Part shown: one piece after another, positions 1 to 64,000 of the stretch
Layout: each line of letters starts with the position of its first letter
How positions within the stretch are numbered: position 1 is the stretch's first letter
From: a phage
Length of the DNA: 64,000 nucleotides
Sequence record: PZ452594.1
Reading direction: 5' to 3' (one strand)
The notes under the pieces: generated by a model
What the model saw: only the letters and a program-made list of their open reading frames with translations
Database searches by the model: none
What the model was told of the DNA's origin: nothing
Program-made: the position numbers and the translations under genes

Positions 1-32
1 AATATATTAAAGCATATTAAAGAGGATTAAAA

Positions 33-2012
33 ATGACTTTATTATCTCCGGGCATTGAGCTCAAAGAAACTACGGTTCAAAGCACCGTGGTTAATAACTC
101 TACTGGTACAGCAGCTTTGGCCGGTAAATTCCAGTGGGGTCCTGCTTTTCAGATTAAACAGGTTACAAATGAAGTAGATTTAGTTAATACTTTTGGTCAA
201 CCAACAGCTGAAACTGCTGACTATTTTATGTCTGCGATGAATTTCTTGCAGTACGGAAATGACTTACGAGTAGTTCGTGCTGTTGATAGAGATACCGCTA
301 AAAATTCATCTCCGATTGCTGGTAATATTGAATACACAATTTCTACCCCAGGTAGTAACTATGCAGTTGGAGATAAAATCACGGTCAAATATGTTTCAGA
401 TGATATTGAAACTGAAGGTAAAATTACCGAAGTAGACGCAGATGGAAAAATTAAGAAAATTAATATTCCTACTGCAAAAATTATTGCTAAAGCTAAAGAA
501 GTTGGCGAATACCCAACATTAGGTTCTAACTGGACTGCAGAAATTTCTTCATCTTCTTCCGGTTTAGCTGCAGTAATAACTCTTGGAAAAATTATTACTG
601 ATTCCGGTATTTTATTAGCTGAAATCGAGAGCGCTGAAACTGCTATGACAGCAGTTGATTTTCAGGCAAATCTTGAAAAATATGGAATTCCAGGAGTAGT
701 AGCTCTCTATCCAGGCGAATTAGGCGATAAAATTGAAATTGAAATCGTATCTAAAGCTGACTATGCAAAAGGAGCTTCTGCATTACTCCCAATTTATCCA
801 GGTGGTGGTACTCGTGCATCTACTGCCAAAGCAGTGTTTGGATATGGGCCACAAACTGATTCACAGTACGCTATTATAGTTCGTCGTAATGATGCTATTG
901 TTCAAAGTGTTGTTCTTTCAACTAAGCGCGGTGAAAAAGATATTTACGATAGTAACATCTATATCGATGACTTTTTCGCAAAAGGTGGTTCAGAATATAT
1001 TTTTGCAACTGCACAAAACTGGCCAGAAGGCTTCTCTGGAATTTTAACTCTGTCTGGTGGATTATCATCAAATGCTGAAGTTACAGCAGGAGATTTGATG
1101 GAAGCTTGGGATTTCTTTGCTGATCGCGAATCTGTAGATGTTCAGCTTTTTATTGCTGGTTCTTGTGCCGGTGAATCTTTAGAAACAGCATCTACTGTCC
1201 AAAAACACGTCGTTTCAATTGGGGATGCTCGCCAAGATTGCTTAGTATTGTGCTCTCCTCCGCGTGAAACTGTAGTTGGAATTCCTGTAACTCGTGCTGT
1301 TGATAACTTAGTCAATTGGAGAACTGCAGCAGGTTCATACACTGATAATAACTTTAATATCAGTTCAACCTACGCAGCAATTGATGGTAACTACAAATAT
1401 CAGTATGACAAATATAATGATGTGAATCGTTGGGTTCCATTAGCAGCTGATATTGCTGGTTTATGCGCAAGAACTGATAACGTATCTCAGACTTGGATGT
1501 CTCCAGCTGGTTATAATCGTGGTCAGATTCTTAACGTTATTAAACTTGCTATTGAAACTCGCCAGGCTCAGCGCGACCGTTTATACCAAGAAGCTATCAA
1601 CCCGGTAACCGGTACAGGTGGTGATGGTTACGTATTGTATGGTGATAAAACAGCTACTTCTGTTCCTTCTCCATTTGATCGTATTAACGTTCGTCGTCTG
1701 TTTAATATGTTGAAAACGAATATCGGACGTAGTTCAAAATATCGTTTGTTCGAATTAAACAACGCGTTTACTCGTTCTTCATTCCGTACAGAAACTGCTC
1801 AGTACTTGCAAGGAATTAAAGCTCTTGGCGGAATTTATGAATATCGTGTAGTTTGCGATACAACAAATAATACTCCGTCAGTAATTGATAGAAATGAGTT
1901 TGTTGCAACATTCTACATCCAACCGGCTCGTAGTATAAATTATATCCAACTTAATTTCGTCGCAACTGCTACTGGTGCAGATTTTGATGAGTTAACTGGT
2001 CTTGCAGGTTAA
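33..2012 (+). CDS. 18: Tail sheath protein gp18 (659 aa)
   Basis: Full-length ORF; N-terminus MTLLSPGIELKETTVQ and length match T4 gp18; followed by tail tube gene. Confidence 0.97.
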   Translation: MTLLSPGIELKETTVQSTVVNNSTGTAALAGKFQWGPAFQIKQVTNEVDLVNTFGQPTAETADYFMSAMNFLQYGNDLRVVRAVDRDTAKNSSPIAGNIEYTISTPGSNYAVGDKITVKYVSDDIETEGKITEVDADGKIKKINIPTAKIIAKAKEVGEYPTLGSNWTAEISSSSSGLAAVITLGKIITDSGILLAEIESAETAMTAVDFQANLEKYGIPGVVALYPGELGDKIEIEIVSKADYAKGASALLPIYPGGGTRASTAKAVFGYGPQTDSQYAIIVRRNDAIVQSVVLSTKRGEKDIYDSNIYIDDFFAKGGSEYIFATAQNWPEGFSGILTLSGGLSSNAEVTAGDLMEAWDFFADRESVDVQLFIAGSCAGESLETASTVQKHVVSIGDARQDCLVLCSPPRETVVGIPVTRAVDNLVNWRTAAGSYTDNNFNISSTYAAIDGNYKYQYDKYNDVNRWVPLAADIAGLCARTDNVSQTWMSPAGYNRGQILNVIKLAIETRQAQRDRLYQEAINPVTGTGGDGYVLYGDKTATSVPSPFDRINVRRLFNMLKTNIGRSSKYRLFELNNAFTRSSFRTETAQYLQGIKALGGIYEYRVVCDTTNNTPSVIDRNEFVATFYIQPARSINYIQLNFVATATGADFDELTGLAG

Positions 2013-2028
2013 TACGGTGCATTCTAAA

Positions 2029-2046
2029 GGCCTGTTTCGGCAGGCC
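2029..2046 (+). terminator. UUCG-tetraloop hairpin after gene 18
   Basis: ggcctg(t) ttcg (g)caggcc, 17 nt after gene 18 stop. Confidence 0.5.
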
Positions 2047-2107
2047 ATATAAATACACTATATCCTTAATTCTTTAATTCTATATGCCCTAGGTTAAACA
2101 TAGGGGA

Positions 2108-2115
2108 TATAAATA
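2108..2115 (+). promoter_or_regulatory. Late promoter motif TATAAATA upstream of gene 19 (second copy at 2048-2055)
   Basis: Exact TATAAATA 15 nt before ATG 2130. Confidence 0.65.
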
Positions 2116-2129
2116 CTACAGAGGCTAAT

Positions 2130-2621
2130 ATGTTTGTAGATGATGTAACACGCGCGTTTGAATCAGGTGATTTTGCGCGACCTAACTTATTCCAAGTAGA
2201 AATTTCTTATCTTGGACAAAATTTTACGTTTCAATGTAAAGCCACTGCTTTACCAGCTGGTATTGTAGAAAAAATTCCAGTCGGATTTATGAACCGTAAA
2301 ATTAACGTAGCAGGTGATCGTACATTCGATGACTGGACTGTTACAGTAATGAACGATGAGGCACATGATGCTCGCCAGAAGTTCGTTGATTGGCAAAGCA
2401 TTGCTGCTGGTCAAGGAAACGAAATTACTGGTGGAAAACCTGCAGAGTATAAAAAGAGCGCTATCGTTCGTCAATATGCTCGTGACGCTAAAACAGTAAC
2501 AAAAGAAATTGAAATTAAAGGTCTGTGGCCTACTAACGTGGGTGAACTTCAATTAGATTGGGATTCAAACAATGAAATTCAAACCTTTGAAGTAACTCTT
2601 GCTCTCGATTATTGGGAATAA
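2130..2621 (+). CDS. 19: Tail tube protein gp19 (163 aa)
   Basis: 163-aa ORF at the T4 gp19 position and size; TATAAATA motif 15 nt upstream. Confidence 0.96.
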   Translation: MFVDDVTRAFESGDFARPNLFQVEISYLGQNFTFQCKATALPAGIVEKIPVGFMNRKINVAGDRTFDDWTVTVMNDEAHDARQKFVDWQSIAAGQGNEITGGKPAEYKKSAIVRQYARDAKTVTKEIEIKGLWPTNVGELQLDWDSNNEIQTFEVTLALDYWE

Positions 2622-2626
2622 AATGA

Positions 2627-2644
2627 ATGGGGAGAAATCCCCAT
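2627..2644 (+). terminator. GNRA-tetraloop hairpin after gene 19
   Basis: atgggga gaaa tccccat immediately after gene 19 stop; no strong U-run. Confidence 0.45.
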
Positions 2645-2653
2645 CCTGCTTAA

Positions 2654-4278
<1,625 letters not shown>

Positions 4279-4279
<1 letters not shown>

Positions 4280-4518
4280 TGGAAGGTTTAATTGAAGCTA
4301 TTAAATCAAACGACCTCGTAGCCGCTCGTAAATTATTTGCTGAAGCCATGGCTGCAAGAACGACTGATTTAATCAAAGAAGAAAAAATCACTATCGCTCG
4401 TAATTTCTTAATCGAGGGTGAAGAACCTGATGACGAGGATGAAGATGACGACGACGATAATGATGATAAAGACGACAAAAAAGACAAAGACTCTGACGAA
4501 GACGAGGATGATGAATAA
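4279..4518 (+). CDS. 67: Prohead core protein gp67, poly-acidic C-terminus
   Basis: 79-aa ORF between portal and gene 68; C-terminal run of D/E ([19 protein letters not shown]...); start overlaps gene 20 stop. Confidence 0.85.
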
Positions 4519-4943
4519 TGATTCTAATCCCTGAAACTCATGAATTAGTTCTCGAGAATGTCGAAGCACTTATTCCTGAAGCACAGGGTCGCTTTGACGA
4601 GTTGTCTTCTGCTTTAAATAAAGACGATATAAATAAAATTATCGAGAATATGCTTGATGATGAAACTGATTTAGCGGTTGCATTAGCTTCTATTAATGAA
4701 AATATGCCGTTAAATGAATTTATCGTTAAACATGTTTCTGCCCGTGGTGAAATTACTCGCACTAAAGATCGCAAAACCCGCGAACGTAATGCATTTCAAA
4801 CTACCGGGTTGTCTAAAGCAAAACGTAGACAAATTGCTCGTAAAGCTACCAAAACGAAGATTGCCAATCCAGCAGGTCAATCTCGTGCTCAGCGTAAGCG
4901 TAAAAAAGCTCTTAAACGCCGTAAAGCATTAGGATTAAGCTAA
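4518..4943 (+). CDS. 68: Prohead core protein gp68 (141 aa)
   Basis: 141-aa ORF, basic C-terminus, position between 67 and 21 as in T4. Confidence 0.85.
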
Positions 4944-5581
4944 TGAATGAACCCCAATTGCTAATTGAAACTTGGGGTCAACCTGGCGAAATTATTGATG
5001 GCGTGCCAATGCTTGAATCCCATGATGGGAAAGACTTAGGTTTAAAACCTGGTTTATACATCGAAGGAATATTCATGCAAGCAGAAGTCGTCAATAGAAA
5101 TAAACGTCTTTATCCAAAACGTATATTAGAAAAAGCGGTAAAAGACTATATTAATGAGCAAGTTTTAACTAAACAAGCTCTCGGAGAATTAAATCATCCT
5201 CCACGCGCTAATGTTGACCCGATGCAAGCCGCTATCATTATAGAAGATATGTGGTGGAAAGGAAATGACGTATACGGACGAGCTCGTGTTATTGAAGGTG
5301 ACCATGGTCCTGGAGATAAATTAGCAGCTAATATTCGTGCCGGATGGATTCCAGGAGTTTCTTCTCGTGGATTAGGTTCATTGACTGACACAAATAAAGG
5401 TTATCGTATCGTAAACGAAGGATTCAAATTAACTGTAGGTGTTGATGCAGTATGGGGTCCAAGTGCTCCAGATGCATGGGTAACTCCTAAGGAAATTACC
5501 GAATCACAGACGGCGGAAGCCGATACAAGTGCCGATGACGCCTATATGGCTCTCGCAGAGGCCATGAAAAAAGCGTTATAA
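4943..5581 (+). CDS. 21: Prohead core scaffold protein and maturation protease gp21 (212 aa)
   Basis: 212-aa ORF, N-terminus [14 protein letters not shown], conserved position upstream of 22/23. Confidence 0.95.
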   Translation: MNEPQLLIETWGQPGEIIDGVPMLESHDGKDLGLKPGLYIEGIFMQAEVVNRNKRLYPKRILEKAVKDYINEQVLTKQALGELNHPPRANVDPMQAAIIIEDMWWKGNDVYGRARVIEGDHGPGDKLAANIRAGWIPGVSSRGLGSLTDTNKGYRIVNEGFKLTVGVDAVWGPSAPDAWVTPKEITESQTAEADTSADDAYMALAEAMKKAL

Positions 5582-5611
5582 ATATTATTATCTAAACAAC
5601 AGGACTACAAA

Positions 5612-6421
5612 ATGCTTAAAGAACAACTGATTGCCGAAGCGCAGAAAATTGATGCTTCCGTTGCTCTTGATAGTATTTTCGAATCAGTTAATATTTCTCC
5701 GGAAGCAAAAGAAACTTTCGGCACTGTATTCGAAGCTACCGTCAAGCAGCACGCCGTTAAATTAGCTGAATCTCATATCGCTAAAATTGCTGAAAAAGCA
5801 GAAGAAGAAGTAGAAAAAAATAAAGAAGAAGCAGAAGAAAAAGCTGAGAAGAAAATCGCTGAGCAAGCTTCTAAATTCCTTGACCATCTTGCAAAAGAAT
5901 GGCTCACTGAAAATAAATTAGCAGTAGATAAAGGTATCAAAGCCGAACTGTTTGAATCCATGCTTGGTGGATTGAAAGAGCTCTTCGTTGAACACAACGT
6001 TGTTGTTCCAGAAGAATCAGTTGATGTTGTAGCTGAAATGGAAGAAGAGCTGCAAGAACATAAAGAAGAATCAGCTCGTCTGTTCGAAGAACTCAATAAG
6101 CGTGACGCATATATCAATTATGTGCAGCGTGAAGTGGCATTGAGCGAAAGTACTAAAGATCTGACTGAGTCTCAAAAAGAAAAAGTCTCTGCTCTGGTCG
6201 AAGGTATTGATTATTCAGATGCATTCTCAAGCAAATTGAGTGCCATCGTAGAAATGGTGAAGAAATCTAATAAAGATGAAAGCACTATTACTGAGAGTAT
6301 AAATACTCCTGATACTGAAGCAGCCGGACTGAATTTCGTCACTGAAGCTGTAGAAGATAAATCTGCACAAGGTGCAGAAGATATTGTAAGTGTATATGCG
6401 AAAGTCGCATCTCGTTTCTAA
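5612..6421 (+). CDS. 22: Prohead scaffolding core protein gp22 (269 aa)
   Basis: 269-aa highly acidic, coiled-coil-rich ORF directly upstream of the major capsid gene. Confidence 0.95.
   Translation: MLKEQLIAEAQKIDASVALDSIFESVNISPEAKETFGTVFEATVKQHAVKLAESHIAKIAEKAEEEVEKNKEEAEEKAEKKIAEQASKFLDHLAKEWLTENKLAVDKGIKAELFESMLGGLKELFVEHNVVVPEESVDVVAEMEEELQEHKEESARLFEELNKRDAYINYVQREVALSESTKDLTESQKEKVSALVEGIDYSDAFSSKLSAIVEMVKKSNKDESTITESINTPDTEAAGLNFVTEAVEDKSAQGAEDIVSVYAKVASRF
6298..6305 (+). promoter_or_regulatory. Late promoter motif for gene 23, inside 3-prime end of gene 22
   Basis: Exact TATAAATA 135 nt upstream of gene 23 ATG. Confidence 0.6.
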
Positions 6422-6439
6422 TTTTAAAGGTTAACACAA

Positions 6440-8005
6440 ATGACTATCAAAACTAAAGCTGAACTTTTGAACAAATGGAAGCCATTACTGGAAGGTGAAG
6501 GTTTACCGGAAATTGCTAATAGCAAACAAGCGATTATCGCTAAAATCTTTGAAAACCAGGAAAAAGATTTCCAGACAGCTCCGGAATATAAAGACGAAAA
6601 AATTGCTCAGGCATTCGGTTCTTTCTTAACAGAAGCTGAAATCGGCGGTGACCATGGTTACAATGCTACTAACATCGCTGCAGGTCAGACTTCTGGCGCA
6701 GTAACCCAGATTGGCCCAGCTGTTATGGGTATGGTACGTCGTGCTATTCCTAACCTGATTGCTTTCGATATTTGTGGTGTTCAGCCGATGAACAGCCCGA
6801 CTGGTCAGGTATTCGCACTGCGCGCAGTATACGGTAAAGACCCAATCGCTTCCGGTGCTAAAGAAGCATTCCACCCAATGTATGGTCCAGATGCAATGTT
6901 CTCTGGTCAGGGTGCTGCTAAGAAATTCCCAGCTCTGGCTGTTAGCACACAAACCACAGCAGGTGATATCTATACTCACTTCTTCCAGGAAACTGGTACT
7001 GTATATCTGCAAGCTTCTGTTCAAGTAACAATCGATGCTGGTGCGACTGATGCTGCTAAATTAGATGCTGAAATTAAGAAACAAATGGAAGCTGGTGCAC
7101 TGGTAGAAATCGCTGAAGGTATGGCTACTTCTATCGCTGAACTTCAGGAAGGTTTCAATGGTTCTACCGATAACCCATGGAATGAAATGGGCTTCCGTAT
7201 CGATAAGCAAGTTATCGAAGCTAAATCTCGTCAGCTGAAAGCTGCTTACTCTATTGAATTAGCACAAGACCTCCGCGCTGTTCACGGTATGGATGCTGAT
7301 GCTGAACTGTCTGGTATTCTGGCTACAGAAATTATGCTGGAAATCAACCGTGAAGTTGTTGATTGGATTAACTACTCAGCTCAGGTTGGTAAATCTGGTA
7401 TGACCCTGACTCCGGGTTCTAAAGCTGGTGTATTTGACTTCCAGGACCCAATCGATATTCGTGGTGCTCGCTGGGCGGGTGAATCCTTTAAAGCTCTGTT
7501 GTTCCAGATTGACAAAGAAGCAGTTGAAATTGCTCGTCAGACTGGTCGTGGTGAAGGTAACTTCATTATCGCTTCCCGTAACGTAGTTAACGTTCTGGCT
7601 TCAGTTGATACTGGCATTTCTTATGCTGCACAGGGTCTGGCTACCGGCTTTAACACTGATACTACCAAGTCAGTATTTGCTGGTGTTCTGGGTGGTAAAT
7701 ACCGCGTATATATCGACCAGTATGCTAAACAGGATTATTTCACTGTAGGTTATAAAGGTCCGAACGAAATGGATGCTGGTATTTACTATGCTCCATATGT
7801 AGCTCTGACTCCGCTGCGTGGTTCCGATCCGAAGAACTTCCAACCGGTAATGGGATTCAAAACTCGTTACGGTATCGGTATCAACCCATTTGCAGAATCC
7901 GCTGCTCAGGCTCCGGCTTCTCGCATCCAGAGCGGTATGCCTTCTATTCTGAATAGCCTTGGTAAAAACGCTTACTTCCGCCGTGTATATGTTAAAGGTA
8001 TCTAA
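6440..8005 (+). CDS. 23: Major capsid protein gp23 (521 aa)
   Basis: 521-aa ORF, N-terminus MTIKTKAELLNKWKPLLEGEG typical of T4 gp23; followed by strong terminator hairpin. Confidence 0.98.
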   Translation: MTIKTKAELLNKWKPLLEGEGLPEIANSKQAIIAKIFENQEKDFQTAPEYKDEKIAQAFGSFLTEAEIGGDHGYNATNIAAGQTSGAVTQIGPAVMGMVRRAIPNLIAFDICGVQPMNSPTGQVFALRAVYGKDPIASGAKEAFHPMYGPDAMFSGQGAAKKFPALAVSTQTTAGDIYTHFFQETGTVYLQASVQVTIDAGATDAAKLDAEIKKQMEAGALVEIAEGMATSIAELQEGFNGSTDNPWNEMGFRIDKQVIEAKSRQLKAAYSIELAQDLRAVHGMDADAELSGILATEIMLEINREVVDWINYSAQVGKSGMTLTPGSKAGVFDFQDPIDIRGARWAGESFKALLFQIDKEAVEIARQTGRGEGNFIIASRNVVNVLASVDTGISYAAQGLATGFNTDTTKSVFAGVLGGKYRVYIDQYAKQDYFTVGYKGPNEMDAGIYYAPYVALTPLRGSDPKNFQPVMGFKTRYGIGINPFAESAAQAPASRIQSGMPSILNSLGKNAYFRRVYVKGI

Positions 8006-8018
8006 TCTTTGACGATTT

Positions 8019-8038
8019 AAGGGACCTTCGGGTCCCTT
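8019..8038 (+). terminator. Rho-independent terminator after gene 23
   Basis: aagggacc ttcg ggtccctt followed by T-rich tract. Confidence 0.7.
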
Positions 8039-8053
8039 TAGTTGTTTTTATGG

Positions 8054-8061
8054 TATAAATA
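8054..8061 (+). promoter_or_regulatory. Late promoter motif upstream of gene 24
   Basis: Exact TATAAATA 28 nt before ATG 8089, just after the gene 23 terminator. Confidence 0.65.
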
Positions 8062-8088
8062 AATCATATAAACCAAAAGGAAAGCGCA

Positions 8089-9372
8089 ATGGCTAAAATC
8101 AACGAACTTCTGCGCGAATCAACCACAACGAATAGCAACTCAATCGGTCGCCCAAATCTCGTTGCTTTGACTCGCGCTACCACTAAATTAATATATTCTG
8201 ACATTGTAGCAACGCAAAGAACTAATCAACCTGTTGCTGCTTTTTATGGTATCAAATACCTTAACCCAGACAATGAATTTACATTTAAAACTGGTGCTAC
8301 TTACGCTGGCGAAGCCGGGTATGTAGACCGAGAACAAATCACAGAATTAACAGAAGAGTCTAAATTAACTCTCAATAAAGGCGATTTATTCAAATATAAT
8401 AATATCGTTTATAAAGTATTAGAAGATACACCATTTGCTGATATTGAAGAAAGCGACTTAGAGTTAGCTCTTCAGATTGCAATTGTTCTTTTAAAGGTTC
8501 GTCTATTTTCTGATGCAGCATCAACAAGCAAATTTGAAAGCTCTGATAGCGAAATTGCAGATGCTAGATTCCAGATTAATAAATGGCAAACCGCAGTTAA
8601 ATCTCGCAAACTTAAAACTGGTATCACAGTTGAATTAGCGCAAGATTTAGAAGCAAATGGATTCGATGCTCCTAATTTCTTGGAAGATTTGCTTGCAACT
8701 GAAATGGCAGATGAAATCAATAAAGACATTCTGCAGTCTTTGATTACAGTATCAAAACGCTATAAAGTTACAGGAATTACTGATAGTGGATTCATCGATT
8801 TGAGTTATGCATCTGCTCCTGAAGCGGGTCGTTCATTATATCGAATGGTATGTGAAATGGTTTCGCATATTCAAAAAGAATCAACTTATACAGCAACGTT
8901 CTGTGTTGCTTCAGCTCGTGCTGCTGCGATTCTTGCTGCATCAGGTTGGTTAAAACATAAACCAGAAGATGATAAATATCTTTCACAAAATGCCTACGGG
9001 TTCTTAGCTAATGGTTTACCGCTTTATTGCGATACTAACAGCCCATTAGACTATGTAATCGTGGGTGTAGTAGAAAATATCGGTGAAAAAGAAATTGTTG
9101 GATCAATTTTCTATGCTCCGTATACAGAAGGTCTTGACTTAGATGACCCTGAACATGTAGGTGCATTTAAAGTTGTAGTTGACCCAGAAAGTTTGCAGCC
9201 ATCTATCGGTTTATTAGTTAGATATGCTTTATCTGCAAATCCTTACACTGTAGCAAAAGATGAAAAAGAAGCAAGAATAATTGACGGTGGAGACATGGAT
9301 AAAATGGCAGGTCGTTCAGATTTGTCTGTTTTATTAGGTGTTAAGCTACCAAAAATTATCATTGATGAATAA
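8089..9372 (+). CDS. 24: Capsid vertex protein gp24 (427 aa)
   Basis: 427-aa ORF following gene 23; TATAAATA 28 nt upstream of ATG. Confidence 0.95.
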   Translation: MAKINELLRESTTTNSNSIGRPNLVALTRATTKLIYSDIVATQRTNQPVAAFYGIKYLNPDNEFTFKTGATYAGEAGYVDREQITELTEESKLTLNKGDLFKYNNIVYKVLEDTPFADIEESDLELALQIAIVLLKVRLFSDAASTSKFESSDSEIADARFQINKWQTAVKSRKLKTGITVELAQDLEANGFDAPNFLEDLLATEMADEINKDILQSLITVSKRYKVTGITDSGFIDLSYASAPEAGRSLYRMVCEMVSHIQKESTYTATFCVASARAAAILAASGWLKHKPEDDKYLSQNAYGFLANGLPLYCDTNSPLDYVIVGVVENIGEKEIVGSIFYAPYTEGLDLDDPEHVGAFKVVVDPESLQPSIGLLVRYALSANPYTVAKDEKEARIIDGGDMDKMAGRSDLSVLLGVKLPKIIIDE

Positions 9373-9375
9373 AAC

Positions 9376-9397
9376 AAAGGGACCGAAAGGTCCCTTT
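9376..9397. terminator. Bidirectional terminator between convergent genes 24 and rnlB
   Basis: aaagggacc gaaa ggtcccttt with T-run on plus and A-run upstream (T-run for minus strand). Confidence 0.7.
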
Positions 9398-9401
9398 TTA
9401 T

Positions 9402-10406
9402 TTAACTTACCAATTCAATCCAAGCCGGACGAAGTACATCTTGTACCATTTTAACTAATTCCTTTTTAATCAAAGAAGGATTATCGGCTTGAGTTAAAGT
9501 AATACCTTCACGAGAAGTTTCTTCCAAAATATCTTGAACAGTTAGCCCCATCACCTTTCCAAAATCCTTTGGACCAATTTCGCCAATTTTAGAAATAACG
9601 TTATTTACCCGGTTCAGTGTAACGTAACAAGCTAAAATTCCCACCAATTTGTTATCAGCTTCTGATAGTTCAACTTTAGCTTTAATAGGCTTATCAGACT
9701 TTTTCTTTTCACTAAATTTGGAATTCTTGCATTTAATCGCTACACGATTGCGATTAGGCAGCCAAGAAGGATAACAAGGTTTCAATACATATCCTTCAGC
9801 GGTAAATACTTCGCCTTTTGCTTCGGCATTCCAAACGCATTTATTTGCATCAACTAATCCAGCATGGTCTACTGTAAAATTATAATCTTGGACAACAGAA
9901 TCTAAATCATTTGGCAATTTAATAAGCTCTTCAAATTTACCGCGACCTAAAAGTGGAGCCATTTTAAATTTAAATGTATTGCAGAATGATTCCATCATAT
10001 AATCGTCGACATAAGTCACATCGCCACTTTCTGTAGTGACAATAATGTCAAATACATAAAAATCTTTATCACCATAATCGACATTCTTCTGAATGCCAGG
10101 TCCAGCGAATTCGCCAAAGACTTGATAAGATACAACCGCTGAGGTTTCCATAATATCTTGTACTGCTTTAATGGAATCAGCGTAATTCTTTAAAATAATT
10201 TCATACCCAAAGAAATCTTCAGCAGGAAGAATCGGTCCAGTACGTTTAGCGCAAGTTACTTTATCACGCTCAATAATCAATGAGAAATTTGTGCCGTGAA
10301 TCTTTTCACGAGCTACCCATTCGCCGCCAGTCAATCCTAAGCTATAAAGTTTTTCAATAAATTTAGAGTTGTAATGATTTTCAAGACTGCTATACTTTTT
10401 AAACAT
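9402..10406 (-). CDS. rnlB: RNA ligase 2 (Rnl2, 334 aa)
   Basis: 334 aa; nucleotidyltransferase motif I KIHGTN near the N-terminus; matches T4 Rnl2 length and N-terminus [16 protein letters not shown]. Confidence 0.94.
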
Positions 10407-10415
10407 AATTAATCC

Positions 10416-10694
10416 TCAAAATGTAATTTCTAACCAATCACCATCACGCTGATCACTATTAACTTTAAAGCTGAATCCTTCTTTTCTCAGCCAATCACCA
10501 ATTTCTTCAGTAATCAATTTATCACGAGCAATACAATAATAATTAAAATGTGTTTTACCTTGTTCAGCTGCTTTATTAGCAAGTTCCGAAAAATCTTTAA
10601 TAAAACACTCTAGCTTAAACTGTTTACTTTTAAGTGCTTTTTCGCGCAATTGATTAGCAAAAGATTCATTTTCATAAAGATCATACTGTTCCAT
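10416..10694 (-). CDS. Hypothetical protein (92 aa; positional equivalent of T4 24.2)
   Basis: ORF with ATG start, tightly packed between rnlB and the next small ORF. Confidence 0.6.
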   Translation of the reverse strand: MEQYDLYENESFANQLREKALKSKQFKLECFIKDFSELANKAAEQGKTHFNYYCIARDKLITEEIGDWLRKEGFSFKVNSDQRDGDWLEITF

Positions 10695-10896
10695 TTTTCA
10701 CCTTTTTATTGATATGTCTTTTTCTATAGACAACTTTTTCTCGAGTTTCAAATTTATTCTTAGCAGTCATAGCTCGAGCCCATAATACAGCCACTTCTTT
10801 TGCCTGTAAGTTTAATTCACGAGCAATTTCAATGAATGGCTTTCCAGACTCATGAAGAGTAAACACCACAACCTCAGTTCTCATAATCAATCTCAT
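10681..10896 (-). CDS. Small HTH protein resembling sigma-70 family region 4 (71 aa; positional equivalent of T4 24.3)
   Basis: Segment VVVFTLHESGKPFIEIARELNLQAKEVAVLWARA follows the pattern of ECF-sigma region 4.2 HTH (F.L...G...EIA.EL.......V...L.RA); basic C-terminal tail. Confidence 0.6.
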   Translation of the reverse strand: MRLIMRTEVVVFTLHESGKPFIEIARELNLQAKEVAVLWARAMTAKNKFETREKVVYRKRHINKKVKNGTV

Positions 10897-10964
10897 GTTA
10901 TCGAGTTGGTGCCATTATATACATCATTTTCTGATTGTGTTTTGTGTGCTTTCAAAATGAAGAA

Positions 10965-10980
10965 AGGGGCCGAAGCCCCT
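10965..10980 (-). terminator. UUCG-tetraloop hairpin 3-prime of hoc
   Basis: aggggc cgaa gcccct (UUCG on minus-strand RNA) 5 nt after hoc stop. Confidence 0.5.
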
Positions 10981-10984
10981 ATGA

Positions 10985-12115
10985 TTATGGATAGGTATAG
11001 ATGATACCAGTTTCTAAAGCAGTTTTATGAATGATGTATCCATTACGCGATTCTTGGACATCAACTTCTGGATAGTCTTTCATCATCTTCTGAAGAGTGT
11101 AACGATGCAAGTAGTACTTACTATCTGGATCGTCAGTTTTCCAATCTTTACCTTCTTCGGTCATTTTTTGGATTTCATCCATAACCCACCAACCGCACCA
11201 GATGTAAGCTGAAGTACGATGTGGAAGAGGATGAACATAAGGTAATTCACCTTCTGGCTCTGGAGCAACTTTATCAGTCACTTGAACTTGACCTTCTGCT
11301 GTAATAGTTTTACTATCATAGTCAGTAGCAGTAACAATTGCAGTAACTTCAATAGTTTGACTTCCAATAGATGAGGTATCAACGGTATATACATTAGTTG
11401 ACCCTTCTACAGGAGAAGAATCTTTCTTCCATGAATACGCAATTTGCGCTTCTTCTGGGGCATCAGTGACATTAGCAGTAAATGTAGCCGAAGCATCTTG
11501 CTGAACGTTAATAGAAGGAGGAGTCAATGTAACCTGTGGATTCATTGTCTTCTTATTAACTGTTAATGATACTTCATTAGAAGTAACTTCTTTTGCATCA
11601 TAATCTGTCGCGGTTACTTGAGCCACACACTTAATTGTTTTAACTCCGCTTGTGGTAGGAGTGTAATTGAATGTAGCAGAAGTTGCTTCGCCTACAGGAG
11701 AACCGTCAACGTGCCATTGATACGTAGCAGATGCACCTGATGGCTGCGAAGCTAAAGCGGCAGTAAATTCAATAGCTGTTCCGATTACTCCAGCGTCAGG
11801 GCTATTAGGAGTTACAGCTAAGGTGGTTGTTTGTGTCTTATTTTGAACTGTGATAGTTGTAGTAGCTTCTGCTGTTTCAGCTTCAGCTTCTGGAACTGTA
11901 TTTGTTGCAACTACTTTAATAGTCTTTTGACCGGCAGGTCCTTTTAGTACATAACTAAAAGTTGCTGACGTTTCTTCCTGTGGAACATCATCTACAGTCC
12001 AAGCATATGTAATAGGTCCATCTCCAGTTTGACCACTGGGTGTAGCAGTAAACTGCTGAGTCTGATCTATAACTCCAGTAGGTGTTTTAGGAGTTATATC
12101 AACTGTAAAAGCCAT
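10985..12115 (-). CDS. hoc: Hoc, highly immunogenic outer capsid protein (376 aa)
   Basis: 376 aa; repeated Ig-like modules (T/S-rich beta-strand repeats) plus C-terminal capsid-binding region; matches T4 Hoc length and position. Confidence 0.93.
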   Translation of the reverse strand: MAFTVDITPKTPTGVIDQTQQFTATPSGQTGDGPITYAWTVDDVPQEETSATFSYVLKGPAGQKTIKVVATNTVPEAEAETAEATTTITVQNKTQTTTLAVTPNSPDAGVIGTAIEFTAALASQPSGASATYQWHVDGSPVGEATSATFNYTPTTSGVKTIKCVAQVTATDYDAKEVTSNEVSLTVNKKTMNPQVTLTPPSINVQQDASATFTANVTDAPEEAQIAYSWKKDSSPVEGSTNVYTVDTSSIGSQTIEVTAIVTATDYDSKTITAEGQVQVTDKVAPEPEGELPYVHPLPHRTSAYIWCGWWVMDEIQKMTEEGKDWKTDDPDSKYYLHRYTLQKMMKDYPEVDVQESRNGYIIHKTALETGIIYTYP

Positions 12116-12124
12116 AAGTTATCC

Positions 12125-12805
12125 TTATTTTAATGTTACGAAAGAAGAATTGCGTGTTTCACGAATTAAAACTGATCCGTCACGGTTAATGTAATAAATT
12201 AAGCTAAATAAAGTTTGGTGTGCTGACGCATGCTCAAAACTTGTTGGGTGAGATTTCCAATCAGGAGTTTCAGCTATCCATTGATAAATCCACCAAGGAA
12301 CAGTACAGAATCCTGGATTTTTTCCAATCAACTGAAGATTCGGGCTAAAGTTTTCCGGAAGAGTAAATACAGACGGCTTTTCAGATTCAATAATCTCAGC
12401 TACAGCCTGTTCAAACTTTTCTTCAACAAAGGGAGTATCTTCAATCAAAACATCGGTATTTTCAGGAATTTTATCCGTTTCTACTACTTCAATTTTAATG
12501 TCAGATTTAACCGGAGAATCAATCAGAAGTGCTGCTTCTGGATTGACTTCTTCATCGTCATATTTTAATCCCTCTGCGGCATCAGCAGCATCAATTAAGT
12601 CTTTAATAGATAACCCATCAGTCTCCGGCATAGGTTCACTAGCAAGCTTCTGGAGGGCTTCTTCAATATCAACAACGATATTATCAAAAGATTTATTCTT
12701 TTTGACCTTTATACCAAACTGTTCAGCATATTCAGCTAATTTAGCTTTAGCTTCTTTGTTATCATCAAGAGCCTTCAGCTCTGCAATATAATCTTTATCT
12801 ATCAT
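12125..12805 (-). CDS. inh: Inh, inhibitor of prohead protease gp21 (226 aa)
   Basis: 226-aa acidic ORF adjacent to hoc, as in T4. Confidence 0.88.
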   Translation of the reverse strand: MIDKDYIAELKALDDNKEAKAKLAEYAEQFGIKVKKNKSFDNIVVDIEEALQKLASEPMPETDGLSIKDLIDAADAAEGLKYDDEEVNPEAALLIDSPVKSDIKIEVVETDKIPENTDVLIEDTPFVEEKFEQAVAEIIESEKPSVFTLPENFSPNLQLIGKNPGFCTVPWWIYQWIAETPDWKSHPTSFEHASAHQTLFSLIYYINRDGSVLIRETRNSSFVTLK

Positions 12806-12818
12806 AATATTTCCTCAG

Positions 12819-12826
12819 TATAAATA
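12819..12826 (+). promoter_or_regulatory. Late promoter motif upstream of uvsW
   Basis: Exact TATAAATA 30 nt before ATG 12856. Confidence 0.6.
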
Positions 12827-12855
12827 TAGATATATTTATTACATGGTATTTAGAC

Positions 12856-14367
12856 ATGACTGACATTAAAGTACATTTTTATGATTTTAGTCACGTGAGA
12901 ATTGATTGTGAAGAAAGTACATTTCATGAACTCCGTGATTTCTTTAGCTTTGAAGCTGATGGGTATCGTTTTAATCCGAAATACAAATATGGCCACTGGG
13001 ATGGACGAATCCGTCTTTTAGATTATAATCGTCTTCTTCCATTCGGCTTAGTCGGGCAAATTAAAAAGTTCTGTGATAACTTTGGCTATAAAGCCTGGAT
13101 TGACCCGCAAATTAACGAAAAAGAAGAATTATCAAGAAAAGATTTTGATGAATGGCTTTCTAAATTAGAAATCTATTCAGGAAATAAAAGAATTGAACCA
13201 CACTGGTATCAAAAAGATGCAGTGTTCGAAGGATTAGTTAATCGTCGTAGAATTCTTAATCTTCCAACATCCGCTGGTAAATCGTTAATTCAAGCTTTGC
13301 TTGCGCGATATTATTTGGAAAATTATGAAGGTAAAATTCTTATCATTGTTCCAACAACTGCTTTAACAACTCAGATGGCTGATGACTTCGTTGACTATCG
13401 TTTATTCAGTCATGCAATGATAAAGAAAATTGGTGGCGGAGCATCAAAAGATGATAAATATAAAAATGATGCACCAGTCGTTGTTGGTACATGGCAAACT
13501 GTAGTTAAACAACCGAAAGAATGGTTCTCACAGTTTGGAATGATGATGAATGATGAATGCCATCTTGCTACAGGAAAAAGTATTTCATCTATCATATCAG
13601 GTTTAAATAACTGCATGTTCAAATTCGGTTTGTCCGGTTCATTACGTGATGGCAAAGCTAATATCATGCAGTATGTTGGAATGTTTGGTGAAATATTTAA
13701 GCCAGTAACGACTTCTAAATTAATGGAAGATGGACAAGTAACTGAGCTAAAAATTAATAGTATTTTTCTTCGCTATCCAGATGAGTTCACTACTAAATTA
13801 AAGGGAAAAACTTATCAAGAAGAAATAAAAATTATTACTGGGCTTAGTAAAAGAAATAAATGGATCGCTAAATTAGCTATTAAGCTTGCGCAAAAAGATG
13901 AAAACGCTTTTGTCATGTTTAAACATGTATCACATGGTAAAGCTATTTTCGATTTAATTAAAAATGAATACGATAAAGTTTATTACGTATCAGGAGAAGT
14001 TGATACCGAAACCCGCAATATAATGAAAACCTTAGCTGAAAATGGTAAAGGAATAATTATAGTAGCTAGTTATGGTGTATTTTCTACTGGTATTTCAGTT
14101 AAAAATCTGCATCACGTTGTTTTAGCGCACGGTGTTAAATCAAAAATCATTGTATTACAAACAATCGGTCGTGTATTACGTAAGCATGGTTCTAAGACAA
14201 TAGCAACAGTCTGGGACCTCATAGATGATTGTGGTGTTAAGCCAAAATCTGCTAATACGAAAAAGAAATATGTTCATTTGAACTATCTTTTAAAACACGG
14301 CATTGATCGTATTCAGCGCTACGCAGATGAAAAATTCAATTACGTAATGAAAACAGTTAATTTATAA
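12856..14367 (+). CDS. uvsW: UvsW DNA/RNA helicase (503 aa)
   Basis: SF2 helicase motifs (Walker A LPTSAGKS, DExH-like NDECH); length and N-terminus as T4 UvsW; late promoter motif upstream. Confidence 0.95.
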   Translation: MTDIKVHFYDFSHVRIDCEESTFHELRDFFSFEADGYRFNPKYKYGHWDGRIRLLDYNRLLPFGLVGQIKKFCDNFGYKAWIDPQINEKEELSRKDFDEWLSKLEIYSGNKRIEPHWYQKDAVFEGLVNRRRILNLPTSAGKSLIQALLARYYLENYEGKILIIVPTTALTTQMADDFVDYRLFSHAMIKKIGGGASKDDKYKNDAPVVVGTWQTVVKQPKEWFSQFGMMMNDECHLATGKSISSIISGLNNCMFKFGLSGSLRDGKANIMQYVGMFGEIFKPVTTSKLMEDGQVTELKINSIFLRYPDEFTTKLKGKTYQEEIKIITGLSKRNKWIAKLAIKLAQKDENAFVMFKHVSHGKAIFDLIKNEYDKVYYVSGEVDTETRNIMKTLAENGKGIIIVASYGVFSTGISVKNLHHVVLAHGVKSKIIVLQTIGRVLRKHGSKTIATVWDLIDDCGVKPKSANTKKKYVHLNYLLKHGIDRIQRYADEKFNYVMKTVNL

Positions 14368-14381
14368 GGGCTTCGGCCCTT
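14366..14381 (+). terminator. UUCG-tetraloop hairpin at uvsW stop
   Basis: aagggc ttcg gccctt overlapping uvsW stop codon. Confidence 0.45.
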
Positions 14382-14392
14382 TGGAGAAAAAG

Positions 14393-14623
14393 ATGTTACT
14401 AGAATTTAAACAATTTCTTTATGAAGCTTCTATTGATGAATTTATGGGTAAAATTGCCTCTTGTCAAACATTAGAAGGTTTAGAAGAACTTGAAGCTTAT
14501 TATAAGAAAAGAGTCAAAGAAACTGAATTAAAAGATACTGATGACATCTCTGTGAGAGATGCTTTGGCAGGAAAAAGAGCTGAATTAGAAGATTCAGACG
14601 ATGAAGTAGAAGAAAGCTTTTAA
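14393..14623 (+). CDS. uvsW.1: UvsW.1 small acidic protein (76 aa)
   Basis: Track ORF starts at TTG 14381 inside the uvsW terminator hairpin; ATG at 14393 has GGAG RBS and gives 76 aa. Confidence 0.7.
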   Translation: MLLEFKQFLYEASIDEFMGKIASCQTLEGLEELEAYYKKRVKETELKDTDDISVRDALAGKRAELEDSDDEVEESF

Positions 14624-14678
14624 ATTAAAAAAGGCCCAACCAAAAAGGAAGGGCCAAAACTATAGACTAAAGGTCACA

Positions 14679-14846
14679 CTATAGCAAAAGTTGTGTTTCA
14701 TTTAATTGTTCTTCCGAACTTTCTGAAACTGGTAGTTCTTTAATGTAATTATAGCAAGGCCCAGGATGTACAGGACCTTTGTCTGTTTCAACAACCAATG
14801 CAGAATCGATTGGAGTTTTACAGACAACACAAATCTTATCTGACAT
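14679..14846 (-). CDS. Small CxxC-containing ORF (55 aa; positional equivalent of T4 uvsY.-2), absent from the ORF track
   Basis: Hand-translated: ATG at 14846 preceded by GAGGAG RBS; MSDKICVVCKTPIDSALVVETDKGPVHPGPCYNY...; stop TAG at 14679. Confidence 0.45.
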   Translation of the reverse strand: MSDKICVVCKTPIDSALVVETDKGPVHPGPCYNYIKELPVSESSEEQLNETQLLL

Positions 14847-14871
14847 GATTGTCTCCTCTGAATTATATATC

Positions 14872-14879
14872 TATTTATA
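14872..14879 (-). promoter_or_regulatory. Late promoter motif (minus strand) upstream of the 55-aa ORF
   Basis: Plus-strand TATTTATA = minus TATAAATA, 26 nt upstream of ATG 14846. Confidence 0.4.
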
Positions 14880-15099
14880 CAACTCTCATATGCATATCAA
14901 TGCCCATATCTTTAGAATAAAAATATTCATCAAGATATCCGGCAAATTTTCCTTTAATATAAAGGACATCTTCACCACACGGGTGGTCGGCCAGGATACG
15001 AATATCCTGACGCTTAAGATTATGCTTTTTCATTAAGAATTGAATCTCAGTTTCAAATTCTTCTTCATAATTAAAAGCATCATCAATGCTATATCTCAT
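14875..15099 (-). CDS. Hypothetical protein (74 aa; positional equivalent of T4 uvsY.-1)
   Basis: ORF immediately downstream of uvsY with overlapping stop/start. Confidence 0.6.
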   Translation of the reverse strand: MRYSIDDAFNYEEEFETEIQFLMKKHNLKRQDIRILADHPCGEDVLYIKGKFAGYLDEYFYSKDMGIDMHMRVV

Positions 15100-15512
15100 T
15101 ATTTTCCAGCCTCAAATGCTCGCATGTCTTGAATATGCTTAATAGCAAATCCACGTGATTTAATAGCATCAAGAGCTCCGCTACAGAAATCCAATAAAAT
15201 CCCCCAATACTGTAACGAGGTATCAACCTTTAAAACATCCTTATCAGCTGATAGAACTGTCTTCATTTCTGATTTCTCGTAACGATCCATACTAAATTCA
15301 TCACCATCTCCTCGTCCCGAGTAGTAGTCTAATTTAGCTTTAAGAGCAACTTTTTTCTGTGCATCAATTCTAAGCATTTCCTTTTTAATACTTGAATGCT
15401 TATTAAGCCATTTACTATATAACATCACATTATTAGCTGCTTCATACTGTAATTTAGTCGAATCTATAAACACATCTTTCTTCAATTCTTCTTGAAGATC
15501 TTCTAATTTCAT
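15099..15512 (-). CDS. uvsY: UvsY recombination mediator (137 aa)
   Basis: 137 aa, N-terminus MKLEDLQEELKKD; MotA-box middle promoter upstream. Confidence 0.95.
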   Translation of the reverse strand: MKLEDLQEELKKDVFIDSTKLQYEAANNVMLYSKWLNKHSSIKKEMLRIDAQKKVALKAKLDYYSGRGDGDEFSMDRYEKSEMKTVLSADKDVLKVDTSLQYWGILLDFCSGALDAIKSRGFAIKHIQDMRAFEAGK

Positions 15513-15552
15513 ATTGTTCTCTATTCAATTGTTATTGGATGGACTTAGATTC

Positions 15553-15579
15553 ATTATACCACGTTTATACGTGAAGCAT
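15553..15579 (-). promoter_or_regulatory. MotA-dependent middle promoter for uvsY
   Basis: Minus strand reads AATGCTTCA (MotA box, 15579-15572), 13-nt spacer, TATAAT (15558-15553); 41 nt upstream of uvsY ATG. Confidence 0.6.
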
Positions 15580-15977
15580 TATACTCTATTACTGGAAGCC
15601 AGCTGCAGTTTTATCTGCTCAATATCATCAGGGTTATCGATGACCGAAAAGCGTATTTCTACTATCAGAGTATAATCATCATAAACGGGTATCACATTAA
15701 CTGCTAATTTATCAATACGTGGCTCATAGTTTCTTACTGCGCTTTCGATATTGCGCTCAACTGTGTCAGCAGTAAGAGGAGTCATATTTTCAAAAAGTTG
15801 GTCTGATAAATCACATCCAAATTCAGGGTCAAACGGTCTTGAACCTTTTCTTGTTGTAATAATTCCCAAAAGACTGTTTTTAATTGACCTTAATCCAAGC
15901 GATCTGGAAACGTCTTTGTTCCAATCCATTTTCATTTCCGGGTCAATGTCAGAATAAAGCTTATTAATATTTGACAT
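15579..15977 (-). CDS. 25: Baseplate wedge protein gp25 (132 aa)
   Basis: 132-aa ORF matching T4 gp25 size and position next to gene 26. Confidence 0.93.
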   Translation of the reverse strand: MSNINKLYSDIDPEMKMDWNKDVSRSLGLRSIKNSLLGIITTRKGSRPFDPEFGCDLSDQLFENMTPLTADTVERNIESAVRNYEPRIDKLAVNVIPVYDDYTLIVEIRFSVIDNPDDIEQIKLQLASSNRV

Positions 15978-16603
15978 TATAGTAACTCAAAGAACTCTTT
16001 GAGGCCTCTTATTACGTGAGCATGGGTTTTTCCACACTCTGGACACTTAATTGGAACAGCCAAATAAACGGTAGGCTTTAAAAGCATATCTTTTATAGCT
16101 ACAATATCTGACTCTGTGATGATAGAATATAAATCTTCCAGTTCTTTTTCATTTAAGTCTTCAACTGGAATGCTTTCCCCGTTAGCGTGAATCGTTTCTA
16201 TACATGATACTATCATGTGGGCTATATTTTTATCATCAAAAATTTTAGGGTATCGGAATTTAATTTTAATGTCACCCAGTGTATACCAGAGGTCTTCTGG
16301 TGCATCTATTTGTGTATGTAATAGATTTATATGGGTTGGTATTTCAGTTCCACAGGTGCACTTCCAGGAGTTTTCGTGATTAACTTCGCCGAGAGAATGT
16401 GCCCATAAATGAATCAACAATAGTTCTGATTCTTGGCGGTTTAAATCTTTTGCATTTGTGCAGTCTTTGATTAGCTTTTTAACAATTACTTCTACAGAAC
16501 CATTATTTTTGGCAGTAATAAGTTCTAGATATTCTTTAAGCGTGAATGCGCGACAATTGATTATTTTAGAACCAACTCTCACGTCAAATTTATATTCATA
16601 CAT
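15977..16603 (-). CDS. 26: Baseplate hub subunit gp26 (208 aa)
   Basis: 208-aa ORF divergent from gene 51; late promoter motif on minus strand 22 nt upstream. Confidence 0.9.
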
Positions 16604-16624
16604 ATTTAGCTCCTTTATTTATCA

Positions 16625-16636
16625 TATTTATAAATA
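16625..16636. promoter_or_regulatory. Palindromic divergent late promoters for genes 26 (minus) and 51 (plus)
   Basis: TATTTATAAATA: TATAAATA on plus at 16629-16636 and on minus at 16625-16632. Confidence 0.6.
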
Positions 16637-16653
16637 GAATAAAAGGAGCATCT

Positions 16654-17403
16654 ATGGCAAACATTATTCGTTGTAAATTACCAGATGGTGTTCATCGTTT
16701 TAAACCATTTACGGTAGAAGATTATCGAGATTTTTTGTTAGTTCGAAACGATATAGAACATCGGTCACCACAAGAACAAAAAGAAATAATTACTGATTTA
16801 ATTGATGATTATTTTGGAGACTATCCGAAGACTTGGCAACCATTTATATTTTTGCAGGTATTTGTAGGGTCGATAGGTAAAACTAAAGTACCGGTCACAT
16901 TTGTATGTCCAAAATGTAAAAAAGAAAAGACAGTTCCATTTGAAATATATCAAAAAGAATTAAAGGAACCTGTTTTTGATGTAGCTAATGTTAAAATTAA
17001 ATTAAAGTTTCCTTCTGAGTTTTATGAAAATAAAGCAAAGATGATTACTGAAAATATTCATTCTGTTCAAGTAGATGAAATGTGGTATGATTGGAAGGAA
17101 ATTAGCGAGTCCAGTCAAATAGAACTAGTTGACGCCATCGAGATAGAAACATTAGAAAAAATTCTCGATGCAATGAATCCTATTAATTTAACACTGCACA
17201 TGTCGTGTTGTAATAAGTATGTAAAAAAATACACTGATATAGTAGATGTGTTTAAGCTATTAGTTAACCCAGATGAAATATTTACTTTTTATCAAATTAA
17301 TCACACACTTGTAAAAAGTAATTATAGTTTAAATTCAATAATGAAAATGATTCCTGCTGAGCGCGGATTCGTATTAAAACTGATTGAGAAGGATAAACAA
17401 TAA
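16654..17403 (+). CDS. 51: Baseplate hub assembly catalyst gp51 (249 aa)
   Basis: 249-aa ORF with two CxxC pairs, upstream of gene 27; TATAAATA 18 nt upstream. Confidence 0.9.
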
Positions 17404-18575
17404 TGAGTATGTTGCAACGCCCCGGATATCCAAATCTCAGCGTTAAATTATTTGATAGCTACGACGCTTGGAGTAATAATAGATTTGTTGAATTAGCTGC
17501 TACTATTACCACATTAACTATGCGGGATTCTCTTTATGGCCGAAATGAAGGAATGCTGCAGTTTTATGATTCTAAAAACATCCATACAAAAATGGATGGA
17601 AATGAAATAATTCAGATTTCTGTAGCTAATGCAAACGATATTAATAATGTTAAAACACGAATTTATGGATGTAAGCATTTTTCCGTGTCAGTAGATTCAA
17701 AAGGTGATAACATCATTGCTATTGAATTAGGAACTATTCATTCTATAGAAAATCTTAAATTTGGTAGACCATTTTTCCCTGATGCAGGTGAATCTATAAA
17801 AGAAATGCTTGGCGTCATTTATCAGGATCGCACATTATTAACTCCAGCAATAAATGCTATAAATGCTTATGTTCCTGATATTCCGTGGACTAGCACATTT
17901 GAAAACTATTTGTCATATGTAAGAGAAGTTGCTCTAGCTGTAGGAAGCGACAAATTTGTATTTGTGTGGCAAGACATCATGGGAGTTAACATGATGGACT
18001 ATGATATGATGATAAATCAAGAACCATATCCAATGATTGTCGGTGAGCCATCTTTAATAGGTCAATTTGTCCAAGAATTAAAATATCCATTAGCATATGA
18101 TTTCGTTTGGTTGACTAAATCGAATCCTCACAAACGTGACCCAATGAAAAATGCTACTATCTATGCTCATTCATTTTTAGATTCTTCACTGCCAATGATT
18201 ACTACAGGAAAGGGTGAAAACTCTATTGTAGTGTCAAGGTCAGGTGCTTATTCTGAAATGACTTATAGGAATGGATATGAAGAAGCTATTCGTCTTCAAA
18301 CTATGGCACAATATGATGGCTATGCTAAATGTTCTACTGTCGGTAATTTTAACTTGACTCCTGGTGTTAAAATTATTTTTAATGATAGTAAAAACCAATT
18401 TAAAACAGAATTTTACGTTGATGAAGTTATCCATGAATTATCCAATAATAACTCAGTAACTCATCTATATATGTTCACTAATGCAACGAAACTGGAAACA
18501 ATAGACCCAGTTAAGGTTAAAAATGAATTTAAATCTGATACTACCACTGAAGAAAGTAGTTCTTCCAATAAGTAA
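17403..18575 (+). CDS. 27: Baseplate hub subunit gp27 (390 aa)
   Basis: 390-aa ORF, ATGA overlap with gene 51 stop. Confidence 0.93.
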
Positions 18576-19056
18576 TAAAGAAGTTTCTATTCCTAAAATG
18601 GGTCTTAAACATTATAACATTTTAAAAGATGTTAAAGGTCCTGATGAAAATTTAAAACTTCTTATTGATTCTATTTGTCCGAATTTATCACCGGCAGAAG
18701 TTGATTTCGTTTCTATTCATTTATTGGAATTTAATGGAAAGATTAAATCTCGTAAAGAAATAGATGGTTATACTTATGACATTAATGATGTTTATGTGTG
18801 CCAAAGATTAGAATTTCAATACCAAGGAAATACATTTTATTTTAGACCTCCTGGAAAATTTGAACAATTTTTAACGGTGAGCGATATGTTATCCAAATGC
18901 TTGCTTAAGGTCAATGATGAAGTTAAAGAAATTAATTTTCTTGAGATGCCAGCATTCGTTTTAAAATGGGCAAATGATATTTTTACAACTTTAGCAATTC
19001 CTGGCCCTAATGGTCCAATAACCGGAATTGGCAATATTATTGGATTATTTGAATGA
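18523..19056 (+). CDS. 28: Baseplate hub distal subunit gp28 (177 aa)
   Basis: 177-aa ORF starting at ATG inside the 3-prime end of gene 27 (53-nt overlap). Confidence 0.85.
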
Positions 19057-20825
19057 AAAAGCCACAAGAAATGCAAACGATGCGTAGAAAAGTTATTTCA
19101 GATAATAAACCAACACAGGAAGCGGCTAAATCCGCTTCCAACACTTTATCTGGACTTAACGATATATCTACGAAATTGGATGATGCTCAAGCTGCTTCTG
19201 AATTAATAGCTCAAACTGTCGAAGAAAAATCGAATGAAATAGTTGGAGCAATTGGTAACGTAGAAAACGCAGTGAGTGATACTACTGCTTGTTCTGAGTT
19301 AATTGCTGAAACTGTCGAAATTGGCAATAATATTAATAAAGAAATCGGTGAATCACTCGGGAGCAAATTAGATAAATTAACGAGTTTACTAGAGCAAAAA
19401 ATTCAGACAGCCGGAATTCAACAAACAGGAACTAGTTTAGCCACGGTTGAAAGCGCTATTCCTGTTAAAGTTGTTGAGGATGATACTGCTGAATCTGTGG
19501 GTCCTTTATTACCGGCTCCCGAAGCAGTTAATAATGATCCTGACGCTGATTTTTTCCCTGCCCCTCAGCCAGTTGAGCCAAAGCAAGAATCACCAGAAGA
19601 AAAACAGAAAAAAGAAGCATTTAACTTAAAATTATCTCAAGCTTTAGATAAATTAACAAAGACTGTTGATTTTGGATTTAAGAAATCCATTTCAATTAGT
19701 GATAAAATATCAAGCATGTTATTTAAGTACACCATCAGTGCTGCTATTGAAGCTGCTAAAATGACTGCAATGATATTGGCTGTTGTTGTTGGAATAGACC
19801 TGTTGATGGTTCATTTTAAATACTGGTCAGATAAATTTTCAAAAGCCTGGGATTTATTTAATACTGACTTTACTAAATTCTCTAGCGAAACCGGAACATG
19901 GGGTCCTTTATTACAGAGCATCTTTGATTCTATTGATAAAATTAAACAACTTTGGGAAGCGGGAGATTGGGGTGGATTGACAGCAGCTATTGTTGAAGGA
20001 CTCGGAAGTGTTCTTTTTAATTTAGGTGAACTTATTCAATTAGGTATGGCTAAATTATCTGCAGCAATTCTTCGAGTCATTCCTGGTATGAAGGATACTG
20101 CTGATGAAGTAGAAGGAAGAGCATTAGAAAATTTCCAAAATTCTACTGGAGCATCTCTCAATAAAGAAGACCAGGAAAAAGTTGCAAATTATCAGTACAA
20201 AAGAATGAATGGAGACCTTGGCCCGATAGCAAAAGGATTAGATAAAATTGCTAATTGGAAAACTCGTGCATCTAATTGGATTCGTGGGGTTGATAATAAA
20301 GAAGCACTAACAACTGATGAAGAGAGAGCAGAGGAAGAAGAAAAATTAAAGCAGCTTTCTCCAGAGGAAGCTAAAATTGCTTTAATGAAAGCTAATGAAG
20401 CTCGTGCTGCTATGAATCGTTTTGAAAAATATGCCGATTCAGCTGATATGAGTAAAGACTCAACGGTTAAATCAGTTGAAGCTGCCTATGAAGACCTTAA
20501 AAAACGGATGGATGACCCGGATTTAAATAATTCACCGGCAGTTAAAAAAGAACTTGCTGCTAGATTTTCTAAAATTGATGCTACTTATCAAGAGCTCAAG
20601 AAAAATCAGCCTAATGCCAAACCTGAAACTTCTGCTAAATCACCAGAAGCGAAACAAGTCCAGGTGATTGAAAAGAACAAAGCACAGCAAGCTCCTGTTC
20701 AACAAGCATCTCCTTCGATCAATAATACTAATAATGTTATTAAGAAAAATACTGTCGTTCATAATATGACACCTGTCACAAGCACAACTGCTCCTGGTGT
20801 ATTTGATGCGACTGGGGTTAATTAA
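19053..20825 (+). CDS. 29: Baseplate hub / tail-length determinator gp29 (590 aa)
   Basis: 590 aa, long alpha-helical low-complexity central region typical of a tape-measure protein. Confidence 0.9.
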   Translation: MKKPQEMQTMRRKVISDNKPTQEAAKSASNTLSGLNDISTKLDDAQAASELIAQTVEEKSNEIVGAIGNVENAVSDTTACSELIAETVEIGNNINKEIGESLGSKLDKLTSLLEQKIQTAGIQQTGTSLATVESAIPVKVVEDDTAESVGPLLPAPEAVNNDPDADFFPAPQPVEPKQESPEEKQKKEAFNLKLSQALDKLTKTVDFGFKKSISISDKISSMLFKYTISAAIEAAKMTAMILAVVVGIDLLMVHFKYWSDKFSKAWDLFNTDFTKFSSETGTWGPLLQSIFDSIDKIKQLWEAGDWGGLTAAIVEGLGSVLFNLGELIQLGMAKLSAAILRVIPGMKDTADEVEGRALENFQNSTGASLNKEDQEKVANYQYKRMNGDLGPIAKGLDKIANWKTRASNWIRGVDNKEALTTDEERAEEEEKLKQLSPEEAKIALMKANEARAAMNRFEKYADSADMSKDSTVKSVEAAYEDLKKRMDDPDLNNSPAVKKELAARFSKIDATYQELKKNQPNAKPETSAKSPEAKQVQVIEKNKAQQAPVQQASPSINNTNNVIKKNTVVHNMTPVTSTTAPGVFDATGVN

Positions 20826-20833
20826 GGAATAAT

Positions 20834-21928
20834 ATGGCAATTGTCAAAGAAATAACTGCTGATTTAATTAAAAAGTCCGGTGAGAAAATTTCAGCCGGGC
20901 AGAGTACTAAATCAGAAGTAGGAACTAAAACATACACTGCCCAGTTTCCAACTGGGCGTGCTAGTGGTAATGACACTACAGGGGACTTCCAGGTAACAGA
21001 TCTATATAAGAATGGATTATTATTTACTGCATACAATATGTCATCTAGGGATTCTGGAAGTCTTAGATCGATGAGATCTAACTACTCTTCTTCATCTTCG
21101 AGTATTTTACGTACAGCTAGAAACACTATTAGTAGTACAGTATCAAAACTATCAAATGGATTAATATCAAATAATAATTCAGGAACAATAAGTAAAGCTC
21201 CTATCGCAAACATTCTTTTACCGAGATCTAAATCTGATGTTGATACATCATCACATAGATTTAATGATGTTCAAGAAAGCCTTATCAGTAGAGGCGGAGG
21301 TACTGCTACTGGAGTGCTAAGTAATATTGCTTCAACCGCAGTATTTGGGGCGTTGGAAAGTATAACACAAGGTATAATGGCTGATAATAATGAACAGATT
21401 TATACGACAGCCAGAAGTATGTATGGTGGTGCTGAAAATAGAACTAAAGTGTTTACATGGGATTTGACTCCACGTTCAACAGAAGATTTAATGGCTATTA
21501 TTAATATCTATCAATATTTTAACTATTTTTCTTATGGCGAAACGGGTAAATCTCAATATGCTGCTGAAATAAAGGGGTATTTAGATGATTGGTATCGTTC
21601 TACGTTAATTGAACCTTTATCTCCGGAAGACGCAGCTAAAAATAAAACACTATTTGAGAAAATGACATCGAGCTTAACTAACGTTCTAGTAGTTTCAAAC
21701 CCGACAGTTTGGATGGTGAAAAACTTTGGTGCAACATCTAAGTTTGATGGAAAAACGGAAATATTTGGTCCATGTCAAATACAGAGCATTAGATTTGATA
21801 AAACACCTAATGGTAACTTTAACGGATTAGCTATTGCTCCAAACCTCCCTAGTACATTTACTCTCGAGATTACTATGAGAGAAATTATCACGTTAAACCG
21901 TGCTTCTTTATATGCGGGGACTTTTTAA
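20834..21928 (+). CDS. 48: Baseplate tail-tube cap gp48 (364 aa)
   Basis: 364-aa ORF at the T4 gp48 position. Confidence 0.9.
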   Translation: MAIVKEITADLIKKSGEKISAGQSTKSEVGTKTYTAQFPTGRASGNDTTGDFQVTDLYKNGLLFTAYNMSSRDSGSLRSMRSNYSSSSSSILRTARNTISSTVSKLSNGLISNNNSGTISKAPIANILLPRSKSDVDTSSHRFNDVQESLISRGGGTATGVLSNIASTAVFGALESITQGIMADNNEQIYTTARSMYGGAENRTKVFTWDLTPRSTEDLMAIINIYQYFNYFSYGETGKSQYAAEIKGYLDDWYRSTLIEPLSPEDAAKNKTLFEKMTSSLTNVLVVSNPTVWMVKNFGATSKFDGKTEIFGPCQIQSIRFDKTPNGNFNGLAIAPNLPSTFTLEITMREIITLNRASLYAGTF

Positions 21929-22893
21929 TGTATTCTTTAGAGGAATTTAATAATCAAGCAATAAACGCAGATTTCCAACGTAATAATATGTTTAGCTGCG
22001 TTTTTGCAACAACTCCATCAACTAAAAGCTCTTCGTTGATAAGTTCAATTAGCAACTTTTCTTATAATAACTTGGGCCTAAATTCAGATTGGTTAGGATT
22101 AACTCAAGGCGATATTAATCAGGGAATTACCACGCTAATTACAGCTGGCACACAAAAACTGATAAGAAAATCAGGGGTTAGTAAATATCTTATTGGTGCC
22201 ATGAGTCAACGTACAGTTCAAAGTTTATTGGGCTCATTTACAGTTGGTACATATTTAATTGACTTCTTTAACATGGCATATAACTCATCTGGATTGATGA
22301 TATACTCTGTAAAAATGCCAGAGAATAGATTATCCTATGAAACTGACTGGAACTATAATTCTCCTAATATTCGTATAACTGGGAGAGAATTAGACCCTTT
22401 GGTTATTTCATTTAGAATGGATTCAGAAGCTTGTAACTATCGTGCAATGCAAGACTGGGTTAACTCTGTTCAAGACCCAGTAACTGGATTACGTGCTTTG
22501 CCACAAGATGTCGAGGCAGATATTCAGGTTAATCTTCATTCTCGCAATGGATTGCCTCATACTGCTGTGATGTTCACTGGATGCATTCCAGTGTCAGTGA
22601 GCGCTCCTGAGTTATCATATGATGGAGATAACCAAATAACTACATTTGATGTTACTTTTGCGTATAGAGTCATGCAGGCTGGAGCAGTTGATAGACAAGC
22701 TGCGCTTGAATGGCTTGAATCTGCTGCTATAAATGGTATTCAAAGCGTTCTCGGAAATAGTGGAGGTGTTACTGGACTATCTAATTCGCTTTCACGACTC
22801 AGTAGATTAGGTGGAACTGCAGGAAGCATTTCAAACATTAATACTATGACAGGAATTGTTAATTCGCAGAGTAAAATATTAGGAGCAATATAA
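21928..22893 (+). CDS. 54: Baseplate tail-tube initiator gp54 (321 aa)
   Basis: 321-aa ORF, start overlaps gene 48 stop; followed by a bidirectional hairpin. Confidence 0.9.
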   Translation: MYSLEEFNNQAINADFQRNNMFSCVFATTPSTKSSSLISSISNFSYNNLGLNSDWLGLTQGDINQGITTLITAGTQKLIRKSGVSKYLIGAMSQRTVQSLLGSFTVGTYLIDFFNMAYNSSGLMIYSVKMPENRLSYETDWNYNSPNIRITGRELDPLVISFRMDSEACNYRAMQDWVNSVQDPVTGLRALPQDVEADIQVNLHSRNGLPHTAVMFTGCIPVSVSAPELSYDGDNQITTFDVTFAYRVMQAGAVDRQAALEWLESAAINGIQSVLGNSGGVTGLSNSLSRLSRLGGTAGSISNINTMTGIVNSQSKILGAI

Positions 22894-22896
22894 CAA

Positions 22897-22916
22897 TGGG
22901 GACCTTTCGGTCCCCA
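22897..22916. terminator. Bidirectional hairpin between convergent gene 54 and the alt.-3-like ORF
   Basis: tggggacc tttc ggtcccca followed by tatttttattt. Confidence 0.65.
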
Positions 22917-22921
22917 TATTT

Positions 22922-23212
22922 TTATTTACGGAATGAAATGAAAGCAGAAACTGAAGCAACTAAACTGTCTTCAATATAAACTTCAATTTTTACCGGAGCT
23001 TCTGACTCAAATTTACCTGTTACTACACCCTGGAAAATGCTTTCAGTCTGTTCTGGCTTTGAAAAATTTTCAGAAGGAAAAATTCCGAACTTTTTATCTG
23101 TTCCAAAAATTTTAATAAATTCATCGTAAACCGCTTCGTTAAAAGCATTATCAACAGGAATAACGCCTTCAACTACAAGTTCTTGACCTAAAAAGCGCAA
23201 AGAAGATTTCAT
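22922..23212 (-). CDS. Hypothetical protein (96 aa; positional equivalent of T4 alt.-3)
   Basis: ORF with GAGGAA RBS and its own GTTTAC/TATAGT early promoter. Confidence 0.6.
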   Translation of the reverse strand: MKSSLRFLGQELVVEGVIPVDNAFNEAVYDEFIKIFGTDKKFGIFPSENFSKPEQTESIFQGVVTGKFESEAPVKIEVYIEDSLVASVSAFISFRK

Positions 23213-23243
23213 TTTGTGTTCCTCATGTTATGTCAGTAAGATT

Positions 23244-23273
23244 ACTATAACACAACATAAGGAACTTGTAAAC
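23244..23273 (-). promoter_or_regulatory. T4-type early promoter for the alt.-3-like ORF
   Basis: Minus strand GTTTAC (23273-23268), 18-nt spacer, TATAGT (23249-23244); leader with GAGGAA RBS. Confidence 0.6.
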
Positions 23274-25330
23274 TACATTTTGAACTTTTTAGACATTCCG
23301 TTGATGTTAACCAAAGAAGCCAAGATTTGAGAAACTTCGTTTTCCTCTTCTTTTGATTCTTCTACAAGGAATTGATTAAATCCAGCCATTGGACGAACTT
23401 CACCGGTTTCCATTAAATGGTCTCCATCATATACTGATTCTTCTAATTGTTCAGAAGGAGGAACGATTGTACCTTCGATTAGATACTTGTTATAAGCAGT
23501 TTCTTTCATAAAGTACGTACTTACTTTATTAATCTTCAGTAAAATTCCACGCGGTAGAATAACTTCAGCTTCTGATGGAAATCCTGATAAATGACCTGGA
23601 ACGATAACTTTGATTCGCTCAGCTCCTTTAATTACCATACCCACGCTAGTTTCAGCATCTTCATTAGCATATGTAGAATGACTACCCATATGCATCAAAT
23701 CTTCTGCGTCAACTGAACCTTCTCCTTCACCAGAAAATACTGCGCCGGAATCATCTAGAGCCATATAGTTTTTACCATGCTCACCGAAGATATTTGGTTT
23801 AAGAGATGTGGATACGAAGTTCTTGAAATAGAACATTTTGTTTTCAATGTTATGACGCAAAGTTTTAAAGGTAACTTCTTGTCCGCGATAAAGCGTAGTT
23901 CCTGGAGGAAGAACTGAACCTTTAGCGAATGCAGAATCCAACGTCTCGATGTGCTTAATAGCTCGTTCCATATATTCTTCACGGGTAGAATCTGGTTTAC
24001 CCAAAAGGAACGAGTTCATTTCAACATATGAATCTGCACAATAATCTTCAATTACATCAGATTCAGCTTGGGTTAATCCTTTTGGAGTTACTTCAGTGCT
24101 TGCGTATTCATATGCCTGGGCAGCAGATTCATTAATCAATTTATAAATGCCATTCATTACAAATTGAATAATAGCTGTCTTTTCATCTGGCGTAGCTTTA
24201 GAACCTTTAACTAAATCATTGATAATTTTCTTAATAACATCAAAGCTATTAGAAATATTAATGTCAGCAAGATCGCTTAAAATTTTATCAGTTTTATAAT
24301 CAAAGAATTCTTTATTCTTTAAATATTCTTGAGAACCTTGATATGTTATATCGCTCTGCAACTTGATGGATGGATCACGTAAACGCGCATGGGCTAATGC
24401 AATATGATTTCGGAAGTTTTCTAGTTCATAATCGCTAGATTTAAAACGAGAAGCACTCCTCATACCACCGATAGCTCCTTTGCTGAAGTTTGAACCAATC
24501 TGAATAACGCCAGAGTTCATCGGACCTTCTGCTTTATATACCGGAACTTTAGATTCAAACTCTTGATATTTCTTAGCAGCGAAGCTATCACCCTGAAGTG
24601 AAGCATCAACAGTAGAATATTGAGCTTGTGCTGCTAATCGACGACTAATTTTAGTTTTCTGAATAACAGCTTGGTCCGTGCGCTTATCATTTTCTAAAGC
24701 AATAGAAGCAGCAACAGCGACAGCTTTAGGAACAGCATTACCTGTTTTAACGTCTACATAAACATCACCAACCTTTGATTCAACTTTTGTGAATAACTCA
24801 GTTGAAATAGGAGGTACACCTGGAATGTCTTCTAAATTGGCATTTTTACGGTAAACCATAATATATGCATACTTTTTATCATAGTCCCAGATTTCCTTTA
24901 AAAGAACATATCGACCTGCTCCTTTAGTACGTACTAAACGGTCAGCAATAACTTGCATTTGACGAGCAGCGCCATTTGTTTTACTTTTTAGTACGCGGAA
25001 TAAGCATGCGTCAATTTTATACTGCTTCATTGTTTGAAGAGCAGTATCAAAAACAGCGTTAATGACGCCAATTGGATTTCCACCCAAGTTTTTAAGCTTA
25101 ACCAGCGATAATTTCTCGTTGACACCTATCATTACGATATGCATCATTTTATCGCCTGGCTTAACGTTTTTATTCGTATCACCACCAGAGGTGTATGTAC
25201 AAAATCTAAATCCAGGAAGCACGCTTTCTTCGCCGGCTTGAATAGCAAAAATTTGTGGTATTTTATGCTTAGGATTTAAGTTAACAACCGGCGCCGAAGC
25301 GCCGTCAAATAATTCTGTAATAAGTTCCAT
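23273..25330 (-). CDS. Alt-like mono-ADP-ribosyltransferase paralog (685 aa)
   Basis: N-terminal ~230 aa closely similar to Alt (MELITELFD..., FCTYTSGGDTN, YKIDAC, WDYDKKYAYI); C-terminal half has R (TLYRGQ), STS (FVSTSL) and ExE (SEAEVILPRG) ART motifs. Confidence 0.85.
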   Translation of the reverse strand: MELITELFDGASAPVVNLNPKHKIPQIFAIQAGEESVLPGFRFCTYTSGGDTNKNVKPGDKMMHIVMIGVNEKLSLVKLKNLGGNPIGVINAVFDTALQTMKQYKIDACLFRVLKSKTNGAARQMQVIADRLVRTKGAGRYVLLKEIWDYDKKYAYIMVYRKNANLEDIPGVPPISTELFTKVESKVGDVYVDVKTGNAVPKAVAVAASIALENDKRTDQAVIQKTKISRRLAAQAQYSTVDASLQGDSFAAKKYQEFESKVPVYKAEGPMNSGVIQIGSNFSKGAIGGMRSASRFKSSDYELENFRNHIALAHARLRDPSIKLQSDITYQGSQEYLKNKEFFDYKTDKILSDLADINISNSFDVIKKIINDLVKGSKATPDEKTAIIQFVMNGIYKLINESAAQAYEYASTEVTPKGLTQAESDVIEDYCADSYVEMNSFLLGKPDSTREEYMERAIKHIETLDSAFAKGSVLPPGTTLYRGQEVTFKTLRHNIENKMFYFKNFVSTSLKPNIFGEHGKNYMALDDSGAVFSGEGEGSVDAEDLMHMGSHSTYANEDAETSVGMVIKGAERIKVIVPGHLSGFPSEAEVILPRGILLKINKVSTYFMKETAYNKYLIEGTIVPPSEQLEESVYDGDHLMETGEVRPMAGFNQFLVEESKEEENEVSQILASLVNINGMSKKFKM

Positions 25331-25333
25331 GAT

Positions 25334-27430
25334 TTATCCTTGAACGAACTTGTAAGGCATGTTTGTAATATCTATGCAAGACGCAATAATTCCAAGAGAT
25401 GATTCGACTTTCTGTTTAACATTTGATGAAACAAATGATGCAAAATCAACTCTGTCTTCTATTTCAATATCACCTGTCATTGCAACTACTTCGCCGGTTT
25501 CCATTAGACGGTCACCGTCATAAATTACTGATTCGGTGAGTTCTTCCGTAGTCATAACTTCAGCTTGAATGAGTTTTGTATTATTAGATGTTGTTCCGTC
25601 ATTATTAGAAGCATCAGTTATTTTATTAACTTTGACCATCAATCCACGCGGTAGAATAACTTCAGCTTCAGTTGCTATTCCGAGATTTCCTGGATATACA
25701 ACATTAACTTTATGTGCGCCGTCAATAGCCCATCCTATTTGAACTTTAACGTATTCAGGATTTTCTTTATACGCTCTTATTTCGTTTGGATTAATAGTTA
25801 TTCCTTCTTCATTTTTATCAACTGTTAATTCGTTACGAGCTTCTGGTTCTAAAAGACCAATACCAGCATGTGTAATTCCAAAACGCCCAAAAATGATAGG
25901 AGTTAAAGAAGTAGATACAAAATTTCTGAAATAGAACACTTTATTTTTAACTAACGCTTCATATATAGGAGCAGTCATACTTTGAGCACGATAAACTGTA
26001 ATGCCTTCTGGTATACGGTCACCATTTTCAAAAGCTGAATCTAAGTTATTTATAGCAGATTCAATTTCTTTTTCACTCATTACATCATATCGTTCTGGAT
26101 TGTAACGACCTAAAAGAAGATTATTAATGTCTGTATATCCTGAACCACAATACTCTCTAATGCCGCGCTTTTGTGATGGAGTATATTTAGAACCATCACG
26201 GGCAATAGTAATATCAATCATTGGACCTGCACCAATTCCAGAAAAACTATAAATCATTCTTTTGAGGAATTTAGTTTTTGCTGCGTTCCAGGAATTTTTA
26301 GTCATTTCTTCCCAGACTTCATCTGGTTGCCCTTTACGAGTTTTATTATGTTTATCAAGCCAATTATCTTTATATTCTTCAAAGAATTTATTAACAGCTG
26401 CTGCGTATTTCTCTAAACATTTTATTGAAGTAGTTGGTTCATTTTTGATTGCGTTAAAAATTACATCTTTAATTTTTTCTGAAACTTCACCGACTTGACT
26501 CATTGGAAAGAATTTATAATCATAGTGAAGTTCATCTGCCGTTCCTTCAGCAATAATTTTTGCTGCCTTTGTTTTAGAAGCTAATGAATTAATTCCAATT
26601 TTCATTTCTTCTGCTTCGGGAATTAAAGGTGCAGTAGCTGGTTTATTAAAATTAGCTGCTGTAGATTCATACTTCTGGAATAATTCACTTTCAAATCTAG
26701 AAGATTCCAATGACTGACTTTGTGCAATTGCTCTACGGGAAATTTTAACTTTAACGATTACAGCTTGGTCAGAACGTTTATCATTTTCTTGTGCAATTGA
26801 TGCTGCAATTGCCTCATTTTTAGTTACTTGGGCTCCAGTATCTTTATTGATATAAACATCACCGACTTTCGATTCAACTTTAGTAAAGAGCTCGGTACTA
26901 ATTTCCGGAACTCCTGGAATGTCTTCTAGTGATACATTTTTGCGATGTATAAGAATATATGCATACTTTTTATCGTAATCCCAGAGTTCCTTAAGAAGGA
27001 CGTATCTACCACCTGAACGACTACGGATAAGTCTATCAGCAATAACTTGAATTTGTCGAGCTTGGCCAGCAGTTTTAGACTTAAGAATACGAAGCATGCA
27101 GGCATCAATTTTATATTGACGCATTGTTTGCATTGCAACAGTAAAAACTGAATTGATATAATTAATCGGGCTTGGACCCAGACCTTTTAATTTAGCAATT
27201 GAACCTTTAGCAGTTAATGTAAAAGGAACAATATGCATCATTTTATCTCCCATCTTTAAATCGCGATTAGTATCACCTCCAGATGTATAGGTACATAAAC
27301 GAAAGCCTGGTTGTTCAATTGCATCATCAACATGAACTGAAAAAATTTGTGGTATTTTCTTCTTTGGATTTAAGTTTGTAATCGGAAGAGTAGTATCTTC
27401 GTCAAATAATTCTGTAATGAGTTCCATCAT
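25334..27430 (-). CDS. alt: Alt, packaged mono-ADP-ribosyltransferase (698 aa from first ATG)
   Basis: N-terminus (M)MELITELFDEDTTLPITNL; ART motifs YRAQ, FVSTSL, TEAEVILPRG; late promoter motif upstream on minus strand. Confidence 0.9.
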   Translation of the reverse strand: MMELITELFDEDTTLPITNLNPKKKIPQIFSVHVDDAIEQPGFRLCTYTSGGDTNRDLKMGDKMMHIVPFTLTAKGSIAKLKGLGPSPINYINSVFTVAMQTMRQYKIDACMLRILKSKTAGQARQIQVIADRLIRSRSGGRYVLLKELWDYDKKYAYILIHRKNVSLEDIPGVPEISTELFTKVESKVGDVYINKDTGAQVTKNEAIAASIAQENDKRSDQAVIVKVKISRRAIAQSQSLESSRFESELFQKYESTAANFNKPATAPLIPEAEEMKIGINSLASKTKAAKIIAEGTADELHYDYKFFPMSQVGEVSEKIKDVIFNAIKNEPTTSIKCLEKYAAAVNKFFEEYKDNWLDKHNKTRKGQPDEVWEEMTKNSWNAAKTKFLKRMIYSFSGIGAGPMIDITIARDGSKYTPSQKRGIREYCGSGYTDINNLLLGRYNPERYDVMSEKEIESAINNLDSAFENGDRIPEGITVYRAQSMTAPIYEALVKNKVFYFRNFVSTSLTPIIFGRFGITHAGIGLLEPEARNELTVDKNEEGITINPNEIRAYKENPEYVKVQIGWAIDGAHKVNVVYPGNLGIATEAEVILPRGLMVKVNKITDASNNDGTTSNNTKLIQAEVMTTEELTESVIYDGDRLMETGEVVAMTGDIEIEDRVDFASFVSSNVKQKVESSLGIIASCIDITNMPYKFVQG

Positions 27431-27450
27431 ATCCTCTCTAGTGTTTATTC

Positions 27451-27458
27451 TATTTATA
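27451..27458 (-). promoter_or_regulatory. Late promoter motif (minus strand) upstream of alt
   Basis: Plus TATTTATA = minus TATAAATA, 21 nt upstream of alt ATG. Confidence 0.6.
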
Positions 27459-27463
27459 AAATT

Positions 27464-27481
27464 AAAGGCCCGAAGGCCTTT
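27464..27481 (-). terminator. UUCG-tetraloop hairpin between 62-aa ORF and alt
   Basis: aaaggcc cgaa ggccttt (UUCG on minus-strand RNA). Confidence 0.5.
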
Positions 27482-27668
27482 AATAATCTATTGGTAAGAG
27501 AGTACGATATATTTCAAACTTTGGACCTTTTTCATAAGCATCAAAAGTTTCTGTGAATTTATTATAAGCATATGCATCTATAAATTCAATCATGATTTGT
27601 GATACAGAAGTAGAAACATCTCCACCTTCTTTTTGAGCCACGACAATTGTTTCTAAGTAAGCTTTCAT
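27480..27668 (-). CDS. Hypothetical protein (62 aa)
   Basis: Small ORF between ligase gene and alt, start overlapping gene 30 stop. Confidence 0.5.
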   Translation of the reverse strand: MKAYLETIVVAQKEGGDVSTSVSQIMIEFIDAYAYNKFTETFDAYEKGPKFEIYRTLLPIDY

Positions 27669-29128
27669 AAACCAGTTACCTCATGAAAATCGCCAAATAC
27701 ATCTTCGAACGTATTAGCTTTAGTTTTATCTTCACGTAAACGAATCGCAATTGGAAGAAATAATTTAACGTAATCGGTGCGGCCATCAGATTTTAACCAA
27801 CCGTTGCATTCGCACTCTAGAATTTTTCCAATATAATAATTTTGGTTTTCCATAATGCGAGTACGGTCAAGTTCATGTGATTTTACACCAGCTTTATCTT
27901 TTAAGCCTGAACCAGCATTTACTTTAATTTTTCCACACTCTGACTCAAGAATAAATCCACCCGCTTTAGTAGGGTCTTTACGGTGAGGATAAATTCCTAC
28001 AATTTTTAAATCAACATCAATTACTTCTTTAAATTTATAGAGATTTTTTGAACGGGCATTTTCCCATAATCCATCGATATTTTTGAGAATAATACCTTCA
28101 AGACCTTGGTCAATATACTTTTTGTAAATTACCTTAGCTTCATCTAGGTTATTTACTACCTGGTTTTCAATTAAAATTACTTTATCATATCCTGATGTCA
28201 TTTGTTCTAATTTAGAAAAACGTACATCGTACTTTAAACGAAATGCTGGAAGACCGTATATTTCTACCAACGGTACATAATCCCAGACCTGAAACTTCAT
28301 GCATTGAGCTTCTTTTTCTGAAATAGTTCCCTTTAAAGATTTATTAGCGATTCCATTAGAAGCAGTACGTGATTCAGCTACTTCGGCGAATTCTTTAGCT
28401 TTACTAATTTCAGGATAAGCATCAAAAAGAAAATCTAGGCCTTCTGGCTCCTTTTTAACTTGCTCATGGTATACCAATTCGCCATCAATTAACACACCTT
28501 CTGGATGAATCTGGCGGGCTTCAGCGGTCATTTTAATTAACTCTTCCTTAAGAAGATCTAATCCTAGATATTCATTACCAGCTCGTGATAAAAGACGAAC
28601 ATCATCTAATTCATCACCTCTGACTTCAGCAAAGCACCGAGCTCCATCAGCTTTTAACTGGGCAAAAGCTGGAAATTTGATATTCTTATTAATGCCTTTT
28701 TCATCATAAGAACTTGCAAGCATTTGAGGTTGTTCAGGAATTAAACCTGGCCAAACTTTATTTGCAATAGATACTGATGCACCGCATTCAAGGTCTCGCA
28801 TCATCACCCGACGCAAAACTTCAACATCATCTTTTTTACCATCGGTGATATATCCAATTAATTCCTCAATTGCCGCATTTCCAGTCAATTTCCGAGTAGC
28901 TAACGTGAATTCAATGAAGTCGAGCATATCGGTAAGAGTCAACATTCCAAAACTCTGGGTAGCAATACCCGGTTTAGGCCATTTCTTGATATAATACTGT
29001 AACCCACGAGAATAAGTCAGACGATATACTCGTTTAAGCAATTCATTATCTTTATTCTTTTCAAGAATTGCTTGCTTCTGCTTAGTTGAACCAATAGATG
29101 CTATTTCGTTCAGAATTTTAAGAATCAT
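27665..29128 (-). CDS. 30: ATP-dependent DNA ligase gp30 (487 aa)
   Basis: 487 aa; adenylation motif KADGARC; N-terminus MILKILNEIASIGSTKQKQ as T4 ligase. Confidence 0.97.
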   Translation of the reverse strand: MILKILNEIASIGSTKQKQAILEKNKDNELLKRVYRLTYSRGLQYYIKKWPKPGIATQSFGMLTLTDMLDFIEFTLATRKLTGNAAIEELIGYITDGKKDDVEVLRRVMMRDLECGASVSIANKVWPGLIPEQPQMLASSYDEKGINKNIKFPAFAQLKADGARCFAEVRGDELDDVRLLSRAGNEYLGLDLLKEELIKMTAEARQIHPEGVLIDGELVYHEQVKKEPEGLDFLFDAYPEISKAKEFAEVAESRTASNGIANKSLKGTISEKEAQCMKFQVWDYVPLVEIYGLPAFRLKYDVRFSKLEQMTSGYDKVILIENQVVNNLDEAKVIYKKYIDQGLEGIILKNIDGLWENARSKNLYKFKEVIDVDLKIVGIYPHRKDPTKAGGFILESECGKIKVNAGSGLKDKAGVKSHELDRTRIMENQNYYIGKILECECNGWLKSDGRTDYVKLFLPIAIRLREDKTKANTFEDVFGDFHEVTGL

Positions 29129-29394
29129 TGTTCATCCTTTAGAGTTTGGTTTACAGCTCTATTATAAATCAATTCATCATTAAGCTCAGTCAAAGACCTG
29201 TGGTACGTGGTTCTAACTTTATTTCCTTGCATCCAGTGCTTGACGTAAATGAAACCTTGCTCTACACATTTTTTAAAAATTCGTTCGTCTTTTTGAGCTC
29301 GGAATTCTGGATTGCATCTAAAAAATTGATTTACGTGACCGTAATCACGTGTAGTATTACCTTCATTTTCATAAATAGTGTGAACAACAAACAT
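29125..29394 (-). CDS. Hypothetical protein (89 aa; 30.x cluster)
   Basis: ORF with overlapping start/stop with neighbours. Confidence 0.6.
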   Translation of the reverse strand: MFVVHTIYENEGNTTRDYGHVNQFFRCNPEFRAQKDERIFKKCVEQGFIYVKHWMQGNKVRTTYHRSLTELNDELIYNRAVNQTLKDEQ

Positions 29395-30242
29395 TAGAAT
29401 GCTCCTTGGAAAATATTATCACCACTAGTAATTCTATTAAAATACCCTGTGTCACCAGGCTTAATATAACTCCATGTATGGAATGGATGTATCTGGTGTG
29501 AGTGTGTATAATATGGATGATATGGATTATAAGGATTAAATCCAGGAGTTCTCCAGGTAGTGTTCCAACGAAAAGAATCGTTTTTAATCATCTTCTCGAT
29601 TACATCTTTTATAGCTTTTTCACTATCAAAACTTTCTTTATTTTCCTTCGATGGAAAAAGCTTATTCTCGACATCATTCCATGTATAAACTCGCTGTGCA
29701 GTTTTTGGAATACTGTCACGCTCCCCTCGAGCCATCCAATAAACAGGAACATTTAATATTTCACTCGCGTGATCGCAGTGGTGAGCGAGATCGTCAATAT
29801 AACAAATTACGTTATATTTCTCTTTTGCCTTTTTGAACAACTCTTCTTTTGAAGAATCATGACTACACATCAGTACTTCTGAGAAGGCACCAGGAAAAAG
29901 AGCATTCAAATTAAATTGACGATTCAACAGAGCGTCAATAGAATCACCCAGTGCTGTAACAGCAACAAAATTATAATCTTCTTTTAATTTGTTAATTACA
30001 CACAGAGCATCTTTATATGGAGACAAGTAACGAATAAAATCCGAACGATTGTATTTTTCAATTAGCTTAACGCCAAGTTCTTCATCACAGTTAAAGAGTT
30101 TACCTGGAGAAATAAATTTTTCGTCCTGAATCATTTTTAAAATATGTTCTAATGGAAGATTATATTTTTGGGCAAAATAAGGAAGACCTGATTGCCAGCT
30201 TAAACATACACCATCAATATCAGTCAAAATAGTAGGCTTCAT
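29394..30242 (-). CDS. HAD-superfamily hydrolase, putative 5-prime(3-prime)-deoxyribonucleotidase (282 aa; 30.2-like)
   Basis: N-terminal HAD motif I DIDGV (MKPTILTDIDGVCLSW); downstream aspartate-rich motif CYIDDLAHH. Confidence 0.65.
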   Translation of the reverse strand: MKPTILTDIDGVCLSWQSGLPYFAQKYNLPLEHILKMIQDEKFISPGKLFNCDEELGVKLIEKYNRSDFIRYLSPYKDALCVINKLKEDYNFVAVTALGDSIDALLNRQFNLNALFPGAFSEVLMCSHDSSKEELFKKAKEKYNVICYIDDLAHHCDHASEILNVPVYWMARGERDSIPKTAQRVYTWNDVENKLFPSKENKESFDSEKAIKDVIEKMIKNDSFRWNTTWRTPGFNPYNPYHPYYTHSHQIHPFHTWSYIKPGDTGYFNRITSGDNIFQGAF

Positions 30243-30703
30243 AGAGAGTCTCTTAATAGGTTTAACACATCAATAAATTCAGCTTCGGTTAGTATTGTAT
30301 CATCTTTTGTTAGACCACTAGCCATGCTGTGCTTCAAAACTTTTCCTTTCGAGGCTTGTAATGCATCACGAAAGCCCTTGTTTTGGATCGCTGCTTCAAA
30401 ATATGCATTTGTGTATAATTCTTTCCACGCCGGGGAGTATCTTGAAAACGGAACTCCAAGCCAGAAGAGGGTCCCACGGTCCTGAGCTCTAGCATAAGAC
30501 CTTCCAGCTTGTTGGGCGGCAAGCCCGGATAACCCAAATATACGACGTTGTTGTTCAACATTTTTCACCTTGCATCCTTGGAGGAATCCTTCAAGACCTC
30601 CAAATTGAATACCATCCATAACGAAAGGCCATTGGGCGAAATTACTTAATGCACATGATGGCCACCTAAAATTGCTTCTAATCTCTAACTCAGACATTTT
30701 CAA
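30239..30703 (-). CDS. NADAR/YbiA-like (DUF1768) domain protein (154 aa; 30.3-like)
   Basis: Motif LSNFAQWPFVMDGIQFGGLEGFLQGCK parallels YbiA FSNFAAWPIKVDGKTWPTSEHYFQAQK (recalled from memory). Confidence 0.6.
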   Translation of the reverse strand: MKMSELEIRSNFRWPSCALSNFAQWPFVMDGIQFGGLEGFLQGCKVKNVEQQRRIFGLSGLAAQQAGRSYARAQDRGTLFWLGVPFSRYSPAWKELYTNAYFEAAIQNKGFRDALQASKGKVLKHSMASGLTKDDTILTEAEFIDVLNLLRDSL

Positions 30704-30896
30704 TGCTTATAATTTCAACATCAGCCCAATGACCATAGCAAGGAAGACGAAATTCAACTGGCCAGTTAGGGTCCTTTTCTAATATAATAGACTCAACTCG
30801 TGGTTCTTCATGTTCATCAGTATATGGATTTTTATCTGTTACTTTATATGTGACCTTAATGTACTGAATTCCAAAAATCTTATTAATTATATTCAT
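30690..30896 (-). CDS. Hypothetical protein (68 aa)
   Basis: Small ORF in 30.x cluster, overlapping neighbours. Confidence 0.5.
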   Translation of the reverse strand: MNIINKIFGIQYIKVTYKVTDKNPYTDEHEEPRVESIILEKDPNWPVEFRLPCYGHWADVEIISIENV

Positions 30897-31090
30897 ACTA
30901 ATTCCTTTAATCCGTAAATAGGAGATAATTCATCACCCATGCGAAGGTCTTCATTTCCATCTACCCAGGAAACAATATAAGCCTCTTTTATTTGAATACC
31001 ACTCCATTTAAATGGAGGTAGAACCTTAGAAATTAATCCAGGTATACCAACTCCCTTTAATTCAACAGTTTGACCTAAAAAGAATTTCAT
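30893..31090 (-). CDS. Hypothetical protein (65 aa)
   Basis: Small ORF in 30.x cluster. Confidence 0.5.
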   Translation of the reverse strand: MKFFLGQTVELKGVGIPGLISKVLPPFKWSGIQIKEAYIVSWVDGNEDLRMGDELSPIYGLKELV

Positions 31091-31377
31091 TAGAACCTCA
31101 TCTGAAAACCGTGCGATTTAACATTACCGCCACCAATATCAGAGATATTAATTTCGCGCGCAATTGAAGGGTCAATGTCAATTTCACGATTGAGTTTAGT
31201 GATAGCTAAAGTATCGCGCCTATTTACAGTACGAAACTCTAAAGGACAAACCACATCAACGTAGTTTTTAATCGATTCGCTAGTAGGTTGCAAATGTGCA
31301 GGAAGGTCTTTAGGCGCCTTTGAAAAAACTACTTCGCAGAAGTTTTTACGGGTATCAAAATAAGTAGTCATAAACAT
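31090..31377 (-). CDS. Hypothetical protein (95 aa from ATG 31377; track gives 107 aa from ATG 31413)
   Basis: Upstream ATG at 31413 is immediately followed by a GC hairpin; ATG at 31377 has GAGGAA RBS. Confidence 0.55.
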   Translation of the reverse strand: MFMTTYFDTRKNFCEVVFSKAPKDLPAHLQPTSESIKNYVDVVCPLEFRTVNRRDTLAITKLNREIDIDPSIAREINISDIGGGNVKSHGFQMRF

Positions 31378-31394
31378 AATATTTTCCTCAGTAA

Positions 31395-31408
31395 GGGGCC
31401 GAAGCCCC
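31395..31408 (-). terminator. UUCG-tetraloop hairpin between two 30.x ORFs
   Basis: ggggc cgaa gcccc (UUCG on minus strand). Confidence 0.45.
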
Positions 31409-31418
31409 CTCATTTATT

Positions 31419-31796
31419 TTAAATATCAAATTCATTAAGAACTACATCAAAGATTGCTTCAAGATGCTCAGGTTTAGCTCTGTTACTCAGAATATGACGA
31501 ATCCAAGTTTTAACCAAAAGCTTGCGATTAGCACCATTCCAGCAAGGATGAGTCCCTAAATCACGTTGACGAAAATCATCATCCAGAGCGATTTTGAAGT
31601 TTGAACCTTCCATTGTGATTGAAACCGTGATTCCATTTTCAAATCGCATATAAACGTAATTAGGAGTCATATACTGCTCAATTTCGCATACTGATCCATT
31701 TTGATGTTTCCAGAGGCAAATAGTATCAATAGAACCTGCAATACCATTAGAAACATATTTACGTTCAAAGTTAATGTAGTTCATTTTATTCTCCAA
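31419..31796 (-). CDS. Hypothetical protein (125 aa)
   Basis: ORF in 30.x cluster. Confidence 0.6.
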   Translation of the reverse strand: MENKMNYINFERKYVSNGIAGSIDTICLWKHQNGSVCEIEQYMTPNYVYMRFENGITVSITMEGSNFKIALDDDFRQRDLGTHPCWNGANRKLLVKTWIRHILSNRAKPEHLEAIFDVVLNEFDI

Positions 31797-31851
31797 GATG
31801 TTTAATTGCGGTACAGGTATATAATATCATATCCTGTACCAAAGTAAACAA

Positions 31852-32184
31852 TTATTTTACTACTTTCCAATGCTGCATGTCAAGTTTACCAACTTTTTTC
31901 ATCTTTTCAATCAAACGTTCGGCACGTTGACGGGCTGTAACATAATACCATTCACCTAATTCATTTTGTTCAATTTTTCCAACGATTACTGTATTCAATT
32001 CATAAATCCAACCAGTAAAGAAATTATGAACTTGAATTGTAAAGGTGAAATCTGTTCCCATACCTTCTGTTGTTTCTACTTCAATAATATCACCTTCAAC
32101 TGCCATTAAAAACCACATAGTTTCATCATATTTACCATTGAAACATTTAGTTTTAACTGTAGCGTTCAGATTAATCGTTTTCAT
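31852..32184 (-). CDS. Hypothetical protein (110 aa)
   Basis: ORF with AAGGAG RBS and upstream GTTTAC element. Confidence 0.6.
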   Translation of the reverse strand: MKTINLNATVKTKCFNGKYDETMWFLMAVEGDIIEVETTEGMGTDFTFTIQVHNFFTGWIYELNTVIVGKIEQNELGEWYYVTARQRAERLIEKMKKVGKLDMQHWKVVK

Positions 32185-32272
32185 TTTATTCTCCTTTGTT
32201 TGTATAAGATAATACTATCACAAAGGAGCTATACTGTAAACAACTTTTTATGCAATCTTTGGAAAATAAAAA

Positions 32273-32292
32273 AGGACTCCCGAAGGAGTCCT
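32273..32292 (-). terminator. Rho-independent terminator after the small basic ORF
   Basis: aggactcc cgaa ggagtcct; on the minus strand followed by UUUUUAUUUUCC. Confidence 0.65.
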
Positions 32293-32296
32293 CAAC

Positions 32297-32473
32297 TTAT
32301 GCTTTCTGCTTACCAAAACGAGAAGCATCATCTCGAAGAACCGCACGTGCTCGGCGCATAATCTTCTCAACAGTTTGATTGATACGAGAGTTCGACCCAC
32401 GCTTGTAGCCAGCGCGTTTAGAATCACCAACTTTCTTTTCAACTGCTTTCTTTGCTTTAACTTGTTTTGCCAT
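32297..32473 (-). CDS. Small highly basic protein (58 aa from ATG 32473; track 72 aa)
   Basis: MAKQVKAKKAVEKKVGDSKRAGYKRG...; Lys/Arg-rich; followed by a rho-independent terminator. Confidence 0.5.
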   Translation of the reverse strand: MAKQVKAKKAVEKKVGDSKRAGYKRGSNSRINQTVEKIMRRARAVLRDDASRFGKQKA

Positions 32474-32718
32474 TATAAATTCTCTTTTAAATGAAAATGC
32501 AGGACTTATTGGCATTGCCTGCGCAAGCCCTCAAGGGGAACATAGGTTTTTGGATATTTAACGACCAGGATAACCATAAACCCGTCATCATTCACATTCA
32601 AGAGGTACACCGTAAAACTGCCGGGGTCTTAAAACTATAATGATTCGCAAATCATTAATCAGACAGTTCGACGGCTCCTCGATTTTAGCTCACACTAAGG
32701 CAGTGAATCTCCAATAAA

Positions 32719-32967
32719 TTACTTCAGTGTTACCACAAAGTGACGAACTGCTTTTCGTGCAGCAGAAGCCAGAGGCTTAGCATATTTAAGTTCATCTTTT
32801 TCCTGAAGCTCAGCAGCTAATGCAGTTTGAGCAGGATTCAGATGTTTGAAATAACGCAGGATTTCAAGAGCTTCGGCTTCAACATCAATAGATGCGCCAT
32901 AGTTTTCGTGACCATTATTCCATGCGTTTCGTTGCAGTTCAAGAGCGTGTTGTAATTGTTTAATCAT
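32719..32967 (-). CDS. rIII: rIII lysis-inhibition accessory protein (82 aa)
   Basis: 82 aa, N-terminus MIKQLQHALELQRNAWNNGHENYG as T4 RIII. Confidence 0.9.
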   Translation of the reverse strand: MIKQLQHALELQRNAWNNGHENYGASIDVEAEALEILRYFKHLNPAQTALAAELQEKDELKYAKPLASAARKAVRHFVVTLK

Positions 32968-33106
32968 TTAAAAATTCTCGTTAGAGATTAAAACTCGGTA
33001 GTCACGTTCTTCTGAATTTCATCTTCTTTCGACAGATCTCTCAGTTGTAGACTACCACATAGAATTGTTCGGTTAACTTATTATTCCGACACCCAATTCA
33101 TATTAT

Positions 33107-33114
33107 TATTTATA
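33107..33114 (-). promoter_or_regulatory. Possible late promoter motif (minus strand) upstream of rIII
   Basis: Minus-strand TATAAATA adjacent to gene 31 stop, ~140 nt upstream of rIII ATG. Confidence 0.35.
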
Positions 33115-33450
33115 TCACTTATAAAGACACGGAATAGCTTTATAGTGACAAGTAACGAATTTTTGTTTAATTTCTTTTGGCTGCTTAAGACCCAGAGCTA
33201 CAAAAGGATGCGGAACATTTCGAATTTGACCAACTGGAAGAGAAGTCAAATCACCAACTTCGCAGAAACCCTCAGGAACATCAGGACCAACAGAGTGAAC
33301 TACACACAATTCAGGAACTTCACCTTGAACACGTTTACCGATAATAAGTCCTGATTCTGTAACTTCTTCATCACCGGCTTGTGCAGGTTCAGAAACTAAA
33401 ATAACATATTCACCGACAGCACGAATTGGTAGCTGTTGTACTTCAGACAT
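33115..33450 (-). CDS. 31: gp31 co-chaperonin (GroES functional homolog, 111 aa)
   Basis: 111 aa, N-terminus [30 protein letters not shown]; MotA-box promoter upstream. Confidence 0.95.
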
Positions 33451-33480
33451 CGTTTTTCCTTTTTGCTAACAGATGAATTA

Positions 33481-33505
33481 ATAATAACAAATAATTCTTA
33501 AAGCA
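33481..33505 (-). promoter_or_regulatory. MotA-dependent middle promoter for gene 31
   Basis: Minus strand ATGCTTTAA (MotA box, plus 33499-33505), 12-nt spacer, TATTAT (33486-33481); AAGGA RBS. Confidence 0.5.
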
Positions 33506-33506
33506 T

Positions 33507-33815
33507 TTATTTACCAATAAATTGAAGCAAATGCTCAACTTTCATACCATTAACAGAAATCAATTTGTCAATAGAAAAACCTCGCCAAGCGCCAAGTTCA
33601 ACATCAAATACTGGAATCATATCCGTAGATTCTTTCCGAGTAGATTCAGTCAATTTACCAGTTTGCATGGTTGGCATAAAGTCTGCATCACGAGTACCTT
33701 TCATAGTACGAATAGTACCATCAGACTTTTCAAAAACTATGTTTGAAACACCCATAGACAATTTAGTTTTCAAAATTTCACGAATTGCTACTTTCTGCTC
33801 AGTTGTCAGTTTCAT
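33507..33815 (-). CDS. Hypothetical protein (102 aa; 31.1-like)
   Basis: ORF between cd and 31. Confidence 0.6.
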   Translation of the reverse strand: MKLTTEQKVAIREILKTKLSMGVSNIVFEKSDGTIRTMKGTRDADFMPTMQTGKLTESTRKESTDMIPVFDVELGAWRGFSIDKLISVNGMKVEHLLQFIGK

Positions 33816-34052
33816 TTATTTACCTATTACAGTTTTAATATGAGTTGTTCCACGTTCTTTAAGGGTGGAAAGTAATTTTTGGCATTTTTCTAAATCAGAT
33901 TTCCAACTATATGGTCTATCAATACTAGTCCAATCAGTTTTATAATACTGTTTCCATTTAGAGAAAAAATATTTCTTATACTCTACAGCAAATGAGATGT
34001 TCTCGTTAGAATAAGAACTAATTGCTGTGAGCTTTACCAAACGAAATTTCAT
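33816..34052 (-). CDS. Hypothetical protein (78 aa; 31.2-like)
   Basis: ORF between cd and 31. Confidence 0.55.
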   Translation of the reverse strand: MKFRLVKLTAISSYSNENISFAVEYKKYFFSKWKQYYKTDWTSIDRPYSWKSDLEKCQKLLSTLKERGTTHIKTVIGK

Positions 34053-34633
34053 TATTCACCACAGAATTCGTTGATATTTTCCCAGTTTAACTTATTCAAG
34101 TTTTTCTTAGGAACATTAAACACTTCAATACCCGCATTTCGCAGAATATCATCCCAGCCAGGTTTATTTTTATCGTATGTTTCGCAATAAACCAGCTTTT
34201 TAATACCAGATTGAGCTATCGCTTTTGCACAATCTGGGCAAGGAGAAAGTGTTACATACATAGTAGCACCTTCAATAGAAGAACCATTTCGTGCAGCAAA
34301 CAAAATTGCATTTAGTTCAGCATGAATTTCATTTTTAGATGACCATTCCGAGTGAGCGCTGCGGTGTTCTTTCGCCAAGACAAAACGATCAGTTGAACCA
34401 AATGATACACATTCAGGCTTATGACCTTGAATGATAGTATGTTTAGGCTTATTCAGTAACCAGCCTTGCTCAGCAGCATAATCACAACAGTTCACACCCC
34501 CTGCGGGTGAACCATTATACCCAGTAGAAATAATACGTCCATTCTTTTCAATTACTGCTCCTACCTTCCAGGAGCAACATTTTGATTCCTGTGATACTAA
34601 ATATGCAATTTGAAGTACTGTACTCGCTTTCAT
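34052..34633 (-). CDS. cd: dCMP deaminase (193 aa)
   Basis: Zinc-dependent deaminase motifs HAELNAI and PCPDCAKAI; 193 aa as T4 Cd. Confidence 0.95.
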   Translation of the reverse strand: MKASTVLQIAYLVSQESKCCSWKVGAVIEKNGRIISTGYNGSPAGGVNCCDYAAEQGWLLNKPKHTIIQGHKPECVSFGSTDRFVLAKEHRSAHSEWSSKNEIHAELNAILFAARNGSSIEGATMYVTLSPCPDCAKAIAQSGIKKLVYCETYDKNKPGWDDILRNAGIEVFNVPKKNLNKLNWENINEFCGE

Positions 34634-34968
34634 TTCATAATCACCAGATAAGCAGATTTAGCAGTTTCAACACGATAAATTTCGTGACGAAGTTTAGTTA
34701 TACTTTTAATAACAGAACTAATTATATTCTGCCCATCTTTAAAGCGGTTTTTCTTATCAATAAAAACTGCGCCAGTCATCTTTTTGTGAAGCTCAACCGG
34801 ATACTTCGTCACAATAATAGCATCATACACAGAAGGATGAATACTATTCACCAGAGTATCATTCATTAAAGTTATTCTAATGAACTGTGCTGTTTCAGAA
34901 TCAAGCGCTCTATGATCGCCAGTATCATTTTCAAGACAATTATCAATTATATCAGTTAAATTCATCAT
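34630..34968 (-). CDS. Hypothetical protein (112 aa; cd.x cluster)
   Basis: ORF with overlapping start/stop. Confidence 0.55.
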   Translation of the reverse strand: MMNLTDIIDNCLENDTGDHRALDSETAQFIRITLMNDTLVNSIHPSVYDAIIVTKYPVELHKKMTGAVFIDKKNRFKDGQNIISSVIKSITKLRHEIYRVETAKSAYLVIMK

Positions 34969-35201
34969 AGTACGCCATACACCCTTTGTGCTTCAACTAA
35001 TCCATCAAAATCTAATTTAAGATGCGATATTTGATCGCCATCACCTGGATTCACAATTACTAATACTGAACGAGGGGTTTCAGTAATAACACGAACCGAT
35101 GTTTCAGGAAATCGTTCAGAAACCTTATTTACTAATTCCTGTGCAAATAGTTTAACTTTTTCTTGGAATTCTTTAACAGTAATTGGTTTTTCACTTAGCA
35201 T
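34965..35201 (-). CDS. Hypothetical protein (78 aa; cd.x cluster)
   Basis: ORF with GAGGAA RBS and own early promoter. Confidence 0.55.
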   Translation of the reverse strand: MLSEKPITVKEFQEKVKLFAQELVNKVSERFPETSVRVITETPRSVLVIVNPGDGDQISHLKLDFDGLVEAQRVYGVL

Positions 35202-35231
35202 TTTGTTTTCCTCATTTGTTTTGGTAGAGCT

Positions 35232-35261
35232 ATAATATCACAACTCTACCGTAAAGTAAAC
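35232..35261 (-). promoter_or_regulatory. T4-type early promoter upstream of a cd.x ORF
   Basis: Minus strand GTTTAC (35261-35256), ~18-nt spacer, TATTAT; GAGGAA RBS. Confidence 0.5.
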
Positions 35262-35263
35262 TA

Positions 35264-35539
35264 TTAAATTGCTTTGAATTCTGATGTCTGTGATTCAAAG
35301 CGAATATCGCCTTTGATGACTAGCTCAGCATCAAGACCGAATACGACAATGATATGCGCTGAACCTGGATACAACGTGATGGCAACAGAATCCACCTGGT
35401 CTGGAAGCAAAGTATTCAATACATGAGTCACTTGAGCATGGATTCGAAGCTCAGCTGCATTATCAAGTTTTTCAAACATATTATTAGCGATAATTTGGCT
35501 AAACACTACTTCTACGATTTTAGAGTAAGTCGGAAACAT
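35264..35539 (-). CDS. Hypothetical protein (91 aa; cd.x cluster)
   Basis: ORF in cd-pseT interval. Confidence 0.55.
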   Translation of the reverse strand: MFPTYSKIVEVVFSQIIANNMFEKLDNAAELRIHAQVTHVLNTLLPDQVDSVAITLYPGSAHIIVVFGLDAELVIKGDIRFESQTSEFKAI

Positions 35540-35541
35540 AT

Positions 35542-35734
35542 TTACCTCACATAATTTTCTTCAAGCCAATCAATAACATCCAAAGCGTTATCAAAAGTTG
35601 CGCCATCTACTTTGTCTTCTGTTTCATAATCAAGAACATCTAGGCCTACTCTTCCGTCAACAATAGGCCATAGACAAAATAGATATTTCTTTTCTTTTTC
35701 AATTTTATCACAAAGACGATAAATCTTTTCTAGG

Positions 35735-35742
<8 letters not shown>
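35542..35742 (-). CDS. Hypothetical protein (66 aa; cd.x cluster)
   Basis: ORF in cd-pseT interval. Confidence 0.5.
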
Positions 35743-36840
<1,098 letters not shown>

Positions 36841-36936
36841 TTAATCCTATTCCATAGTCCAAATCCATGTATACTGCACCATTGTATACATCGTTGTAAC
36901 GGTATAACGGTCTGAGCATTCTAACATAGTTTTCAT

Positions 36937-37164
36937 TTATTTTTTCTCAACCAATGATTGAATATAATCATGCAGGTCTTTAGATGCTTTACCCCACTTA
37001 TTTTGATATTCATTTTTGAGATTAGCACGTGATTGAGCTAATAAAACATCATTAGTTGGAGGTAAAGATTCTAATCGCTGAATTTGGCGTCCATAAATCA
37101 TTGCAGCCATCTCGGATTCATAAATCAATCCTTTGAGATGTTCAAATTGATGCCATGAAATCAT
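36937..37164 (-). CDS. Hypothetical protein (75 aa; pseT.1-like)
   Basis: ORF downstream of the spanin pair. Confidence 0.5.
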   Translation of the reverse strand: MISWHQFEHLKGLIYESEMAAMIYGRQIQRLESLPPTNDVLLAQSRANLKNEYQNKWGKASKDLHDYIQSLVEKK

Positions 37165-37460
37165 TTACATTTATCCTCTTTTAACTCTTGACGATAATAA
37201 CATATCATAGTTTTCTGGTCATGTACATATCGTTTTACATCATTAAGCCAAATACGAAATTCCTGAGAATCTTCAAATGGCATACCGACCCAAGCTTTAC
37301 CATCGATAACTTTAACTTGCCAAGATAGTTTAGCTTCGTCATATGACTTTATTTGCACAGGCCAATTAGGATGAACTGTTTCTTTCTTTACTTCTAGAGG
37401 CTTTGTAGAACAACCAACTAGAAGACCAATAGATAATATTACTGCTGATAGTTTAATCAT
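37161..37460 (-). CDS. pseT.2: Outer-membrane lipoprotein, o-spanin (99 aa; T4 PseT.2 equivalent)
   Basis: Signal peptide with lipobox LLVGC (MIKLSAVILSIGLLVGCS); directly follows, and overlaps by 4 nt, the i-spanin-like gene. Confidence 0.75.
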   Translation of the reverse strand: MIKLSAVILSIGLLVGCSTKPLEVKKETVHPNWPVQIKSYDEAKLSWQVKVIDGKAWVGMPFEDSQEFRIWLNDVKRYVHDQKTMICYYRQELKEDKCK

Positions 37461-37810
37461 TTAGAAAGGTCCTGGATGTCTTCTGCGAACTTGTTGAAGG
37501 AGTTGTTGATTTGTTTTTCAACCAATCCTGGCTTATGAGCCACCACATCCGCCTTCTTTGCATCTTTGCGCAGTTTTTCATTTTCACGCTCAATAGCAGC
37601 AATTGCCTCACGATTTTTATTATTCATCGCATCAATATAATTATACTGAATTCGCAAATTATTTAATGCTAAGGCGTTTTCATTGGCCGTTTTTGTAATT
37701 TCTACAACAGACGTTTCTAATCTTTCAATTTTATTTTTTAAAATTAAAGAAGTTCCGCCTAATGCAATTACAATTAATAGCAAACCTGCTGTCGTATTAC
37801 TTAATTGCAT
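37457..37810 (-). CDS. pseT.3: Inner-membrane i-spanin (117 aa; T4 PseT.3 equivalent)
   Basis: N-terminal TM helix (AGLLLIVIALGGTSLIL) followed by coiled-coil periplasmic domain; Rz/Rz1-like gene pair arrangement. Confidence 0.75.
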   Translation of the reverse strand: MQLSNTTAGLLLIVIALGGTSLILKNKIERLETSVVEITKTANENALALNNLRIQYNYIDAMNNKNREAIAAIERENEKLRKDAKKADVVAHKPGLVEKQINNSFNKFAEDIQDLSK

Positions 37811-38304
37811 AAAGTTTTAATAACCTCTATAATATCGTCTTGAGAAAGACCGTTAATTAAAATATGATGTTCAGCTGGAGATTTAGAAATTTTAAAGCAC
37901 GCCTCAACATCTTCTGCCATATCCGATGCACTACGATTTGGATTACTAATACCAAGGCGGTGTTTTCCCGTCAAAGGATTAACGATGATATAGCATTTGC
38001 AGCTATTGATATGAACATTGGGTTGAGTCTGATTAATGAACACTTCACAATCATACTTAGCGAGTTGATTTTCTAAAAAGACTTTCATCTCCTCAACCGC
38101 ATCAGGAAGCATATCACGGGCTTGCTCAAGACGACGATTTCGATATTCTTTAATGGTCGTTTTCCGCTTGACTTGCTTAGCTAAATCTTTCTTAAGATCG
38201 GTGATATATCCAACTCGACGATTTCCTTTGAATACAGAAATCCCATCTGTAGTATCACCGTATGCTTCAACGACCATTTCAGTAGTAATAAGCTGCAAAT
38301 CCAT
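37801..38304 (-). CDS. alc: Alc, inhibitor of host transcription (167 aa from second ATG)
   Basis: N-terminus (M)MDLQLITTEMVVEAYGD; size and position between pseT cluster and rnlA; own early promoter. Confidence 0.85.
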   Translation of the reverse strand: MDLQLITTEMVVEAYGDTTDGISVFKGNRRVGYITDLKKDLAKQVKRKTTIKEYRNRRLEQARDMLPDAVEEMKVFLENQLAKYDCEVFINQTQPNVHINSCKCYIIVNPLTGKHRLGISNPNRSASDMAEDVEACFKISKSPAEHHILINGLSQDDIIEVIKTLCN

Positions 38305-38335
38305 CATAAAGTCCTCATGTTATGTCAGTAAGATT

Positions 38336-38365
38336 ATTATAACACAACATGAGGGACTTGTAAAC
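38336..38365 (-). promoter_or_regulatory. T4-type early promoter for alc
   Basis: Minus strand GTTTAC (38365-38360), 18-nt spacer, TATAAT (38341-38336); ~50/55 nt identical to the promoter at 23218-23272. Confidence 0.6.
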
Positions 38366-38368
38366 AGC

Positions 38369-39956
<1,588 letters not shown>

Positions 39957-39963
39957 AATAAAA

Positions 39964-39979
39964 TGGGCCTTGCGGCCCA
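39964..39979 (-). terminator. Hairpin/terminator after nrdB
   Basis: tgggcc ttgc ggccca 5 nt after nrdB stop, U-rich tract on minus strand. Confidence 0.6.
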
Positions 39980-39983
39980 CTCC

Positions 39984-41162
39984 TTAAAAATATTTTTTAA
40001 AACTCATCATAACTTTATCATCAACATCATTATCAATCTGTGCTACAAGGTAAGATGACAGTTCTACTTCTTGCGGTGCAGATTGAACATTATCAGAATT
40101 AAGATATTCACGAATCCAAGGATATGGATGTTTAACCGGAGCATCGGCAATTGGGCATGGAAGACCGCACTGTTTCATACGAGATACAGTTAAGTAATCA
40201 ATAAAGCTCCACATGCTATTTGTATTTAATCCAGGAACATCGCCATCTTTAAATAAATGAACTGCCCAGTCTTTTTCTTGACGGTTAACTTCCATGAAAA
40301 TATCAACTGCTTCTTGTTCACACTCTTGGGCGATTTTAACCCATTCATCACCATCAGTGCCAAGTTGAAGTTGACGAATAATATATTGGGTGCCTTTAAG
40401 GTGAAGCTGCTCATCACGAGCAATGAACTTCATAATCTTGGCATTACCTTCCATGATTTCCATGTTCTTATGGAAGTTAAAGGTACATGCGAAAGATACA
40501 TAAAAACGAATAGCTTCCAATGCGTTGATTACATGCAAACAGAGGTAAAGAGATTTCATTAGCTCATGCTTCCAATATGTCTCATGCTCAATAGCATCTT
40601 CAATAACGTCTTCGTCTGCATTAATTTCTTTTTGGTATTCGATATCAGCTTTAGCGTTTTCCCAATAACGAGTTTTAATCAGAACATCATCATAATAGCG
40701 TCCAATAGATTCGGCTCGTTTCATAATAGCTTCATCTAATACAATTTCATCAAATACCTTCGATGGATCAGTATAAAGATTTCGCATGATATGAGTATAT
40801 GAACGACTGTGAATAGTTTCACTAAAAGTCCATGTAGCAACCCATGTATCAAGGCTTGGGTCTGAAATTAATGACATAAGTACAGCAGATGGCGCGCGAC
40901 CCTGAATGCTATCTAAAAGTGATTGATACTTCAAGTTGTTAGTAAAAATATTTTGCTGATACTGAGGAAGCTTATTAAACTGTGCAGCATCCATCATCAA
41001 GTTTACTTCTTCAGGACGCCAGAAAAAACTGATCTGCCGCTCAATGAGTTCTTCAAATACTCGATGTCGTTGAATATCATATCGAGCTAAACCTAATCCA
41101 GAACCAAAGAACATCGGTTCATTCAAAACATCAACTGGATTTGTATTAAAAACTGTACTCAT
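39984..41162 (-). CDS. nrdB: Ribonucleotide reductase small subunit NrdB (392 aa), uninterrupted
   Basis: Continuous ORF with di-iron/tyrosyl radical R2 motifs; no intron interrupts the coding sequence. Confidence 0.95.
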   Translation of the reverse strand: MSTVFNTNPVDVLNEPMFFGSGLGLARYDIQRHRVFEELIERQISFFWRPEEVNLMMDAAQFNKLPQYQQNIFTNNLKYQSLLDSIQGRAPSAVLMSLISDPSLDTWVATWTFSETIHSRSYTHIMRNLYTDPSKVFDEIVLDEAIMKRAESIGRYYDDVLIKTRYWENAKADIEYQKEINADEDVIEDAIEHETYWKHELMKSLYLCLHVINALEAIRFYVSFACTFNFHKNMEIMEGNAKIMKFIARDEQLHLKGTQYIIRQLQLGTDGDEWVKIAQECEQEAVDIFMEVNRQEKDWAVHLFKDGDVPGLNTNSMWSFIDYLTVSRMKQCGLPCPIADAPVKHPYPWIREYLNSDNVQSAPQEVELSSYLVAQIDNDVDDKVMMSFKKYF

Positions 41163-41857
41163 TTAGAATCCTTAAATTTACATTTATCATAATGCCATCT
41201 TAAAGCATTGCCTTTATTAACTTTCTTACCACAGTGCGGGCAAGGTGGATACTCTGCTCCTTGTTTAGTTCTCAAAGAAATCAAATCACGGGTTTCTTTA
41301 GTATGAGGAACATCTCTTGTCGGAGAAATTGTACCATACATCGGATTAAGCACGCCGACTTTAGCAGCAGCTATATTCTTTTTAGCTTCTTCAGTTTTAG
41401 GCTTTCTCATCTTTTTCTTAGTTTCTTCGCTTTTAGCCCTTCCTTTGGTTGCCGCCGATATTTTGTGTTTGGTTTCTTCTGTTAAACGCAGACCTGTTTT
41501 CGCTTTTGACATTTTCAGTCTCGTTTCTTCAGAAATGACCGTACCTTTGCGAAATTGTGAATTTAACTTCTTTGCATGGGCATATATTTTAGAATGAACT
41601 TTATAATGACGTTTCTTAGTTCCTTTCATATTGCACATCATGAAAAATGCGAATATAACAGATTTTACCGGATAAATCTTTGATAAAATAGCATGCGCTA
41701 TAAAATGTTCTCTAGCTGTTAATTCAACTAAATTTTCTTTATCATCAGAACCTCCCATGCATTTAGGGACTATATGATGTGTCTCTTTATATTCGGATAA
41801 AGGTTCCCGAGCCTGAGCTCGGGAAATTAGGTCGTTATAGATTTTTTGATAATTCAT
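41159..41857 (-). CDS. mobE: Free-standing HNH homing endonuclease (232 aa; MobE-like position between nrdA and nrdB)
   Basis: HNH motif HHIVPKCMGGSDDKENLVELTAREHFIAH; repeated K/T-rich NUMOD-like DNA-binding modules; C-terminal CPHCGKK zinc-finger; start overlaps nrdA stop (TAATG). Confidence 0.8.
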   Translation of the reverse strand: MNYQKIYNDLISRAQAREPLSEYKETHHIVPKCMGGSDDKENLVELTAREHFIAHAILSKIYPVKSVIFAFFMMCNMKGTKKRHYKVHSKIYAHAKKLNSQFRKGTVISEETRLKMSKAKTGLRLTEETKHKISAATKGRAKSEETKKKMRKPKTEEAKKNIAAAKVGVLNPMYGTISPTRDVPHTKETRDLISLRTKQGAEYPPCPHCGKKVNKGNALRWHYDKCKFKDSK

Positions 41858-44121
41858 TACAATTTACACGCTGCACAATCGTCGGCTTTTGGAGTTTCTA
41901 TTTCATAATCATCAGTACCAGAACCATCGCGGGTATTATGATAATAGAAATTTTTTCCGCCAAAATACCAAAAATACAAAAGGTCATCAATCATTATTGA
42001 CATTGGAACCTTTCCTTTAGGGAAGATTTGGGGGTCATAGTATGTATTCGCTGAAGCTGATTGACATACCCATTTCAGCATAATAGCTACCTGCGTAAGA
42101 TAAGGTTTATTACCTTTCTTAGCTAATTTCCATGTATAATCATAGAGGTCTATGTTATGCTCAATATTGGGCACGACTTGATTAAAGGAGCCCTCTTTTG
42201 ATTCTTTAACAGAGACTGGTCCACGTGGAGGCTCGATACCGTTTGTACTGTTAGAAACTTGGGAAGATGACTCACATGGCATAAGTGCTGATAATGTGCT
42301 ATTACGGATGCCAAAGAGCTTAAGGTCTTCCCGCAGCGACGACCAGTCACAAACGTATTTTGGAGCTGCGATTTGGTCAATCTTTTTATTGTACCAGTCG
42401 ATAGGTAATTCGCCTCGAGACCAACGAGTGTCTGAATAATATTCGCAAGGTCCTTTTTCTTTGGCGATCTTAATGGATGCTTTAATGAGTCCATACTGTA
42501 ATCTCTCAAATAGTTCATGTGTTAAATCGTTAGCATCTTCATAAGAAGCAAAGTTACTTGCCAGCCAAGCTGCATAGTTAGTAACACCTACACCAAGGTT
42601 TCGACGCTTTTTAGCTTTTTCTGCTTCAGGAACTGGATATCCTTGGTAATCCAAAAGATTATCAAGAGCACGAACTTGAACTTCTGCTAATTCATTAATT
42701 TTATCTTGGTCTTGCCAATCGAAGTTATCCAGCACAAATGCAGATAACGTGCACAATCCAATTTCAGCATCAGGACTATTCACATCATTTGTTGGAATAG
42801 CAATTTCACAGCACAAGTTACTCTGACGAATAGGTGCCTTTTCACGAATAAACGGAGTGTAGTTATTCGTATTATCAATGAACTGCACATAAATCCTTGC
42901 TGTTCCTGAACGTTCAGTCATGAGCAATTCAAATAGTTCACGGGCTTTAATACGCTTTTTACGAATATTAGGGTCTTTTTCTGCTGCTTCGTATAATTCA
43001 CGGAAACGGTCTTGGTCTTTAAAATAAGAATAATAAAGCTCTCCACCCATTTCATGTGGACTGAACAAAGTAATGTAATCGTTCTTTCCAAAACGTTCCA
43101 TCATTAGATCATTCAGTTGAACACCATAATCCATATGACGAATGCGGTTTTCTTCTACGCCTTTGTTATTTTTTAAAACGAGAAGATTTTCAACTTCCAA
43201 ATGCCAAATAGGATAATAAGCAGTAGCAGCGCCGCCACGAATTCCACCCTGTGAGCATGATTTAACTGCAGTCTGAAAATGTTTCCAAAAAGGAATAACA
43301 CCAGTATGGCGTACTTCACCCATGCCAATCTTAGAACCTTCGGCACGAATCATACCAACGTTAATACCAATTCCAGCGCGTTTAGAGATATATTCAACAA
43401 TTGAAGCGGAAGCCTTATTGATAGACTTTAATGAATCACCTGCCTCAATAACAACACATGAACTAAACTGTCGAGTCGGAGTACGACAACCAGCCATAAT
43501 AGGAGTTGGCAATGAAATCTGTCGAGTAGATACTGCTTCATAAAAACGGATAACATGTTTTAATCTATCAACAGGTTCATCTTGATGCAGTGCCATTCCA
43601 ATAGTCATAAATGCAAACTGTGGAGTTTCATAAATTTGACCAGTGGTTTTATCTTTGACTAGATATTTTTCTTTTAATTGCATCGCCCCGGAATAAGTAA
43701 ATTCCATATCCCGCTCGTGCTTAATTTTTGATTCTAAAAATGTAATTTCTTCTGCTGAATATTTTGACAATAATTCAGGGTCATATTTACCTGCATTTAC
43801 ACAATAAGAAATATGGTCAATAAATGAACGTGGTTCATACTGCCCATAAACATGCTTACGAAGAGAGAACATTAAACAGCGAGCGGCTACATATTGGTAA
43901 TCAGGCTCTTCAACTGAAATAGAATTTGCAGCAGCCTTAATGACAATAGTCTGAATATCATCAGTTGTCATTCCATCACGGAGATAAGATTTAATATTTT
44001 CATATAATTCATAAGGATCTACTGATGTTCCCTCAGCTGCCCAAGATAAAACTTTAATAATTTTTTGTGGGTCAAAGCTCTGAGAAACACCACTACTTTT
44101 GATAACATTAATTAATTGCAT
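41857..44121 (-). CDS. nrdA: Ribonucleotide reductase large subunit NrdA (754 aa)
   Basis: 754 aa; N-terminal ATP-cone, class I RNR catalytic region, C-terminal CxxC tail (DDCAACKL). Confidence 0.97.
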   Translation of the reverse strand: MQLINVIKSSGVSQSFDPQKIIKVLSWAAEGTSVDPYELYENIKSYLRDGMTTDDIQTIVIKAAANSISVEEPDYQYVAARCLMFSLRKHVYGQYEPRSFIDHISYCVNAGKYDPELLSKYSAEEITFLESKIKHERDMEFTYSGAMQLKEKYLVKDKTTGQIYETPQFAFMTIGMALHQDEPVDRLKHVIRFYEAVSTRQISLPTPIMAGCRTPTRQFSSCVVIEAGDSLKSINKASASIVEYISKRAGIGINVGMIRAEGSKIGMGEVRHTGVIPFWKHFQTAVKSCSQGGIRGGAATAYYPIWHLEVENLLVLKNNKGVEENRIRHMDYGVQLNDLMMERFGKNDYITLFSPHEMGGELYYSYFKDQDRFRELYEAAEKDPNIRKKRIKARELFELLMTERSGTARIYVQFIDNTNNYTPFIREKAPIRQSNLCCEIAIPTNDVNSPDAEIGLCTLSAFVLDNFDWQDQDKINELAEVQVRALDNLLDYQGYPVPEAEKAKKRRNLGVGVTNYAAWLASNFASYEDANDLTHELFERLQYGLIKASIKIAKEKGPCEYYSDTRWSRGELPIDWYNKKIDQIAAPKYVCDWSSLREDLKLFGIRNSTLSALMPCESSSQVSNSTNGIEPPRGPVSVKESKEGSFNQVVPNIEHNIDLYDYTWKLAKKGNKPYLTQVAIMLKWVCQSASANTYYDPQIFPKGKVPMSIMIDDLLYFWYFGGKNFYYHNTRDGSGTDDYEIETPKADDCAACKL

Positions 44122-44438
44122 AAGTCCTCAACTTGAAAATCGTCTTTAAACAATCGGTTAACTATATGAGCTATTATATCACCATGACACGGCTTTGGTT
44201 TACATGTGCATCCTAGCCTCATTCCACGTAAAGGCTCTAAATGTGCTTTAGTTATTTCTCCGGATTTAATTCGACGTATAAAATCTTTTTTGAATAATTC
44301 AATGGCAGCCTCCCGGCTGCCAGCATCTTTACCGACGTAATTTCCCCAAAATGTACCACGGTGAATATTAACATCAAAGTCGGATTTGTATTTATTCACT
44401 ACCCGGCATAGACGGCCCACGCTGGAATAATTCGTCAT
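44112..44438 (-). CDS. Hypothetical protein (108 aa; nrdA.1-like)
   Basis: ORF between td and nrdA with ATG start. Confidence 0.55.
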
Positions 44439-44655
44439 ATTGTTTTTCCGTTAATACAGTAATATCATAGTAACAATCGGAAGAAGTTTTAACTGTGGAA
44501 ATTTTATTATCAAAATACTCACGAGTCATTTTATGAGTATAGTATTTTTTACCATAAATGGTAATAGGCTGTTCTGGTCCTGGAACTTCTAACTCGCTTG
44601 GGTTAGGAAGTGTAAAAAGAACAACGCCAGAAGTATCTTTAAATCGTAAAATCAT
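44392..44655 (-). CDS. Hypothetical protein (87 aa from ATG 44655; track 91 aa from TTG)
   Basis: ORF between td and nrdA; overlaps the next ORF by 47 nt. Confidence 0.5.
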
Positions 44656-44675
44656 ATATCCTCGCAATAATAAAA

Positions 44676-45536
44676 TTACACCGCCATCTTTCCTTTAATA
44701 GGAGGGTGTGATTCATAGTTGTTAAGAACAAAATTATGCGGCTTTGCGAATTGACTCAACCAAAATACCTGCGATTCTGTGTCCCATTCATCAAATTCAT
44801 CTGGAAATTTTAATTGCAATTCGCATAAATCCATAGGTTCACGACGTAAAATTTCTTTACATTGTTCTACGTGATTCATATAGATATGAGTATTACCGCC
44901 AGAAAATATCAAATCTCCCGGAATAAGATTACACATCTTAGCTACAATATGAACTAACGTAGCATATGATGCAATATTAAATGGAAGACCGAGGAAAACA
45001 TCTACCGAACGTTGATACCACTGGAGGTCAAGGTATCCGTTACGAACATTAAATTGATAGAACATATGACAAGGCGGTAATGCCATATATTTAAGTTCAG
45101 CTGGATTCCATGCAGAAACAATTTGACGCCTATCATTTGGCAGTTTTTTAATACGATCAATAACTTCTATAATTTGGTCTACACCGCCAAAATCACGCCA
45201 CTGTTTTCCATAAATTGGACCAAGTTCACCGCTATGGTATCCTAAATCTTTTGCTTGATTTTCGTAATTTTCATCCCAGACTGTTTTGCCTTGGATTAAC
45301 GAATCATGCTGAATTAATCGTAAATCATTGACATTTGTGCTTCCTGACAAAAACCATATTAACTCAGCAATGCAAGCTTTCCAGGCGAGCTTTTTAGTTG
45401 TTACTGCAGGAAAACCTTTGGTTAAATCCCAACGCAATTTAGTACCAAACAAAGCAATTGTTCCTGTGCCTGTTCGGTCATCGGTTTCATAACCATTTTC
45501 AAAAATGTCTTTAATTAAATCTTGGTATTGTTTCAT
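44676..45536 (-). CDS. td: Thymidylate synthase (286 aa), uninterrupted
   Basis: Continuous 286-aa ORF with active-site PPCH motif ([11 protein letters not shown]) and DRR ([12 protein letters not shown]); no intron. Confidence 0.97.
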
Positions 45537-45580
45537 TTAGTACCTTATATAAATTATAATACATTTTATGAAGCTAATAA

Positions 45581-45928
45581 TCAATACGGTTTAGCATCAA
45601 ATTTTCTCTCAATTTCAGGCGTGAAATATAATTCTTTACCGCGTTTGGAAAAACGACCAATAATATGATAATTATTCTCATCAAACGTGATATTACCAAT
45701 ATTCATAGCTTTCAACCAAATATCGATATTTCTATCCAGCTTTATGTCAAAATTCCAGTACGGAGAACTATTACCGAAAATACTGCAAGCGGATTCAGTG
45801 AAACAACTGCTATAAATCTTGTCCTTAGGAACTACTAATTGATAGACACCTTTAATAAACTGAGGACCCTGCCATTTTGGTTGTTTCGTGTCTTTTTCTA
45901 ATAGAATAGGGTAATAATTAAAATTCAT
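45581..45928 (-). CDS. Hypothetical protein (115 aa from ATG; track 119 aa from GTG) inserted between frd and td
   Basis: ORF fills a 412-bp interval between frd stop and td start; no recognisable motif. Confidence 0.55.
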   Translation of the reverse strand: MNFNYYPILLEKDTKQPKWQGPQFIKGVYQLVVPKDKIYSSCFTESACSIFGNSSPYWNFDIKLDRNIDIWLKAMNIGNITFDENNYHIIGRFSKRGKELYFTPEIERKFDAKPY

Positions 45929-45948
45929 ATTTTCCGCCACGCGTTATT

Positions 45949-46771
<823 letters not shown>

Positions 46772-46787
<16 letters not shown>

Positions 46788-47131
46788 TGAAAGGGGCCAG
46801 AAGCAAATCCGCTATCTTTAATCATTTTAACTAAAGTTACCATTCCTCTGTTAACTGCTTGCGCGATTTCATCAAAAACTTCATCATTATCACCATAAAG
46901 ATCGCTAAAAAGTTCTAACACATTCTTCTGAACTTTTAATTTACAGCCAACAAATTCGCCTACAGTAAATTCGTTTCCGCCAACTCCAGCGTAAAACGTA
47001 ATTACACCAGTTAATGGTCTTTCACTAGAACATAGGTCGTGTGATAAATTAATATAAGCCGTCCCGGGTACAGTTTTAAGTTGGCAACGAATACTTACTC
47101 GAGCAATTCCAGCTACATGAATGTCAGACAT
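46772..47131 (-). CDS. Hypothetical protein (119 aa; frd.x cluster)
   Basis: ORF between frd and 32. Confidence 0.55.
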
Positions 47132-47141
47132 AATATTTTCC

Positions 47142-47384
47142 TCAAATAGACTTTTTCACAATTTTCCAATCAGCTTTAAACTGCTCGACGTCAGAATGAT
47201 AAATCCAGAATCCTGCGCTTTCTCCATCCTCATAAAGAGGGCATCCATCGCATTCATCTTCCCATCCCATGCCACGTAAAAGGTGTTCAGCTTTTTCAAC
47301 AAGTTCAGAATCTTTACCGATGATATTAAAATACCATTTACCTCTAACTTCCGAATCTTTGATGCTCTGACGTTGTAATCTCAT
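47142..47384 (-). CDS. Hypothetical protein (80 aa; frd.x cluster)
   Basis: ORF with AAGGAG RBS and upstream GTTTAC element. Confidence 0.55.
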   Translation of the reverse strand: MRLQRQSIKDSEVRGKWYFNIIGKDSELVEKAEHLLRGMGWEDECDGCPLYEDGESAGFWIYHSDVEQFKADWKIVKKSI

Positions 47385-47438
47385 TTTATTCTCCTTAATT
47401 GATAGGGTAATAGTATCACACTACTACCCTTCTGTAAA

Positions 47439-47804
47439 CTACTTTTTGAAAGTTTTTTGCAAAAGTTCAATGATTTCGTCTGCATTGTTTTCGTCAACAA
47501 TGCAGTGAATTTTTGTTACGCCAGAAACCTTGTCTTCGATTTCATCTTCTTCAGAAGTCGGTTCTTTATACTCACGAAAACAATGAAATTCGTCTTCACA
47601 AACGTTAAAGTAAAAATGCTTTCCATTTGCGCATTCAATGTGTTTTATTACTCTAAATCCATCAACAAAGAAAGCTTCTTTAACTTCAAACCATCCGCCA
47701 TTTTCTTGAATAATTTTAACTATTGCTGAATTAGAACGTGGGCGATAATTAATAAATGTATCAATAAGTCTTGGAACAAGTTCATACTTTTTACCGATAT
47801 ACAT
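47439..47804 (-). CDS. Hypothetical protein (121 aa)
   Basis: ORF between frd cluster and 32. Confidence 0.55.
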   Translation of the reverse strand: MYIGKKYELVPRLIDTFINYRPRSNSAIVKIIQENGGWFEVKEAFFVDGFRVIKHIECANGKHFYFNVCEDEFHCFREYKEPTSEEDEIEDKVSGVTKIHCIVDENNADEIIELLQKTFKK

Positions 47805-47824
47805 TATGTTTTCCTCATTTTAAC

Positions 47825-47841
47825 GGGGCTGTAATAGCCCC
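47825..47841 (-). terminator. GC hairpin between small ORFs
   Basis: ggggct gtaat agcccc. Confidence 0.4.
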
Positions 47842-47848
47842 TTGATAA

Positions 47849-48076
47849 TTATTGTTCAATCAATCCCATGTAAAATTCTGCGTCTTCAGAATCCATACCA
47901 TCACAATATTCATTAGCCATAAAGCGGGTGAGGTCTTCAAGAGGACCTTCAATAACGATTTGAATACTCCAAAACTTAGAATCTTGCACGCTTGTGATAC
48001 TAAGTTCAGGATAACGATTACGAATAATTTCTTCGATATATTCAAAATCAACGATGTCAATATCAACTTTAGCCAT
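47849..48076 (-). CDS. Hypothetical acidic protein (75 aa from ATG 48076; track 96 aa)
   Basis: ATG at 48076 preceded by AGGAAA; upstream part of the track ORF lies in the gene 32 terminator region. Confidence 0.5.
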
Positions 48077-48180
48077 ATTATTTTCCTCTTTAATCATCAG
48101 CAGTATTGCCGATAGTTGTATAGTACCATAGAAGGACAAGGATGTAAACCGTTTTGTGAAAAAATTTTTTGAAATAAAAA

Positions 48181-48199
48181 GGGGACCTCTAGGGTCCCC
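48181..48199 (-). terminator. Rho-independent terminator after gene 32
   Basis: ggggacc tctag ggtcccc; minus strand followed by UUUUUAUUUC. Confidence 0.75.
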
Positions 48200-48221
48200 A
48201 ATTAATTAGTAATATAATCTA

Positions 48222-49130
48222 TTAAAGGTCATTCAAAAGGTCATCCAGGTCCGTGTCATCAGCACTAGATGAACTACCAGAGCTTGAGCTCATAAAATCA
48301 TCTTCAGTTTTTGTATTGAAGTCATCAACATTGAATGCATCCAAATCATCAGCAACTTTATCAGCTTTCTTAGCAGCAGTTGCAGCGGCACCACCCATAG
48401 CAGCAGTTCCCATAACTTGGCTGAACTTAGTGCTCAGTTCTTCAAATGATTTGAATTTATCTTTAGAAGTCATTTCAGAAAGGTCAACCATTTGTTCGAA
48501 CAGTTCTTTCTGGAAAGATTCATCATCAATGTTTGGAATCGCAGATTGATTCAGGAATTTAGATTCATCGTAGTTACTAAATCCGGAAACTTGTTTAACT
48601 TTCAGTACAAAGTTAGCACCTTCCCACGGACAAGTTACATCAACCGGAGTTTCACCCATTTCAACATCAACTGCAATCATTGCATTGATTTTATCCCAGA
48701 TTTTCTTACCAAAACGGTATTTAAATACTTTACCTTCGTTTTCTGGAGCAGCTGGGTCTTTTACTACAAGAATGTTAGCCCAGTAAGAAGTTTTACGTTT
48801 AACAAGACTGTACTCTTTATTGTCAGTGTTGTACAGATCATTTTTACTGATGTATTGACATACTGGGCAAGAATCGTAATCACCGTGGGTAGATGAACAG
48901 TTTTCAATATACCATTTACCATTTTTCTTGAAACCGTGATTTACAAGAATTGCGAATGGTGCTTGTTCATCATTTTTAGACGGAAGAAAACGAATTACTG
49001 CTTGACCGTTACCCGCATTGTCGAGTTTCAGTTTCCACTCGCCTTTATCTTCAGAAGAAAAACCACCTTTATTTCCAGCCAGTTTAGCCATTTGTGCAGC
49101 GAGTTCAGCAGTAGATTTACGTTTAAACAT
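48222..49130 (-). CDS. 32: Single-stranded DNA-binding protein gp32 (302 aa)
   Basis: N-terminus [17 protein letters not shown], zinc-binding H/C cluster, acidic Ser/Asp-rich C-terminus; A/U-rich leader upstream; strong terminator downstream. Confidence 0.97.
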
Positions 49131-49160
49131 TTTTATTTCCTTTTTAATTTAATTAACAGT
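49131..49160 (-). promoter_or_regulatory. Gene 32 mRNA leader / autogenous translational operator region
   Basis: Minus-strand leader ACUGUUAAUUAAAUUAAAAAGGAAAUAAAA-AUG: unstructured A/U-rich tract with UUAAA repeats before the start codon. Confidence 0.6.
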
Positions 49161-49213
49161 TGGTGCTATGACGATGTATGACCTCATAGCTGGTCAGTGA
49201 GATAATTATAATC

Positions 49214-49221
49214 TATTTATA
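49214..49221 (-). promoter_or_regulatory. Late promoter motif (minus strand) upstream of gene 32
   Basis: Plus TATTTATA = minus TATAAATA, ~85 nt upstream of gene 32 ATG. Confidence 0.5.
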
Positions 49222-49229
49222 ATAAGCAA

Positions 49230-49883
49230 TTAATACTTGCAAGATTTCACAGTTTCAATGAAAACACTTTTAGCTTTCTGTGAATCAATATTTAAAATTT
49301 TTCTATAAGCCTTTAACTTTATAGAATAATTATTCCAGACTAAATTATCAGTCTGTTCATCGTGTTTATCAATTATATTTAAAAACGAATCAAGCAAGAT
49401 AAACGTTTCAAACGAAATTATATTCGACTGAAGCAGTTTAAAAATATAACTTGATTGAACCTTTGGATTATATTCAAAGATTTCTTTAAAAGCAGAAACT
49501 TCAACTTTTTTACTAAAATAATAAATGTTGCGAATATCTTCTTCAAACTTAAATTTAATTTGCTTTAAGCGTCCGATATATTCACGATAAAACACAAGTG
49601 CATCAGCGTCAGAGATGTCACCAATCCAAGCATCTTGGTTAGCAACCAAATTGCTTATAAAGATTAAAGCAAGTTCCTTTAATTTATATTTTTCTGATAA
49701 CTTCTGGAAAAAATACTTATCCCTTCGCTTTTGATAAGCGGCATCAGACACCCGCATGCACCAATTATACTTAATAACATCATACTTTCCATTCATATGT
49801 TGTTTTATCATTAAGTATAATTTATAAACTGATTTACCATCAATGTATCTTTCACCACCAGCAGGCATGCGGAGTTTAATCAT
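49230..49883 (-). CDS. 59: gp59 helicase loader (217 aa)
   Basis: 217 aa, N-terminus MIKLRMPAGGERYIDGKSVYKLY as T4 gp59. Confidence 0.95.
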   Translation of the reverse strand: MIKLRMPAGGERYIDGKSVYKLYLMIKQHMNGKYDVIKYNWCMRVSDAAYQKRRDKYFFQKLSEKYKLKELALIFISNLVANQDAWIGDISDADALVFYREYIGRLKQIKFKFEEDIRNIYYFSKKVEVSAFKEIFEYNPKVQSSYIFKLLQSNIISFETFILLDSFLNIIDKHDEQTDNLVWNNYSIKLKAYRKILNIDSQKAKSVFIETVKSCKY

Positions 49884-50218
49884 AGCAGAAAATCTAATGT
49901 ATTAGTTTTTTCACAACGAACAACAGAAGGACGTAAAAGATTTTCGTCAATAGCTTCTGACTGAATTTTTTCAATTATACCCGAAGGAATAAATTTAGCA
50001 AATTGAGTTTCAGGAATAGAGTTTTCTTCCAAGAATGCTGTCGTAGCTTCAAGATAACTCATTCCAAACTCTTCTACCATTTTTTCAATAATAAATCCAT
50101 TTTCTTGACGATCAAGAAGCTTTGCTATTTCATCCTTTTCTTTTTTGATTGAAAGTTCTTTTTCTGAAAGACCGGTCTCATCGACCGGACGAATATCATT
50201 TAGAGAAAACTGTGTCAT
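49880..50218 (-). CDS. 33: gp33 late transcription co-activator (112 aa)
   Basis: Track start is TTG; ATG at 50218 gives MTQFSLNDIRPVDETG and 112 aa. Confidence 0.9.
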   Translation of the reverse strand: MTQFSLNDIRPVDETGLSEKELSIKKEKDEIAKLLDRQENGFIIEKMVEEFGMSYLEATTAFLEENSIPETQFAKFIPSGIIEKIQSEAIDENLLRPSVVRCEKTNTLDFLL

Positions 50219-50465
50219 AAAGTTCAACTACCTCTTCAGTTTCAGCTTCAAACACATCACGGTTATCTTTATGATACAAAGCTAACAGACGATTAAACAT
50301 CTTGCCATCAACACCAAGTTCATCTTTGGCACGAATTCGAATATCTTTAATCAGTTCATTATAACCGGAAATTTTCAGTTTATGATCAGATGCTTCTTTA
50401 ATAAATTTAGCCAAGTCTTCGCCATGGATAGCTTCATCAAATTCAACCATTTCTTTTTTAGCCAT
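50196..50465 (-). CDS. dsbA: DsbA double-stranded DNA-binding protein (89 aa)
   Basis: 89-aa ORF overlapping start of gene 33, as in T4. Confidence 0.88.
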   Translation of the reverse strand: MAKKEMVEFDEAIHGEDLAKFIKEASDHKLKISGYNELIKDIRIRAKDELGVDGKMFNRLLALYHKDNRDVFEAETEEVVELYDTVFSK

Positions 50466-50473
50466 TATTCACC

Positions 50474-51391
50474 TCAAAATTCATTAATGCTATTAGTTAA
50501 TTTAGAAAGACCCGCTTTTACAAAATATGAATAAATTTTGCCACGCGGTGGTAATTTATATGAATTATAGTAATTCACAATGTTTGAAGCAATATTATCA
50601 GGAATATAATCAAAATCAATTAGAACTAAATTTTCTTTATAACGATTATATTCAGATTCTGTGAGAAGCACCTTAGCTTGCTCACGGTCATTAGCAATAG
50701 CTTCAACGATTGAAGTTTTCATTGAAGGAGTTCGTTCACCTTCAACTTTGGTAAACCAAAAGTCAGATCGTACTTTAACTGAAGCAACGTTATCCTTTTT
50801 GTCGCCTTTAAGGATTTTAGTCATACAGTCAATTTCAGCAGAACCGCTTTTAATTTTAACCCATTTCTTATGCATCGGTGACCATTGCTTAACATTTGGA
50901 TATTTGTGAAGTTGAGTAAAGTCACCATCAGATGAAATGATTAAAATCTTGTGTCCTTCTAAAGAGAACTTTTTAACAAGAACAGCAATGTGGTCATCTG
51001 CTTCATACTTATCAATATCCATAACAATGTATGGCATATAAGCTTTCAATTCATCTATGACTTTATGACTGGATTCAAAATAACCTTCCCAGTCCCAAGT
51101 AGATTCTTCTCGTGCTTTTCCGCGGTTTTTCTTGTAATAGTAAGCGAAATCACGACGCCAATATCCAGATTTCGCGTTATCAATACACAGTACAATTTTA
51201 GTGTATCCAAGCGTTTTTGCTTTTTTGACATTAAACTTAATTGAGTTCAATATCAAATGACGAACCATTGATAAATTAATTTTTTCTTTATCTGGGAAGT
51301 TTACCAAAGCAGTTGAAAGCGCAATTTGACTAAAGTCAATAAAGCAAATTCCTTCTTTGTAATCTTCATCCAGCATCATTTCTAAATCCAT
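50474..51391 (-). CDS. rnh: RNase H / 5-prime-3-prime exonuclease (305 aa)
   Basis: ATG at 51391 (GAGG RBS) gives MDLEMMLDEDYKEG; FEN-family acidic motifs; own early promoter. Confidence 0.94.
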   Translation of the reverse strand: MDLEMMLDEDYKEGICFIDFSQIALSTALVNFPDKEKINLSMVRHLILNSIKFNVKKAKTLGYTKIVLCIDNAKSGYWRRDFAYYYKKNRGKAREESTWDWEGYFESSHKVIDELKAYMPYIVMDIDKYEADDHIAVLVKKFSLEGHKILIISSDGDFTQLHKYPNVKQWSPMHKKWVKIKSGSAEIDCMTKILKGDKKDNVASVKVRSDFWFTKVEGERTPSMKTSIVEAIANDREQAKVLLTESEYNRYKENLVLIDFDYIPDNIASNIVNYYNSYKLPPRGKIYSYFVKAGLSKLTNSINEF

Positions 51392-51420
51392 ATGAACCTC
51401 GTTCAATTAGTGAGATTTCT

Positions 51421-51450
51421 ATTATATACCATCCAAATCTTAAAGTAAAC
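51421..51450 (-). promoter_or_regulatory. T4-type early promoter for rnh
   Basis: Minus strand GTTTAC (51450-51445), 18-nt spacer, TATAAT (51426-51421). Confidence 0.55.
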
Positions 51451-51463
51451 AAGTATAAATACT

Positions 51464-51471
51464 TATTATTG
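51464..51471 (+). promoter_or_regulatory. Late promoter motif upstream of gene 34
   Basis: Exact TATAAATA 25 nt before ATG 51496. Confidence 0.65.
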
Positions 51472-51495
51472 AAAACACAATAGGAGCCCGGGAGA

Positions 51496-54400
51496 ATGGC
51501 CGAGATTAAAAGAAAGTTCAGAGCAGAAGATGGTCTGGACGCAGGTGGTGATAAAATAATCAACGTAGCTTTAGCTGATCGTACCGTAGGAACTGACGGT
51601 GTTAACGTTGATTACTTAATTCAAGAAAACACAGTTCAACAATATGATCCAACTCGTGGATATTTAAAAGATTTTGTAATCATTTATGATAACCGCTTTT
51701 GGGCTGCTATAAATGATATTCCAAAACCGGCAGGAGCTTTTAATAGCGGACGCTGGAGAGCATTACGTACCGATGCTAACTGGATTACGGTTTCATCTGG
51801 TTCATATCAATTAAAATCCGGTGAAGCTATTTCGGTTAACACCGCAGCTGGAAATGACATCACGTTTACTTTACCATCTTCTCCAATTGATGGTGATACT
51901 ATCGTTCTCCAAGATATTGGAGGAAAACCTGGAGTTAACCAAGTTTTAATTGTAGCTCCAGTGCAAAGTATTGTAAACTTCAGAGGCGAGCAAGTACGTT
52001 CAGTACTAATGACTCATCCAAAGTCACAGTTAGTTTTAATTTTTAGTAATCGTCTGTGGCAAATGTATGTTGCTGATTATAGTAGAGAAGCTATAGTTGT
52101 AACACCAGCAAGTCTCTATCAGGCGCAATCTAATGATTTTATCGTACGTAGATTTACTTCTGCTGCACCAATTAATGTTAAACTTCCAAGATTTGCTAAT
52201 CATGGCGATATTATTAATTTCGTTGATTTAGATAAACTGAATCCACTTTATCATACAATTGTTACTACATACGATGAAACGACTTCAGTACAAGAAGTTG
52301 GAACTCATTCCATTGAAGGCCGTACATCGATTGACGGTTTCTTGATGTTTGATGATAATGAGAAATTGTGGAGATTGTTTGACGGGGATAGTAAAGCGCG
52401 TTTACGCATTATAACGACTAATTCTAATATTCGTCCAAACGAAGAAGTTATGGTATTTGGTGCGAATAACGGAACAACTCAAACAATTGAGCTTCAGCTT
52501 CCAACTAATATTTCTGTTGGTGATACTGTTAAAATTTCCATGAATTACATGAGAAAAGGACAAACAGTTAAAATCAAAGCTGCCGGTGAAGATAAAATTG
52601 CTTCTTCAGTTCAATTACTGCAATTCCCAAAACGCTCAGAATATCCGCCTGAAGCTGAATGGGTTACAGTCCAAGAATTAGTTTTTAACGGTGAAACTAA
52701 TTATGTACCAGTTTTAGAACTTGCTTATATTGAAGATTCTGATGGAAAATATTGGGTTGTACAGCAAAACGTTCCAACCGTAGAAAGAGTAGACTCTTTA
52801 AATGATTCTACTAGAGCAAGATTAGGCGTAATTGCTTTAGCTACACAAGCTCAAGCTAATGTCGATTTAGAAAATTCTCCACAAAAAGAATTAGCAATTA
52901 CTCCAGAAACATTAGCTAACCGTACTGCTACTGAAACTCGTAGAGGTATCGCAAGAATAGCAACTACTGCTCAAGTGAATCAGAACACCACATTCTCTTT
53001 TGCTGATGACCTTATCATCACTCCTAAAAAGCTGAATGAAAGAACTGCTACAGAAACTCGCAGAGGTGTCGCAGAAATTGCTACGCAGCAAGAAACTAAT
53101 ACAGGTACTGATGATACTACAATCATTACTCCTAAAAAGCTTCAAGCTCGTCAAGGTTCTGAATCATTATCTGGTATTGTAACTTTTGTATCTACGGCGG
53201 GTGCTACTCCAGCTTCTAGTCGTGAATTAAATGGTACAAATGTTTATAATAAAAACACTAATAACTTAGTTGTTTCACCTAAAGCCTTGGATCAGTATAA
53301 AGCTACTCCAACACAGCAAGGTGCAGTAATTTTAGCAGTTGAAAGTGAAGTAATTGCTGGACAAAGTCAGGAAGGATGGACAAATGCTGTTGTAACGCCA
53401 GAAACGTTACATAAAAAGACATCAACTGATGGAAGAATTGGTTTAATTGAAATTGCTACGCAAAGTGAAGTTAATACAGGAACTGATTATACTCGTGCAG
53501 TCACTCCTAAAACTTTAAATGACCGTAAAGCAACTGAAAGTTTAAGTGGTATAGCTGAAATTGCTACGCAAGTTGAATTCGACGCAGGCGTCGACGATAC
53601 TCGTATCTCTACACCATTAAAAATTAAAACCAGATTTAATAGTACTGATCGTACTTCTGTTGTTGCTCTATCTGGATTAGTTGAATCAGGAACTCTCTGG
53701 GACCATTATACACTTAATATTCTTGAAGCAAATGAGACACAGCGTGGTACACTTCGTATAGCTACACAAGTTGAAGCTGCTGCAGGAACATTAGATAATG
53801 TTTTAATAACTCCTAAAAAGCTTTTAGGTACTAAATCTACTGAAGCACAGGAAGGTGTTATTAAAGTTGCAACCCAGTCTGAAACTGTGACTGGAACGTC
53901 AGCGAACACTGCTGTATCTCCAAAAAATTTAAAATGGATTGTGCAGAGTGAACCTACTTGGGCAGCTACTACTGCGATAAGAGGTTTTGTTAAAACTTCA
54001 TCTGGTTCAATTACATTCGTTGGTAATGATACAGTCGGTTCGACCCAAGATTTAGAACTGTATGAGAAAAATAGCTATGCGGTATCACCATATGAATTAA
54101 ACCGTGTATTAGCAAATTATTTGCCGTTAAAAGCAAAAGCTGCTGATACAAATTTATTGGATGGTCTAGATTCATCTCAGTTCATTCGTAGGGATATTGC
54201 ACAGACGGTTAATGGTTCACTAACCTTAACCCAACAAACGAATCTGAGTGCCCCTCTTGTATCATCTAGTACTGCTACGTTTGGTGGTTCAGTTTCGGCA
54301 AATAGTACATTAACTATTTCTAATACTGGAACGACTTCTTCTCGATTTACATTTGAGAAAGGTCCTGCTTCTGGTAGTAATGCTGATTCTGCATTGTATG

Positions 54401-55368
54401 TTCGTGTATGGGGTAATAAGTACAGCGGCGGTTCTGATGTAACTCGTGCAACGATTATAGAATTCTCTGATGCTACCGGCTCTCATTTCTATTCTCAAAG
54501 AGATACGTCAAATAATGTGTTGTTCAACATTTCAGGTACGATGCAATCAGTCAACGCTAACGTTCGTGGTGTTCTGAACGTTACAGGTGTCTCAACGTTT
54601 AATAGTTCAGTTACAGCCAATGGTGAATTCATTAGCAAGTCTGCAAATGCTTTCAGAGCAATAAATGGTGATTATGGATTCTTTATCAGGAATGATGGCG
54701 GTAGCACATATTTTATGCTTACTGCATCTGGTGATCAGACTGGCGGATTTAATGGATTACGTCCATTATCAATTAATAATGCATCTGGCCAAGTAACGAT
54801 TGGTGAAAGCTTAATCATTGCCAAAGGTGCTACTATAAATTCAGGTGGTTTGACTGTTAACTCGAGAATTCGTTCTCAGGGTACTAAAACATCTGATTTA
54901 TACACCCGTGCACCAACATCTGATACTGTAGGATTCTGGTCAATTGATATTAACGATTCAGCCACTTATAACCAGTTTCCGGGTTATTTTAAAATGGTTG
55001 AAAAAACTAATGAAGTGACTGGGCTTCCATACTTAGAACGTGGAGAAGAAGTTAAATCTCCTGGTACACTGACTCAGTTTGGTAACACACTTGATTCGCT
55101 TTACCAAGATTGGATTACTTATCCAACGACGCCAGAAGCGCGTACCACTCGCTGGACACGTACATGGCAGAAAACCAAAAACTCTTGGTCAAGTTTTGTT
55201 CAGGTATTTGACGGAGGTAACCCTCCTCAACCATCTGATATCGGTGCTTTACCATCTGATAATGCTACAATGGGGAATCTTACTATTCGTGATTTCTTGC
55301 GAATTGGTAATGTTCGCATTGTTCCTGACCCAGTGAATAAAACGGTTAAATTTGAATGGGTTGAATAA
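51496..55368 (+). CDS. 34: Long tail fibre proximal subunit gp34 (1290 aa)
   Basis: 1290-aa ORF with internal ~40-aa tandem repeats; TATAAATA 25 nt upstream. Confidence 0.97.
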   Translation: MAEIKRKFRAEDGLDAGGDKIINVALADRTVGTDGVNVDYLIQENTVQQYDPTRGYLKDFVIIYDNRFWAAINDIPKPAGAFNSGRWRALRTDANWITVSSGSYQLKSGEAISVNTAAGNDITFTLPSSPIDGDTIVLQDIGGKPGVNQVLIVAPVQSIVNFRGEQVRSVLMTHPKSQLVLIFSNRLWQMYVADYSREAIVVTPASLYQAQSNDFIVRRFTSAAPINVKLPRFANHGDIINFVDLDKLNPLYHTIVTTYDETTSVQEVGTHSIEGRTSIDGFLMFDDNEKLWRLFDGDSKARLRIITTNSNIRPNEEVMVFGANNGTTQTIELQLPTNISVGDTVKISMNYMRKGQTVKIKAAGEDKIASSVQLLQFPKRSEYPPEAEWVTVQELVFNGETNYVPVLELAYIEDSDGKYWVVQQNVPTVERVDSLNDSTRARLGVIALATQAQANVDLENSPQKELAITPETLANRTATETRRGIARIATTAQVNQNTTFSFADDLIITPKKLNERTATETRRGVAEIATQQETNTGTDDTTIITPKKLQARQGSESLSGIVTFVSTAGATPASSRELNGTNVYNKNTNNLVVSPKALDQYKATPTQQGAVILAVESEVIAGQSQEGWTNAVVTPETLHKKTSTDGRIGLIEIATQSEVNTGTDYTRAVTPKTLNDRKATESLSGIAEIATQVEFDAGVDDTRISTPLKIKTRFNSTDRTSVVALSGLVESGTLWDHYTLNILEANETQRGTLRIATQVEAAAGTLDNVLITPKKLLGTKSTEAQEGVIKVATQSETVTGTSANTAVSPKNLKWIVQSEPTWAATTAIRGFVKTSSGSITFVGNDTVGSTQDLELYEKNSYAVSPYELNRVLANYLPLKAKAADTNLLDGLDSSQFIRRDIAQTVNGSLTLTQQTNLSAPLVSSSTATFGGSVSANSTLTISNTGTTSSRFTFEKGPASGSNADSALYVRVWGNKYSGGSDVTRATIIEFSDATGSHFYSQRDTSNNVLFNISGTMQSVNANVRGVLNVTGVSTFNSSVTANGEFISKSANAFRAINGDYGFFIRNDGGSTYFMLTASGDQTGGFNGLRPLSINNASGQVTIGESLIIAKGATINSGGLTVNSRIRSQGTKTSDLYTRAPTSDTVGFWSIDINDSATYNQFPGYFKMVEKTNEVTGLPYLERGEEVKSPGTLTQFGNTLDSLYQDWITYPTTPEARTTRWTRTWQKTKNSWSSFVQVFDGGNPPQPSDIGALPSDNATMGNLTIRDFLRIGNVRIVPDPVNKTVKFEWVE
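52890..53940 (+). repeat. Intragenic tandem repeats in gene 34 (about 7-8 units of ~40 aa)
   Basis: Repeated units ITP(E/K)xL...ATE(T/S)xxG(I/V)AxIATQ...; DNA strings actcctaaaaagct and gaaactcg(t/c)agaggt recur. Confidence 0.6.
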
Positions 55369-55376
55369 GAGGTATT

Positions 55377-56492
55377 ATGGAAAAATTTATGGCAGAGTTT
55401 GGACAAGGATATGTCCAAACGCCATTTTTATCGGAAAGCAATTCAGTAAGATACAAAATAAGCATAGCGGGTTCTTGCCCGCTTTCTACAGCAGGACCAT
55501 ACGTTAAATTTCAGGATAATCCTGTAGGAAGTCAAACATTTAGCGCAGGTCTTCATTTAAGAGTTTTTGACCCTTCCACGGGAGCATTAGTTGATAGTAA
55601 GTCATATTCTTTTTCGACTTCAAATGATACTACATCTGCTGCTTTTGTTAGTTTCATGAATTCTATTTCAAGCAATAGACTTGTTGCTATATTAACTAAC
55701 GGAAAGGTTAATTTTCCTCCTGAAGTAGTATCTTGGTTAAGAACCGCCGGAACGTCTGCCTTTCCATCTGATTCTATATTGTCAAGATTTGACGTATCAT
55801 ATGCTGCTTTTTATACTTCTTCTAAAAGAGCTATTGCATTAGAGCATGTTAAACTGAGTAATAGAAAAAGCACAGATGATTATCAAACTATTTTAGATGT
55901 TGTATTTGACAGTTTAGAAGACGTCGGAGCTACCGGGTTTCCAAGAAGAACGTATGAAAGTGTTGAGCAATTTATGTCGGCAGTCGGTGGAACTAATAAC
56001 GAAATTGCGAGATTGCCAACTTCAGCTGCTATAAGTAAATTATCTGATTATAATTTAATTCCTGGTGATGTTCTTTATCTTAAAGCACAGCTATATGCTG
56101 ATGCTGATTTACTTGCTCTTGGAACTACAAATATATCTATCCGTTTTTATAATGCATCTAATGGATATATTTCCTCGACACAAGCTGAGTTTACTGGGCA
56201 AGCTGGGTCATGGGAATTAAAGGAAGATTATGTAGTTGTTCCAGAAAATGCAGTAGGATTTACGATATATGCACAAAGAACTGCACAAGCTGGTCAAGGC
56301 GGAATGAGGAACTTAAGCTTTTCTGAGGTATCAAGAAATGGCGGTATTTCAAAACCTGCTGAATTTGGCGTCAACGGTATTCGTGTTAATTATATCTGTG
56401 AATCTGCTTCACCTCCGGATATAATGGTACTTCCTACACAAGCATCGTCTAAAACTGGTAAAGTGTTTGGGCAAGAATTTAGAGAAGTTTAA
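55377..56492 (+). CDS. 35: Long tail fibre hinge protein gp35 (371 aa)
   Basis: 371-aa ORF between 34 and 36. Confidence 0.9.
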   Translation: MEKFMAEFGQGYVQTPFLSESNSVRYKISIAGSCPLSTAGPYVKFQDNPVGSQTFSAGLHLRVFDPSTGALVDSKSYSFSTSNDTTSAAFVSFMNSISSNRLVAILTNGKVNFPPEVVSWLRTAGTSAFPSDSILSRFDVSYAAFYTSSKRAIALEHVKLSNRKSTDDYQTILDVVFDSLEDVGATGFPRRTYESVEQFMSAVGGTNNEIARLPTSAAISKLSDYNLIPGDVLYLKAQLYADADLLALGTTNISIRFYNASNGYISSTQAEFTGQAGSWELKEDYVVVPENAVGFTIYAQRTAQAGQGGMRNLSFSEVSRNGGISKPAEFGVNGIRVNYICESASPPDIMVLPTQASSKTGKVFGQEFREV

Positions 56493-56497
56493 ATTGA

Positions 56498-56515
56498 GGG
56501 AGCCTTCGGGTTCCC
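56498..56515 (+). terminator. Rho-independent terminator after gene 35
   Basis: gggagcc ttcg ggttccc followed by ttttt; separates 35 from the gene 36 late promoter. Confidence 0.7.
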
Positions 56516-56523
56516 TTTTTCTT

Positions 56524-56531
56524 TATAAATA
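56524..56531 (+). promoter_or_regulatory. Late promoter motif upstream of gene 36
   Basis: Exact TATAAATA 24 nt before ATG 56555, directly after the gene 35 terminator. Confidence 0.65.
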
Positions 56532-56554
56532 CTATTAAAATAAAGGGGCATACA

Positions 56555-57220
56555 ATGGCTGATTTAAAAGTAGGTTCAACAACCGGAGGCTCTGTCATTT
56601 GGCATCAAGGAAATTTTCCATTGAATCCAGCCGGTGACGATGTACTCTATAAATCATTTAAAATATATTCAGAATATAATAAACCACAAGCTGCTGATAA
56701 CGATTTCGTTTCTAAAGCTAATGGTGGTACTTATGCATCAAAGGTAACATTTAACAGTGGCGTGCAAATACCATATGCTGTAAACAATACAAACCAAAGC
56801 GGTATTTATCCTGGCAATGGTGATGCTGCTACTTTTGATACAGCAAATATTGATATTGTTTCATGGTATGGCATTGGTTTTAAATCATCACAAGGATCTG
56901 CAGGTAGAACTGTTGTTGTTAACACTCGTACCGGTGATATCAGCACTAAAGGTGGTATTTATGCAATCGGACCCGTCCGTTCTAACGTTACCGCTCCAGT
57001 TGCAGCAAATGACCTTACTAGAAAGGACTATGTTGATGGAGCAATAAATACTGTTACGGCAAATGCGAACTCTAGAGTGTTGCGTTCTGGCGACACTATG
57101 ACAGGTAATTTAACCGCACCAAACTTTTTCTCGCAGAATCCTGCATCTCAACCTTCACACGTTCCACGATTTGACCAAATCGTAATTAAGGATTCTGTTC
57201 AAGATTTCGGCTATTATTAA
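56555..57220 (+). CDS. 36: Long tail fibre distal subunit gp36 (221 aa)
   Basis: 221-aa ORF with own late promoter motif; precedes gene 37. Confidence 0.9.
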
Positions 57221-57228
57221 GAGGACTT

Positions 57229-60200
57229 ATGGCTACTTTAAAACAAATACAATTTAAAAGAAGCAAAACCGCAGGTGCACGTCCTGCTGCTTCAGTATTA
57301 GCCGAAGGTGAATTGGCTATAAACTTAAAAGATAGAACAATTTTTACTAAAGATGATTCAGGAAATATCATTGATCTAGGTATTGCTAAAGGCGGTCAAA
57401 TTGATGGAAATGTAACTATTGATGGAACTTTACGCGTCAATGGACCAATAAACAACTTTGGAAATTTTTCTACAAATGGTACTATTACGGCAAGTAATAT
57501 TGTTTCTGCTACAGTATTCAGATCAACATCCGGTTCATTTTATACAAGAGCAATAAATGATACTGCAAATGCCCATCTTTGGTTTGAAAATACAAATGGC
57601 TCAGAACGTGGCGTTTTATATTCAAAACCGCAGTCTGAAAATGAAGGCGTAATTACAATGCGTGTTCGTCAAGGAACCGCTGCGGGAGCTCAAAATTCAG
57701 AATTTCATTTCATTTCTACTGATGGCGGTATCTTCCAGGCACGTAAGTTAACTGCTTTAACTTCTATTAGTACACCAACTATTAGTGTTAATTTAATTAA
57801 TCATGATTCTAAATCATTTGGACAATACGATTCACAATCTTTGGTTAACTATGTTTATCCTGGAACTGGTGAAACAAATGGCGTAAACTATCTTCGTAAA
57901 GTTCGCGCTAAGTCCGGTGGTACAATTTATCATGAAATTGTTACTGCCCAAACAGGCCTGGCTGATGAAGTTTCTTGGTGGACTGGTAATACACCGTTAT
58001 TTAAACTATATGGTATTCGTAACGACGGTAGAATGATTATTCGCAATAGCTTGGCCATTGGTACTGTGACGCAAGGGTTTCCGTCAAGCGATTATGGAAA
58101 TGTTGGGGCACTAGGAAATATATTTCTTGCTTTAGGTGATAATGGAACTGGTCTAGTTTATAGAAAAACCGGCGTATTTGATTTTGTTGGTTCTGGTTTA
58201 TCTTTGGCATCTATTACACCTGATAGTTTCCGTAGTACCCGTAAAGCAATTTTTGGTCGTTCCGAGGACCAAGGTACAACATGGATTATGCCTGGCACTA
58301 ATGCTGCTTTCTTGTCTGTTCAAACACAAGCTGATACTAACAATGCTGGAGACGGGCAAACTCATATTGGGTACAATGCTGACGGTAAAATGAGTCATTA
58401 TTTCCGCGGTAAAGGCAAAACTAATATTAATACTCAGGAAGGTGTGGACGTTAACCCTGGTATTTTAAAATTGGTAACTGGTTCTAATAACGTACAGTTT
58501 TATGCTAACGGAACAGTATCTTCAATACAAAGAATTAAATTTGATAATGGATTAGTTCTTACTGGTGCTAGACCCGATGGTATTCAACTTGACGCTCCTA
58601 CAACAACAGATGGCACTAAAACTATATTGTGGGCCGGTGGTACTCGCGCAGGTCAGAATAAAAGTTATGTATCTATCAAAGCATGGGGTAATGCCTTTAA
58701 CGCATCTGGCGATCGTTCCCGTGAAACAGTTTTTGAGGTAGGTGATGGGCAAGGTTACCATTTTTATTCTCAACGTGTAGCTCCTGCGCCTGGTTCGACT
58801 GTCGGGCCTATTCAACTACGAGTTAATGGTGGTTTATTAACTTCAGGTAGTATTGTTGCTTCTGGTTCTATTACAACCGAATCTTCTTTGAGTGTTAATA
58901 ATGGCATGTCAGTAAACGGTGAATTAAAGGTTGGTGGTACCGCAGATAACTTCCGTATTTGGAACGCTAAATACGGCGCTATTTTCCGTCGTTCAGAAGA
59001 TTCCTTGTATATAATTCCTACAGCCATTAACCAAGGCGAAAGCGGTGGAATAAGCGATATAAGACCGTTCAGTATTAACCTTGGCACTGGCTCTGTTGTA
59101 ATGGGTAACCATACTCAAGCGGGTAAAAACCTTTTCACGGTTGATAACGTTTCTAAATTAGTACAAACTGATGTTCGTTTCCGTGTTAACATGGATTCCG
59201 ACGGTATTGTTTTGAATGCTTCTTCTCAAGCAGCGTCTAACTTTATCCAAGGACGTAAAGCGGATGTTACAAAATGGTATCTCGGTATTGGCGACGGTGG
59301 TAACGTTGTTCGTTTACATAACTATACCTATTCCCACGGTATTGCATTAAACTCTGATACTGTAGATATTACTAAGCCTCTTAAAATTAATAATATTCGA
59401 ATTGGTACAGATGGCAACATCACAGGTGGTACTGATAATTTTGCCAATTTAAATACAACGTTAAACAATAAAGTCAATGTTGGTGGTTGGTCAGGCGGAG
59501 CTACAACTGGGTGGTATAAGTTTGCGACAGTTAATATTCCTCAATCTACTGGAACAGTATCATTTAAAATATATGGTGGTTCAGGATTTAATTTTAAAAG
59601 TTATGGGCAAGCTTCTGTCGCAGAAATAATTCTTAGAACTGGAAATAATCCTAAAGGACTTAACGCTACATTATGGAACAGAACTTCTGAAGCATTTTCA
59701 CAAATTGCTACAGTTAACACAAGCAATGATACATATGACGTTTATGTTTATGTGGGAGGATATTCAAATGCTTTAGTCGTCGAATATTCATGTACCAGTA
59801 ATAGTACAGTAACTGTTGTTGGTGTTAATGGAGGAATTCAACCTATTGTTGAAACACTTCCAGAAGGTCATGTAGTAGGTAAAACTGTAAGATTATTGAA
59901 TAACATCGATGGAATGTTTGCTGCTGGTGAATCTGATGTTGTTACTCGTGGTGAATTTGTTACCAATAACCAAAAAGGTTTACGCATTAAATCTAGAGGC
60001 AACGATATTGATTCTAATGCTGTTATTATTCGAAATGATGGTGGAAGTTTTTATATTCTAGCTACAGATAAGAATACATCATCAAATCCTGATGCTGCAT
60101 CAGGTAATTGGAATAATTTAAGACCTTTCTCCATTAATATGGCTGATGGTCGCGTTGGTATGAACCATGGTCTAAATATTACCGGCGGTGGCTTGAATGT

Positions 60201-61071
60201 TACTGGTGGCTTGAATGTTACTAGCGGTAATACTAGTTTAGGTAATATCTCGTCTCGTGTAGTAGCAGGTTGGCGAGGAGCGTCTGGTTGGGCTGATAAC
60301 TCGGATACAATGAAATCTAAAATCACCTTTATGGCAGACCATGGGGATTTATCTAATTCAGGCAGTTATTATCCTATTGTAGGTGCATACAGCAACTATG
60401 GTTCAGCAGGTTATCGTCAAACCTTTGAATTTGGATGGGTCGGCTCTGGTACCACCGCTGGGTGGCGAGAAGGTATTATTCGTATTCGCGGAGATAATGC
60501 TAACGGCCAGCAAGCAAGATGGCGCTTTACAATGAACGGTATTTTAGATTGCCCTGGTAAAGTACAGATGCCACAAACAAGCGCATTTGGTGTCAATACA
60601 ACAAATGGATGGGGTGGTAACTCAATTGCGATAGGTGATAGCGATACTGGTTTTAGACAAGTAGGCGATGGGCTTTTAGAAACATGGGCAAACAACGTTA
60701 AGGTCGTTCGTTATACTTCAAGTGAAGTTTATTCCGAGAAAAACGTCAACGCTCCTAACGTTTATATTCGTTCTGATATTCGTTTGAAATCTAATTTCAA
60801 GCCTATTGAAAACGCGCTCGAAAAGGTTGAACAACTTGATGGTTTAATCTATGACAAAGCTGAATATATAGGCGGTGAACCTGTCCAAACAGAAGCAGGT
60901 ATTATAGCTCAAACGTTGCAAGACGTTTTACCAGAAGCCGTCCGTGAAACAGAAGACAGCAAGGGTAATAAAATACTCACTGTTTCTTCTCAAGCCCAGA
61001 TTGCTCTTCTGGTTGAAGCTGTGAAAACACTTTCTTCTCGTGTAAAAGAACTTGAATCTAAACTTATGTAA
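57229..61071 (+). CDS. 37: Long tail fibre distal subunit gp37 (1280 aa) with C-terminal intramolecular chaperone domain
   Basis: N-terminus [22 protein letters not shown] (conserved gp36-binding region); C-terminal ~100 aa begin at SDIRLK (Ser-Lys dyad signature of S74-type auto-processing chaperone domains). Confidence 0.93.
60190..60225 (+). repeat. Perfect in-frame 18-bp tandem duplication in gene 37
   Basis: ggcttgaatgttact at 60190-60204 and again at 60208-60222 (period 18), encoding [12 protein letters not shown]. Confidence 0.7.
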
Positions 61072-61072
61072 A

Positions 61073-61090
61073 AGAGGGCTTCGGCCCTCT
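61073..61090 (+). terminator. UUCG-tetraloop hairpin after gene 37
   Basis: agagggc ttcg gccctct 2 nt after gene 37 stop. Confidence 0.6.
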
Positions 61091-61101
61091 AAGGATTTTT
61101 A

Positions 61102-61887
61102 ATGGCAATTGTAGGTGTTCCTGGCTGGATTGGCGAATCTGCCGTGAATGAAACTGGACAACGCTGGATGGATGCTGCAATGAGAGCTGTTCGTGTTTCA
61201 GTTCCTGGTTGGATGAGCTCAATGGCTGGACAATCTAAAGAAGTATATTACAGCATTGGTGCTAGTAATTCTTATAATAAAGACACGTTAATAAACTGGA
61301 TAAAAGCCCAAGGCAGTACTCCTGTTGTTATTACTATTACAGGAAATATTGTTTCTCAATCTACTGGTGTTCCATGCTTAGATTTTCCTAGCTCATTAAC
61401 TAATGCATACGTGACACTTAATATCAATTCAGGCGTGCATGTTTGGGGCCGTGGCGGGAATGGCGGAAATAACTCTGCCGGTGGAGCAGGAGGAACTGCA
61501 ATAAATAATGGAATTGGAACTAGATTGCGTATTAACAACAATGGTGTTATCGCAGGAGGCGGTGGCGGCGGTGGAGGCGGATATTATTCTCCTTTTTCAC
61601 AAATGAAATTGACTTTTGGCGGTGGCGGCGGTCGTCCATTTGGTGCTGCTGGCGGGTCTGCTAATATGGAACAGGGCGCTACTGCTGGTACTATTTCTGC
61701 ACCTGGTAAAGGGTCTGTCAATGGTATCTATAATGGCGGGAATGGCGGTGATGCTGGTGCCGCAGGTGGTAAATGTAATATTCGTGGGCAAGGATCAGAA
61801 TATAACGGCGGTGCTGCTGGTAAGGCTGTTACTGGTAATGCTCCAACTTGGACTAAAGTTGGTACAATATATGGTTCAAGAGTATAA
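61102..61887 (+). CDS. 38: gp38 receptor-recognising adhesin, T2-type with glycine-rich motifs (261 aa)
   Basis: 261 aa; N-terminus MAIVGVPGWIGESAVNETGQRWMDAAMRAV; multiple poly-Gly motifs (GGGGGGGGG, GGGGGRP, GGNGG) separated by variable segments. Confidence 0.85.
   Translation: MAIVGVPGWIGESAVNETGQRWMDAAMRAVRVSVPGWMSSMAGQSKEVYYSIGASNSYNKDTLINWIKAQGSTPVVITITGNIVSQSTGVPCLDFPSSLTNAYVTLNINSGVHVWGRGGNGGNNSAGGAGGTAINNGIGTRLRINNNGVIAGGGGGGGGGYYSPFSQMKLTFGGGGGRPFGAAGGSANMEQGATAGTISAPGKGSVNGIYNGGNGGDAGAAGGKCNIRGQGSEYNGGAAGKAVTGNAPTWTKVGTIYGSRV
61430..61760 (+). repeat. Glycine-codon (GGN) repeat tracts inside gene 38
   Basis: Runs such as ggaggcggtggcggcggtggaggcgga and ggcggtggcggcggtcgt encoding poly-Gly motifs; tract boundaries approximate. 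Confidence 0.6.
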
Positions 61888-61918
61888 TTTTGAATAAATA
61901 TCCTTAAAAGGAGGGTCT

Positions 61919-62575
61919 ATGGCAGCACCTAGAATATCATTTTCGCCCTCTGATATTCTGTTTGGTGTTCTAGATCGCTTGTTCAAAGATAATGCTACCG
62001 GGAAGGTTCTTGCTTCCCGAGTAGCTGTCGTAATTCTTTTATTTATGATGGCGATTGTTTGGTATAGGGGAGATAGTTTCTTTGAGTACTATAAGCAATC
62101 AAAGTATGAAACATACAGTGAAATTATTGAAAAGGAAAGAAATGCACGCTTTGAATCTGTCGCCCTGGAACAACTCCAGATAGTTCATATATCATCTGAG
62201 GCAGACTTTAGTGCGGTGTATTCTTTCCGCCCTAAAAACTTAAACTATTTTGTTGATATTATAGCATACGAAGGAAGATTACCTTCAACAATAACTGAAA
62301 AATCACTTGGAGGATATCCTGTTGATAAAACTATGGATGAATATACAGTTCATTTAAATGGACGTCATTATTATTCCGATTCAAAATTTGCTTTTTTACC
62401 AACTAAAAAGCCTACTCCCGAAATAAACTACATGTACAGTTGTCCATATTTTAATTTGGATAATATCTATGCTGGAACGATAACCATGTACTGGTATAGA
62501 AATGATCATATAAGTAATGACCGCCTTGAATCAATATGCGCTCAGGCGGCCAGAATATTAGGAAGGGCTAAATAA
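61919..62575 (+). CDS. t: Holin T (218 aa)
   Basis: 218 aa, single N-terminal TM helix (VAVVILLFMMAIVWY) and large periplasmic domain. Confidence 0.95.
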   Translation: MAAPRISFSPSDILFGVLDRLFKDNATGKVLASRVAVVILLFMMAIVWYRGDSFFEYYKQSKYETYSEIIEKERNARFESVALEQLQIVHISSEADFSAVYSFRPKNLNYFVDIIAYEGRLPSTITEKSLGGYPVDKTMDEYTVHLNGRHYYSDSKFAFLPTKKPTPEINYMYSCPYFNLDNIYAGTITMYWYRNDHISNDRLESICAQAARILGRAK

Positions 62576-62848
62576 TTATTTGTTCGTATACATCTCTAGA
62601 TATCGATATACACCCTCAAAACCCTCGTTGAATTCGTCGATGAGGGTTTTCTTATCTTCTTGAGTTAATTCAGAAACAATTTTACGGAATGAATTCTGAT
62701 TTAACTTTCTACCTTCATGCGTTACTCCAATCTCATTCAGAAATGCAATAAAATTAGCACGATTCTCAACAATATCTTCTCTGGAAAATTTAATCAAAAT
62801 AGACGCAACAGTAATAATTTCACGAACTGTATCAATGTTTTTATTCAT
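62576..62848 (-). CDS. asiA: AsiA anti-sigma-70 factor (90 aa)
   Basis: 90 aa, N-terminus MNKNIDTVREIITVASILIKFSREDIVENRANFIAFLNEIG. Confidence 0.95.
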   Translation of the reverse strand: MNKNIDTVREIITVASILIKFSREDIVENRANFIAFLNEIGVTHEGRKLNQNSFRKIVSELTQEDKKTLIDEFNEGFEGVYRYLEMYTNK

Positions 62849-62860
62849 TAACTATACCAC

Positions 62861-63013
62861 TCAATTAGTTGACTTTGTTATAATATCATCAGACGCTTGA
62901 TTTGTAAACTGGTCTGTGTTATTTTCTTCAAAAATTTTTTCTACGAATTCTTTGAACGACTCACGTTCCTGAGCTACATTATGCTCGATTACCTTTTCAA
63001 GATTATGACTCAT
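62861..63013 (-). CDS. Small acidic ORF (50 aa), absent from the ORF track
   Basis: Hand-translated MSHNLEKVIEHNVAQERESFKEFVEKIFEENNTDQFTNQASDDIITKSTN; ATG overlaps arn stop (ATGA). Confidence 0.35.
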   Translation of the reverse strand: MSHNLEKVIEHNVAQERESFKEFVEKIFEENNTDQFTNQASDDIITKSTN

Positions 63014-63288
63014 TCGAAATAATCTTCAATTTCATAATCATGGACATAAATCATTATAGTTTTTAATACATCATCAATACTTTTTCCTGGAGCTGGAATT
63101 ACGTAAAAATATCCTGCTTTTGAGAGGTCTTTATAAGTTCCAATTAAGAAATCATTATTCTCAAGATGTAGTTCTTCAACTAATTCATTAACAATTGAAT
63201 GGTATAAATTTGGTAGAAACTTATATAGCTTTTCTAGAATATCAATTTTGATTGTGTATTGAACCACGGACTGAGAATCAATAATCAT
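63010..63288 (-). CDS. arn: Arn, anti-restriction nuclease (92 aa)
   Basis: 92-aa acidic ORF next to asiA, N-terminus MIIDSQSVVQYTIKIDILEKLYKF. Confidence 0.8.
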   Translation of the reverse strand: MIIDSQSVVQYTIKIDILEKLYKFLPNLYHSIVNELVEELHLENNDFLIGTYKDLSKAGYFYVIPAPGKSIDDVLKTIMIYVHDYEIEDYFE

Positions 63289-63371
63289 AGACCTTCCCCT
63301 TATGTTTCTGTTTGCGATTAGATTCTTTAAACGCTTTCTTCTTATCCTTATGAACAGAAGCTTTATTAAAA

Positions 63372-63584
63372 TTATGTTTTGCGACTAAATTGTTCATAGT
63401 GCTGAATTACCTCTCTCAAACATTTGCATGTGAATGAAAACTTTTTAGCTACACCACATTCAAATATATGTTCTCTTAAATCGCGTGTATCGGTATATCC
63501 CATCTCAACAATAAAATGCCGTATTAGATTTTTATCATTGAGAGAATTAAAATAGTCAGATTTTGAATTAATTTCCCTGGCCAA
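63372..63584 (-). CDS. Hypothetical protein (70 aa; arn.x cluster)
   Basis: ORF upstream of arn. Confidence 0.5.
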   Translation of the reverse strand: MAREINSKSDYFNSLNDKNLIRHFIVEMGYTDTRDLREHIFECGVAKKFSFTCKCLREVIQHYEQFSRKT

Positions 63585-63864
63585 ATTGAATCACCTTCAG
63601 TTGACGTTTTAGCTCTTTTATCATTTCTTCGTTCATCGCAATATAAAGATCGCGTAAAGCAGGTTTTAGCATGTCATTTATTATAGAACTAAATGGGCAT
63701 ACATATTCTTTTCCTACAAGCTTTTTGGTGAATTCCATATCACAGAACTTAAATCCCGGCTCATTGGTATAAATTCCCCAATTAGTTGACATCATTTTAT
63801 TGGCATATTCTAGTGCCTGGATTTGATTCATAATTCCATCAATTTGAAACTTTTTAATATTCAT
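63568..63864 (-). CDS. Hypothetical protein (98 aa; arn.x cluster)
   Basis: ORF with GAGG RBS; start overlaps stop of the next upstream gene (TAATG). Confidence 0.5.
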   Translation of the reverse strand: MNIKKFQIDGIMNQIQALEYANKMMSTNWGIYTNEPGFKFCDMEFTKKLVGKEYVCPFSSIINDMLKPALRDLYIAMNEEMIKELKRQLKVIQFGQGN

Positions 63865-64000
63865 TAGTAAAGGTCCTCAGAGTAAAGTTCTTTTTCACTA
63901 CCACCACGTTCAATACGTACTTGTCCAGCGTAAGTTGCAATAATCATTGCTTCTTCACGTGTCCAATAATTACTATATTGGTCAATAAACCCTTGGTCAT
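63864..64000 (-). CDS. 3-prime end of an unidentified gene running off the window (partial)
   Basis: Open frame ending ...[34 protein letters not shown] then TAA at 63864-63866; no start within window. Confidence 0.45.

Follow-up and report, generated by a model that had tools for sequence, protein, structure and literature searches.

Two intact tandem Alt-type ADP-ribosyltransferase genes in a T-even phage, the second of them largely deleted in T4

To our knowledge, T4 Alt, of which about 40 copies are carried in the T4 virion, is the source of nearly all that has been learned about injected phage ADP-ribosyltransferases. Besides being an enzyme, Alt has been described as a core protein (PMC11404850), and the head protease gp21 cuts it at ITE-6 and LTE-619 (PMC5694885). 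A tandem arrangement of two Alt genes is already known; both genes carry Alt-like annotations in RefSeq, and the arrangement was remarked on in publications of 2006 and 2026 (PMC1524935, PMC13600099). Our literature search found no experiments on the second Alt and no virion proteomics of two-Alt phages. Here we analyze such a pair in a 64,000-nucleotide stretch of phage DNA (the window; sequence record PZ452594.1) and compare it with T4, with other T-even phages, and with ADP-ribosyltransferase (ART) toxins.

The two-gene locus and its counterpart in T4

The original prediction of two intact tandem genes is borne out by two uninterrupted minus-strand ORFs, one at 25334-27430 (698 aa if read from its first ATG) and one at 23273-25330 (685 aa), which occupy the Tequatrovirus slot between gene 30 (ligase)/alt.1 and alt.-3/gene 54 (gp54) (Table 1). 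For the upstream gene we favor the second ATG because of the spacing of its GAGG ribosome-binding site, 5 nt before position 27427; the resulting MELITE start is also the one annotated in T4 and RB32. A T4-type late-promoter box lies 21 nt upstream of the first ATG and 24 nt upstream of the second. The genes are separated by only 3 nt, and a scan of their junction found no terminator or strong promoter, which implies that they are cotranscribed and makes coupled translation possible. We also considered whether the paralogue has a late promoter of its own and rejected the idea, since the nearest TATAAATA match (26054-26047, inside alt and ~720 nt upstream) falls within chance expectation (~0.3 per 2 kb; 18 matches observed against 8.6 expected across the window).

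T4 Alt (gpAlt, NP_049811, 682 aa) occupies the same slot, from alt.1 to alt.-3, as the upstream gene, and both proteins have ITE-6, an LTE cleavage motif, and the R, S-T-S, and E-x-E residues. They are nearly identical at the two ends (98% in the N-domain and 94% in the C-terminus/propeptide), but identity drops to 65% in the ART domain and 31% in the linker, and tblastn gives 47% over the central 377 aa, which span the linker and catalytic domain. The paralogue is farther from T4 Alt than the upstream protein is (24% and 41%). Given this divergence, the targets of T4 Alt are not simply transferable to either protein.

The paralogue corresponds to RB32 alt.-2 (YP_803136), which has the same length, position, and orientation and differs at three amino acids, and the gene is also present in T2, T6, RB18, CM8, slur phages, and others. 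The RB32 record describes an "apparent insertion in alt.-2; similar to alt", but our comparison points instead to a deletion in T4. The proposed comparison with T4 alt.-1 and alt.-2 identified these ORFs (61 and 67 aa) as counterparts of the paralogue's first ~117 codons; a blastn comparison of T4 with the window and alignment of the junction show that they equal the paralogue minus the 1,699 bp between two copies of the 9-bp repeat ACTTTTTAG, both of which, with the intervening sequence, are present in the window. The remnant combines this deletion with an internal frame disruption and has lost the linker, ART domain, and propeptide. Matches of phrog_23015 and phrog_15247 are stronger for the paralogue (2e-40 and 3e-38) than for Alt (1e-21 and 2e-19).

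Among some 500 related phage records, about 400 carry the two-Alt arrangement, the paralogue occurring at ≥95% identity in 402; 91 of 500 have a contiguous T4-type junction. Two intact copies are the usual state of the T-even group, and laboratory T4 is unusual in having most of the second deleted. Dhakavirus (PSD9/JS10-type) also carries tandem Alt-like genes in the alt.1 to alt.-3 slot, but three rather than two; among outside relatives of the paralogue, the copy adjoining alt.-3 is the closest (52% over the C-terminal 446 aa).

Table 1. Features of the two-gene alt locus and related elements in the window
Feature	Position	Strand	Evidence
alt, T2/T6-type allele, 697 aa (alternative start ATG 27430); N-domain, helical linker, R-S-E ART domain, C-terminal propeptide	25334..27427	-	ORF, PF03496, phrog_802
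Alt N-terminal ITE motif	27410-27418	-	
Alt R480	25988-25990	-	exact codons
Alt S505-T506-S507	25907-25915	-	exact codons
Alt E587-A588-E589	25661-25669	-	exact codons
Alt C-terminal gp21 motif L630-T631-E632	25532-25540	-	motif alignment, PMC5694885
Alt propeptide, 65 aa	25337-25531	-	
Junction: alt stop TAA and AAGGA ribosome-binding site directly before paralogue ATG	25331..25345	-	
Second Alt paralogue (RB32 name alt.-2), 685 aa, intact	23273..25330	-	
Paralogue N-terminal gp21 site I4-T5-E6	25313-25321	-	
Paralogue N-terminal domain, aa 1-238, common to Alt	24617..25330	-	
Paralogue ART domain, aa 416-625	23456..24085	-	
Paralogue R482	23885-23887	-	exact codons
Paralogue S507-T508-S509	23804-23812	-	exact codons
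Paralogue E587-A588-E589	23564-23572	-	exact codons
Paralogue C-terminal gp21 motif L629-E630-E631	23438-23446	-	motif alignment
Paralogue acidic propeptide, 54 aa, with YDGD..LMETGE	23276-23437	-	
9-bp direct repeat ACTTTTTAG, first copy	23284..23292	+	verified in sequence
9-bp direct repeat ACTTTTTAG, second copy, T4 deletion end-point	24983..24991	+	junction alignment
Hairpin AAAGGCC-TTCG-GGCCTTT 3' of alt.1, then T4-type late-promoter box	27451..27482	-	read from sequence
Late-promoter box TATAAATA, directly after hairpin	27458-27451	-	sequence match
alt.-3 (DUF5498), downstream of paralogue	22922..23212	-	
Early-type promoter of alt.-3, TTTACA-17-TATAGT	23272-23244	-	
Bidirectional terminator 3' of alt.-3	22896-22917		
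gp21 prohead protease (Peptidase_S77)	4943..5581	+	Pfam PF03420, 1.5e-111

Divergence and constraint of the two copies

The two proteins align with 41% identity overall (BLASTP, E = 2e-157), distributed very unevenly: 66 to 68% over paralogue residues 1-238, 14 to 15% over the helical linker (239-415), 36% over the ART domain (416-625), and 41% over the C-propeptide (626-685). The shared N-terminal region of ~230 aa that had been proposed is present and extends over ~235 aa. The accompanying claim of diverged C-terminal halves holds for the most diverged parts, the S-T-S to E-x-E insert and the helical linker (9 to 20% identity in 40-residue windows), but not for the ART core or the YDGD..ETGE motif of the propeptide, which both copies keep. 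The loop before E-x-E also differs, reading F-P-S-E-A-E in the paralogue, as in C3 toxins and with F584 at position -3 from E587, and I-A-T-E-A-E in Alt.

Both copies are under strong purifying selection, with dN/dS against RB32 of 0.054 for alt and 0.028 for the paralogue (28 synonymous and 3 non-synonymous differences in the latter). Synonymous sites between the copies are saturated, indicating that the duplication is old, and this saturation (pS 0.68) rules out recent gene conversion as the source of the conserved N-terminus in this genome. Across the 402 records the paralogue forms a tight single allele, whereas the upstream gene occurs as two. Chimeric proteins in which an Alt-type N-terminus sits on a paralogue body occur elsewhere (P0003, P0005, and P0006).

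Enzymatic core, processing sites, and N-domain

Pfam places both proteins in the ADPrib_exo_Tox family (PF03496; 1.8e-37 for Alt and 5.8e-20 for the paralogue), and close relatives of both have precomputed PF03496 and PF26846 assignments. Both also match phrog_802, the "Alt-like RNA polymerase ADP-ribosyltransferase" family, over their full length (Alt 1-696, 5.5e-273; paralogue 1-685, 7.3e-257); NCBIfam has no family for either. Translation of the exact codons verified the R, STS, and ExE motifs that the original prediction had assigned to both copies, and careful alignment revealed no loss of catalytic residues, these columns being invariant across 18 aligned Alt-family members. The second Glu of E-x-E is the T4 Alt residue at which an Ala mutant is catalytically dead (PMC11404850). 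By sequence, the proteins have the elements of the C3/VIP2-like R-S-E mono-ADP-ribosyltransferase fold (R, S-T-S, and [Q/E]-x-E).

The predicted processing sites are equally conserved. ITE-6 is present in both proteins, as expected from the MELITE leader with its I-x-E site, and all 18 aligned sequences, the paralogue included, have it together with a C-terminal gp21 motif, which at the column of T4 LTE-619 reads [LIM]-x-E followed directly by S; the Ser follows LTE-632 in Alt and LEE-631 in the paralogue. AF2 confidence is low across paralogue residues 630-685, which include the propeptide. Packaging of both proteins is made more credible by the conservation of the T4 Alt cut sites, by the late promoter ahead of the pair, and by the presence of gp21 itself in the window.

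A HMMER scan of 1.84e9 representatives recovered the Alt N-domain in 69 clusters, nearly all of 600 to 710 aa. We searched by sequence for effectors other than ARTs fused to this domain and set the idea aside, since the family is small and nearly always ART-linked; six of nine atypical or short members had PF03496 above the cut-off when scanned against Pfam. Of the individual proteins, P0183 is ART-like but divergent, and no C-terminal domain is recognisable in P0184 (541 aa). A GNAT-like acyltransferase fold, assessed by structural match and an acyl-CoA binding motif, is a tentative candidate for the N-domain. Foldseek also located the N-domain fold N-terminally in large uncharacterised proteins from unrelated big myoviruses, some of them annotated with zeta-toxin, ParB/Srx, or deaminase domains, and on this structural similarity head delivery may be a general function of the Alt N-domain as a module.

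Proposed role of the second enzyme and comparison with toxins

The reading we consider most probable, though by no means assured, is that alt and the paralogue constitute a late two-gene unit whose products are both packaged and injected, most likely with host targets that differ or overlap only in part. The pair would be transcribed late as one unit, alt first, and both genes would encode functional Alt-family, arginine-specific mono-ADP-ribosyltransferases. Both proteins would enter the prohead core, probably by virtue of the shared N-terminal module and the two gp21 cleavage sites, and gp21 would trim both ends, removing 6 N-terminal residues and an acidic C-terminal propeptide of 54 or 65 residues to leave mature proteins of about 69.1 kDa (paralogue) and 70.2 kDa (Alt). 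These would be retained in the head, injected with the DNA, and ADP-ribosylate host proteins ahead of any phage gene expression. A difference in targets is suggested by the fact that the linker, the S-T-S/E-x-E insert, and the loop before E-x-E are where the copies differ most, and the contrast between I-A-T and F-P-S in that loop makes it plausible. Packaging, cleavage, injection, activity, and a target difference are all inferred; the sequence lends good support to the predicted packaging, injection, and target distinction.

It is possible, but in our judgment unlikely, that the paralogue merely adds dose, modifying the same proteins as Alt (Arg265 of the RNA polymerase alpha subunit and other promiscuous Alt substrates) and supplying more enzyme or robustness. 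The copies do have the same catalytic motifs and domain layout, many substrates are reported for T4 Alt (Depping 2005, as cited in PMC5512222), and T4 tolerates loss of the paralogue. Long-term retention of two diverged copies nevertheless disfavors simple redundancy: with synonymous sites saturated, the ART domain at only 36%, and the linker at 14 to 15%, each copy is still strongly constrained. The single tight allele of the paralogue, set against two upstream alleles, and a pre-E-x-E loop that is different in kind further argue against it. Still less probable is that the paralogue is made late but left unpackaged, acting in the producing cell like ModA/ModB, or that it is mainly a structural or core component. 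The dual description of Alt itself as core protein and enzyme lends this some credence, but 18 of 18 members share the leader, the N-domain, and the two gp21 motifs with Alt, and a structural role would not require invariant catalytic residues and a dN/dS of 0.03. Decay of the paralogue, as seen in T4, with the ORF open here only by chance, is very improbable despite the T4 fragments and shorter versions in the protein collection (P0007, 624 aa; P0008, 528 aa; P0010, 415 aa), as a pseudogene is effectively refuted by the low dN/dS, the intact catalytic and processing motifs, an uninterrupted ORF that is full length against the family profile, the retention in 402 records, and the positional counterpart in Dhakavirus.

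Extending the preferred reading of two injected enzymes beyond this genome, we propose more tentatively that T-even phages mostly inject two arginine ADP-ribosyltransferases (three in Dhakavirus), the second with its own targets, the N-domain perhaps serving as a delivery module. If this is true, the second enzyme might, for instance, act on defence or toxin proteins instead of RNA polymerase, and T4-based work would have missed part of the injected takeover or counter-defence arsenal through a 1.7-kb microhomology deletion. The window represents the more typical T-even state, with an upstream alt diverged in its center and a conserved paralogue that T4 has deleted. A paralogue injected with its own targets would be an unstudied effector of host takeover or anti-defence in the first minute of infection, carried by hundreds of therapeutic and model phages, T2 and T6 among them.

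Beyond the T-even phages, the closest comparison is with the C3-like and binary-toxin R-S-E ARTs (Vis, C3bot, VIP2, iota-like CPILE-a, and Certhrax). A PDB search with the paralogue as a single sequence returned no match, and these proteins were reached only with the 18-sequence profile, in which YRG and ExE align to them. The Alt proteins have in addition an N-domain of ~235 aa, a helical linker of ~180 aa, a variable insert of 40 to 70 aa between S-T-S and E-x-E, and a C-terminal propeptide removed by protease. Delivery differs as well: the toxins are secreted, whereas Alt proteins are delivered by ejection from the phage head.

Organization and conservation of the tandem Alt genes

The Alt locus lies in a Tequatrovirus segment that shares 95 to 98% DNA identity with phages such as slur02/04, CM8, RB32/33, and T2. 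Its gene order is identical to that of the T4 alt region, and the minus-strand block running from gp30 to alt.-3 faces the plus-strand genes gp54 and gp48. The two tandem open reading frames that the original prediction described as intact were found uninterrupted and 3 nt apart; we refer to the upstream gene as alt and to the downstream copy as the paralogue. alt opens with two adjacent ATG codons, and since a GAGG ribosome-binding site lies 5 nt from the second, its product most likely begins MELITE at 27427 (697 aa), in agreement with the T4 and RB32 annotations.

Coordinates of the Alt locus and of other segments discussed (window positions unless stated)
Feature	Position	Strand	Remark
DNA ligase gp30	27665-29128	minus	
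alt.1	27480-27668	minus	62-aa ORF; Pfam PF24647 "Phage blade protein" (7.5e-29)
alt	25334-27430	minus	698-aa ORF
Central alt region	25541-26671		377 aa; linker and catalytic region
alt propeptide	25337-25531		acidic
Paralogue	23273-25330	minus	685-aa ORF
Alt N-domain model	24611-25330		
Paralogue propeptide	23276-23437		acidic
alt.-3 promoter	23272-23244		early type
alt.-3	22922-23212	minus	DUF5498
ACTTTTTAG repeats	23284-23292; 24983-24991		inside full-length paralogue
ACTTTTTAG in T4 (L001)	6105-6113		
Gene 37 and gp38	57229-61887		

The two proteins are 41% identical (BLASTP, E = 2e-157), both match Pfam ADPrib_exo_Tox (1.8e-37 for alt, 5.8e-20 for the paralogue), and the PHROG family "Alt-like RNA polymerase ADP-ribosyltransferase" covers both end to end. 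Identity differs greatly from segment to segment: 66 to 68% in the N-terminal domain (paralogue residues 1 to 238), in line with the predicted conserved stretch of about 230 aa, 14 to 15% in the helical linker (239 to 415), 36% in the ADP-ribosyltransferase (ART) domain (416 to 625), and 41% in the C-terminal propeptide (626 to 685). Across 18 aligned family sequences, no variation occurs at the Arg of Y-R-x-Q, at either Ser of S-T-S, or at either Glu of E-x-E, and the codons for these residues were confirmed one by one in both window genes; the proposed retention of all three motifs thus holds, with no catalytic residue lost from either copy.

Relative to its RB32 orthologue, the paralogue has 28 synonymous and 3 nonsynonymous differences (dN/dS 0.028), and alt has 58.5 and 12.5 (dN/dS 0.054). 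The paralogue is a single tightly conserved allele: of 50,697 phage records, 402 carry its C-terminal 446 aa at 95% identity or more, and the next-best matches fall to ∼52%. This conservation and the dN/dS of 0.028 rule out a decaying copy, and both genes almost certainly encode functional ARTs. Synonymous sites between alt and the paralogue are saturated, those of the N-domain included (pS 0.68; N-domain dN 0.28), which points to an old duplication and excludes recent gene conversion as the source of the N-domain likeness in this genome, arguing instead for constraint. Tandem copies do seem to have been converted or recombined occasionally in other genomes, as indicated by three family proteins (P0003, P0005, and P0006) whose first ∼50 to 200 residues are Alt type and whose remaining body is paralogue type.

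Expression, packaging, and processing signals

In T4, Alt belongs to the prohead core, in ∼40 copies, and enters the host with the DNA (PMC9026906); the prohead protease gp21 cuts it at ITE-6 and, by mass spectrometry, at LTE-619, the latter cut removing 63 C-terminal residues (PMC5694885). Both gp21 motifs are kept at aligned columns in all 18 family sequences. The predicted I-x-E site of the MELITE leader is thereby upheld, the N-terminal motif being ITE, LNE, or LTE at residue 6; in the C-terminal motif, [L/I/M]-x-E precedes Ser or Ala, the window Alt having LTE-632 and the paralogue LEE-631. Predicted mature forms span residues 7 to 632 of Alt (70.2 kDa) and 7 to 631 of the paralogue (69.1 kDa). 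In all 18 members, the discarded propeptide keeps an invariant Y-D-G-D ... E-T/S-G-E motif and ends in K-F, which suggests that it may serve in core targeting or in holding the enzyme inactive until maturation. A second L-M/L-E motif lies ten residues inside the propeptide in 15 of the 18.

A hairpin 3' of alt.1 sets gene 30 and alt.1 apart from the late alt unit and is followed, directly upstream of alt, by the T4-type late-promoter box TATAAATA. Neither a promoter nor a terminator was found at the junction between alt and the paralogue, whose own AAGGA ribosome-binding site overlaps the alt stop; alt.-3 has a separate promoter and a bidirectional terminator at its 3' side. The window also codes for gp21, the gp22 scaffold, and gp23. 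Together with the gp21 motifs, this arrangement fits late coexpression of both Alt proteins and their incorporation into the head. [quoted passage not shown]

The fold of the Alt N-domain model recurs in BFVD, a set of predicted viral structures (Foldseek E values of 1e-7 to 1e-4, TM ∼0.5, 11 to 18% identity), at the N termini of large uncharacterized proteins from unrelated big myoviruses of Erwinia, Vibrio, Dickeya, Shigella (MK-13), and Agrobacterium (Atu_ph07), some annotated with zeta-toxin, ParB/Srx, or deaminase domains. These matches hint that the domain may act as a general module for head delivery to which different effectors can be joined. A 541-aa family protein (P0184) also matches the Alt N-domain (E = 7.5e-7); its C-terminal ∼350 aa neither match a Pfam ART family nor show a recognizable R/STS/ExE pattern, and it may join the N-domain to a different effector.

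Divergence around the catalytic motifs

In C3/iota-type toxins, the first Q/E of the catalytic turn is preceded, at position -3, by an aromatic residue that touches the substrate (ARTT loop). A profile match to ARTs in the PDB has the C3-like loop A-Y-P-G-Q-Y-E, and the paralogue and its lineage have F/Y-P-x-E-x-E (here F584-P-S-E-A-E); the corresponding loop is I-A-T-E-A-E in the window Alt and P-S-N-E-M-E in T4 Alt. The anticipated strong divergence between the catalytic motifs is borne out: the S-T-S-to-E-x-E insert (40 to 70 residues) has essentially no resemblance in the two copies. The same holds for their linker of ∼180 residues. The most economical reading is therefore that the two enzymes would act on distinct substrate sets. 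The full scenario, in which both proteins would be expressed late, packaged, cleaved twice, injected, and directed at different targets, is, judged from sequence, somewhat more probable than not.

The T4 deletion and comparison with known systems

T4 has one alt and two short ORFs, alt.-1 and alt.-2, which its annotation describes as an ancient duplication of the start of alt; these align with the paralogue's first ∼117 residues and not with those of Alt. By DNA comparison, T4 has the window arrangement less 1,699 bp between two copies of the 9-bp direct repeat ACTTTTTAG, and a single deletion between the repeats explains alt.-1 and alt.-2. A 301-bp probe spanning the T4 junction aligned without a break in 91 of 500 matching records and in separate pieces in the others, so T4 belongs to a minority deletion lineage, with the full paralogue retained by about four-fifths of sequenced relatives.

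The alt gene itself is mosaic, with two alleles in the genus that have near-identical ends and almost no intermediates. The window's T2/T6-type allele occurs at at least 80% identity across the central 377 aa in ∼350 records, and the T4 type at at least 90% in 174, whereas the two types share 47% identity there. Segment by segment, the window Alt is identical to T4 Alt at 98% of N-domain, 31% of linker, 65% of ART-domain, and 94% of propeptide positions. The biochemically characterized Alt therefore differs in its catalytic part from both window enzymes. The contiguous T4-type junction is seen with either allele (FL44, for example, has a T2-type alt). Elsewhere in the window, distal tail-fiber gene 37 (1,280-aa ORF) is followed by a 261-aa T2/T6-type gp38 adhesin (PF05268 and PF21721), so the receptor-binding arrangement is of the T2 type and not that of T4.

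The tandem pair is already known and is the typical annotated T-even state. The 2006 RB32 record annotates alt.-2 (the paralogue) as "similar to alt," Nolan et al. listed alt.-1/alt.-2 and full-length alt duplicates among paralogous duplications the same year (PMC1524935), and dozens of RefSeq genomes carry the name "Alt-like RNA polymerase ADP-ribosyltransferase" for both genes. A 2026 phage characterization reported two paralogous Alt-like proteins, 43.3% identical, and suggested functional divergence and a wider target range (PMC13600099), essentially the interpretation of the original prediction. The interest of the paralogue rests mainly on its absence from the model phage T4; a literature search turned up no proteomic analysis of virions and no activity or target measurements for it. 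Its closest outside relative is in the Shigella phage PSD9 (Dhakavirus), where three tandem Alt-like ART genes lie between alt.1 and alt.-3 (PSD9 sequence L003, 244-6356), and is the copy adjoining alt.-3. As T4 has a single copy, most Tequatrovirus phages have two, and Dhakavirus has three, the Alt slot is an expandable array.

Follow-up and report, generated by a model that had tools for sequence, protein, structure and literature searches.

DarT1-catalysed ADP-ribosylation of guanine is reversed by NADARs (Schuller et al., Mol Cell 2023), and gp30.3 of phage T4 was named AdfN (anti-DarT factor NADAR) by Johannesman et al. (Nat Commun 2025;16:1598). AdfN is a guanine-ADP-ribose DNA glycohydrolase that is both necessary and sufficient against DarTG1 (Nat Commun 2025;16:1598; Toxins 2024;16:208). 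For example, T4 and T2 without adfN form no plaques on DarTG1 cells, purified AdfN takes ADP-ribose off DNA, and the substitutions E36A and K43A abolish function of the T4 protein (Nat Commun 2025;16:1598). In vitro, T4 gp30.3 hydrolyses guanosine-ADPr and leaves thymidine-ADPr intact (Toxins 2024;16:208). In an independent T4 transposon screen (HIDEN-SEQ, Data S6), gene 30.3 had a log2FC of -7.25 under DarTG1 and +0.03 under DarTG2, and published transposon data show that 30.3 insertions in T4 carry no fitness cost on plain K-12. RB69 is rescued by ectopic AdfN; its own allele is 15 residues short through a frameshift, a truncation that correlates with DarTG1 sensitivity, and loss of the C-terminal helix inactivates the allele (Nat Commun 2025;16:1598). 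AdfN(T4) fails to neutralise DarT1 in uninfected cells and rescues non-T-even phages only partly, and unmodified T4-GT7 remains AdfN-dependent; Johannesman et al. ruled out DNA modification as the cause and suggested that AdfN may depend on a further T-even protein (Nat Commun 2025;16:1598). The NADAR classification by de Souza and Aravind, as later papers cite it, places phage proteins in the superfamily, with a His replacing the last-strand Glu of YbiA or the Asp of DarT-associated members.

The gene described here is a near-identical copy of this characterised T4 anti-defence enzyme, and the finding is therefore already known: T4 AdfN is covered by bioinformatic, biochemical and genetic work published from 2012 to 2025.

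A T4-like adfN locus

The window, that is, the whole 64,000-nucleotide stretch of phage DNA analysed (PZ452594.1), contains a minus-strand ORF at 30239..30703, confirmed as 154 aa when counted from TTG. The ORF and its immediate neighbours are as follows.

30239..30697, minus strand: adfN (T4 gene 30.3) coding sequence, 152 aa from the ATG at 30697
Start at 30703, minus strand: TTG of the longest ORF variant of adfN, two codons upstream of the ATG at 30697
30334..30561, minus strand: 30.3' homologue, a 75-aa ORF in another frame within adfN (from the ORF list; DUF2883 in Pfam, E=9e-54)
30690..30896, minus strand: gene 30.4 homologue, 68 aa (from the ORF list; phrog_2042)
29394..30242, minus strand: gene 30.2 homologue, a HAD phosphatase-fold protein of 282 aa that starts MKPTILTDIDGV

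The adfN start is likely the ATG at 30697 (152 aa) rather than the TTG at 30703, because the ATG agrees with the T4 RefSeq annotation and with the published residue numbering (E36, K43). Methods 4.2 of the Toxins 2024 study (PMC11125620) lists the T4 gp30.3 construct as residues 1-208, compared with 152 aa in RefSeq and the window. Counted from the ATG, window gp30.3 is identical to T4 gp30.3 at 151/152 positions (99%); the sole change, I125M, lies two residues past H123, and Met at this position is common among close relatives. A Pfam scan of the protein returned Phage_30_3 (PF08010) at E=2.3e-70 and 235 bits, against a cut-off of 36. This match, together with the 151/152 identity, shows the ORF to be a real gene and not a random one. 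The internal 30.3' homologue corresponds to an ORF that is annotated in T4 as an internal translation product.

Gene order in the window is as in T4 (30.4, 30.3, 30.2, 30.1, 30 (DNA ligase), alt.1, alt), and the 2-kb stretch around adfN matches 676 phage records, with 97.6% the best identity among the matches listed. The window is thus part of a T4-like Tequatrovirus genome. Compared with T4, the flanking genes are more diverged than adfN (gp30.2 is 93% identical, and the two Alt paralogues 70% and 41%), and the source phage is therefore a mosaic relative of T4 and not T4 itself. The adfN stop overlaps the 30.2 ATG (ATGA) and the 30.4 stop overlaps the adfN start (ATGTCTGA), so 30.4, adfN and 30.2 are tightly packed and probably translationally coupled, as the overlaps suggest.

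A promoter scan of 29000-33200 found 15 sites versus 14.6 expected from shuffled sequence, that is, no excess. With 11/12, the sigma-70-like match at 31883-31854 on the minus strand, upstream of the 30.7 homologue, is the best one there. One further feature precedes the 30.8-30.2 block; counted from the rIII homologue (32719-32967), it is about 425 bases further downstream.

32272-32293, minus strand: strong terminator-like hairpin with a 9-bp stem, GAGGACTCCTTCGGGAGTCCTT followed by a T-run

Family membership and active site of gp30.3

The direct Pfam scan of window gp30.3 gave no PF08719 (NADAR) match at E up to 1, no NCBIfam model matched the protein, and a PDB search with the single sequence was empty. 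Profiles built from the family gave a different picture. The top PDB match of a 9-sequence profile was YbiA of E. coli (2b3w; E=0.058), and with 64 sequences YbiA was again at the top (E=0.0031); the family profile aligns the LSNFAQWPFVMDGIQFGGLEGFLQGCK motif to YbiA residues 26-82 (FSNFAAWPIKVDGKTWPTSEHYFQAQK). When 1.84 billion representatives were searched exhaustively with HMMER, a large family of 1454 members emerged (E up to 0.001, at 50% identity). PF08719 was matched individually by 10/64 single-domain and 9/57 longer multi-domain relatives, with E as low as 1.2e-6; the gathering score of this model is 35.1 bits, and the one relative for which a score is shown falls below it at 21.2 bits. 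The missed PF08719 threshold reflects the reach of the model and not absent homology. A fold search with gp30.3 recovered NADAR structures alone. We conclude that gp30.3 belongs to the NADAR superfamily, through family profiles, intermediate sequences and structure rather than through a direct Pfam scan. The first-pass annotation had proposed a NADAR/YbiA-like protein from the LSNFAQWPFVMDGIQFGGLEGFLQGCK motif, which the ORF does carry and which the family profile places on YbiA. Of the checks that it set beforehand, a PF08719 profile search came out negative when run directly, which taken literally would have counted as a refutation, and the fold search agreed with the proposal.

The catalytic and C-terminal elements of gp30.3 map to the window as follows, with the signature and the H123 codon read directly from the sequence.

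30569..30649, minus strand: N-terminal NADAR signature, residues 17-43, LSNFAQWPFVMDGIQFGGLEGFLQGCK
30590-30592, minus strand: E36 codon, within the N-terminal NADAR signature
30569-30571, minus strand: K43 codon, within the N-terminal NADAR signature
30329..30331, minus strand: H123 codon (CAC)
30242..30286, minus strand: C-terminal helix, about residues 138-152 (helix 138-151 in the model)

The alignment of 64 relatives shows no variation at N19 or E36, and at least 90% of the sequences share K43 and H123. E36 and K43 fall in the segment aligned to SEHYFQAQK of YbiA, and H123 comes right after a strand predicted at 120-122 in the structure model. The C-terminus is identical to that of T4 and the helix is full-length. 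E36, K43, H123 and the C-terminal helix are all intact in the window allele.

Relatives of gp30.3 are found in several domain architectures. A C-terminal NT5C-type HAD domain occurs on 30.3-type NADARs in three 50%-identity clusters (P0032, P0040 and P0148), of which P0032 has 49 members from many independent contigs. On the pig-gut contig L082, a NADAR-NT5C fusion gene of the P0032 cluster (5985-6977) is found 1.5 kb downstream from the gene (2693-4456) for an ADP-ribosylglycohydrolase of 587 aa (PF03747); the contig also carries a weak DUF1810 match and a low-molecular-weight phosphatase, forming a small ADP-ribose-related gene cluster. Tandem duplicated NADAR domains (about 290 aa) were seen in P0023, P0025, P0026, P0037 and P0110, and P0024 (480 aa) has a full NADAR copy plus a split second copy. 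Other fusions in the family (P0095, P0124 and P0052) involve BspA-type leucine-rich repeats, ASCH domains and GDSL lipase.

Function of the window gene and competing explanations

The window gene is almost certainly adfN, a single-domain NADAR hydrolase that cleaves guanine-ADP-ribose of phage DNA to defeat DarTG1. In the proposed scheme, the phage would infect a cell with the DarTG1 toxin-antitoxin defence, DarT1 would ADP-ribosylate guanines of the phage DNA and replication would be blocked. AdfN would then cut the N-glycosidic bond of guanine-ADP-ribose, returning the DNA to its unmodified state and releasing ADP-ribose, so that, in effect, the phage would bring its own DarG1 antitoxin as an orphan copy. 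The predicted catalytic residues are Glu36 and Lys43, both in the N-terminal motif, and H123, the phage-clade His that would replace the last-strand acidic residue. The part of this reading that comes from the window is the identity with T4 AdfN, the NADAR fold and the intact catalytic and C-terminal residues. What the literature has demonstrated, on the T4 protein (99% identical), is the enzyme activity and the role in counter-defence. We infer that the I125M allele of the window acts like T4 AdfN, both in DarTG1 resistance and in removal of ADP-ribose from DNA; different behaviour is not expected because E36, K43, H123 and the full C-terminal helix are kept. Counting against the reading are that window gp30.3 has no direct PF08719 score and no NCBIfam model, that its I125M change is close to H123, that AdfN(T4) does not relieve DarT1 toxicity in uninfected cells and is partial in non-T-even phages, and that the Toxins construct is given as residues 1-208. 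The idea that an ADP-ribose-processing enzyme counters an ADP-ribosylation-based defence, raised in the first-pass annotation, matches the experiments on T4 AdfN against DarTG1.

One additional, unlikely possibility is that a probably coupled flanking gene (gp30.4 upstream and/or the HAD protein gp30.2 downstream) contributes to the T-even context dependence of AdfN or to handling of the released ADP-ribose. Besides 30.3, T4 HIDEN-SEQ showed significant depletion under DarTG1 for gene 30.4 alone (log2FC -1.79, adjusted p 0.014), and NT5C-type HAD fusions occur in three independent clusters, one of them with a member near an ADP-ribosylglycohydrolase gene, both of which speak for such a contribution. 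However, because 30.4 runs into the adfN start, its depletion is most simply read as a polar effect on adfN, and T4 30.2 insertions were neutral under DarTG1 (log2FC -0.12, p 0.61), showing that 30.2 is dispensable for DarTG1 counter-defence in T4. The distribution of these genes points the same way. In 80 diverse IMG/VR loci with a 30.3-type NADAR, a gp30.2 HMM found a HAD protein within 3 kb in just 11/80, and searches for gp30.4, 30.5, 30.1 and 30.3' had no matches. All-against-all clustering of the flanking ORFs from these loci gave partner families of at most 12 loci each; two larger clusters (24 and 19 loci) consist of antisense ORFs within the NADAR gene. The HAD protein as a conserved operon partner of 30.3-type NADARs is rejected on these figures (11/80 loci, no recurring partner family).

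The neighbour itself is a genuine HAD-fold protein. gp30.2 has HAD motifs I-IV (DxD, S/T, K, DD) on a Rossmannoid fold, with a core of residues 1-200, followed by a tail.

29394-29570, minus strand: disordered C-terminal tail of gp30.2, His/Pro/Tyr/Asn-rich (NPYNPYHPYYTHSHQIHPFHTW...), about 60-80 residues, a low-confidence region of the model

The tail varies widely in length and sequence across homologues and differs from that of T4 by an indel. Scans of gp30.2 against Pfam (including NT5C, PF06941) and NCBIfam gave no significant match. The best PDB match of the gp30.2 profile was 2jao (E=0.016), and dNT-like structures tie with many non-nucleotidase HADs. A full-text literature search for 'gp30.2' returned nothing. 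The earlier description of this neighbour as a HAD-type nucleotidase therefore holds for the HAD part, by motifs and fold, and the term 'nucleotidase' is weakly supported. Orthology of gp30.2 to the NADAR-fused NT5C domains is also unsupported (the gp30.2 HMM scored 9 bits on P0032 and nothing on P0040 and P0148).

A YbiA-type housekeeping role, in which gp30.3 would act as an N-glycosidase on riboflavin-pathway intermediates or other small NAD-derived metabolites and not on DNA, is very improbable. The last-strand Glu that defines the YbiA family is His in gp30.3, the T4 protein hydrolyses guanosine-ADPr on DNA in vitro, and the only known gp30.3 phenotype is DarTG1-dependent, with insertions cost-free on plain K-12.

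It is similarly hard to credit that AdfN acts on protein ADP-ribosylation by the phage's own adjoining Alt-type transferases, undoing or adjusting it. This idea starts from two alt paralogues on the same strand, 3-7 kb downstream of adfN.

25334..27430, minus strand: full-length alt-type ADP-ribosyltransferase gene, tandem paralogue
23273..25330, minus strand: full-length alt-type ADP-ribosyltransferase gene, tandem paralogue

Against it, the NADARs assayed to date have guanine-ADPr in nucleic acid as their substrate, and Alt modifies protein arginines. In T4 HIDEN-SEQ, alt insertions had no DarTG1 phenotype (log2FC -0.01) and 30.3 was neutral without DarTG1, and across the 80 loci no partner family exceeded 12 loci. 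The proximity is not functionally meaningful, because NADARs act on DNA guanine-ADP-ribose and alt insertions lack a DarTG1 phenotype; it is best seen as a coincidence of gene order in the T4 core. Thus the nearness to ADP-ribosyltransferase genes that had been remarked on earlier is real as a matter of position and carries no functional meaning. gp30.2 or Alt as a non-redundant requirement for counter-defence is likewise rejected, as both are neutral in the published T4 transposon data.

Non-enzymatic blocking of DarT1 by toxin binding, as by AdfA and, reportedly, by another phage NADAR (the latter mentioned in a discussion passage of Nat Commun 2025;16:1598), has a negligible probability here and is already refuted for T4 by the loss of counter-defence in the catalytic-site mutants E36A and K43A; in addition, purified AdfN removes ADPr from DNA and does not neutralise DarT1 in uninfected cells.

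With the window gene read as adfN, a sequence-only annotation had correctly recognised an enzymatic anti-defence gene, which provides a calibration point and no new biology. The practical value lies in annotation, since most of the 676 matching phage records, and RefSeq T4, say 'hypothetical protein'. A better name for gp30.3 could be AdfN, NADAR DNA ADP-ribosylglycohydrolase, and for gp30.2 HAD-family phosphatase.

Comparison with DarG1, YbiA and T4

Window gp30.3 differs from DarG1, the DarT1-associated NADAR antitoxin (for example, G. lovleyi 8bat and E. coli C7), in being an orphan: it has no adjacent DarT1 gene, and the neighbours of adfN are 30.4 and 30.2. It also lacks the N-terminal extension of DarG1 and has His, not Asp, in the last strand, and AdfN is unable to replace DarG1 in uninfected cells. 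Compared with E. coli YbiA and PF08719 (DUF1768), identity is about 20% and the biological role differs; the last-strand glutamate that marks the YbiA subfamily is replaced by His123. The neighbour gp30.2 differs from 5'(3')-deoxyribonucleotidase/NT5C HAD phosphatases by an additional disordered extension of about 80 aa at its C-terminus. In the 70%-identical alt paralogue, the first approximately 240 residues differ from T4 Alt at one position and the remainder is diverged. T4 has one alt plus alt.-1/alt.-2 as remnants of duplication, whereas the window has two tandem full-length alt genes.

Follow-up and report, generated by a model that had tools for sequence, protein, structure and literature searches.

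Probable structured RNA modules, one of them ToxI-like, in the rIII-30.9 interval of a T4-type phage and their possible role as anti-defence decoys

Introduction

What, if anything, is encoded in the untranslated gap between genes rIII and 30.9 of T4-type phages? T4 is the best-studied virulent phage, and despite this standing its reference annotation is blank here: the RefSeq record leaves 244 bp between the two genes with no feature annotated. In other phage records the interval is likewise blank or carries spurious protein labels. The window analysed in this study, a 64,000-nucleotide stretch of phage DNA (PZ452594.1), is a T4-type (Tequatrovirus) segment with 99.3% identity to T4 across the region. 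A first-pass annotation of the window, made from the sequence alone, had singled out the gap as non-coding and had suggested that it might hold a structured small RNA, a regulatory region or the remnant of a lost mobile element. We compared the interval across more than 1000 phage records and 25 diverse Tevenvirinae loci, and we suggest that it is very probably an array of separable, folded non-coding RNA modules read on the minus strand. What these RNAs do is a harder question, for which several answers are weighed below.

Results

The genes around the interval all lie on the minus strand and are followed by a strong terminator:

33115-33450, minus strand: gp31
32719-32967, minus strand: rIII coding sequence, the upstream neighbour, from the ORF list (phrog_1457, 'lysis inhibition accessory protein', E 4.7e-44)
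32297-32473, minus strand: gene 30.9, the downstream neighbour, encoding a 58-aa basic protein, from the T4 RefSeq annotation (phrog_1427, no assigned function)
32293-32272, 3' of 30.9: strong intrinsic terminator from the terminator scan, the nearest one to the interval

The phrog_1457 match bears out the name rIII that had been given to the upstream gene. A non-coding interval between rIII and the small basic ORF does exist, but its original bounds, 32516-32718 (about 200 bp), had to be corrected. The lower bound was traced to an upstream in-frame ATG, which gives a 72-aa ORF. In T4 RefSeq, gene 30.9 has 177 nt, and its equivalent here is the MAKQ start with the ATG at 32473; because these match, we take the interval as 32474-32718, or 245 bp. 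The statement that 32516-32718 has no ORF of 60 aa or more on either strand was right. The longest were 49, 34 and 25 aa, and none of the three had a Pfam match. The impression that the interval is less AT-rich was also borne out by a GC content of 0.435 (32500-32699), compared to about 0.30-0.40 in most neighbouring 200-bp windows. We also rejected an identification of 30.9 as TifA, because TifA is T4 gene 61.4.

A scan of 32474-32718 for sigma-70 promoters (-35/-10 hexamers) and intrinsic terminators (hairpin plus U-run) found none. The suggestion of a regulatory region thus loses its promoter- and terminator-like sites, while a cis-acting role survives as a rival reading. Given this lack of internal sites, the modules are probably co-transcribed with rIII and 30.9. 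Folding of the whole interval gave weak z-scores (-1.6 for the minus strand and -1.2 for the plus strand), and the Rfam 15 covariance models matched neither the interval (M1, M2 and M4 below; E values up to 10) nor the related loci. The Atu_C8 and Phe_leader matches at 32258-32341 were merely the 30.9 terminator. No weight was given to an 'ori type 2 repeat' annotation in ATK48, which is a 10-bp feature.

The perfect 8-bp inverted repeat noticed in the first pass (taatgatt cgca aatcatta) was confirmed exactly at 32638-32657. Random sequence of 64 kb would by chance hold about one perfect 8-bp stem with a 4-nt loop (64000 x 4^-8), so that this hairpin alone is not significant. Its significance comes from covariation: in relatives, three of the eight pairs (alignment pairs 31-38/43-50) were changed on both sides and 100% of cells were paired. 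The repeat is the apical helix of a larger RNA, M2:

32593-32685, minus strand: M2, a 93-nt irregular stem-loop RNA, from covariation, RNAalifold, MFE and a covariance model
32680-32677 with 32605-32602, minus strand: helix P1 of M2
32674-32671 with 32613-32610, minus strand: helix P2 of M2
32668-32662 with 32622-32616, minus strand: helix P3 of M2
32657-32650 with 32645-32638, minus strand: helix P4 of M2, the flagged inverted repeat, with a UGCG loop
32637-32623, minus strand: conserved 15-nt single strand of M2, UAGUUUUAAGACCCC

The M2 alignment comprised 18 distinct sequences, from T4-likes, two Vequintavirinae and three Kuravirus-type phages. In it the nested helices P1-P4 were paired in 98.1% of cells, and 11 of the 25 pairs carried compensatory, both-side changes. 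None of 500 shuffles was as good, and slid partners were 26-67% paired with 0-2 both-side pairs. The same fold was predicted by unguided RNAalifold and by the single-sequence MFE (-25.9 kcal/mol, z -2.74). The alignment was rich in U-G pairs; since these fit the minus strand alone, the fold belongs to the minus-strand RNA only. A covariance model of M2 identified a single copy in the 64-kb window (118 bits, the runner-up scoring 14.9 bits), and it picked up a diverged M2 in Pectobacterium phage PhiTE as well. That copy had kept the basal stem and internal loops, its P2 was doubly compensated (CCAC/GUGG) and its apical domain was replaced; in Gelderlandvirus the apical part was deleted and the basal stem retained. 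Because PhiTE keeps these parts, we regard the basal stem and its asymmetric internal loops as the conserved core of an element whose length ranges from 85 to 93 nt. A predicted stem closing M1 to M5 was dropped, because phages without M1 retain M2. Readings of M2 as a hammerhead, a kink-turn or C/D-box, or a loop-E motif were unsupported by eye.

In search of a bacterial counterpart of M2, pattern scans of genomes and metagenomes gave phage copies only. With the pattern TCTGATTA-N13-18-TTATAGTTTTA over genome, metagenome and viral collections, nearly all matches were chance ones and the true ones were T4-like or Kuravirus-like only. A blastn search of the interval against plasmids and E. coli genomes, a method insensitive to short or diverged matches, gave no match.

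ToxI is the RNA antitoxin that sequesters the ToxN endoribonuclease in ToxIN type III toxin-antitoxin systems. On the evidence of sequence comparison, the module next to rIII is in all likelihood a homologue of ToxI:

32680-32713, minus strand: M1, one ToxI-like unit, UGGAGAUUCACUGCCUUAGUGUGAGCUAAAAUCG, from positional homologues, core pairs and comparison with the IncF unit

The clearest link to bacterial loci came from Klebsiella phages, whose M1 has matches in 65 small enterobacterial plasmids (93.5% identity over 31 nt), each plasmid having 3-10 of them in tandem. The tandem ToxI copies of such plasmids stand upstream of ToxN genes; in E. coli pNMEC-O75B, a terminator and a ToxN/AbiQ toxin gene come directly after 5.6 copies of AGGTGATTTGCTACCTTTAAGTGCAGCTAGAAATTC. 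Other enterobacterial ToxN loci have variant units, and the M1 variants of phages follow different ToxI types found in nature. An HMM based solely on bacterial ToxI units recovered M1 positional homologues in many Tevenvirinae intervals (E 8.5e-9 to 1.7e-4), together with the annotated pseudo-ToxI of PhiTE. M1 of our window was the top match of this HMM in the window, yet it scored 12.1 bits (E 0.014), and one of 60 shuffled windows reached 12.6. It is the most diverged copy, borderline by sequence alone, and it shares its position with the other M1 copies. It has 32 of 39 bases in common with the unit that opens the E. coli IncF and Serratia arrays and 87.5% identity to the Mosigvirus M1; the ToxI unit nearest to M1 of T4 is the first one of pRHB30-C10_4. 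The ToxI core pairs 2-15, 3-14, 9-25, 10-24 and 11-23, of which 9-25 alone was taken from the literature (PMC3475682) and the remaining four were inferred here, were paired in 97.3% of cells. Three of the five had both-side changes, and slid controls had none; in the window copy A10-U24 replaces G-C and keeps the pairing.

M1 is of the same length class as a ToxI unit and has the same core pairs, and like the pseudo-ToxI of PhiTE it lies in sense orientation in a non-coding stretch of a virulent phage (PMC3475682). It differs from ToxI in being unrepeated: where ToxI arrays have 1.9-5.6 units, the window has one unit followed by GAGGAG, which resembles the beginning of a second one (about 8 nt). 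It differs also in its gene neighbours, rIII and 30.9, with no ToxN-family toxin gene adjoining; this absence is to be expected of a mimic. M2 is not ToxI-like beyond about 12 nt of its 5' end (GGAGCCGUCGAA vs GGAGAGUCGCUA). Rfam 15 failed to match even genuine ToxI arrays, and its silence on M1 is therefore uninformative. This blindness may be the reason why automated annotation missed such units.

Between M2 and gene 30.9 lie a pseudoknot and small hairpins:

32541-32592, minus strand: M4, an H-type pseudoknot of about 50 nt, from loop-tail complementarity and covariation
32586-32581 (GACGGG) with 32569-32563 (CCUGGUC), minus strand: stem 1 of M4
32575-32572 (loop GGUU) with 32548-32545 (AACC), minus strand: stem 2 of M4
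A-rich linker of M4, GUUAAAUAUCCAAAA, joining the two stems (by inspection)
32528-32538, minus strand: M5, a small hairpin, CCCCUUGAGGG, within the widely conserved motif GU(U/A)CCCCUUGAGGGCUUG
32489-32522, minus strand: hairpin GCAGG(14 nt)CCUGC with AUUUUCAUUU after it, shortly before the 30.9 ribosome-binding site

In M4 the loop-tail duplex energy was better with its own tail than with permuted tails, none of 5000 being as good. By a conservative count on the MAFFT alignment, 85% of cells were paired and seven of ten pairs had changes on both sides, whereas slid controls reached 34-48% pairing. In stem 1 every cell of the outer pairs was paired (100%), A-U/U-A and C-G/G-C swaps included, and the loop and the 3' tail covaried as UGUGAG/CUCACA, GAUGG/CCAUC, UUAGUAG/CUACUAA and GUUGGUU/AACCAAC. 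An alternative helix, AUGAUGAC with GGUUAUC, was rejected by inspection, being lost in one sequence (L246). M4 is single-copy, and it is separable because the locus of LTH01 is that of W70 plus M4. The small-hairpin region spans about 32540-32489. By eye, almost every rIII-30.9 interval of Tevenvirinae has M5, whose stem varies, for example as CCCUUCGAGG, CCCUAUGGGG and CCUCUUAGAGGG. The GCAGG/CCUGC hairpin was not called a terminator in the scan. Of the three initial suggestions, a structured small RNA is the one that fits, with a 93-nt fold supported by covariation, a pseudoknot and a ToxI-like unit.

Across phages the rIII-30.9 interval is a mosaic in which conserved modules vary in combination and order. 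Some T4-likes have a module of about 153 nt (M3) or one of about 50 nt inserted between M2 and M4; Klebsiella phages have the order M4-M1-M3-M5, and in UGKSEcP2 both M1 and M2 are missing. Between our window and Mosig- and Dhakavirus, M2 and M4 are 96-100% identical, compared to 77-94% for gp31, rIII and 30.9. Conservation across related phages, whose absence the first-pass annotation had named among the grounds for refuting its proposal, is thus present and exceeds that of the flanking genes.

The modules also occur far from T4-type phages. M4 of LTH01, which belongs to another subfamily, has 98% identity to that of the window. Among the Vequintavirinae, W70 has M2 only and LTH01 has M2 with an inserted M4; in W70, LTH01 and PhiTE, M2 lies 12-28 nt upstream of the first tRNA in a tRNA island, and most PhiTE relatives are without it. 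Of 76 Kuravirus records, 28 carry M2, placed right before the terminator ahead of the terminase gene. In Kuravirus XT32 it is a clean insertion of about 90 nt, which phiEco32 does not have. By inspection, the XT32 junction compared to phiEco32 showed neither the terminal inverted repeats nor the target duplication of a MITE-like element. As judged from this distribution, the modules evidently move between unrelated virulent enterobacterial phages, and their near-identity across genera and families points to a recent lateral spread of an accessory function. The idea of a lost mobile element therefore stands in that the modules behave as transferable cassettes, but they are intact and strongly conserved and do not look like decaying remnants.

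In three lineages, the T4-likes, PhiTE and XT32, no more than 2 kb separates M2 from a ToxI-like unit. In T4-likes M2 abuts M1. In PhiTE the M2-like element is 1.3 kb from the pseudo-ToxI, which has been characterised experimentally (PMC3475682), and both are in the same tRNA island; synteny of this island with that of LTH01 was confirmed by the intervening gene, which is 74% identical to its LTH01 counterpart. XT32 carries a complete type-A ToxI unit in an insert of about 165 nt between the terminase and portal genes, just before a terminator and 1.7 kb from M2, and phiEco32 is without both. The association is not general: LTH01 and W70 have M2 and no ToxI-like unit within about 3 kb, and most of the M2-bearing Kuraviruses have no ToxI insert.

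Discussion

We suggest, with a probability of about 0.45, that the interval serves as a small RNA island for anti-defence, its co-transcribed decoy RNAs acting against abortive-infection effectors. The array would be transcribed from the rIII promoters within the rIII-30.9 mRNA, and the RNAs would fold; host RNases, or else the toxin, might release them from it. The host antitoxin is labile, and once the phage has shut off host transcription its supply would run out, leaving the effector free to be bound and sequestered by the phage RNAs. The target of M1 would be a ToxN variant, and M2 and M4 would be analogous decoys for other putative RNA-binding effectors, the conserved basal internal loops of M2 being a candidate protein-binding platform. 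For M1 the decoy reading is moderately supported, resting on its homology to ToxI. For M2 and M4 it is inferred by association, that is, from their architecture, their accessory-gene-like distribution and the company they keep.

Several findings weigh against this proposal. M1 of the window is single-copy and diverged, whereas escape of PhiTE from ToxIN required 4.5-5.5 pseudo-ToxI units (PMC3475682), and T4 withstands E. coli ToxIN only when tifA is amplified (PMC10853763). M2, at 85-93 nt, is far above the known length of type III antitoxins, and no bacterial counterpart of it was detected in searches insensitive to short or diverged matches. A decoy function of M2 is a proposal that we hold at somewhat less than even odds. 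More tentative still is the wider possibility that M2 and M4 are founders of new classes of phage decoy RNA, that rIII-30.9 is an island exchanging cassettes with Vequintavirinae, Kuravirus and other coliphages, and that single ToxI-like units, which we found in 231 phage records, are a common and overlooked means of counter-defence.

The main rival is that the modules are cis-acting elements of a polycistronic RNA, serving as processing signals, as barriers to 3'-5' exonucleases or as protection against Rho termination, and so stabilise the upstream mRNA or secure expression of what lies downstream (30.9 or the tRNAs). We consider this unlikely, although several observations favour it. M2 is always sense-oriented and in untranslated stretches; it stands closely upstream of the first tRNA in PhiTE, W70 and LTH01, and in Kuravirus it directly precedes the intrinsic terminator that ends the transcription unit. 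The T4-type interval is free of internal promoters and terminators, and its 245 untranslated nucleotides would presumably otherwise lie open to Rho and RNases. However, many close relatives are without M2 (UGKSEcP2, phiEco32 and most relatives of PhiTE), which is unexpected for an element required for the expression of conserved neighbours. The downstream partner of M2 is also different in every lineage, and near-identity across genera and phage families speaks for a recently, laterally spread accessory function.

A second possibility is that M2 and M4 act in trans as stable small RNAs in tRNA or translation biology, like T4 species 1 and 2 (rnaC and rnaD); they might, for instance, mimic tRNAs as decoys for anticodon nucleases or modulate the translation machinery. 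T4 tRNA precursors are processed by tRNA maturation enzymes, and the island of M2 would be processed likewise. The setting in Vequintavirinae agrees with this, because M2, with or without M4, is found there in a tRNA island beside an unannotated tRNA, a tRNA-Met and an rnaD-like sequence (the last in the M2 islands of LTH01, W70 and PhiTE). We regard this role as improbable, because nothing tRNA-like emerged for M2 or M4 from Rfam or from the folds, and the modules of T4-likes lie outside the tRNA cluster. Since rnaC and rnaD are themselves of unexplained function, little mechanism would be gained. M2 and M4 resemble them as unexplained, conserved and structured phage RNAs; they differ from them in having no similarity of sequence or fold and, in T4-likes, another genomic location.

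The remaining readings are less likely, a coding one included. The modules could be selfish or neutral cassettes, DNA segments spread by recombination between co-infecting phages, whose hairpins matter at the DNA level or nowhere. Their mosaic order, their presence and absence among Tevenvirinae and their clean insertions in other phage families would be natural under such shuffling. It is nevertheless highly improbable, because the compensatory changes, including G-U pairs, preserve an RNA fold on one strand only, the orientation always follows transcription, and conservation exceeds that of the coding neighbours; moreover, M2 has no terminal inverted repeats beyond the 4-bp P1, and the comparison of XT32 with phiEco32 showed no target duplication. 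That M2 is a riboswitch-like aptamer whose variable expression platforms control the downstream gene is hardly credible: it has a conserved core with highly conserved unpaired nucleotides, and by eye the 5' arm of the XT32 terminator could alternatively pair with the 3' strand of P1, but the elements downstream of M2 bear no relation to one another (M4 and 30.9 in one case, tRNAs in another, a terminator and terminase in a third) and form no consistent gene class, PhiTE has another sequence in place of the conserved apical loop and Gelderlandvirus has lost it, though both retain the basal stem, and no Rfam riboswitch family matches.

If the anti-defence proposal is true, antitoxin RNA mimicry, experimentally documented for PhiTE only, would be widespread among enterobacterial phages, and T4-type phages would hold at least two further conserved structured RNAs, M2 and M4. 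The modules could then serve as RNA baits for the host effectors that they bind, possibly those of new abortive-infection systems. Because M2 and M4 have testable folds, clear boundaries and natural presence-absence variants, genetic tests would be straightforward. Even if they are cis-acting, M2 and M4 would be new RNA families with strong covariation that are worth curation. In the literature, the PhiTE paper presents pseudo-ToxI as a single case (PMC3475682), and we found no report of an RNA in the rIII-30.9 interval, nor one of ToxI-like units among T4-type or Kuravirus phages; our coverage was incomplete and an earlier description is possible.

Among known systems, the closest in form to M4 are the TenpI/CptI antitoxins. 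The tenpI antitoxins are pseudoknots of 39-57 nt with a conserved A stretch (PMC3401426, PMC12283969), and M4, compared by description only, is likewise an H-type pseudoknot of about 50 nt with an A-rich strand and a covarying stem 2. It differs in being unrepeated and in having no toxin gene adjoining. On plasmid p_153kb of Y. pseudotuberculosis, we found no annotated TenpN and no convincing repeats.

Other phage elements share the habits of the modules and not their form. The PeSL (promoter-early stem-loop) elements, reportedly described by Arbiol et al. in 2010 as mobile regulatory cassettes of T4-type genomes, are also short non-coding cassettes that shuffle among these genomes. Unlike them, the modules described here have no promoter-like site, have multi-helix covarying folds and occur outside T4-type phages as well. 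The ornate RNAs GOLLD and ROOL (PMC12286853) are several hundred nucleotides long and are Rfam families that matched neither the interval nor the related loci; they are, like our modules, phage-borne structured RNAs of unexplained function, and they often stand beside tRNAs.

ToxI-like units in other phages

[quoted passage not shown] They are present in Klebsiella T4-like and ~110-kb phages, Salmonella 7-11/SE131, Pectobacterium DU_PP_I/IV and CB7, Erwinia IT22, Salinivibrio CW02, Yersinia TG1 and Mosigviruses. In Kuravirus XT32 (L010) the type-A unit is complete, has the GAAAUUC junction upstream and stands directly before a terminator:

L010 4195-4365, insert bearing the ToxI unit

The ~110 nt of this insert that precede the unit (L010 4195-4305; AAUCCUAAGAGUUUCUAGAGAGACUUAGG...) have a structured appearance and may be a further RNA cassette.

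On plasmid pPA21A of P. atrosepticum (L279 1-372), a ToxN homologue is preceded by a natural array in which the unit occurs more than 10 times, and this unit, AGGTGATTCGCTACCTT(T)AAGTGCGGGACGAAAATCC, is an exact match to that of the pseudo-ToxI of Pectobacterium phage PhiTE. Therefore, the PhiTE pseudo-ToxI mimics a second, real ToxI type. It appears to be enclosed by a tRNA-like scaffold (L270 about 2505-2610), and we noted a D-arm-like TATAGCTCAGC on its 5' side and GGTTCGAACCC...CCACCA on its 3' side.

Modules of the rIII-30.9 interval and its relatives

The first ~12 nt of the 93-nt stem-loop M2 (GGAGCCGUCGAA; window 32677-32666) were similar to GGAGAGUCGCUA, with which ToxI units of the E. 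coli IncF type and the E. asburiae type begin (comparison with L263 and L266), and an A-rich run and UCG stand 5' of GGAGCCGUCGAA. The same likeness was seen in M2 copies that have no ToxI-like unit (M1) upstream. Two further elements were found in relatives:

L003 1205-1360, L006 495-640 and the L236-L255 intervals (outside the window), M3
L001 1707-1760 and L005 475-530, alternative insert of ~50 nt (UACUAUCACGCGUCAGAAAAAGGUUAUCUGUCUAAGUCGUGGUUGGUA) between M2 and the pseudoknot M4

M3 is 135-153 nt long, is kept across Tevenvirinae and has obvious covarying hairpins (e.g. CUGA-GAAA-UCAG, CCGA-UAAA-UCGG and CAGA-GAAA-UCUG); the ToxI core motifs occur at its 5' end in permuted order (AAGUGCA-UGCUACC), and M3 had no match in Rfam. 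The ~50-nt insert, present in Mosigviruses and some Tequatroviruses, is probably another hairpin module.

In LTH01 (L002) and W70 (L257), Vequintavirinae that carry M2, tRNA-Met is flanked by a tRNA-like gene that the annotation lacks (35.8 bits against Rfam tRNA) and by a stretch similar to T4 rnaD (species 2 RNA):

L002 3164-3242 and L257 2603-2685, tRNA-like gene
L002 about 3345-3440 and L257 about 2785-2880, rnaD-like sequence

Annotation of the interval

In several GenBank records, proteins are annotated across the interval (32474-32718) or its homologues, under such labels as '1,4-alpha-glucan branching enzyme, GH-13-type', 'putative 11.1 kDa protein' and hypothetical proteins; they are very likely spurious. 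An ORF finder also lengthened 30.9 to 72 aa via an upstream ATG at 32515 (window 32474-32515). The added stretch coincides in part with the conserved M5 hairpins, and the T4 RefSeq gene does not include it. The UNVERIFIED record MG065656.1 ('Campylobacter phage C3'; L011), classed as Justusliebigvirus, carries the T4-type M1-M2-insert-M4-M5 block; the flanks are T4-like, and the junction with rIII-like sequence is odd. The record may be chimeric, or the block may reflect a real transfer.

Follow-up and report, generated by a model that had tools for sequence, protein, structure and literature searches.

In a T4-like phage of the genus Tequatrovirus (sequence record PZ452594.1), the 232-aa ORF lying between nrdA and nrdB is, judged by its sequence, an intact ortholog of T4 mobE and in effect the same allele. 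In the window, that is, the whole stretch of 64,000 nucleotides that was analysed, it is highly probable that the locus as a whole is best explained by an intact T4-type mobE, active in homing as in T4, together with intron-less td and nrdB genes as likely recipients. This is well-known biology, and deposited genomes already contain the arrangement in full; the locus is a textbook example of a selfish homing endonuclease interlaced with essential genes of nucleotide metabolism and has little import beyond correct annotation.

Layout of the locus and identity of mobE

The genes nrdB, mobE, nrdA and td are all carried on the minus strand, with the coordinates that the preliminary description had assigned to them (Table 1), and the free-standing mobE ORF occupies the interval between nrdA and nrdB as in T4 and T6. 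The td protein spans the full Pfam Thymidylat_synt model (1-266 of 266, E = 4e-95), and the two conserved small genes of the td-nrdA interval, nrdA.1 and nrdA.2 (44112..44667), are annotated likewise in T4 and T6. Reading of the sequence revealed a 1-nt UAAUG overlap at the nrdA/mobE junction (...TTG TAA TGA...), the sequence at the mobE start and nrdA stop being TTGTAATGAAT, and a 4-nt ATGA overlap at the mobE/nrdB junction (...AAA TGA GT...). The UAAUGA arrangement of the nrdA stop and mobE start has a precedent in T4 (PMC2988022) and suggests that translation of mobE may be coupled to that of nrdA.

Table 1. Positions of genes, motifs and sites at the nrd-td locus of the window
Feature	Position	Strand	Remarks
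nrdB	39984..41162	-	392 aa, 1179 bp; ribonucleotide reductase small subunit; Pfam Ribonuc_red_sm; intron-less
Empty nrdB intron site	40486..40487	-	after nrdB nt 676; ...TATGTATCTTTCGCAT^GTACCTTTAAC...
T4-like tract	40717..41955	-	~1.24 kb: 3'-terminal 98 nt of nrdA, whole mobE, 5'-terminal ~446 nt of nrdB
Polymorphic block around the MobE nick position	41032..41049	-	nrdB nt 114-131; nick nt 122-126 = window 41041-41037
mobE	41159..41857	-	232 aa, 699 bp; free-standing HNH homing (nicking) endonuclease gene, T4-type allele
C-terminal CPHC...H...C motif	41180..41242	-	mobE aa 206-226
nrdB promoter	41186..41209	-	within mobE 3' end; -35-like AATGCTT, -10 TATGAT
NUMOD3-type repeats	41363..41542	-	mobE aa ~106-165: SEETRLKMSKAKTG / TEETKHKISAATKG / SEETKKKMRKPKT / EEAKKNIAAAKVG; visible in translation
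HNH catalytic motif	41693..41779	-	mobE aa 27-55, HHIVPKCMGGSDDKENLVELTAREHFIAH
Predicted terminator hairpin	41804..41825	-	within mobE 5' end; 9-bp stem, 4-nt loop
nrdA	41857..44121	-	754 aa, single ORF; ribonucleotide reductase large subunit; stop overlaps mobE start (UAAUGA)
nrdA.1	44112-44438	-	DUF4326; conserved small gene, td-nrdA interval
nrdA.2	44392-44667	-	DUF5496; conserved small gene, td-nrdA interval
td	44676..45536	-	286 aa, 861 bp; thymidylate synthase; intron-less
Empty td intron site with I-TevI homing-site flanks (-27..+20)	44968..45014	-	insertion between 44988 and 44987

A 232-aa HNH ORF with NUMOD repeats and overlapping start and stop codons had been described between nrdA and nrdB, in the position of T4 mobE; ORF, Pfam and sequence data agree on this, and beyond position the ORF corresponds to the T4 mobE allele itself. 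It had 99.4% nucleotide identity over 699 bp to the gene annotated as mobE in re-sequenced T4 genomes (T4T = HM137666, KJ477684 and others), and base-by-base alignment with the T4 reference NC_000866 revealed only 4 substitutions plus 2 extra bases in the reference. Because of these two extra bases, which are absent from other T4 records, the reference (NC_000866/AF158101) shows a 'mobE' of 141 aa plus 'nrdB.1'; the 'mobE + nrdB.1' annotation propagated from it is thus a frameshift split of one 232-aa gene.

Searches with the mobE protein detected Pfam HNH at aa 21-44 (23.3 bits; cut-off 21.4) and Pfam NUMOD3 with its best stretch at aa 106-122 (46 bits; cut-off 20.4), and assigned it to PHROG 655, 'homing endonuclease' (E = 2.9e-65). 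No solved structure gave more than a weak match, the best being to a group II intron maturase HNH motif (E = 0.046), and the NCBIfam search gave no match. Alignment of seven MobE sequences (that of mobE DNA took in T4, T6, ECO4 and CP) revealed that H27, H28, N42, H51 and H55 of the HNH motif were invariant. Comparison with T4 MobE, as proposed earlier, showed that every invariant HNH residue is kept, so that the loss of HNH residues expected of a degenerate pseudogene is not seen; the two substitutions in this region, I30V and R32K, are conservative and are found in phage mogra too, but may affect activity. The NUMOD3-type repeats presumably form a DNA-binding linker, and the T4-type protein (232 aa) differs from the T6-type one (213 aa) in the stretch 56-149, which overlaps the first of these repeats. 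In the C-terminal motif, C206, H208, C209, H222 and C226 were invariant in both allele types, and this Cys/His motif is a putative zinc-binding DNA-recognition module.

Cutting by MobE has never been demonstrated in vitro, and Wilson and Edgell raised the possibility that it may instead regulate another nuclease (PMC2790892). That MobE is a DNA-binding or regulatory factor directing another phage nuclease to nrdB is, in our view, highly improbable, since its HNH motif is intact and conserved, deletion of residues 33-62 of T4 MobE abolished nicking and lowered inheritance, and related HNH homing enzymes are known nickases (PMC2790892). A MobE acting itself as the nuclease is the reading preferred here.

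Regulatory elements within mobE and homing into nrdB

The hairpin near the start of mobE had a folding energy of -16.7 kcal/mol (z = -3.48) and exactly matched the stem_loop annotated in T4 record J03968. Its T4 counterpart terminates weakly, in about 30-50% of cases (PMC2790892), and, by analogy, the hairpin would terminate transcription here. A consensus terminator scan did not flag it because its T-tract is short. It was also noticed that the short T-tract fits the 'weak terminator' of T4. A middle promoter for nrdB is known to sit in the mobE 3' region (PMC2790892), and the promoter elements in the window exactly matched those annotated in T4 record X04140. Directly upstream of mobE, no sigma-70-like site was found on the minus strand, the only one being weak and located inside nrdA (41963-41935). 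By sequence identity to the T4 gene, mobE would have no promoter of its own and would be expressed from the nrdA transcript, with its 5' hairpin attenuating read-through, as shown for T4, and its 3' end supplying the promoter needed by nrdB.

Such an organization can also be read as 'promoter addiction' of nrdB, with mobE retained as a no longer mobile passenger and the endonuclease inactive or irrelevant: the nrdB promoter elements lie inside the mobE ORF, a placement that according to Wilson and Edgell selects against mobE deletion (PMC2790892), and mobE expression is lowered by the 5' hairpin. We consider this very unlikely, since the 232-codon frame is fully open and 99.4% identical to the experimentally mobile T4 allele, selection on the MobE protein is indicated by HNH and C-terminal Cys/His residues that do not vary at all between alleles about 25% divergent at other positions, and near-identical cassettes are found in two genera (Tequatrovirus and Mosigvirus), pointing to recent mobility.

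For a mobE that is still mobile, as we prefer, the T4 experiments provide the expectation. When T4 was crossed with T2, T4 mobE showed super-Mendelian inheritance, and nt 122-126 of T2 nrdB were mapped as the position of a nick that required MobE and its HNH motif and was accompanied by co-conversion; only a nick was detected (PMC2790892). By analogy, the window mobE would be expected to nick nrdB and to be inherited in the same super-Mendelian manner. In the immunity model, host nrdB genes carry substitutions at the nick site relative to mobE-less phages (PMC2790892). Codons 41-45 of the window nrdB are GAG CGG CAG ATC AGT, identical to T4, compared with GAA AAG CAG TTG TCA in T2, which lacks mobE and is nicked, and GAG AAA TCT TTA TCA in phages with T6-type mobE; codon 42, at the nick site, is CGG in the window and T4 and AAG in T2. 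The nick-site allele of the window occurred in 27 database records, nearly all of them carriers of T4-type mobE, and with this allele the window nrdB is presumed to be self-immune to MobE. Recombinational repair from the window phage genome would copy mobE and flanking markers into a rival phage, which would constitute homing and be seen genetically as marker exclusion, while the phage's own nrdB would escape nicking because of the target-site substitutions. The role of donor or substrate in homing that the preliminary description had proposed is supported by its match to the published T4 experiments. For co-infection with relatives, the locus would predict how nrd- and td-region markers are inherited, a matter of relevance for phage cocktails and recombination engineering.

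Within the T4-like tract, 18 of 1239 nt differed from T4, two of these differences being the extra bases of the T4 reference. Just outside, identity to T4 was 89% in nrdA (nt 2001-2166) and 65% in nrdB (nt 447-645); the left tract edge is not sharp, nrdA being 97% T4-like further upstream. The tract of ~1.24 kb is a candidate co-conversion tract and suggests that mobE may have entered this backbone by homing. T-even genomes are generally mosaic, and ordinary recombination is an alternative origin for the tract. The divergent nrdB patch at 40518-40716 was considered as an unusual feature and rejected, as it represents the common RB27/PE37-type allele.

In mogra (Mosigvirus), the cassette in common with the window stops exactly behind nrdB codon 42 (nt 126), where the nick was mapped, and that of KAW3E185 extends ~20 nt beyond the end in mogra, to about nt 147. 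It is possible, albeit tentatively proposed, that the ends of the T4-type mobE cassettes (window, ~41955 to 40717; mogra; KAW3E185; ECO4) record homing events in the wild, with one end at or a few bases past the nick, and that the T4- and T6-type alleles, each with its own nrdB codon 42-45 variant, might be two specificity or immunity types attacking each other's hosts. If this were true, the cassette ends would support, at the level of populations, a homing process that starts from the nick and in which co-conversion towards nrdB is very short. Natural recombination junctions at the position where MobE nicking was mapped by experiment can be found in database phages.

Empty intron sites in td and nrdB

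As described previously, td and nrdB are uninterrupted; both are continuous ORFs, colinear with the T4 exons after splicing and with their T2 counterparts, which have no intron (T2 nrdB, 1179 bp). Group I introns of the T4 type (about 1 kb in td; 0.6-1.1 kb in nrdB) are absent from the canonical sites in the window. An Rfam search gave no intron match in the window, but none either in the T4 locus, which has both introns, and the absence in the window rests on ORFs and alignments. The preliminary description had set this absence against T4; the absence itself stands, but it is no departure from the norm, the intron-less state of td and nrdB being the common (majority) state in T-even phages and T4 the exception. 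The td intron was found in about 197 records and the nrdB intron in 118 (the query for the latter consisted of 586 nt of intron and 12 nt of exon, with a negligible effect on the count), versus about 508 Tequatrovirus-level records. The combination of T4-type mobE with intron-less td and nrdB also occurs in phage mogra, and that of T6-type mobE with intron-less td and nrdB in many phages, e.g. vB_Eco_CP.

Alignment with the intron-containing T4 alleles, as had been suggested, located both insertion sites and found them intact. For td, a scan of the T4 and T6 genes for the splice point of maximum identity placed the intron after td nt 549, with ends consistent with the known junction; a MAFFT alignment of td had put the intron gap at nt 644 and was rejected in favor of this splice point. 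Cleavage by I-TevI takes place at 23 and 25 nt on the upstream side of the td insertion site (PMC2988022), and the td site in the window, CAACGTTCGGTAGATGTTTTCCTCGGT^CTTCCATTTAATATTGCATCA, retains the I-TevI CAACG cleavage motif at -27..-23. Compared with the exon junction of T4, this site had 7 changes, all synonymous; it was identical to vB_Eco_CP over -27..+20 and shared identical changes with T2 at -5, -3, +3, +6 and +18; at -21, the window (T) and T2 (A) both differ from T4, by different bases. The T4 nrdB splice point, at gene nt 664, corresponds to alignment column 676 (12-nt indel), and T4 has ...TTTTGCGT (598-nt intron) GTACC... at this site. Within -45..+30, the nrdB insertion site of the window differs from that of T2 by one base, which is synonymous.

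Precise secondary loss of the introns in a T4-derived lineage, as opposed to never-invaded or replaced alleles, would be compatible with the T4-like mobE and 5' part of nrdB, and intron-lacking mobE+ progeny do arise in T4 x T2 crosses (PMC2790892). Nevertheless, we regard such a loss as extremely improbable, because the exon flanks of both empty sites match intron-less lineages and not intron-bearing exons: td positions -5, -3 and +3 are of the T2/CP type, not the T4/T6 type, nrdB positions -2 and -29 to -41 are of the T2 type, not the T4/ELT1 type, the 200 nt upstream of the nrdB site are of the RB27/PE37 type, and co-conversion tracts of the T4 type are absent next to the empty sites. For nrdB, a crossover in the interval from mobE to the insertion site accounts for the present state, with no loss needed.

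Never-invaded or replaced alleles are the preferred reading. A recipient role in intron homing is plausible. The window genome would probably accept the td intron and its I-TevI, because its insertion sites are intact and close to those of T2, a proven recipient in the T4 x T2 cross. Uptake of the RB3-type nrdB intron with I-TevIII would be less certain than that of the td intron, because the proven uptake of the nrdB intron by T2 depended on MobE and the nick site of the window is T4-type. Given that the window sites resemble those of T2 and that I-TevI is known to be tolerant, they may be cleaved by I-TevI and I-TevIII.

Comparison with known systems

The closest counterpart is the T4 MobE system (Wilson and Edgell 2009, PMC2790892; e.g. 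HM137666), which is like the window in the slot occupied, the 699-bp length, the overlaps, the hairpin, the nrdB promoter and the nick-site allele, and whose mobE differs at four nucleotides, with two amino-acid changes (I30V, R32K) as the result. Unlike the window, T4 carries an nrdB intron with a defunct I-TevIII downstream and a td intron with I-TevI. MobE of the T6 type (213 aa; T6, vB_Eco_CP, slur phages, LZ7; about 110 records) occupies the same slot and has the same N-terminal HNH region (aa 1-55) and C-terminal region (aa 150-232), whereas its central linker is replaced and 19 aa shorter, overall amino-acid identity to the window protein is 71-77%, and its gene is linked to the other nrdB codon 42-45 allele, AAA TCT TTA TCA. 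The MobE of Escherichia phage mogra (Mosigvirus, MN850579) is of the T4 type and 1 aa from that of the window, but the mogra backbone reaches just about 70-85% identity, the cassette in common is short, running from window 41871 to ~41037, and, unlike the window, mogra has no ORF between frd and td.

The MobE of Aeromonas phage Aeh1 is likewise a free-standing Mob-type HNH endonuclease associated with nrd genes (PMC2988022; PMC3045599); the insertion in Aeh1 splits nrdA itself, whereas nrdA in the window is a single 754-aa ORF. I-TevIII (RB3/ELT1-type, HNH) and I-TevI (GIY-YIG) are homing endonucleases targeting nrdB and td, respectively (PMC2988022). Both are encoded by group I introns, and the window has just their empty target sites; moreover, I-TevIII acts as a dimer and breaks both DNA strands (PMC2988022), whereas for MobE nothing but a nick was detected (PMC2790892).

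Gene order and the empty intron sites of td and nrdB

The window phage was a Tequatrovirus (T4-like), and a 7.1-kb query over the region matched 879 phage records, the best of which (ECO4, T6, vB_Eco_CP and others) were 95-96% identical. In the slot between frd and td lay a 119-aa ORF that had no match in Pfam or NCBIfam. A 348-bp version of it is found in T2, T6, ECO4 and vB_Eco_CP, and in ELT1 the slot is occupied by a different ORF of 69 aa. It is empty in phage mogra, and also in T4 owing to the overlap of frd with td. The junction between frd and td is a slot for variable insertions.

Genes of the region, all on the minus strand, in transcription order
Gene	Position	Strand	Assignment
gene 32	48222-49130	minus	
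frd	45949-46530	minus	
119-aa ORF	45581-45940	minus	PHROG 1928 (function unknown)
td	44676-45536	minus	Pfam Thymidylat_synt, full model, E = 4e-95
nrdA.2	44392-44667	minus	
nrdA.1	44112-44438	minus	
nrdA	41857-44121	minus	three Pfam NrdA domains
232-aa HNH ORF (mobE)	41159-41857	minus	Pfam HNH + NUMOD3, PHROG 655
nrdB	39984-41162	minus	Pfam Ribonuc_red_sm
denA	39546-39980	minus	
rnlA	after denA	minus	

The preliminary description had td and nrdB uninterrupted, and alignment with the T4 genes bore this out by locating both empty insertion sites. When the td genes of T4 and T6 were spliced at the point of highest identity to the window, the ~1017-nt td intron fell after td nt 549, between 44988 and 44987, where the window reads CAACGTTCGGTAGATGTTTTCCTCGGT^CTTCCATTTAATATTGCATCA. 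The CAACG motif was intact at -27 to -23 of this site; I-TevI, the endonuclease of the td intron, cleaves here, at 23 and 25 nt upstream of the insertion point (PMC2988022). The window differed from the T4 exon junction at 7 positions, all synonymous, 5 of them being changes identical to those in T2; when T2 is crossed with T4, its td undergoes efficient conversion (I-TevI/input about 2.1; PMC2790892). The T4 nrdB intron (598 nt) follows T4 nt 664, equivalent to window nrdB nt 676 (40487|40486), and here the window differed from T2 by 1 base within -45 to +30. An Rfam scan of the window detected no intron; since Rfam at gathering threshold also missed the true ORF-containing td and nrdB group I introns of the whole T4 locus (L004, NC_000866), this result was not counted as evidence, and a negative Rfam result is unusable for excluding such introns.

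It was also observed that a ~100-nt segment at td nt ~700-800 (window ~44737-44837) was T6-type (98% identical), whereas ungapped comparison with T4 and T2 gave only 36% identity. Here the C-terminal part of thymidylate synthase carries a replaced, mosaic segment.

Identity of the HNH ORF with T4 mobE

The 232-aa ORF matched Pfam HNH (23.3 bits, cut-off 21.4) and NUMOD3 (46 bits), and fell into PHROG family 655, "homing endonuclease" (E = 2.9e-65). At its start (TTG-TAA-TGA) one A was common to the nrdA stop and the ORF start, and at its end (AAA-TGA-GT) ATGA was common to the ORF stop and the nrdB start. Nucleotide alignment with the nrdA-nrdB region of the T4 reference (L004 5717-6417, corresponding to window 41159-41857) revealed near identity, except that NC_000866 has two additional single bases (A in TGTCAAAAAGC, C in GAAGAAACCTAAG), which cause two frame shifts and the annotation of "mobE" (141 aa) and "nrdB.1" (83 aa). 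Both bases were missing in the window and in all re-sequenced T4 genomes (T4T HM137666, KJ477684-6, MT984581, OZ209023 and others), which, like RB55 and RB59, have the same 699-bp span with a single mobE annotated, 99.4% identical to the window ORF. Therefore, real T4 MobE is the same 232-aa protein, and the reference "mobE + nrdB.1" is a frameshift split of one gene, a mildly new point. As coordinates, Pfam, PHROG and junctions agreed, the earlier observation of an HNH ORF with NUMOD repeats, overlapping nrdA and nrdB at the T4 mobE position, was confirmed in every detail.

Across 7 aligned MobE proteins, the HNH residues (H27, H28, N42, H51, H55) and a Cys/His motif near the C terminus (C206, H208, C209, H222, C226) were invariant; relative to frame-corrected T4 MobE, the window protein had the conservative changes I30V and R32K. 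Two alleles were distinguished, T4-type (232 aa) and T6-type (213 aa; window 41159-41857 versus L001, phage T6, 6263-6904), in which aa 1-55 (HNH domain) and the last 83 aa are shared, whereas the linkers in the centre, at the first NUMOD3 repeats, are unrelated.

T4 mobE is without a promoter and co-transcribed with nrdA, has a weak-terminator hairpin about 27 nt after its AUG and contains the nrdB middle promoter within its 3' end (Wilson & Edgell, PMC2790892). In the window, a hairpin at 41804-41825 (9-bp stem, 4-nt loop, -16.7 kcal/mol, z = -3.5) had exactly the sequence of the stem_loop feature in T4 record J03968, the promoter elements of T4 record X04140 (AATGCTT ... TATGAT) matched exactly at 41186-41209, and the UAAUGA overlap, proposed to mediate translational coupling (PMC2988022), was present. 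At the sequence level, the regulatory features are those published for T4 mobE.

The nick site and the boundaries of T4-like sequence

In T2 nrdB, MobE-dependent nicking maps to nt 122-126; nrdB codon 42 reads AAG in every phage lacking mobE and varies among mobE carriers (PMC2790892). Window nrdB codons 41-45 (GAG CGG CAG ATC AGT) were identical to those of T4, in contrast to GAA AAG CAG TTG TCA in T2 and GAG AAA TCT TTA TCA in carriers of T6-type mobE; each mobE allele was linked to its own codon 42-45 variant. A 78-nt query of the nick region retrieved 27 database records, nearly all T4-type mobE carriers, one exception being 215Ecol030PP, with the T4-type nick-site allele and an nrdB intron but without mobE. 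The nrdA-nrdB spacer of 215Ecol030PP was 51 nt; in Salmonella phage Manna, nrdA was annotated as two pieces, the second ORF (530 aa) abutting the nrdB start.

Identity to T4 was 96.9-99.1% over three adjoining segments, the final 98 nt of nrdA, mobE and nrdB nt 5-446, whereas nrdA nt 2001-2166, directly upstream, was only 89% identical and resembled vB_Eco_CP, and nrdB nt 447-645 (40518-40716), directly downstream, was 65% identical. In this latter patch the window carried a common allele (174 records at 95-99%), with 98.5% identity to phages of the RB27/PE37 type. The ~1.24-kb T4-like tract (about 41955 to 40717) contained the nick site and stopped before the intron insertion site, the configuration of "mobE+ I-TevIII-" recombinants from T4 x T2 crosses (PMC2790892). 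Since T-even genomes are mosaic in general, the tract is consistent with, but no proof of, an origin by homing.

Boundaries were compared among mogra (L006, 5001-5825), KAW3E185 (L008) and window 41871-41015. Mogra is a Mosigvirus with a backbone only about 70-85% identical to the window, but its cassette was 96-100% identical from ~14 nt ahead of the mobE start codon through nrdB nt 126, diverging at codon 43, exactly at the mapped nick; it is a clearer case than the window tract for a trace of mobE arrival. In KAW3E185, also a Mosigvirus, the junction lay ~20 nt beyond that of mogra, at about nrdB nt 147. The natural boundaries of T4-type mobE cassettes in these database phages, lying at or just past the mapped nick site, coincide with it, which is also mildly new.

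Frequency of the arrangement and comparison with T4

In the phage collection, about 508 records matched nrdA at >=90% identity, 197 the T4 td intron and 118 the nrdB intron (both at >=80% coverage, some nrdB intron matches being outside the genus), 131 had any mobE and 20 a full-length T4-type mobE. By these counts, td and nrdB mostly lack introns, and it is T4 that is exceptional. T4-type mobE occurred in all four intron combinations: both introns (T4, ELT1), td only (ECO4), nrdB only (KAW3E185) and neither (mogra and the window); T6-type mobE without introns was frequent (e.g. vB_Eco_CP, slur phages).

The earlier interpretation of the locus is supported. By analogy to the T4 experiments, given the near-identity of coding and regulatory sequences, we infer that MobE of the window phage would nick a rival's nrdB, that recombinational repair would then copy mobE into the rival, and that its own nrdB would be protected by target-site polymorphism. 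The system itself has already been characterised, and its configuration here is a common one.

Follow-up and report, generated by a model that had tools for sequence, protein, structure and literature searches.

The seg and mob homing endonuclease genes of the T-even phages lie between conserved genes, in intergenic positions at which they are present in some genomes and absent from others. In phage T4, the frd and td genes overlap, as the original prediction had stated, in the sequence ATGA, and a single copy of the octamer AAATGAAA is found at that overlap. Hypothetical proteins called RB32ORF229c occur in T2, T6, RB14, RB32, RB33, RB51 and several hundred other Tequatrovirus genomes; their genes are placed between frd and td, and flanked by spacers, just as in the DNA analyzed here. 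This DNA, which we will call the window, is a stretch of 64,000 nucleotides from a phage (record PZ452594.1). Its frd-td interval contains an ORF for a 115-aa protein (Table 1), and the ORF list confirms the arrangement that had been read from the sequence alone, with an intact frd on one side and on the other a td that must lack an intron, since it forms one uninterrupted ORF. The original prediction saw in this segment a well-packed extra ORF, missing from T4 and inserted at the junction as accessory cargo. Good packing and absence from T4 are both borne out. The insertion itself is a different matter: our comparative analysis indicates that the ORF is very probably a genuine and old accessory gene of the T4-like phages (Straboviridae), and not a recent insertion.

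Table 1. Positions of the main features around the frd-td junction, numbered along the window
Feature	Position	Strand	Basis
gene 32	48222-49130	minus	
frd (dihydrofolate reductase), 193 aa, intact, upstream neighbor	45949-46530	minus	
8-bp direct repeat AAATGAAA, upstream copy (end of frd)	45947-45954	minus	script check
Vestigial mini-ORF ATG-AAA-TAA (M-K-stop)	45944-45952	minus	sequence and T4 alignment
frd-td interval, 412 bp, containing the 115-aa ORF	45537-45948		
20-nt spacer, frd stop to ORF start, AATAACGCGTGGCGGAAAAT	45929-45948	minus	sequence
CDS of the 115-aa protein, PHROG 1928 member	45581-45928	minus	ORF list, PHROG match
44-nt spacer between ORF and td	45537-45580	minus	
8-bp direct repeat AAATGAAA, downstream copy (start of td)	45531-45538	minus	script check
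td (thymidylate synthase), 286 aa, intron-less, downstream neighbor	44676-45536	minus	

The minus-strand gene order of the region is gene 32, frd.3, frd.2, frd.1, a DUF7247 ORF, an 81-aa ORF, frd, the 115-aa ORF, td, nrdA.2, nrdA.1 and nrdA, with frd.3, frd.2 and frd.1 matching the Pfam families Phage_FRD3, FRD2 and DUF5417. The 115-aa ORF (protein start MNFNYYPILLEKDTKQPKWQGPQF...) runs from a conserved ATG at position 45928 to a TGA stop codon (45581-45583). The ORF finder lists a GTG located four codons upstream of this ATG (45940), which is unsupported as a start: the corresponding ATG of the Mosigvirus phage NHEP29 already lies across the end of frd, overlapping its stop codon, and the protein therefore includes nothing upstream of it. 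Alignment of the window to T4 reveals 416 extra bases bounded by the AAATGAAA direct repeat, and the two copies of the repeat lie 416 bp apart, which is the size of the extra DNA relative to T4; the boundaries anticipated by the original prediction are thereby defined, and T2, T6, RB14 and RB32 turn out to carry the ORF too. The ATG of the vestigial mini-ORF overlaps the frd stop codon exactly as does the td start in T4, where the frame reads ATGAAACAA (M-K-Q; ATG-AAA-CAA).

The evidence that the ORF is a real gene comes from selection, homology and structure. In comparisons with NHEP29, T6, Lutter and FriedrichMiescher its dN/dS ratio lies between 0.054 and 0.086, which points to strong purifying selection, and the window and NHEP29 copies are separated by 30 synonymous and 11 non-synonymous differences. 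A tblastn search with the 115-aa protein yields matches in 581 phage records. The structure prediction that had been proposed as a check came out favorably as well, with AlphaFold2 (AF2) models reaching a pLDDT of 78.5 with 31 sequences, and a pLDDT of 92.1 with a pTM of 0.84 with 66 sequences. It could be argued, on the other hand, that the segment is a spacer providing td with a promoter and a ribosome-binding site, and that the ORF within it is fortuitous. The 44-nt spacer does contain a sigma-70-like match (TTGATT at 45579-45584, a 17-nt spacer and TATTAT at 45556-45561; 9/12 in the promoter scan), the Shine-Dalgarno sequence of td itself (AAGG, 45543-45546) and what we read as a MotA-box-like element (TTAGCTTCA), and in phage Lutter a promoter is annotated at the equivalent place. 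The promoter scan of the region as a whole shows no enrichment over shuffled sequence, which leaves a sigma-70-like promoter ahead of td as a possibility only. Selection and structure already refute the spacer interpretation, to which we attach a practically negligible probability: it would account neither for the dN/dS of 0.05-0.09 and the pLDDT of 92, nor for protein-level homologues with 26-47% identity across genera in the tblastn search, nor for the Mosigvirus copy, which retains the ORF and has lost most of the promoter-like 44-nt spacer. An explanation at the RNA level was likewise rejected, for the search disclosed neither an RNA family nor a stable structure; the sole Rfam match of the segment is to a fly lncRNA model and falls below threshold, and for both spacers the folding is no more stable than that of shuffled controls (z = +1.28 for the 20-nt spacer). 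In this shorter spacer, between frd and the ORF, the promoter scan picks up nothing that resembles a promoter, and the sole element is a weak Shine-Dalgarno-like GGA; lacking a promoter to itself, the ORF is presumably transcribed together with frd.

A main result of the comparison among Tequatrovirus genomes is that the ORF (hereafter A) is the majority allele at this junction and the T4 arrangement a rare state. The whole segment is present in about 355 of about 515-519 matching Tequatrovirus-type records (megablast, phage collection). In tblastn searches the protein appears with at least 90% identity in 363 records, including T2, T6, RB14, RB32, RB33 and RB51, and copies with 96-99% identity are encoded in more than 340 Tequatrovirus records. 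A second allele, consisting of a 68-aa ORF without a Pfam match (C; PHROG 9550), occupies the same junction in 137 records. The empty junction of the T4 type, which gives a one-piece match, is seen in about 25-32 records among the matches listed, and many of these are T4 itself, which makes up roughly half, or its laboratory derivatives. The Tequatrovirus junction is therefore found in one of three states: A only (the window, T2, T6 and the RB14/32/33/51 group), C only, or nothing (T4). As for annotation, the 2003 GenBank entry of T2 (AY310907) leaves the ORF unannotated. The original prediction had conceded that a universally conserved T-even core gene at this position would speak against it, and what we observe comes near to that situation: the gene is widespread and keeps the same slot, yet it is not universal.

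The same slot is occupied well beyond Tequatrovirus, in at least eight other genera. The tblastn search returns 218 records from other genera with less than 60% identity, and eight distant loci were inspected: Entb_45 and PEi26 (Kanagawavirus), Mineola (Jiaodavirus), F48 (Marfavirus), Cronus (Roskildevirus), Moon (Moonvirus), CHI14 (Winklervirus) and STML-198 (Gelderlandvirus). The homologue lies directly 3' of frd at seven of the eight, usually overlapping its stop codon, and in Cronus a long-form paralogue is placed between frd and the homologue. Most of these loci feature, ahead of td, a second ORF of similar size that is a paralogue with the same motifs, and ORF C is also present in Entb_45 and F48. 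Three metagenomic relatives, among them the most distant one retrieved, are encoded between DHFR and TS as well, on contigs with the order gp32 ... DHFR ... TS ... NrdA, and one metagenomic contig displays the full array frd-A-B-C-td, with an A that is 63% identical to ours. All family members whose locus was examined are thus located between frd and td, often beside the paralogue B and the 68-aa ORF C. In the distant genomes, the identity of A to the window protein (31-43%) tracks the identities of the Frd (45-54%) and Td (69-77%) encoded beside it, the pattern expected of a fast-evolving gene that is inherited vertically. On the simplest account, an ancestral A-B-C array would have been reduced in Tequatrovirus, which retains A only, C only, or nothing.

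Set against this background, T4 emerges as an atypical reference. When 135 kb of T4 sequence, the whole genome apart from the block of late structural genes at 78-112 kb, is translated in six frames, the HMMs of the family pick out no member (best E-value 0.19). T4 also lacks the DUF7247 ORF and the 81-aa ORF upstream of frd, both of which are present in the window and in distant relatives. A genome that is gene-poor around frd, without this gene and two small ORFs upstream of it, is a poor yardstick, and hence absence from T4 should not be read as insertion elsewhere. The state of td adds to this picture. A split td occurs in all seven of the empty-junction lineages examined (T4, G28, vB_EcoM_112, HY03, SG1, FL18 and F1), with an intron that begins 552 bp into td; in a spread sample of genomes, every intron-less td is accompanied by allele A or C, and an intron-less empty junction was not encountered in that sample. 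The ORF itself is not strictly tied to the td intron: genomes with A include some that carry the intron (T6, PST, ECO4, Lutter) and others that do not (the window, T2), and only the empty junction is intron-linked. Given that seven of seven empty lineages carry the intron, the empty allele looks like a derived, intron-linked deletion, and we infer that it arose once, in an intron-bearing genome, by deletion between the AAATGAAA repeats. Linkage to a mobile intron suggests that the empty junction may have spread along with it by co-conversion, although one shared haplotype, and not a series of separate events, may lie behind the seven-of-seven association. Insertion into a T4-like junction would explain the 8-bp repeats and the M-K-stop vestige just as well as deletion from a junction with A, and we read the direction of the change from the phylogenetic distribution only. 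More generally, the co-occurrence of intron and empty junction suggests that intron homing can drag the deletion of a neighboring gene through a phage population.

In Mosigvirus the ORF does show some mobility. The junction is empty in RB69, and A is found in 14 Mosigvirus-type records (e.g. NHEP29, SF, PHB12, Shf125875, OLB35, PTK, AlbertHofmann, KMB38, F2 and JQD51). Between NHEP29 and the window, A displays 88% nucleotide and 92% protein identity, against 62% and 59% for frd and 75% and 82% for td. The frd gene of NHEP29 is RB69-like up to about 12 nt before its stop codon, and td becomes RB69-like again after about 30 nt. To judge by these identities and breakpoints, one Mosigvirus subclade has evidently gained the ORF laterally, in cassette-like fashion and on very short flanks. 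This transfer makes the notion of accessory cargo partly right for the Mosigvirus lineage, and the gene is also facultative among close relatives; what does not stand is the picture of cargo dropped into a conserved junction, given a majority allele that holds the same slot across genera.

The original prediction had further hinted at an association with homing endonucleases, and the ORF could in principle encode, or travel with, such an enzyme inserting at the frd/td junction. A selfish cassette of this kind would explain a presence/absence polymorphism at so precise a junction, the direct repeat flanking the extra DNA with its leftover ATG-AAA-TAA, and the cassette-like Mosigvirus transfer, whose breakpoints fall some 12 nt into frd on one side and some 30 nt into td on the other; in addition, the BASEL phages FriedrichMiescher, AdolfPortmann and AlbertHofmann bear the annotation 'putative homing endonuclease'. 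The protein itself argues strongly against it. Pfam scans of 31 family members bring up isolated noise only (best stray E-value 0.04), with no GIY-YIG, HNH, LAGLIDADG, PD-(D/E)xK or other match, and among 66 family sequences there is no position at which an Asp, Glu, Cys or Ser reaches 70% conservation. The semi-conserved His26, found in 49 of the 66, is a Lys in the window protein. With 115 aa, the protein is smaller than any listed T4 seg/mob enzyme except a defective mobA remnant, its predicted fold is an OB-like barrel, and the ancient, diverged orthologues at this location have changed in step with the genes on either side. The annotation in the three BASEL genomes is thus unsupported, and the homing interpretation, lacking both a nuclease motif and conserved acidic, Cys or Ser residues, is largely refuted and in our view very improbable.

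The 115-aa protein (13.7 kDa, pI 8.8) matches the PHROG 1928 HMM with an E-value of 1.2e-35, its residues 4-111 aligning with positions 2-125 of the 126 in the profile. The paralogue B and the long form match this PHROG too. A profile search of 1.84 billion representatives yields 52 clusters, with lengths of 95-148 aa except for four spurious repeat proteins and one 39-aa fragment; the four, giant proteins of the repetitive CarboxypepD_reg type, were rejected as family members. PHROG 1928 is therefore a small and phage-restricted family. In agreement with the initial impression of a product devoid of recognizable motifs, scans against Pfam, NCBIfam and PADLOC (defense systems only) return no match at E-values up to 10, and sequence searches of the PDB with the single sequence and with the family profile return no significant one, the best E-values (0.13 and 1.4) corresponding to unrelated enzymes. 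Membership by sequence in the SSB or RPA-type ssDNA-binding families was discarded on the same Pfam and PDB results, and a relationship with the neighboring FRD2 (PF03197) and DUF7247 (PF23905) families on hhalign probabilities of 0.2% and 0.3%. Neither Pfam nor NCBIfam has a model for PHROG 1928, and we found neither a solved structure of a member nor a second family copy elsewhere in the 64-kb window.

Conservation in this family is concentrated in a few positions. At least 70% of the 66 sequences agree at L9, Q16, W19, G27, Y29, G78, G91, F93, K95, G97 and F102; the window protein has Q16, W19, G27, Y29, G91, F93, K95 and G97, each kept in 57-66 of the 66, and all the motifs of PHROG 1928 (Q-x-x-W at the N-terminus, G-x-Y in strand 2 and G-x-F-x-K-x-G in the C-terminal hairpin). 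With neither acidic residues nor Cys or Ser conserved, and no match to a known family, it is unlikely that the protein is a nuclease or any other enzyme. The AF2 model predicts strands at residues 6-12, 27-34 and 62-64, a helix at 68-77, and strands at 80-82 (a short extra one), 86-96 and 99-104. Judged by the order of its secondary structure elements (b1-b2-b3-helix-b4-b5), the predicted fold would be a small, OB-like beta-barrel. Its structural neighbors in BFVD, retrieved with the model of pLDDT 78.5 as query, are all uncharacterized proteins of T4-like phages. The family has a median pI of 8.5, with 11 of 66 members below 6.5, and is hence not uniformly basic, which weakens the case for nucleic acid binding.

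The explanation that best accommodates these observations is that of an old accessory gene, encoding a non-enzymatic binding protein that is co-expressed with frd and td, and we assign it a probability of roughly 0.55. The detailed mechanism we put forward, an OB-like protein that is made with the frd-td transcript and binds without catalysis, is more tentative and rather less likely than not. The protein would be produced pre-replicatively from this transcript, having no promoter of its own and a start that overlaps the frd stop codon in most lineages, and would adopt a compact barrel of five beta-strands in the OB-fold order, in which a helix separates strand 3 from strand 4. It would then act by binding nucleic acid, a small molecule of the nucleotide or folate type, or a partner protein in nucleotide synthesis or replication. 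The contacts would be made by its sole conserved side chains, namely Q16 and W19 (loop following strand 1), Y29 (strand 2) and the F93 and K95 of the GRFxKxG hairpin. Such a protein would be conditionally useful and not essential, since T4 and RB69 do without it.

Two other functional interpretations draw on much of the same evidence. One is that of a small early protein involved in anti-defense or host takeover, which would bind a host factor or an immune signal (e.g. as a sponge) and whose position between frd and td would be merely historical. We deem this fairly unlikely. It is in keeping with a small, apparently non-enzymatic and presumably early-expressed product, with presence and absence among close relatives, with tandem paralogues that diverge quickly, with lateral transfer into a Mosigvirus subclade, and with strong purifying selection where the gene is present, combined with its dispensability in T4 and RB69; the conserved aromatics and Lys also resemble ligand-binding pockets. 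Nonetheless, the protein bears no similarity to any characterized protein, no characterized anti-defense protein figures among the matches of the PDB sequence and fold searches, and a slot that has remained fixed over many genera and a long time is unusual for counter-defense cargo with a fast turnover. The other interpretation takes the position at face value and proposes a partner of the thymidylate cycle, which would bridge or regulate DHFR and TS, or carry folate or nucleotide, within the dNTP-synthesizing complex of the phage. All examined loci do place the family between the DHFR and TS genes, its start commonly overlaps the frd stop codon and its stop the beginning of td or of the ORF that follows, suggesting coupled translation, and the conserved aromatic and Lys residues could bind folate or nucleotide. 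Start/stop overlaps are, however, the rule throughout T4-like genomes, and since these genomes are collinear, a conserved position says little about a functional link to DHFR and TS and synteny constitutes weak evidence; moreover, T4 and RB69 lack the family and yet carry out normal DNA synthesis. We therefore regard a dedicated thymidylate-cycle partner as unlikely, and retain the broader reading of an accessory binding protein co-expressed with frd and td.

In terms of discovery, the ORF matters little. The gene is already known, with hundreds of hypothetical-protein entries in GenBank and a PHROG of its own, and only the comparison with T4 makes it look like an addition. We found no literature mentioning the 115-aa ORF, RB32ORF229c or phrog_1928, including the reviews on T4 genome evolution and mobile DNA. 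The interest of PHROG 1928 lies rather in its being a clean target for functional work, as it is under constraint, has a confidently predicted fold, is restricted to T4-like phages and is without a Pfam model. In a bolder version, which we hold to be improbable, PHROG 1928 might constitute either an unrecognized non-enzymatic, OB-like component of the thymidylate cycle or dNTP complex, or a new counter-defense protein that sequesters a ligand, in both cases lost by T4. Were this true, its role could be that of a folate or nucleotide carrier or of an adaptor between DHFR, TS and gp32, and T4 research would have missed it only through the intron-linked deletion of T4.

When compared with the closest known systems, the window copy shows no difference of substance from the RB32ORF229c proteins and is simply another member of that group. 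The paralogues B (about 115-124 aa) and the long form (142-148 aa), absent from the window and from Tequatrovirus, belong to the same PHROG, reside in the same frd-td slot and share with the family of the window protein the motifs QKKW, HG(I/V)Y and GRFxKxGxxhxF, but they are only 20-28% identical to the window protein and contain an additional 'ALVxxGxxPTIxxYKRNP' insert after the conserved Trp. Among characterized proteins, the OB-fold domains that bind single-stranded nucleic acids, those of SSB, RPA, Teb1, PriB and the MCM N-terminal domain, count among the closest systems. Finally, while the 115-aa ORF resembles the seg and mob genes in its intergenic position, in its presence or absence between conserved genes and in its transfer on very short flanks, it differs from them in being much smaller and in having no catalytic motif or conserved acidic residues, and, apart from its presence or absence within Tequatrovirus and the one transfer into Mosigvirus, its occurrence across genera looks anciently syntenic, whereas theirs is sporadic.

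In all seven examined lineages that have the T4-type (empty) frd/td junction, at which the two genes overlap without any intervening ORF, the td group I intron is present, and its I-TevI gene is either full or truncated. Across a spread sample of Tequatrovirus records, an empty junction never occurred beside an intron-less td. Taken together, these two results suggest that the deletion hitch-hikes with intron homing.

The occupied junction also shows signs of exchange between genera. A Tequatrovirus-type copy of the 115-aa ORF (92% protein identity) lies within RB69-like flanks (Frd 59%, Td 82%) in a Mosigvirus subclade represented by Escherichia phage NHEP29 and a further 13 Mosigvirus-type records, and the frd/td junction of RB69 is itself empty. 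The breakpoints, which lie ~12 nt inside frd and ~30 nt inside td, indicate that the ORF reached this subclade through a discrete lateral transfer. Exchange between genera seems to have affected the frd/td region of Escherichia phage FL18 (PP400780.1) as well, since this phage is classed as Mosigvirus and its empty junction is 97.5% identical to that of T4, with an intron bearing a 168-bp truncated I-TevI remnant.

In most other genera the 115-aa protein gene adjoins tandem paralogues, which also belong to PHROG 1928 and are 20-28% identical to it; a longer subtype (142-148 aa) lies upstream of the 115-aa homologue in Erwinia phage Cronus and several metagenomic contigs. An alternative occupant, ORF C (68 aa, basic, MSNKLKV...GERSLGFTRKAK..., PHROG 9550, with no Pfam match), replaces the 115-aa ORF in 137 Tequatrovirus-type records. 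In Kanagawavirus, Marfavirus and the metagenomic contig L025, ORF C follows the 115-aa gene and its paralogue, immediately upstream of td. In Enterobacter phage Entb_45 an intact array of all three lies directly downstream of an frd annotated as two pseudogene fragments; either this DHFR gene is disrupted or the assembly is at fault.

The naming of the 115-aa ORF in several GenBank records is inconsistent and probably wrong. It is labelled 'putative homing endonuclease' in FriedrichMiescher, AdolfPortmann and AlbertHofmann, 'dihydrofolate reductase' or 'reductase' in APTC-EC-2A, ADUt and ECO78 (and probably the former in Kelasse, where dihydrofolate reductase is listed twice), and 'putative glucose-1-phosphate adenylyltransferase' in pSe_SNUABM_01, while the T2 entry AY310907 (2003) leaves it without annotation. 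It is likewise unannotated in Escherichia phage Pu-Krd-SF5 (PQ759885.1), where the tblastn match is split in two pieces, pointing to a frameshift or sequencing error.

Features at and around the frd/td junction (L numbers, retrieved loci)
Feature	Position	Strand	Remarks
Tequatrovirus-type ORF in Mosigvirus subclade	L015 1201-1548		NHEP29
Tandem paralogues	L004 2817-3173; L006 2790-3143; L008 2787-3134; L009 2814-3188; L010 2809-3156; L007 2059-2493
ORF C	L011 748-954		Shigella phage Sf21
ORF C, further copies	L003 3173-3379; L006 3226-3354; L025 3670-3879
frd annotated as two fragments	L003 2002-2516		Entb_45
Empty junction	L002 6110-6113; L026-L029 ~2058-2061		L002, T4; L028, FL18; also phages G28, vB_EcoM_112
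DUF7247 protein gene (119 aa)	window 46772-47131	-	Between frd.1 and frd; Pfam E 8e-31
81-aa ORF	window 46530-46775	-	Between frd.1 and frd; abuts frd start; no Pfam match

The DUF7247 gene and the 81-aa ORF found upstream of frd in the window are both absent from T4, yet distant T4-like contigs have both of them ahead of DHFR, and hence it is T4 that is gene-poor on either side of frd.
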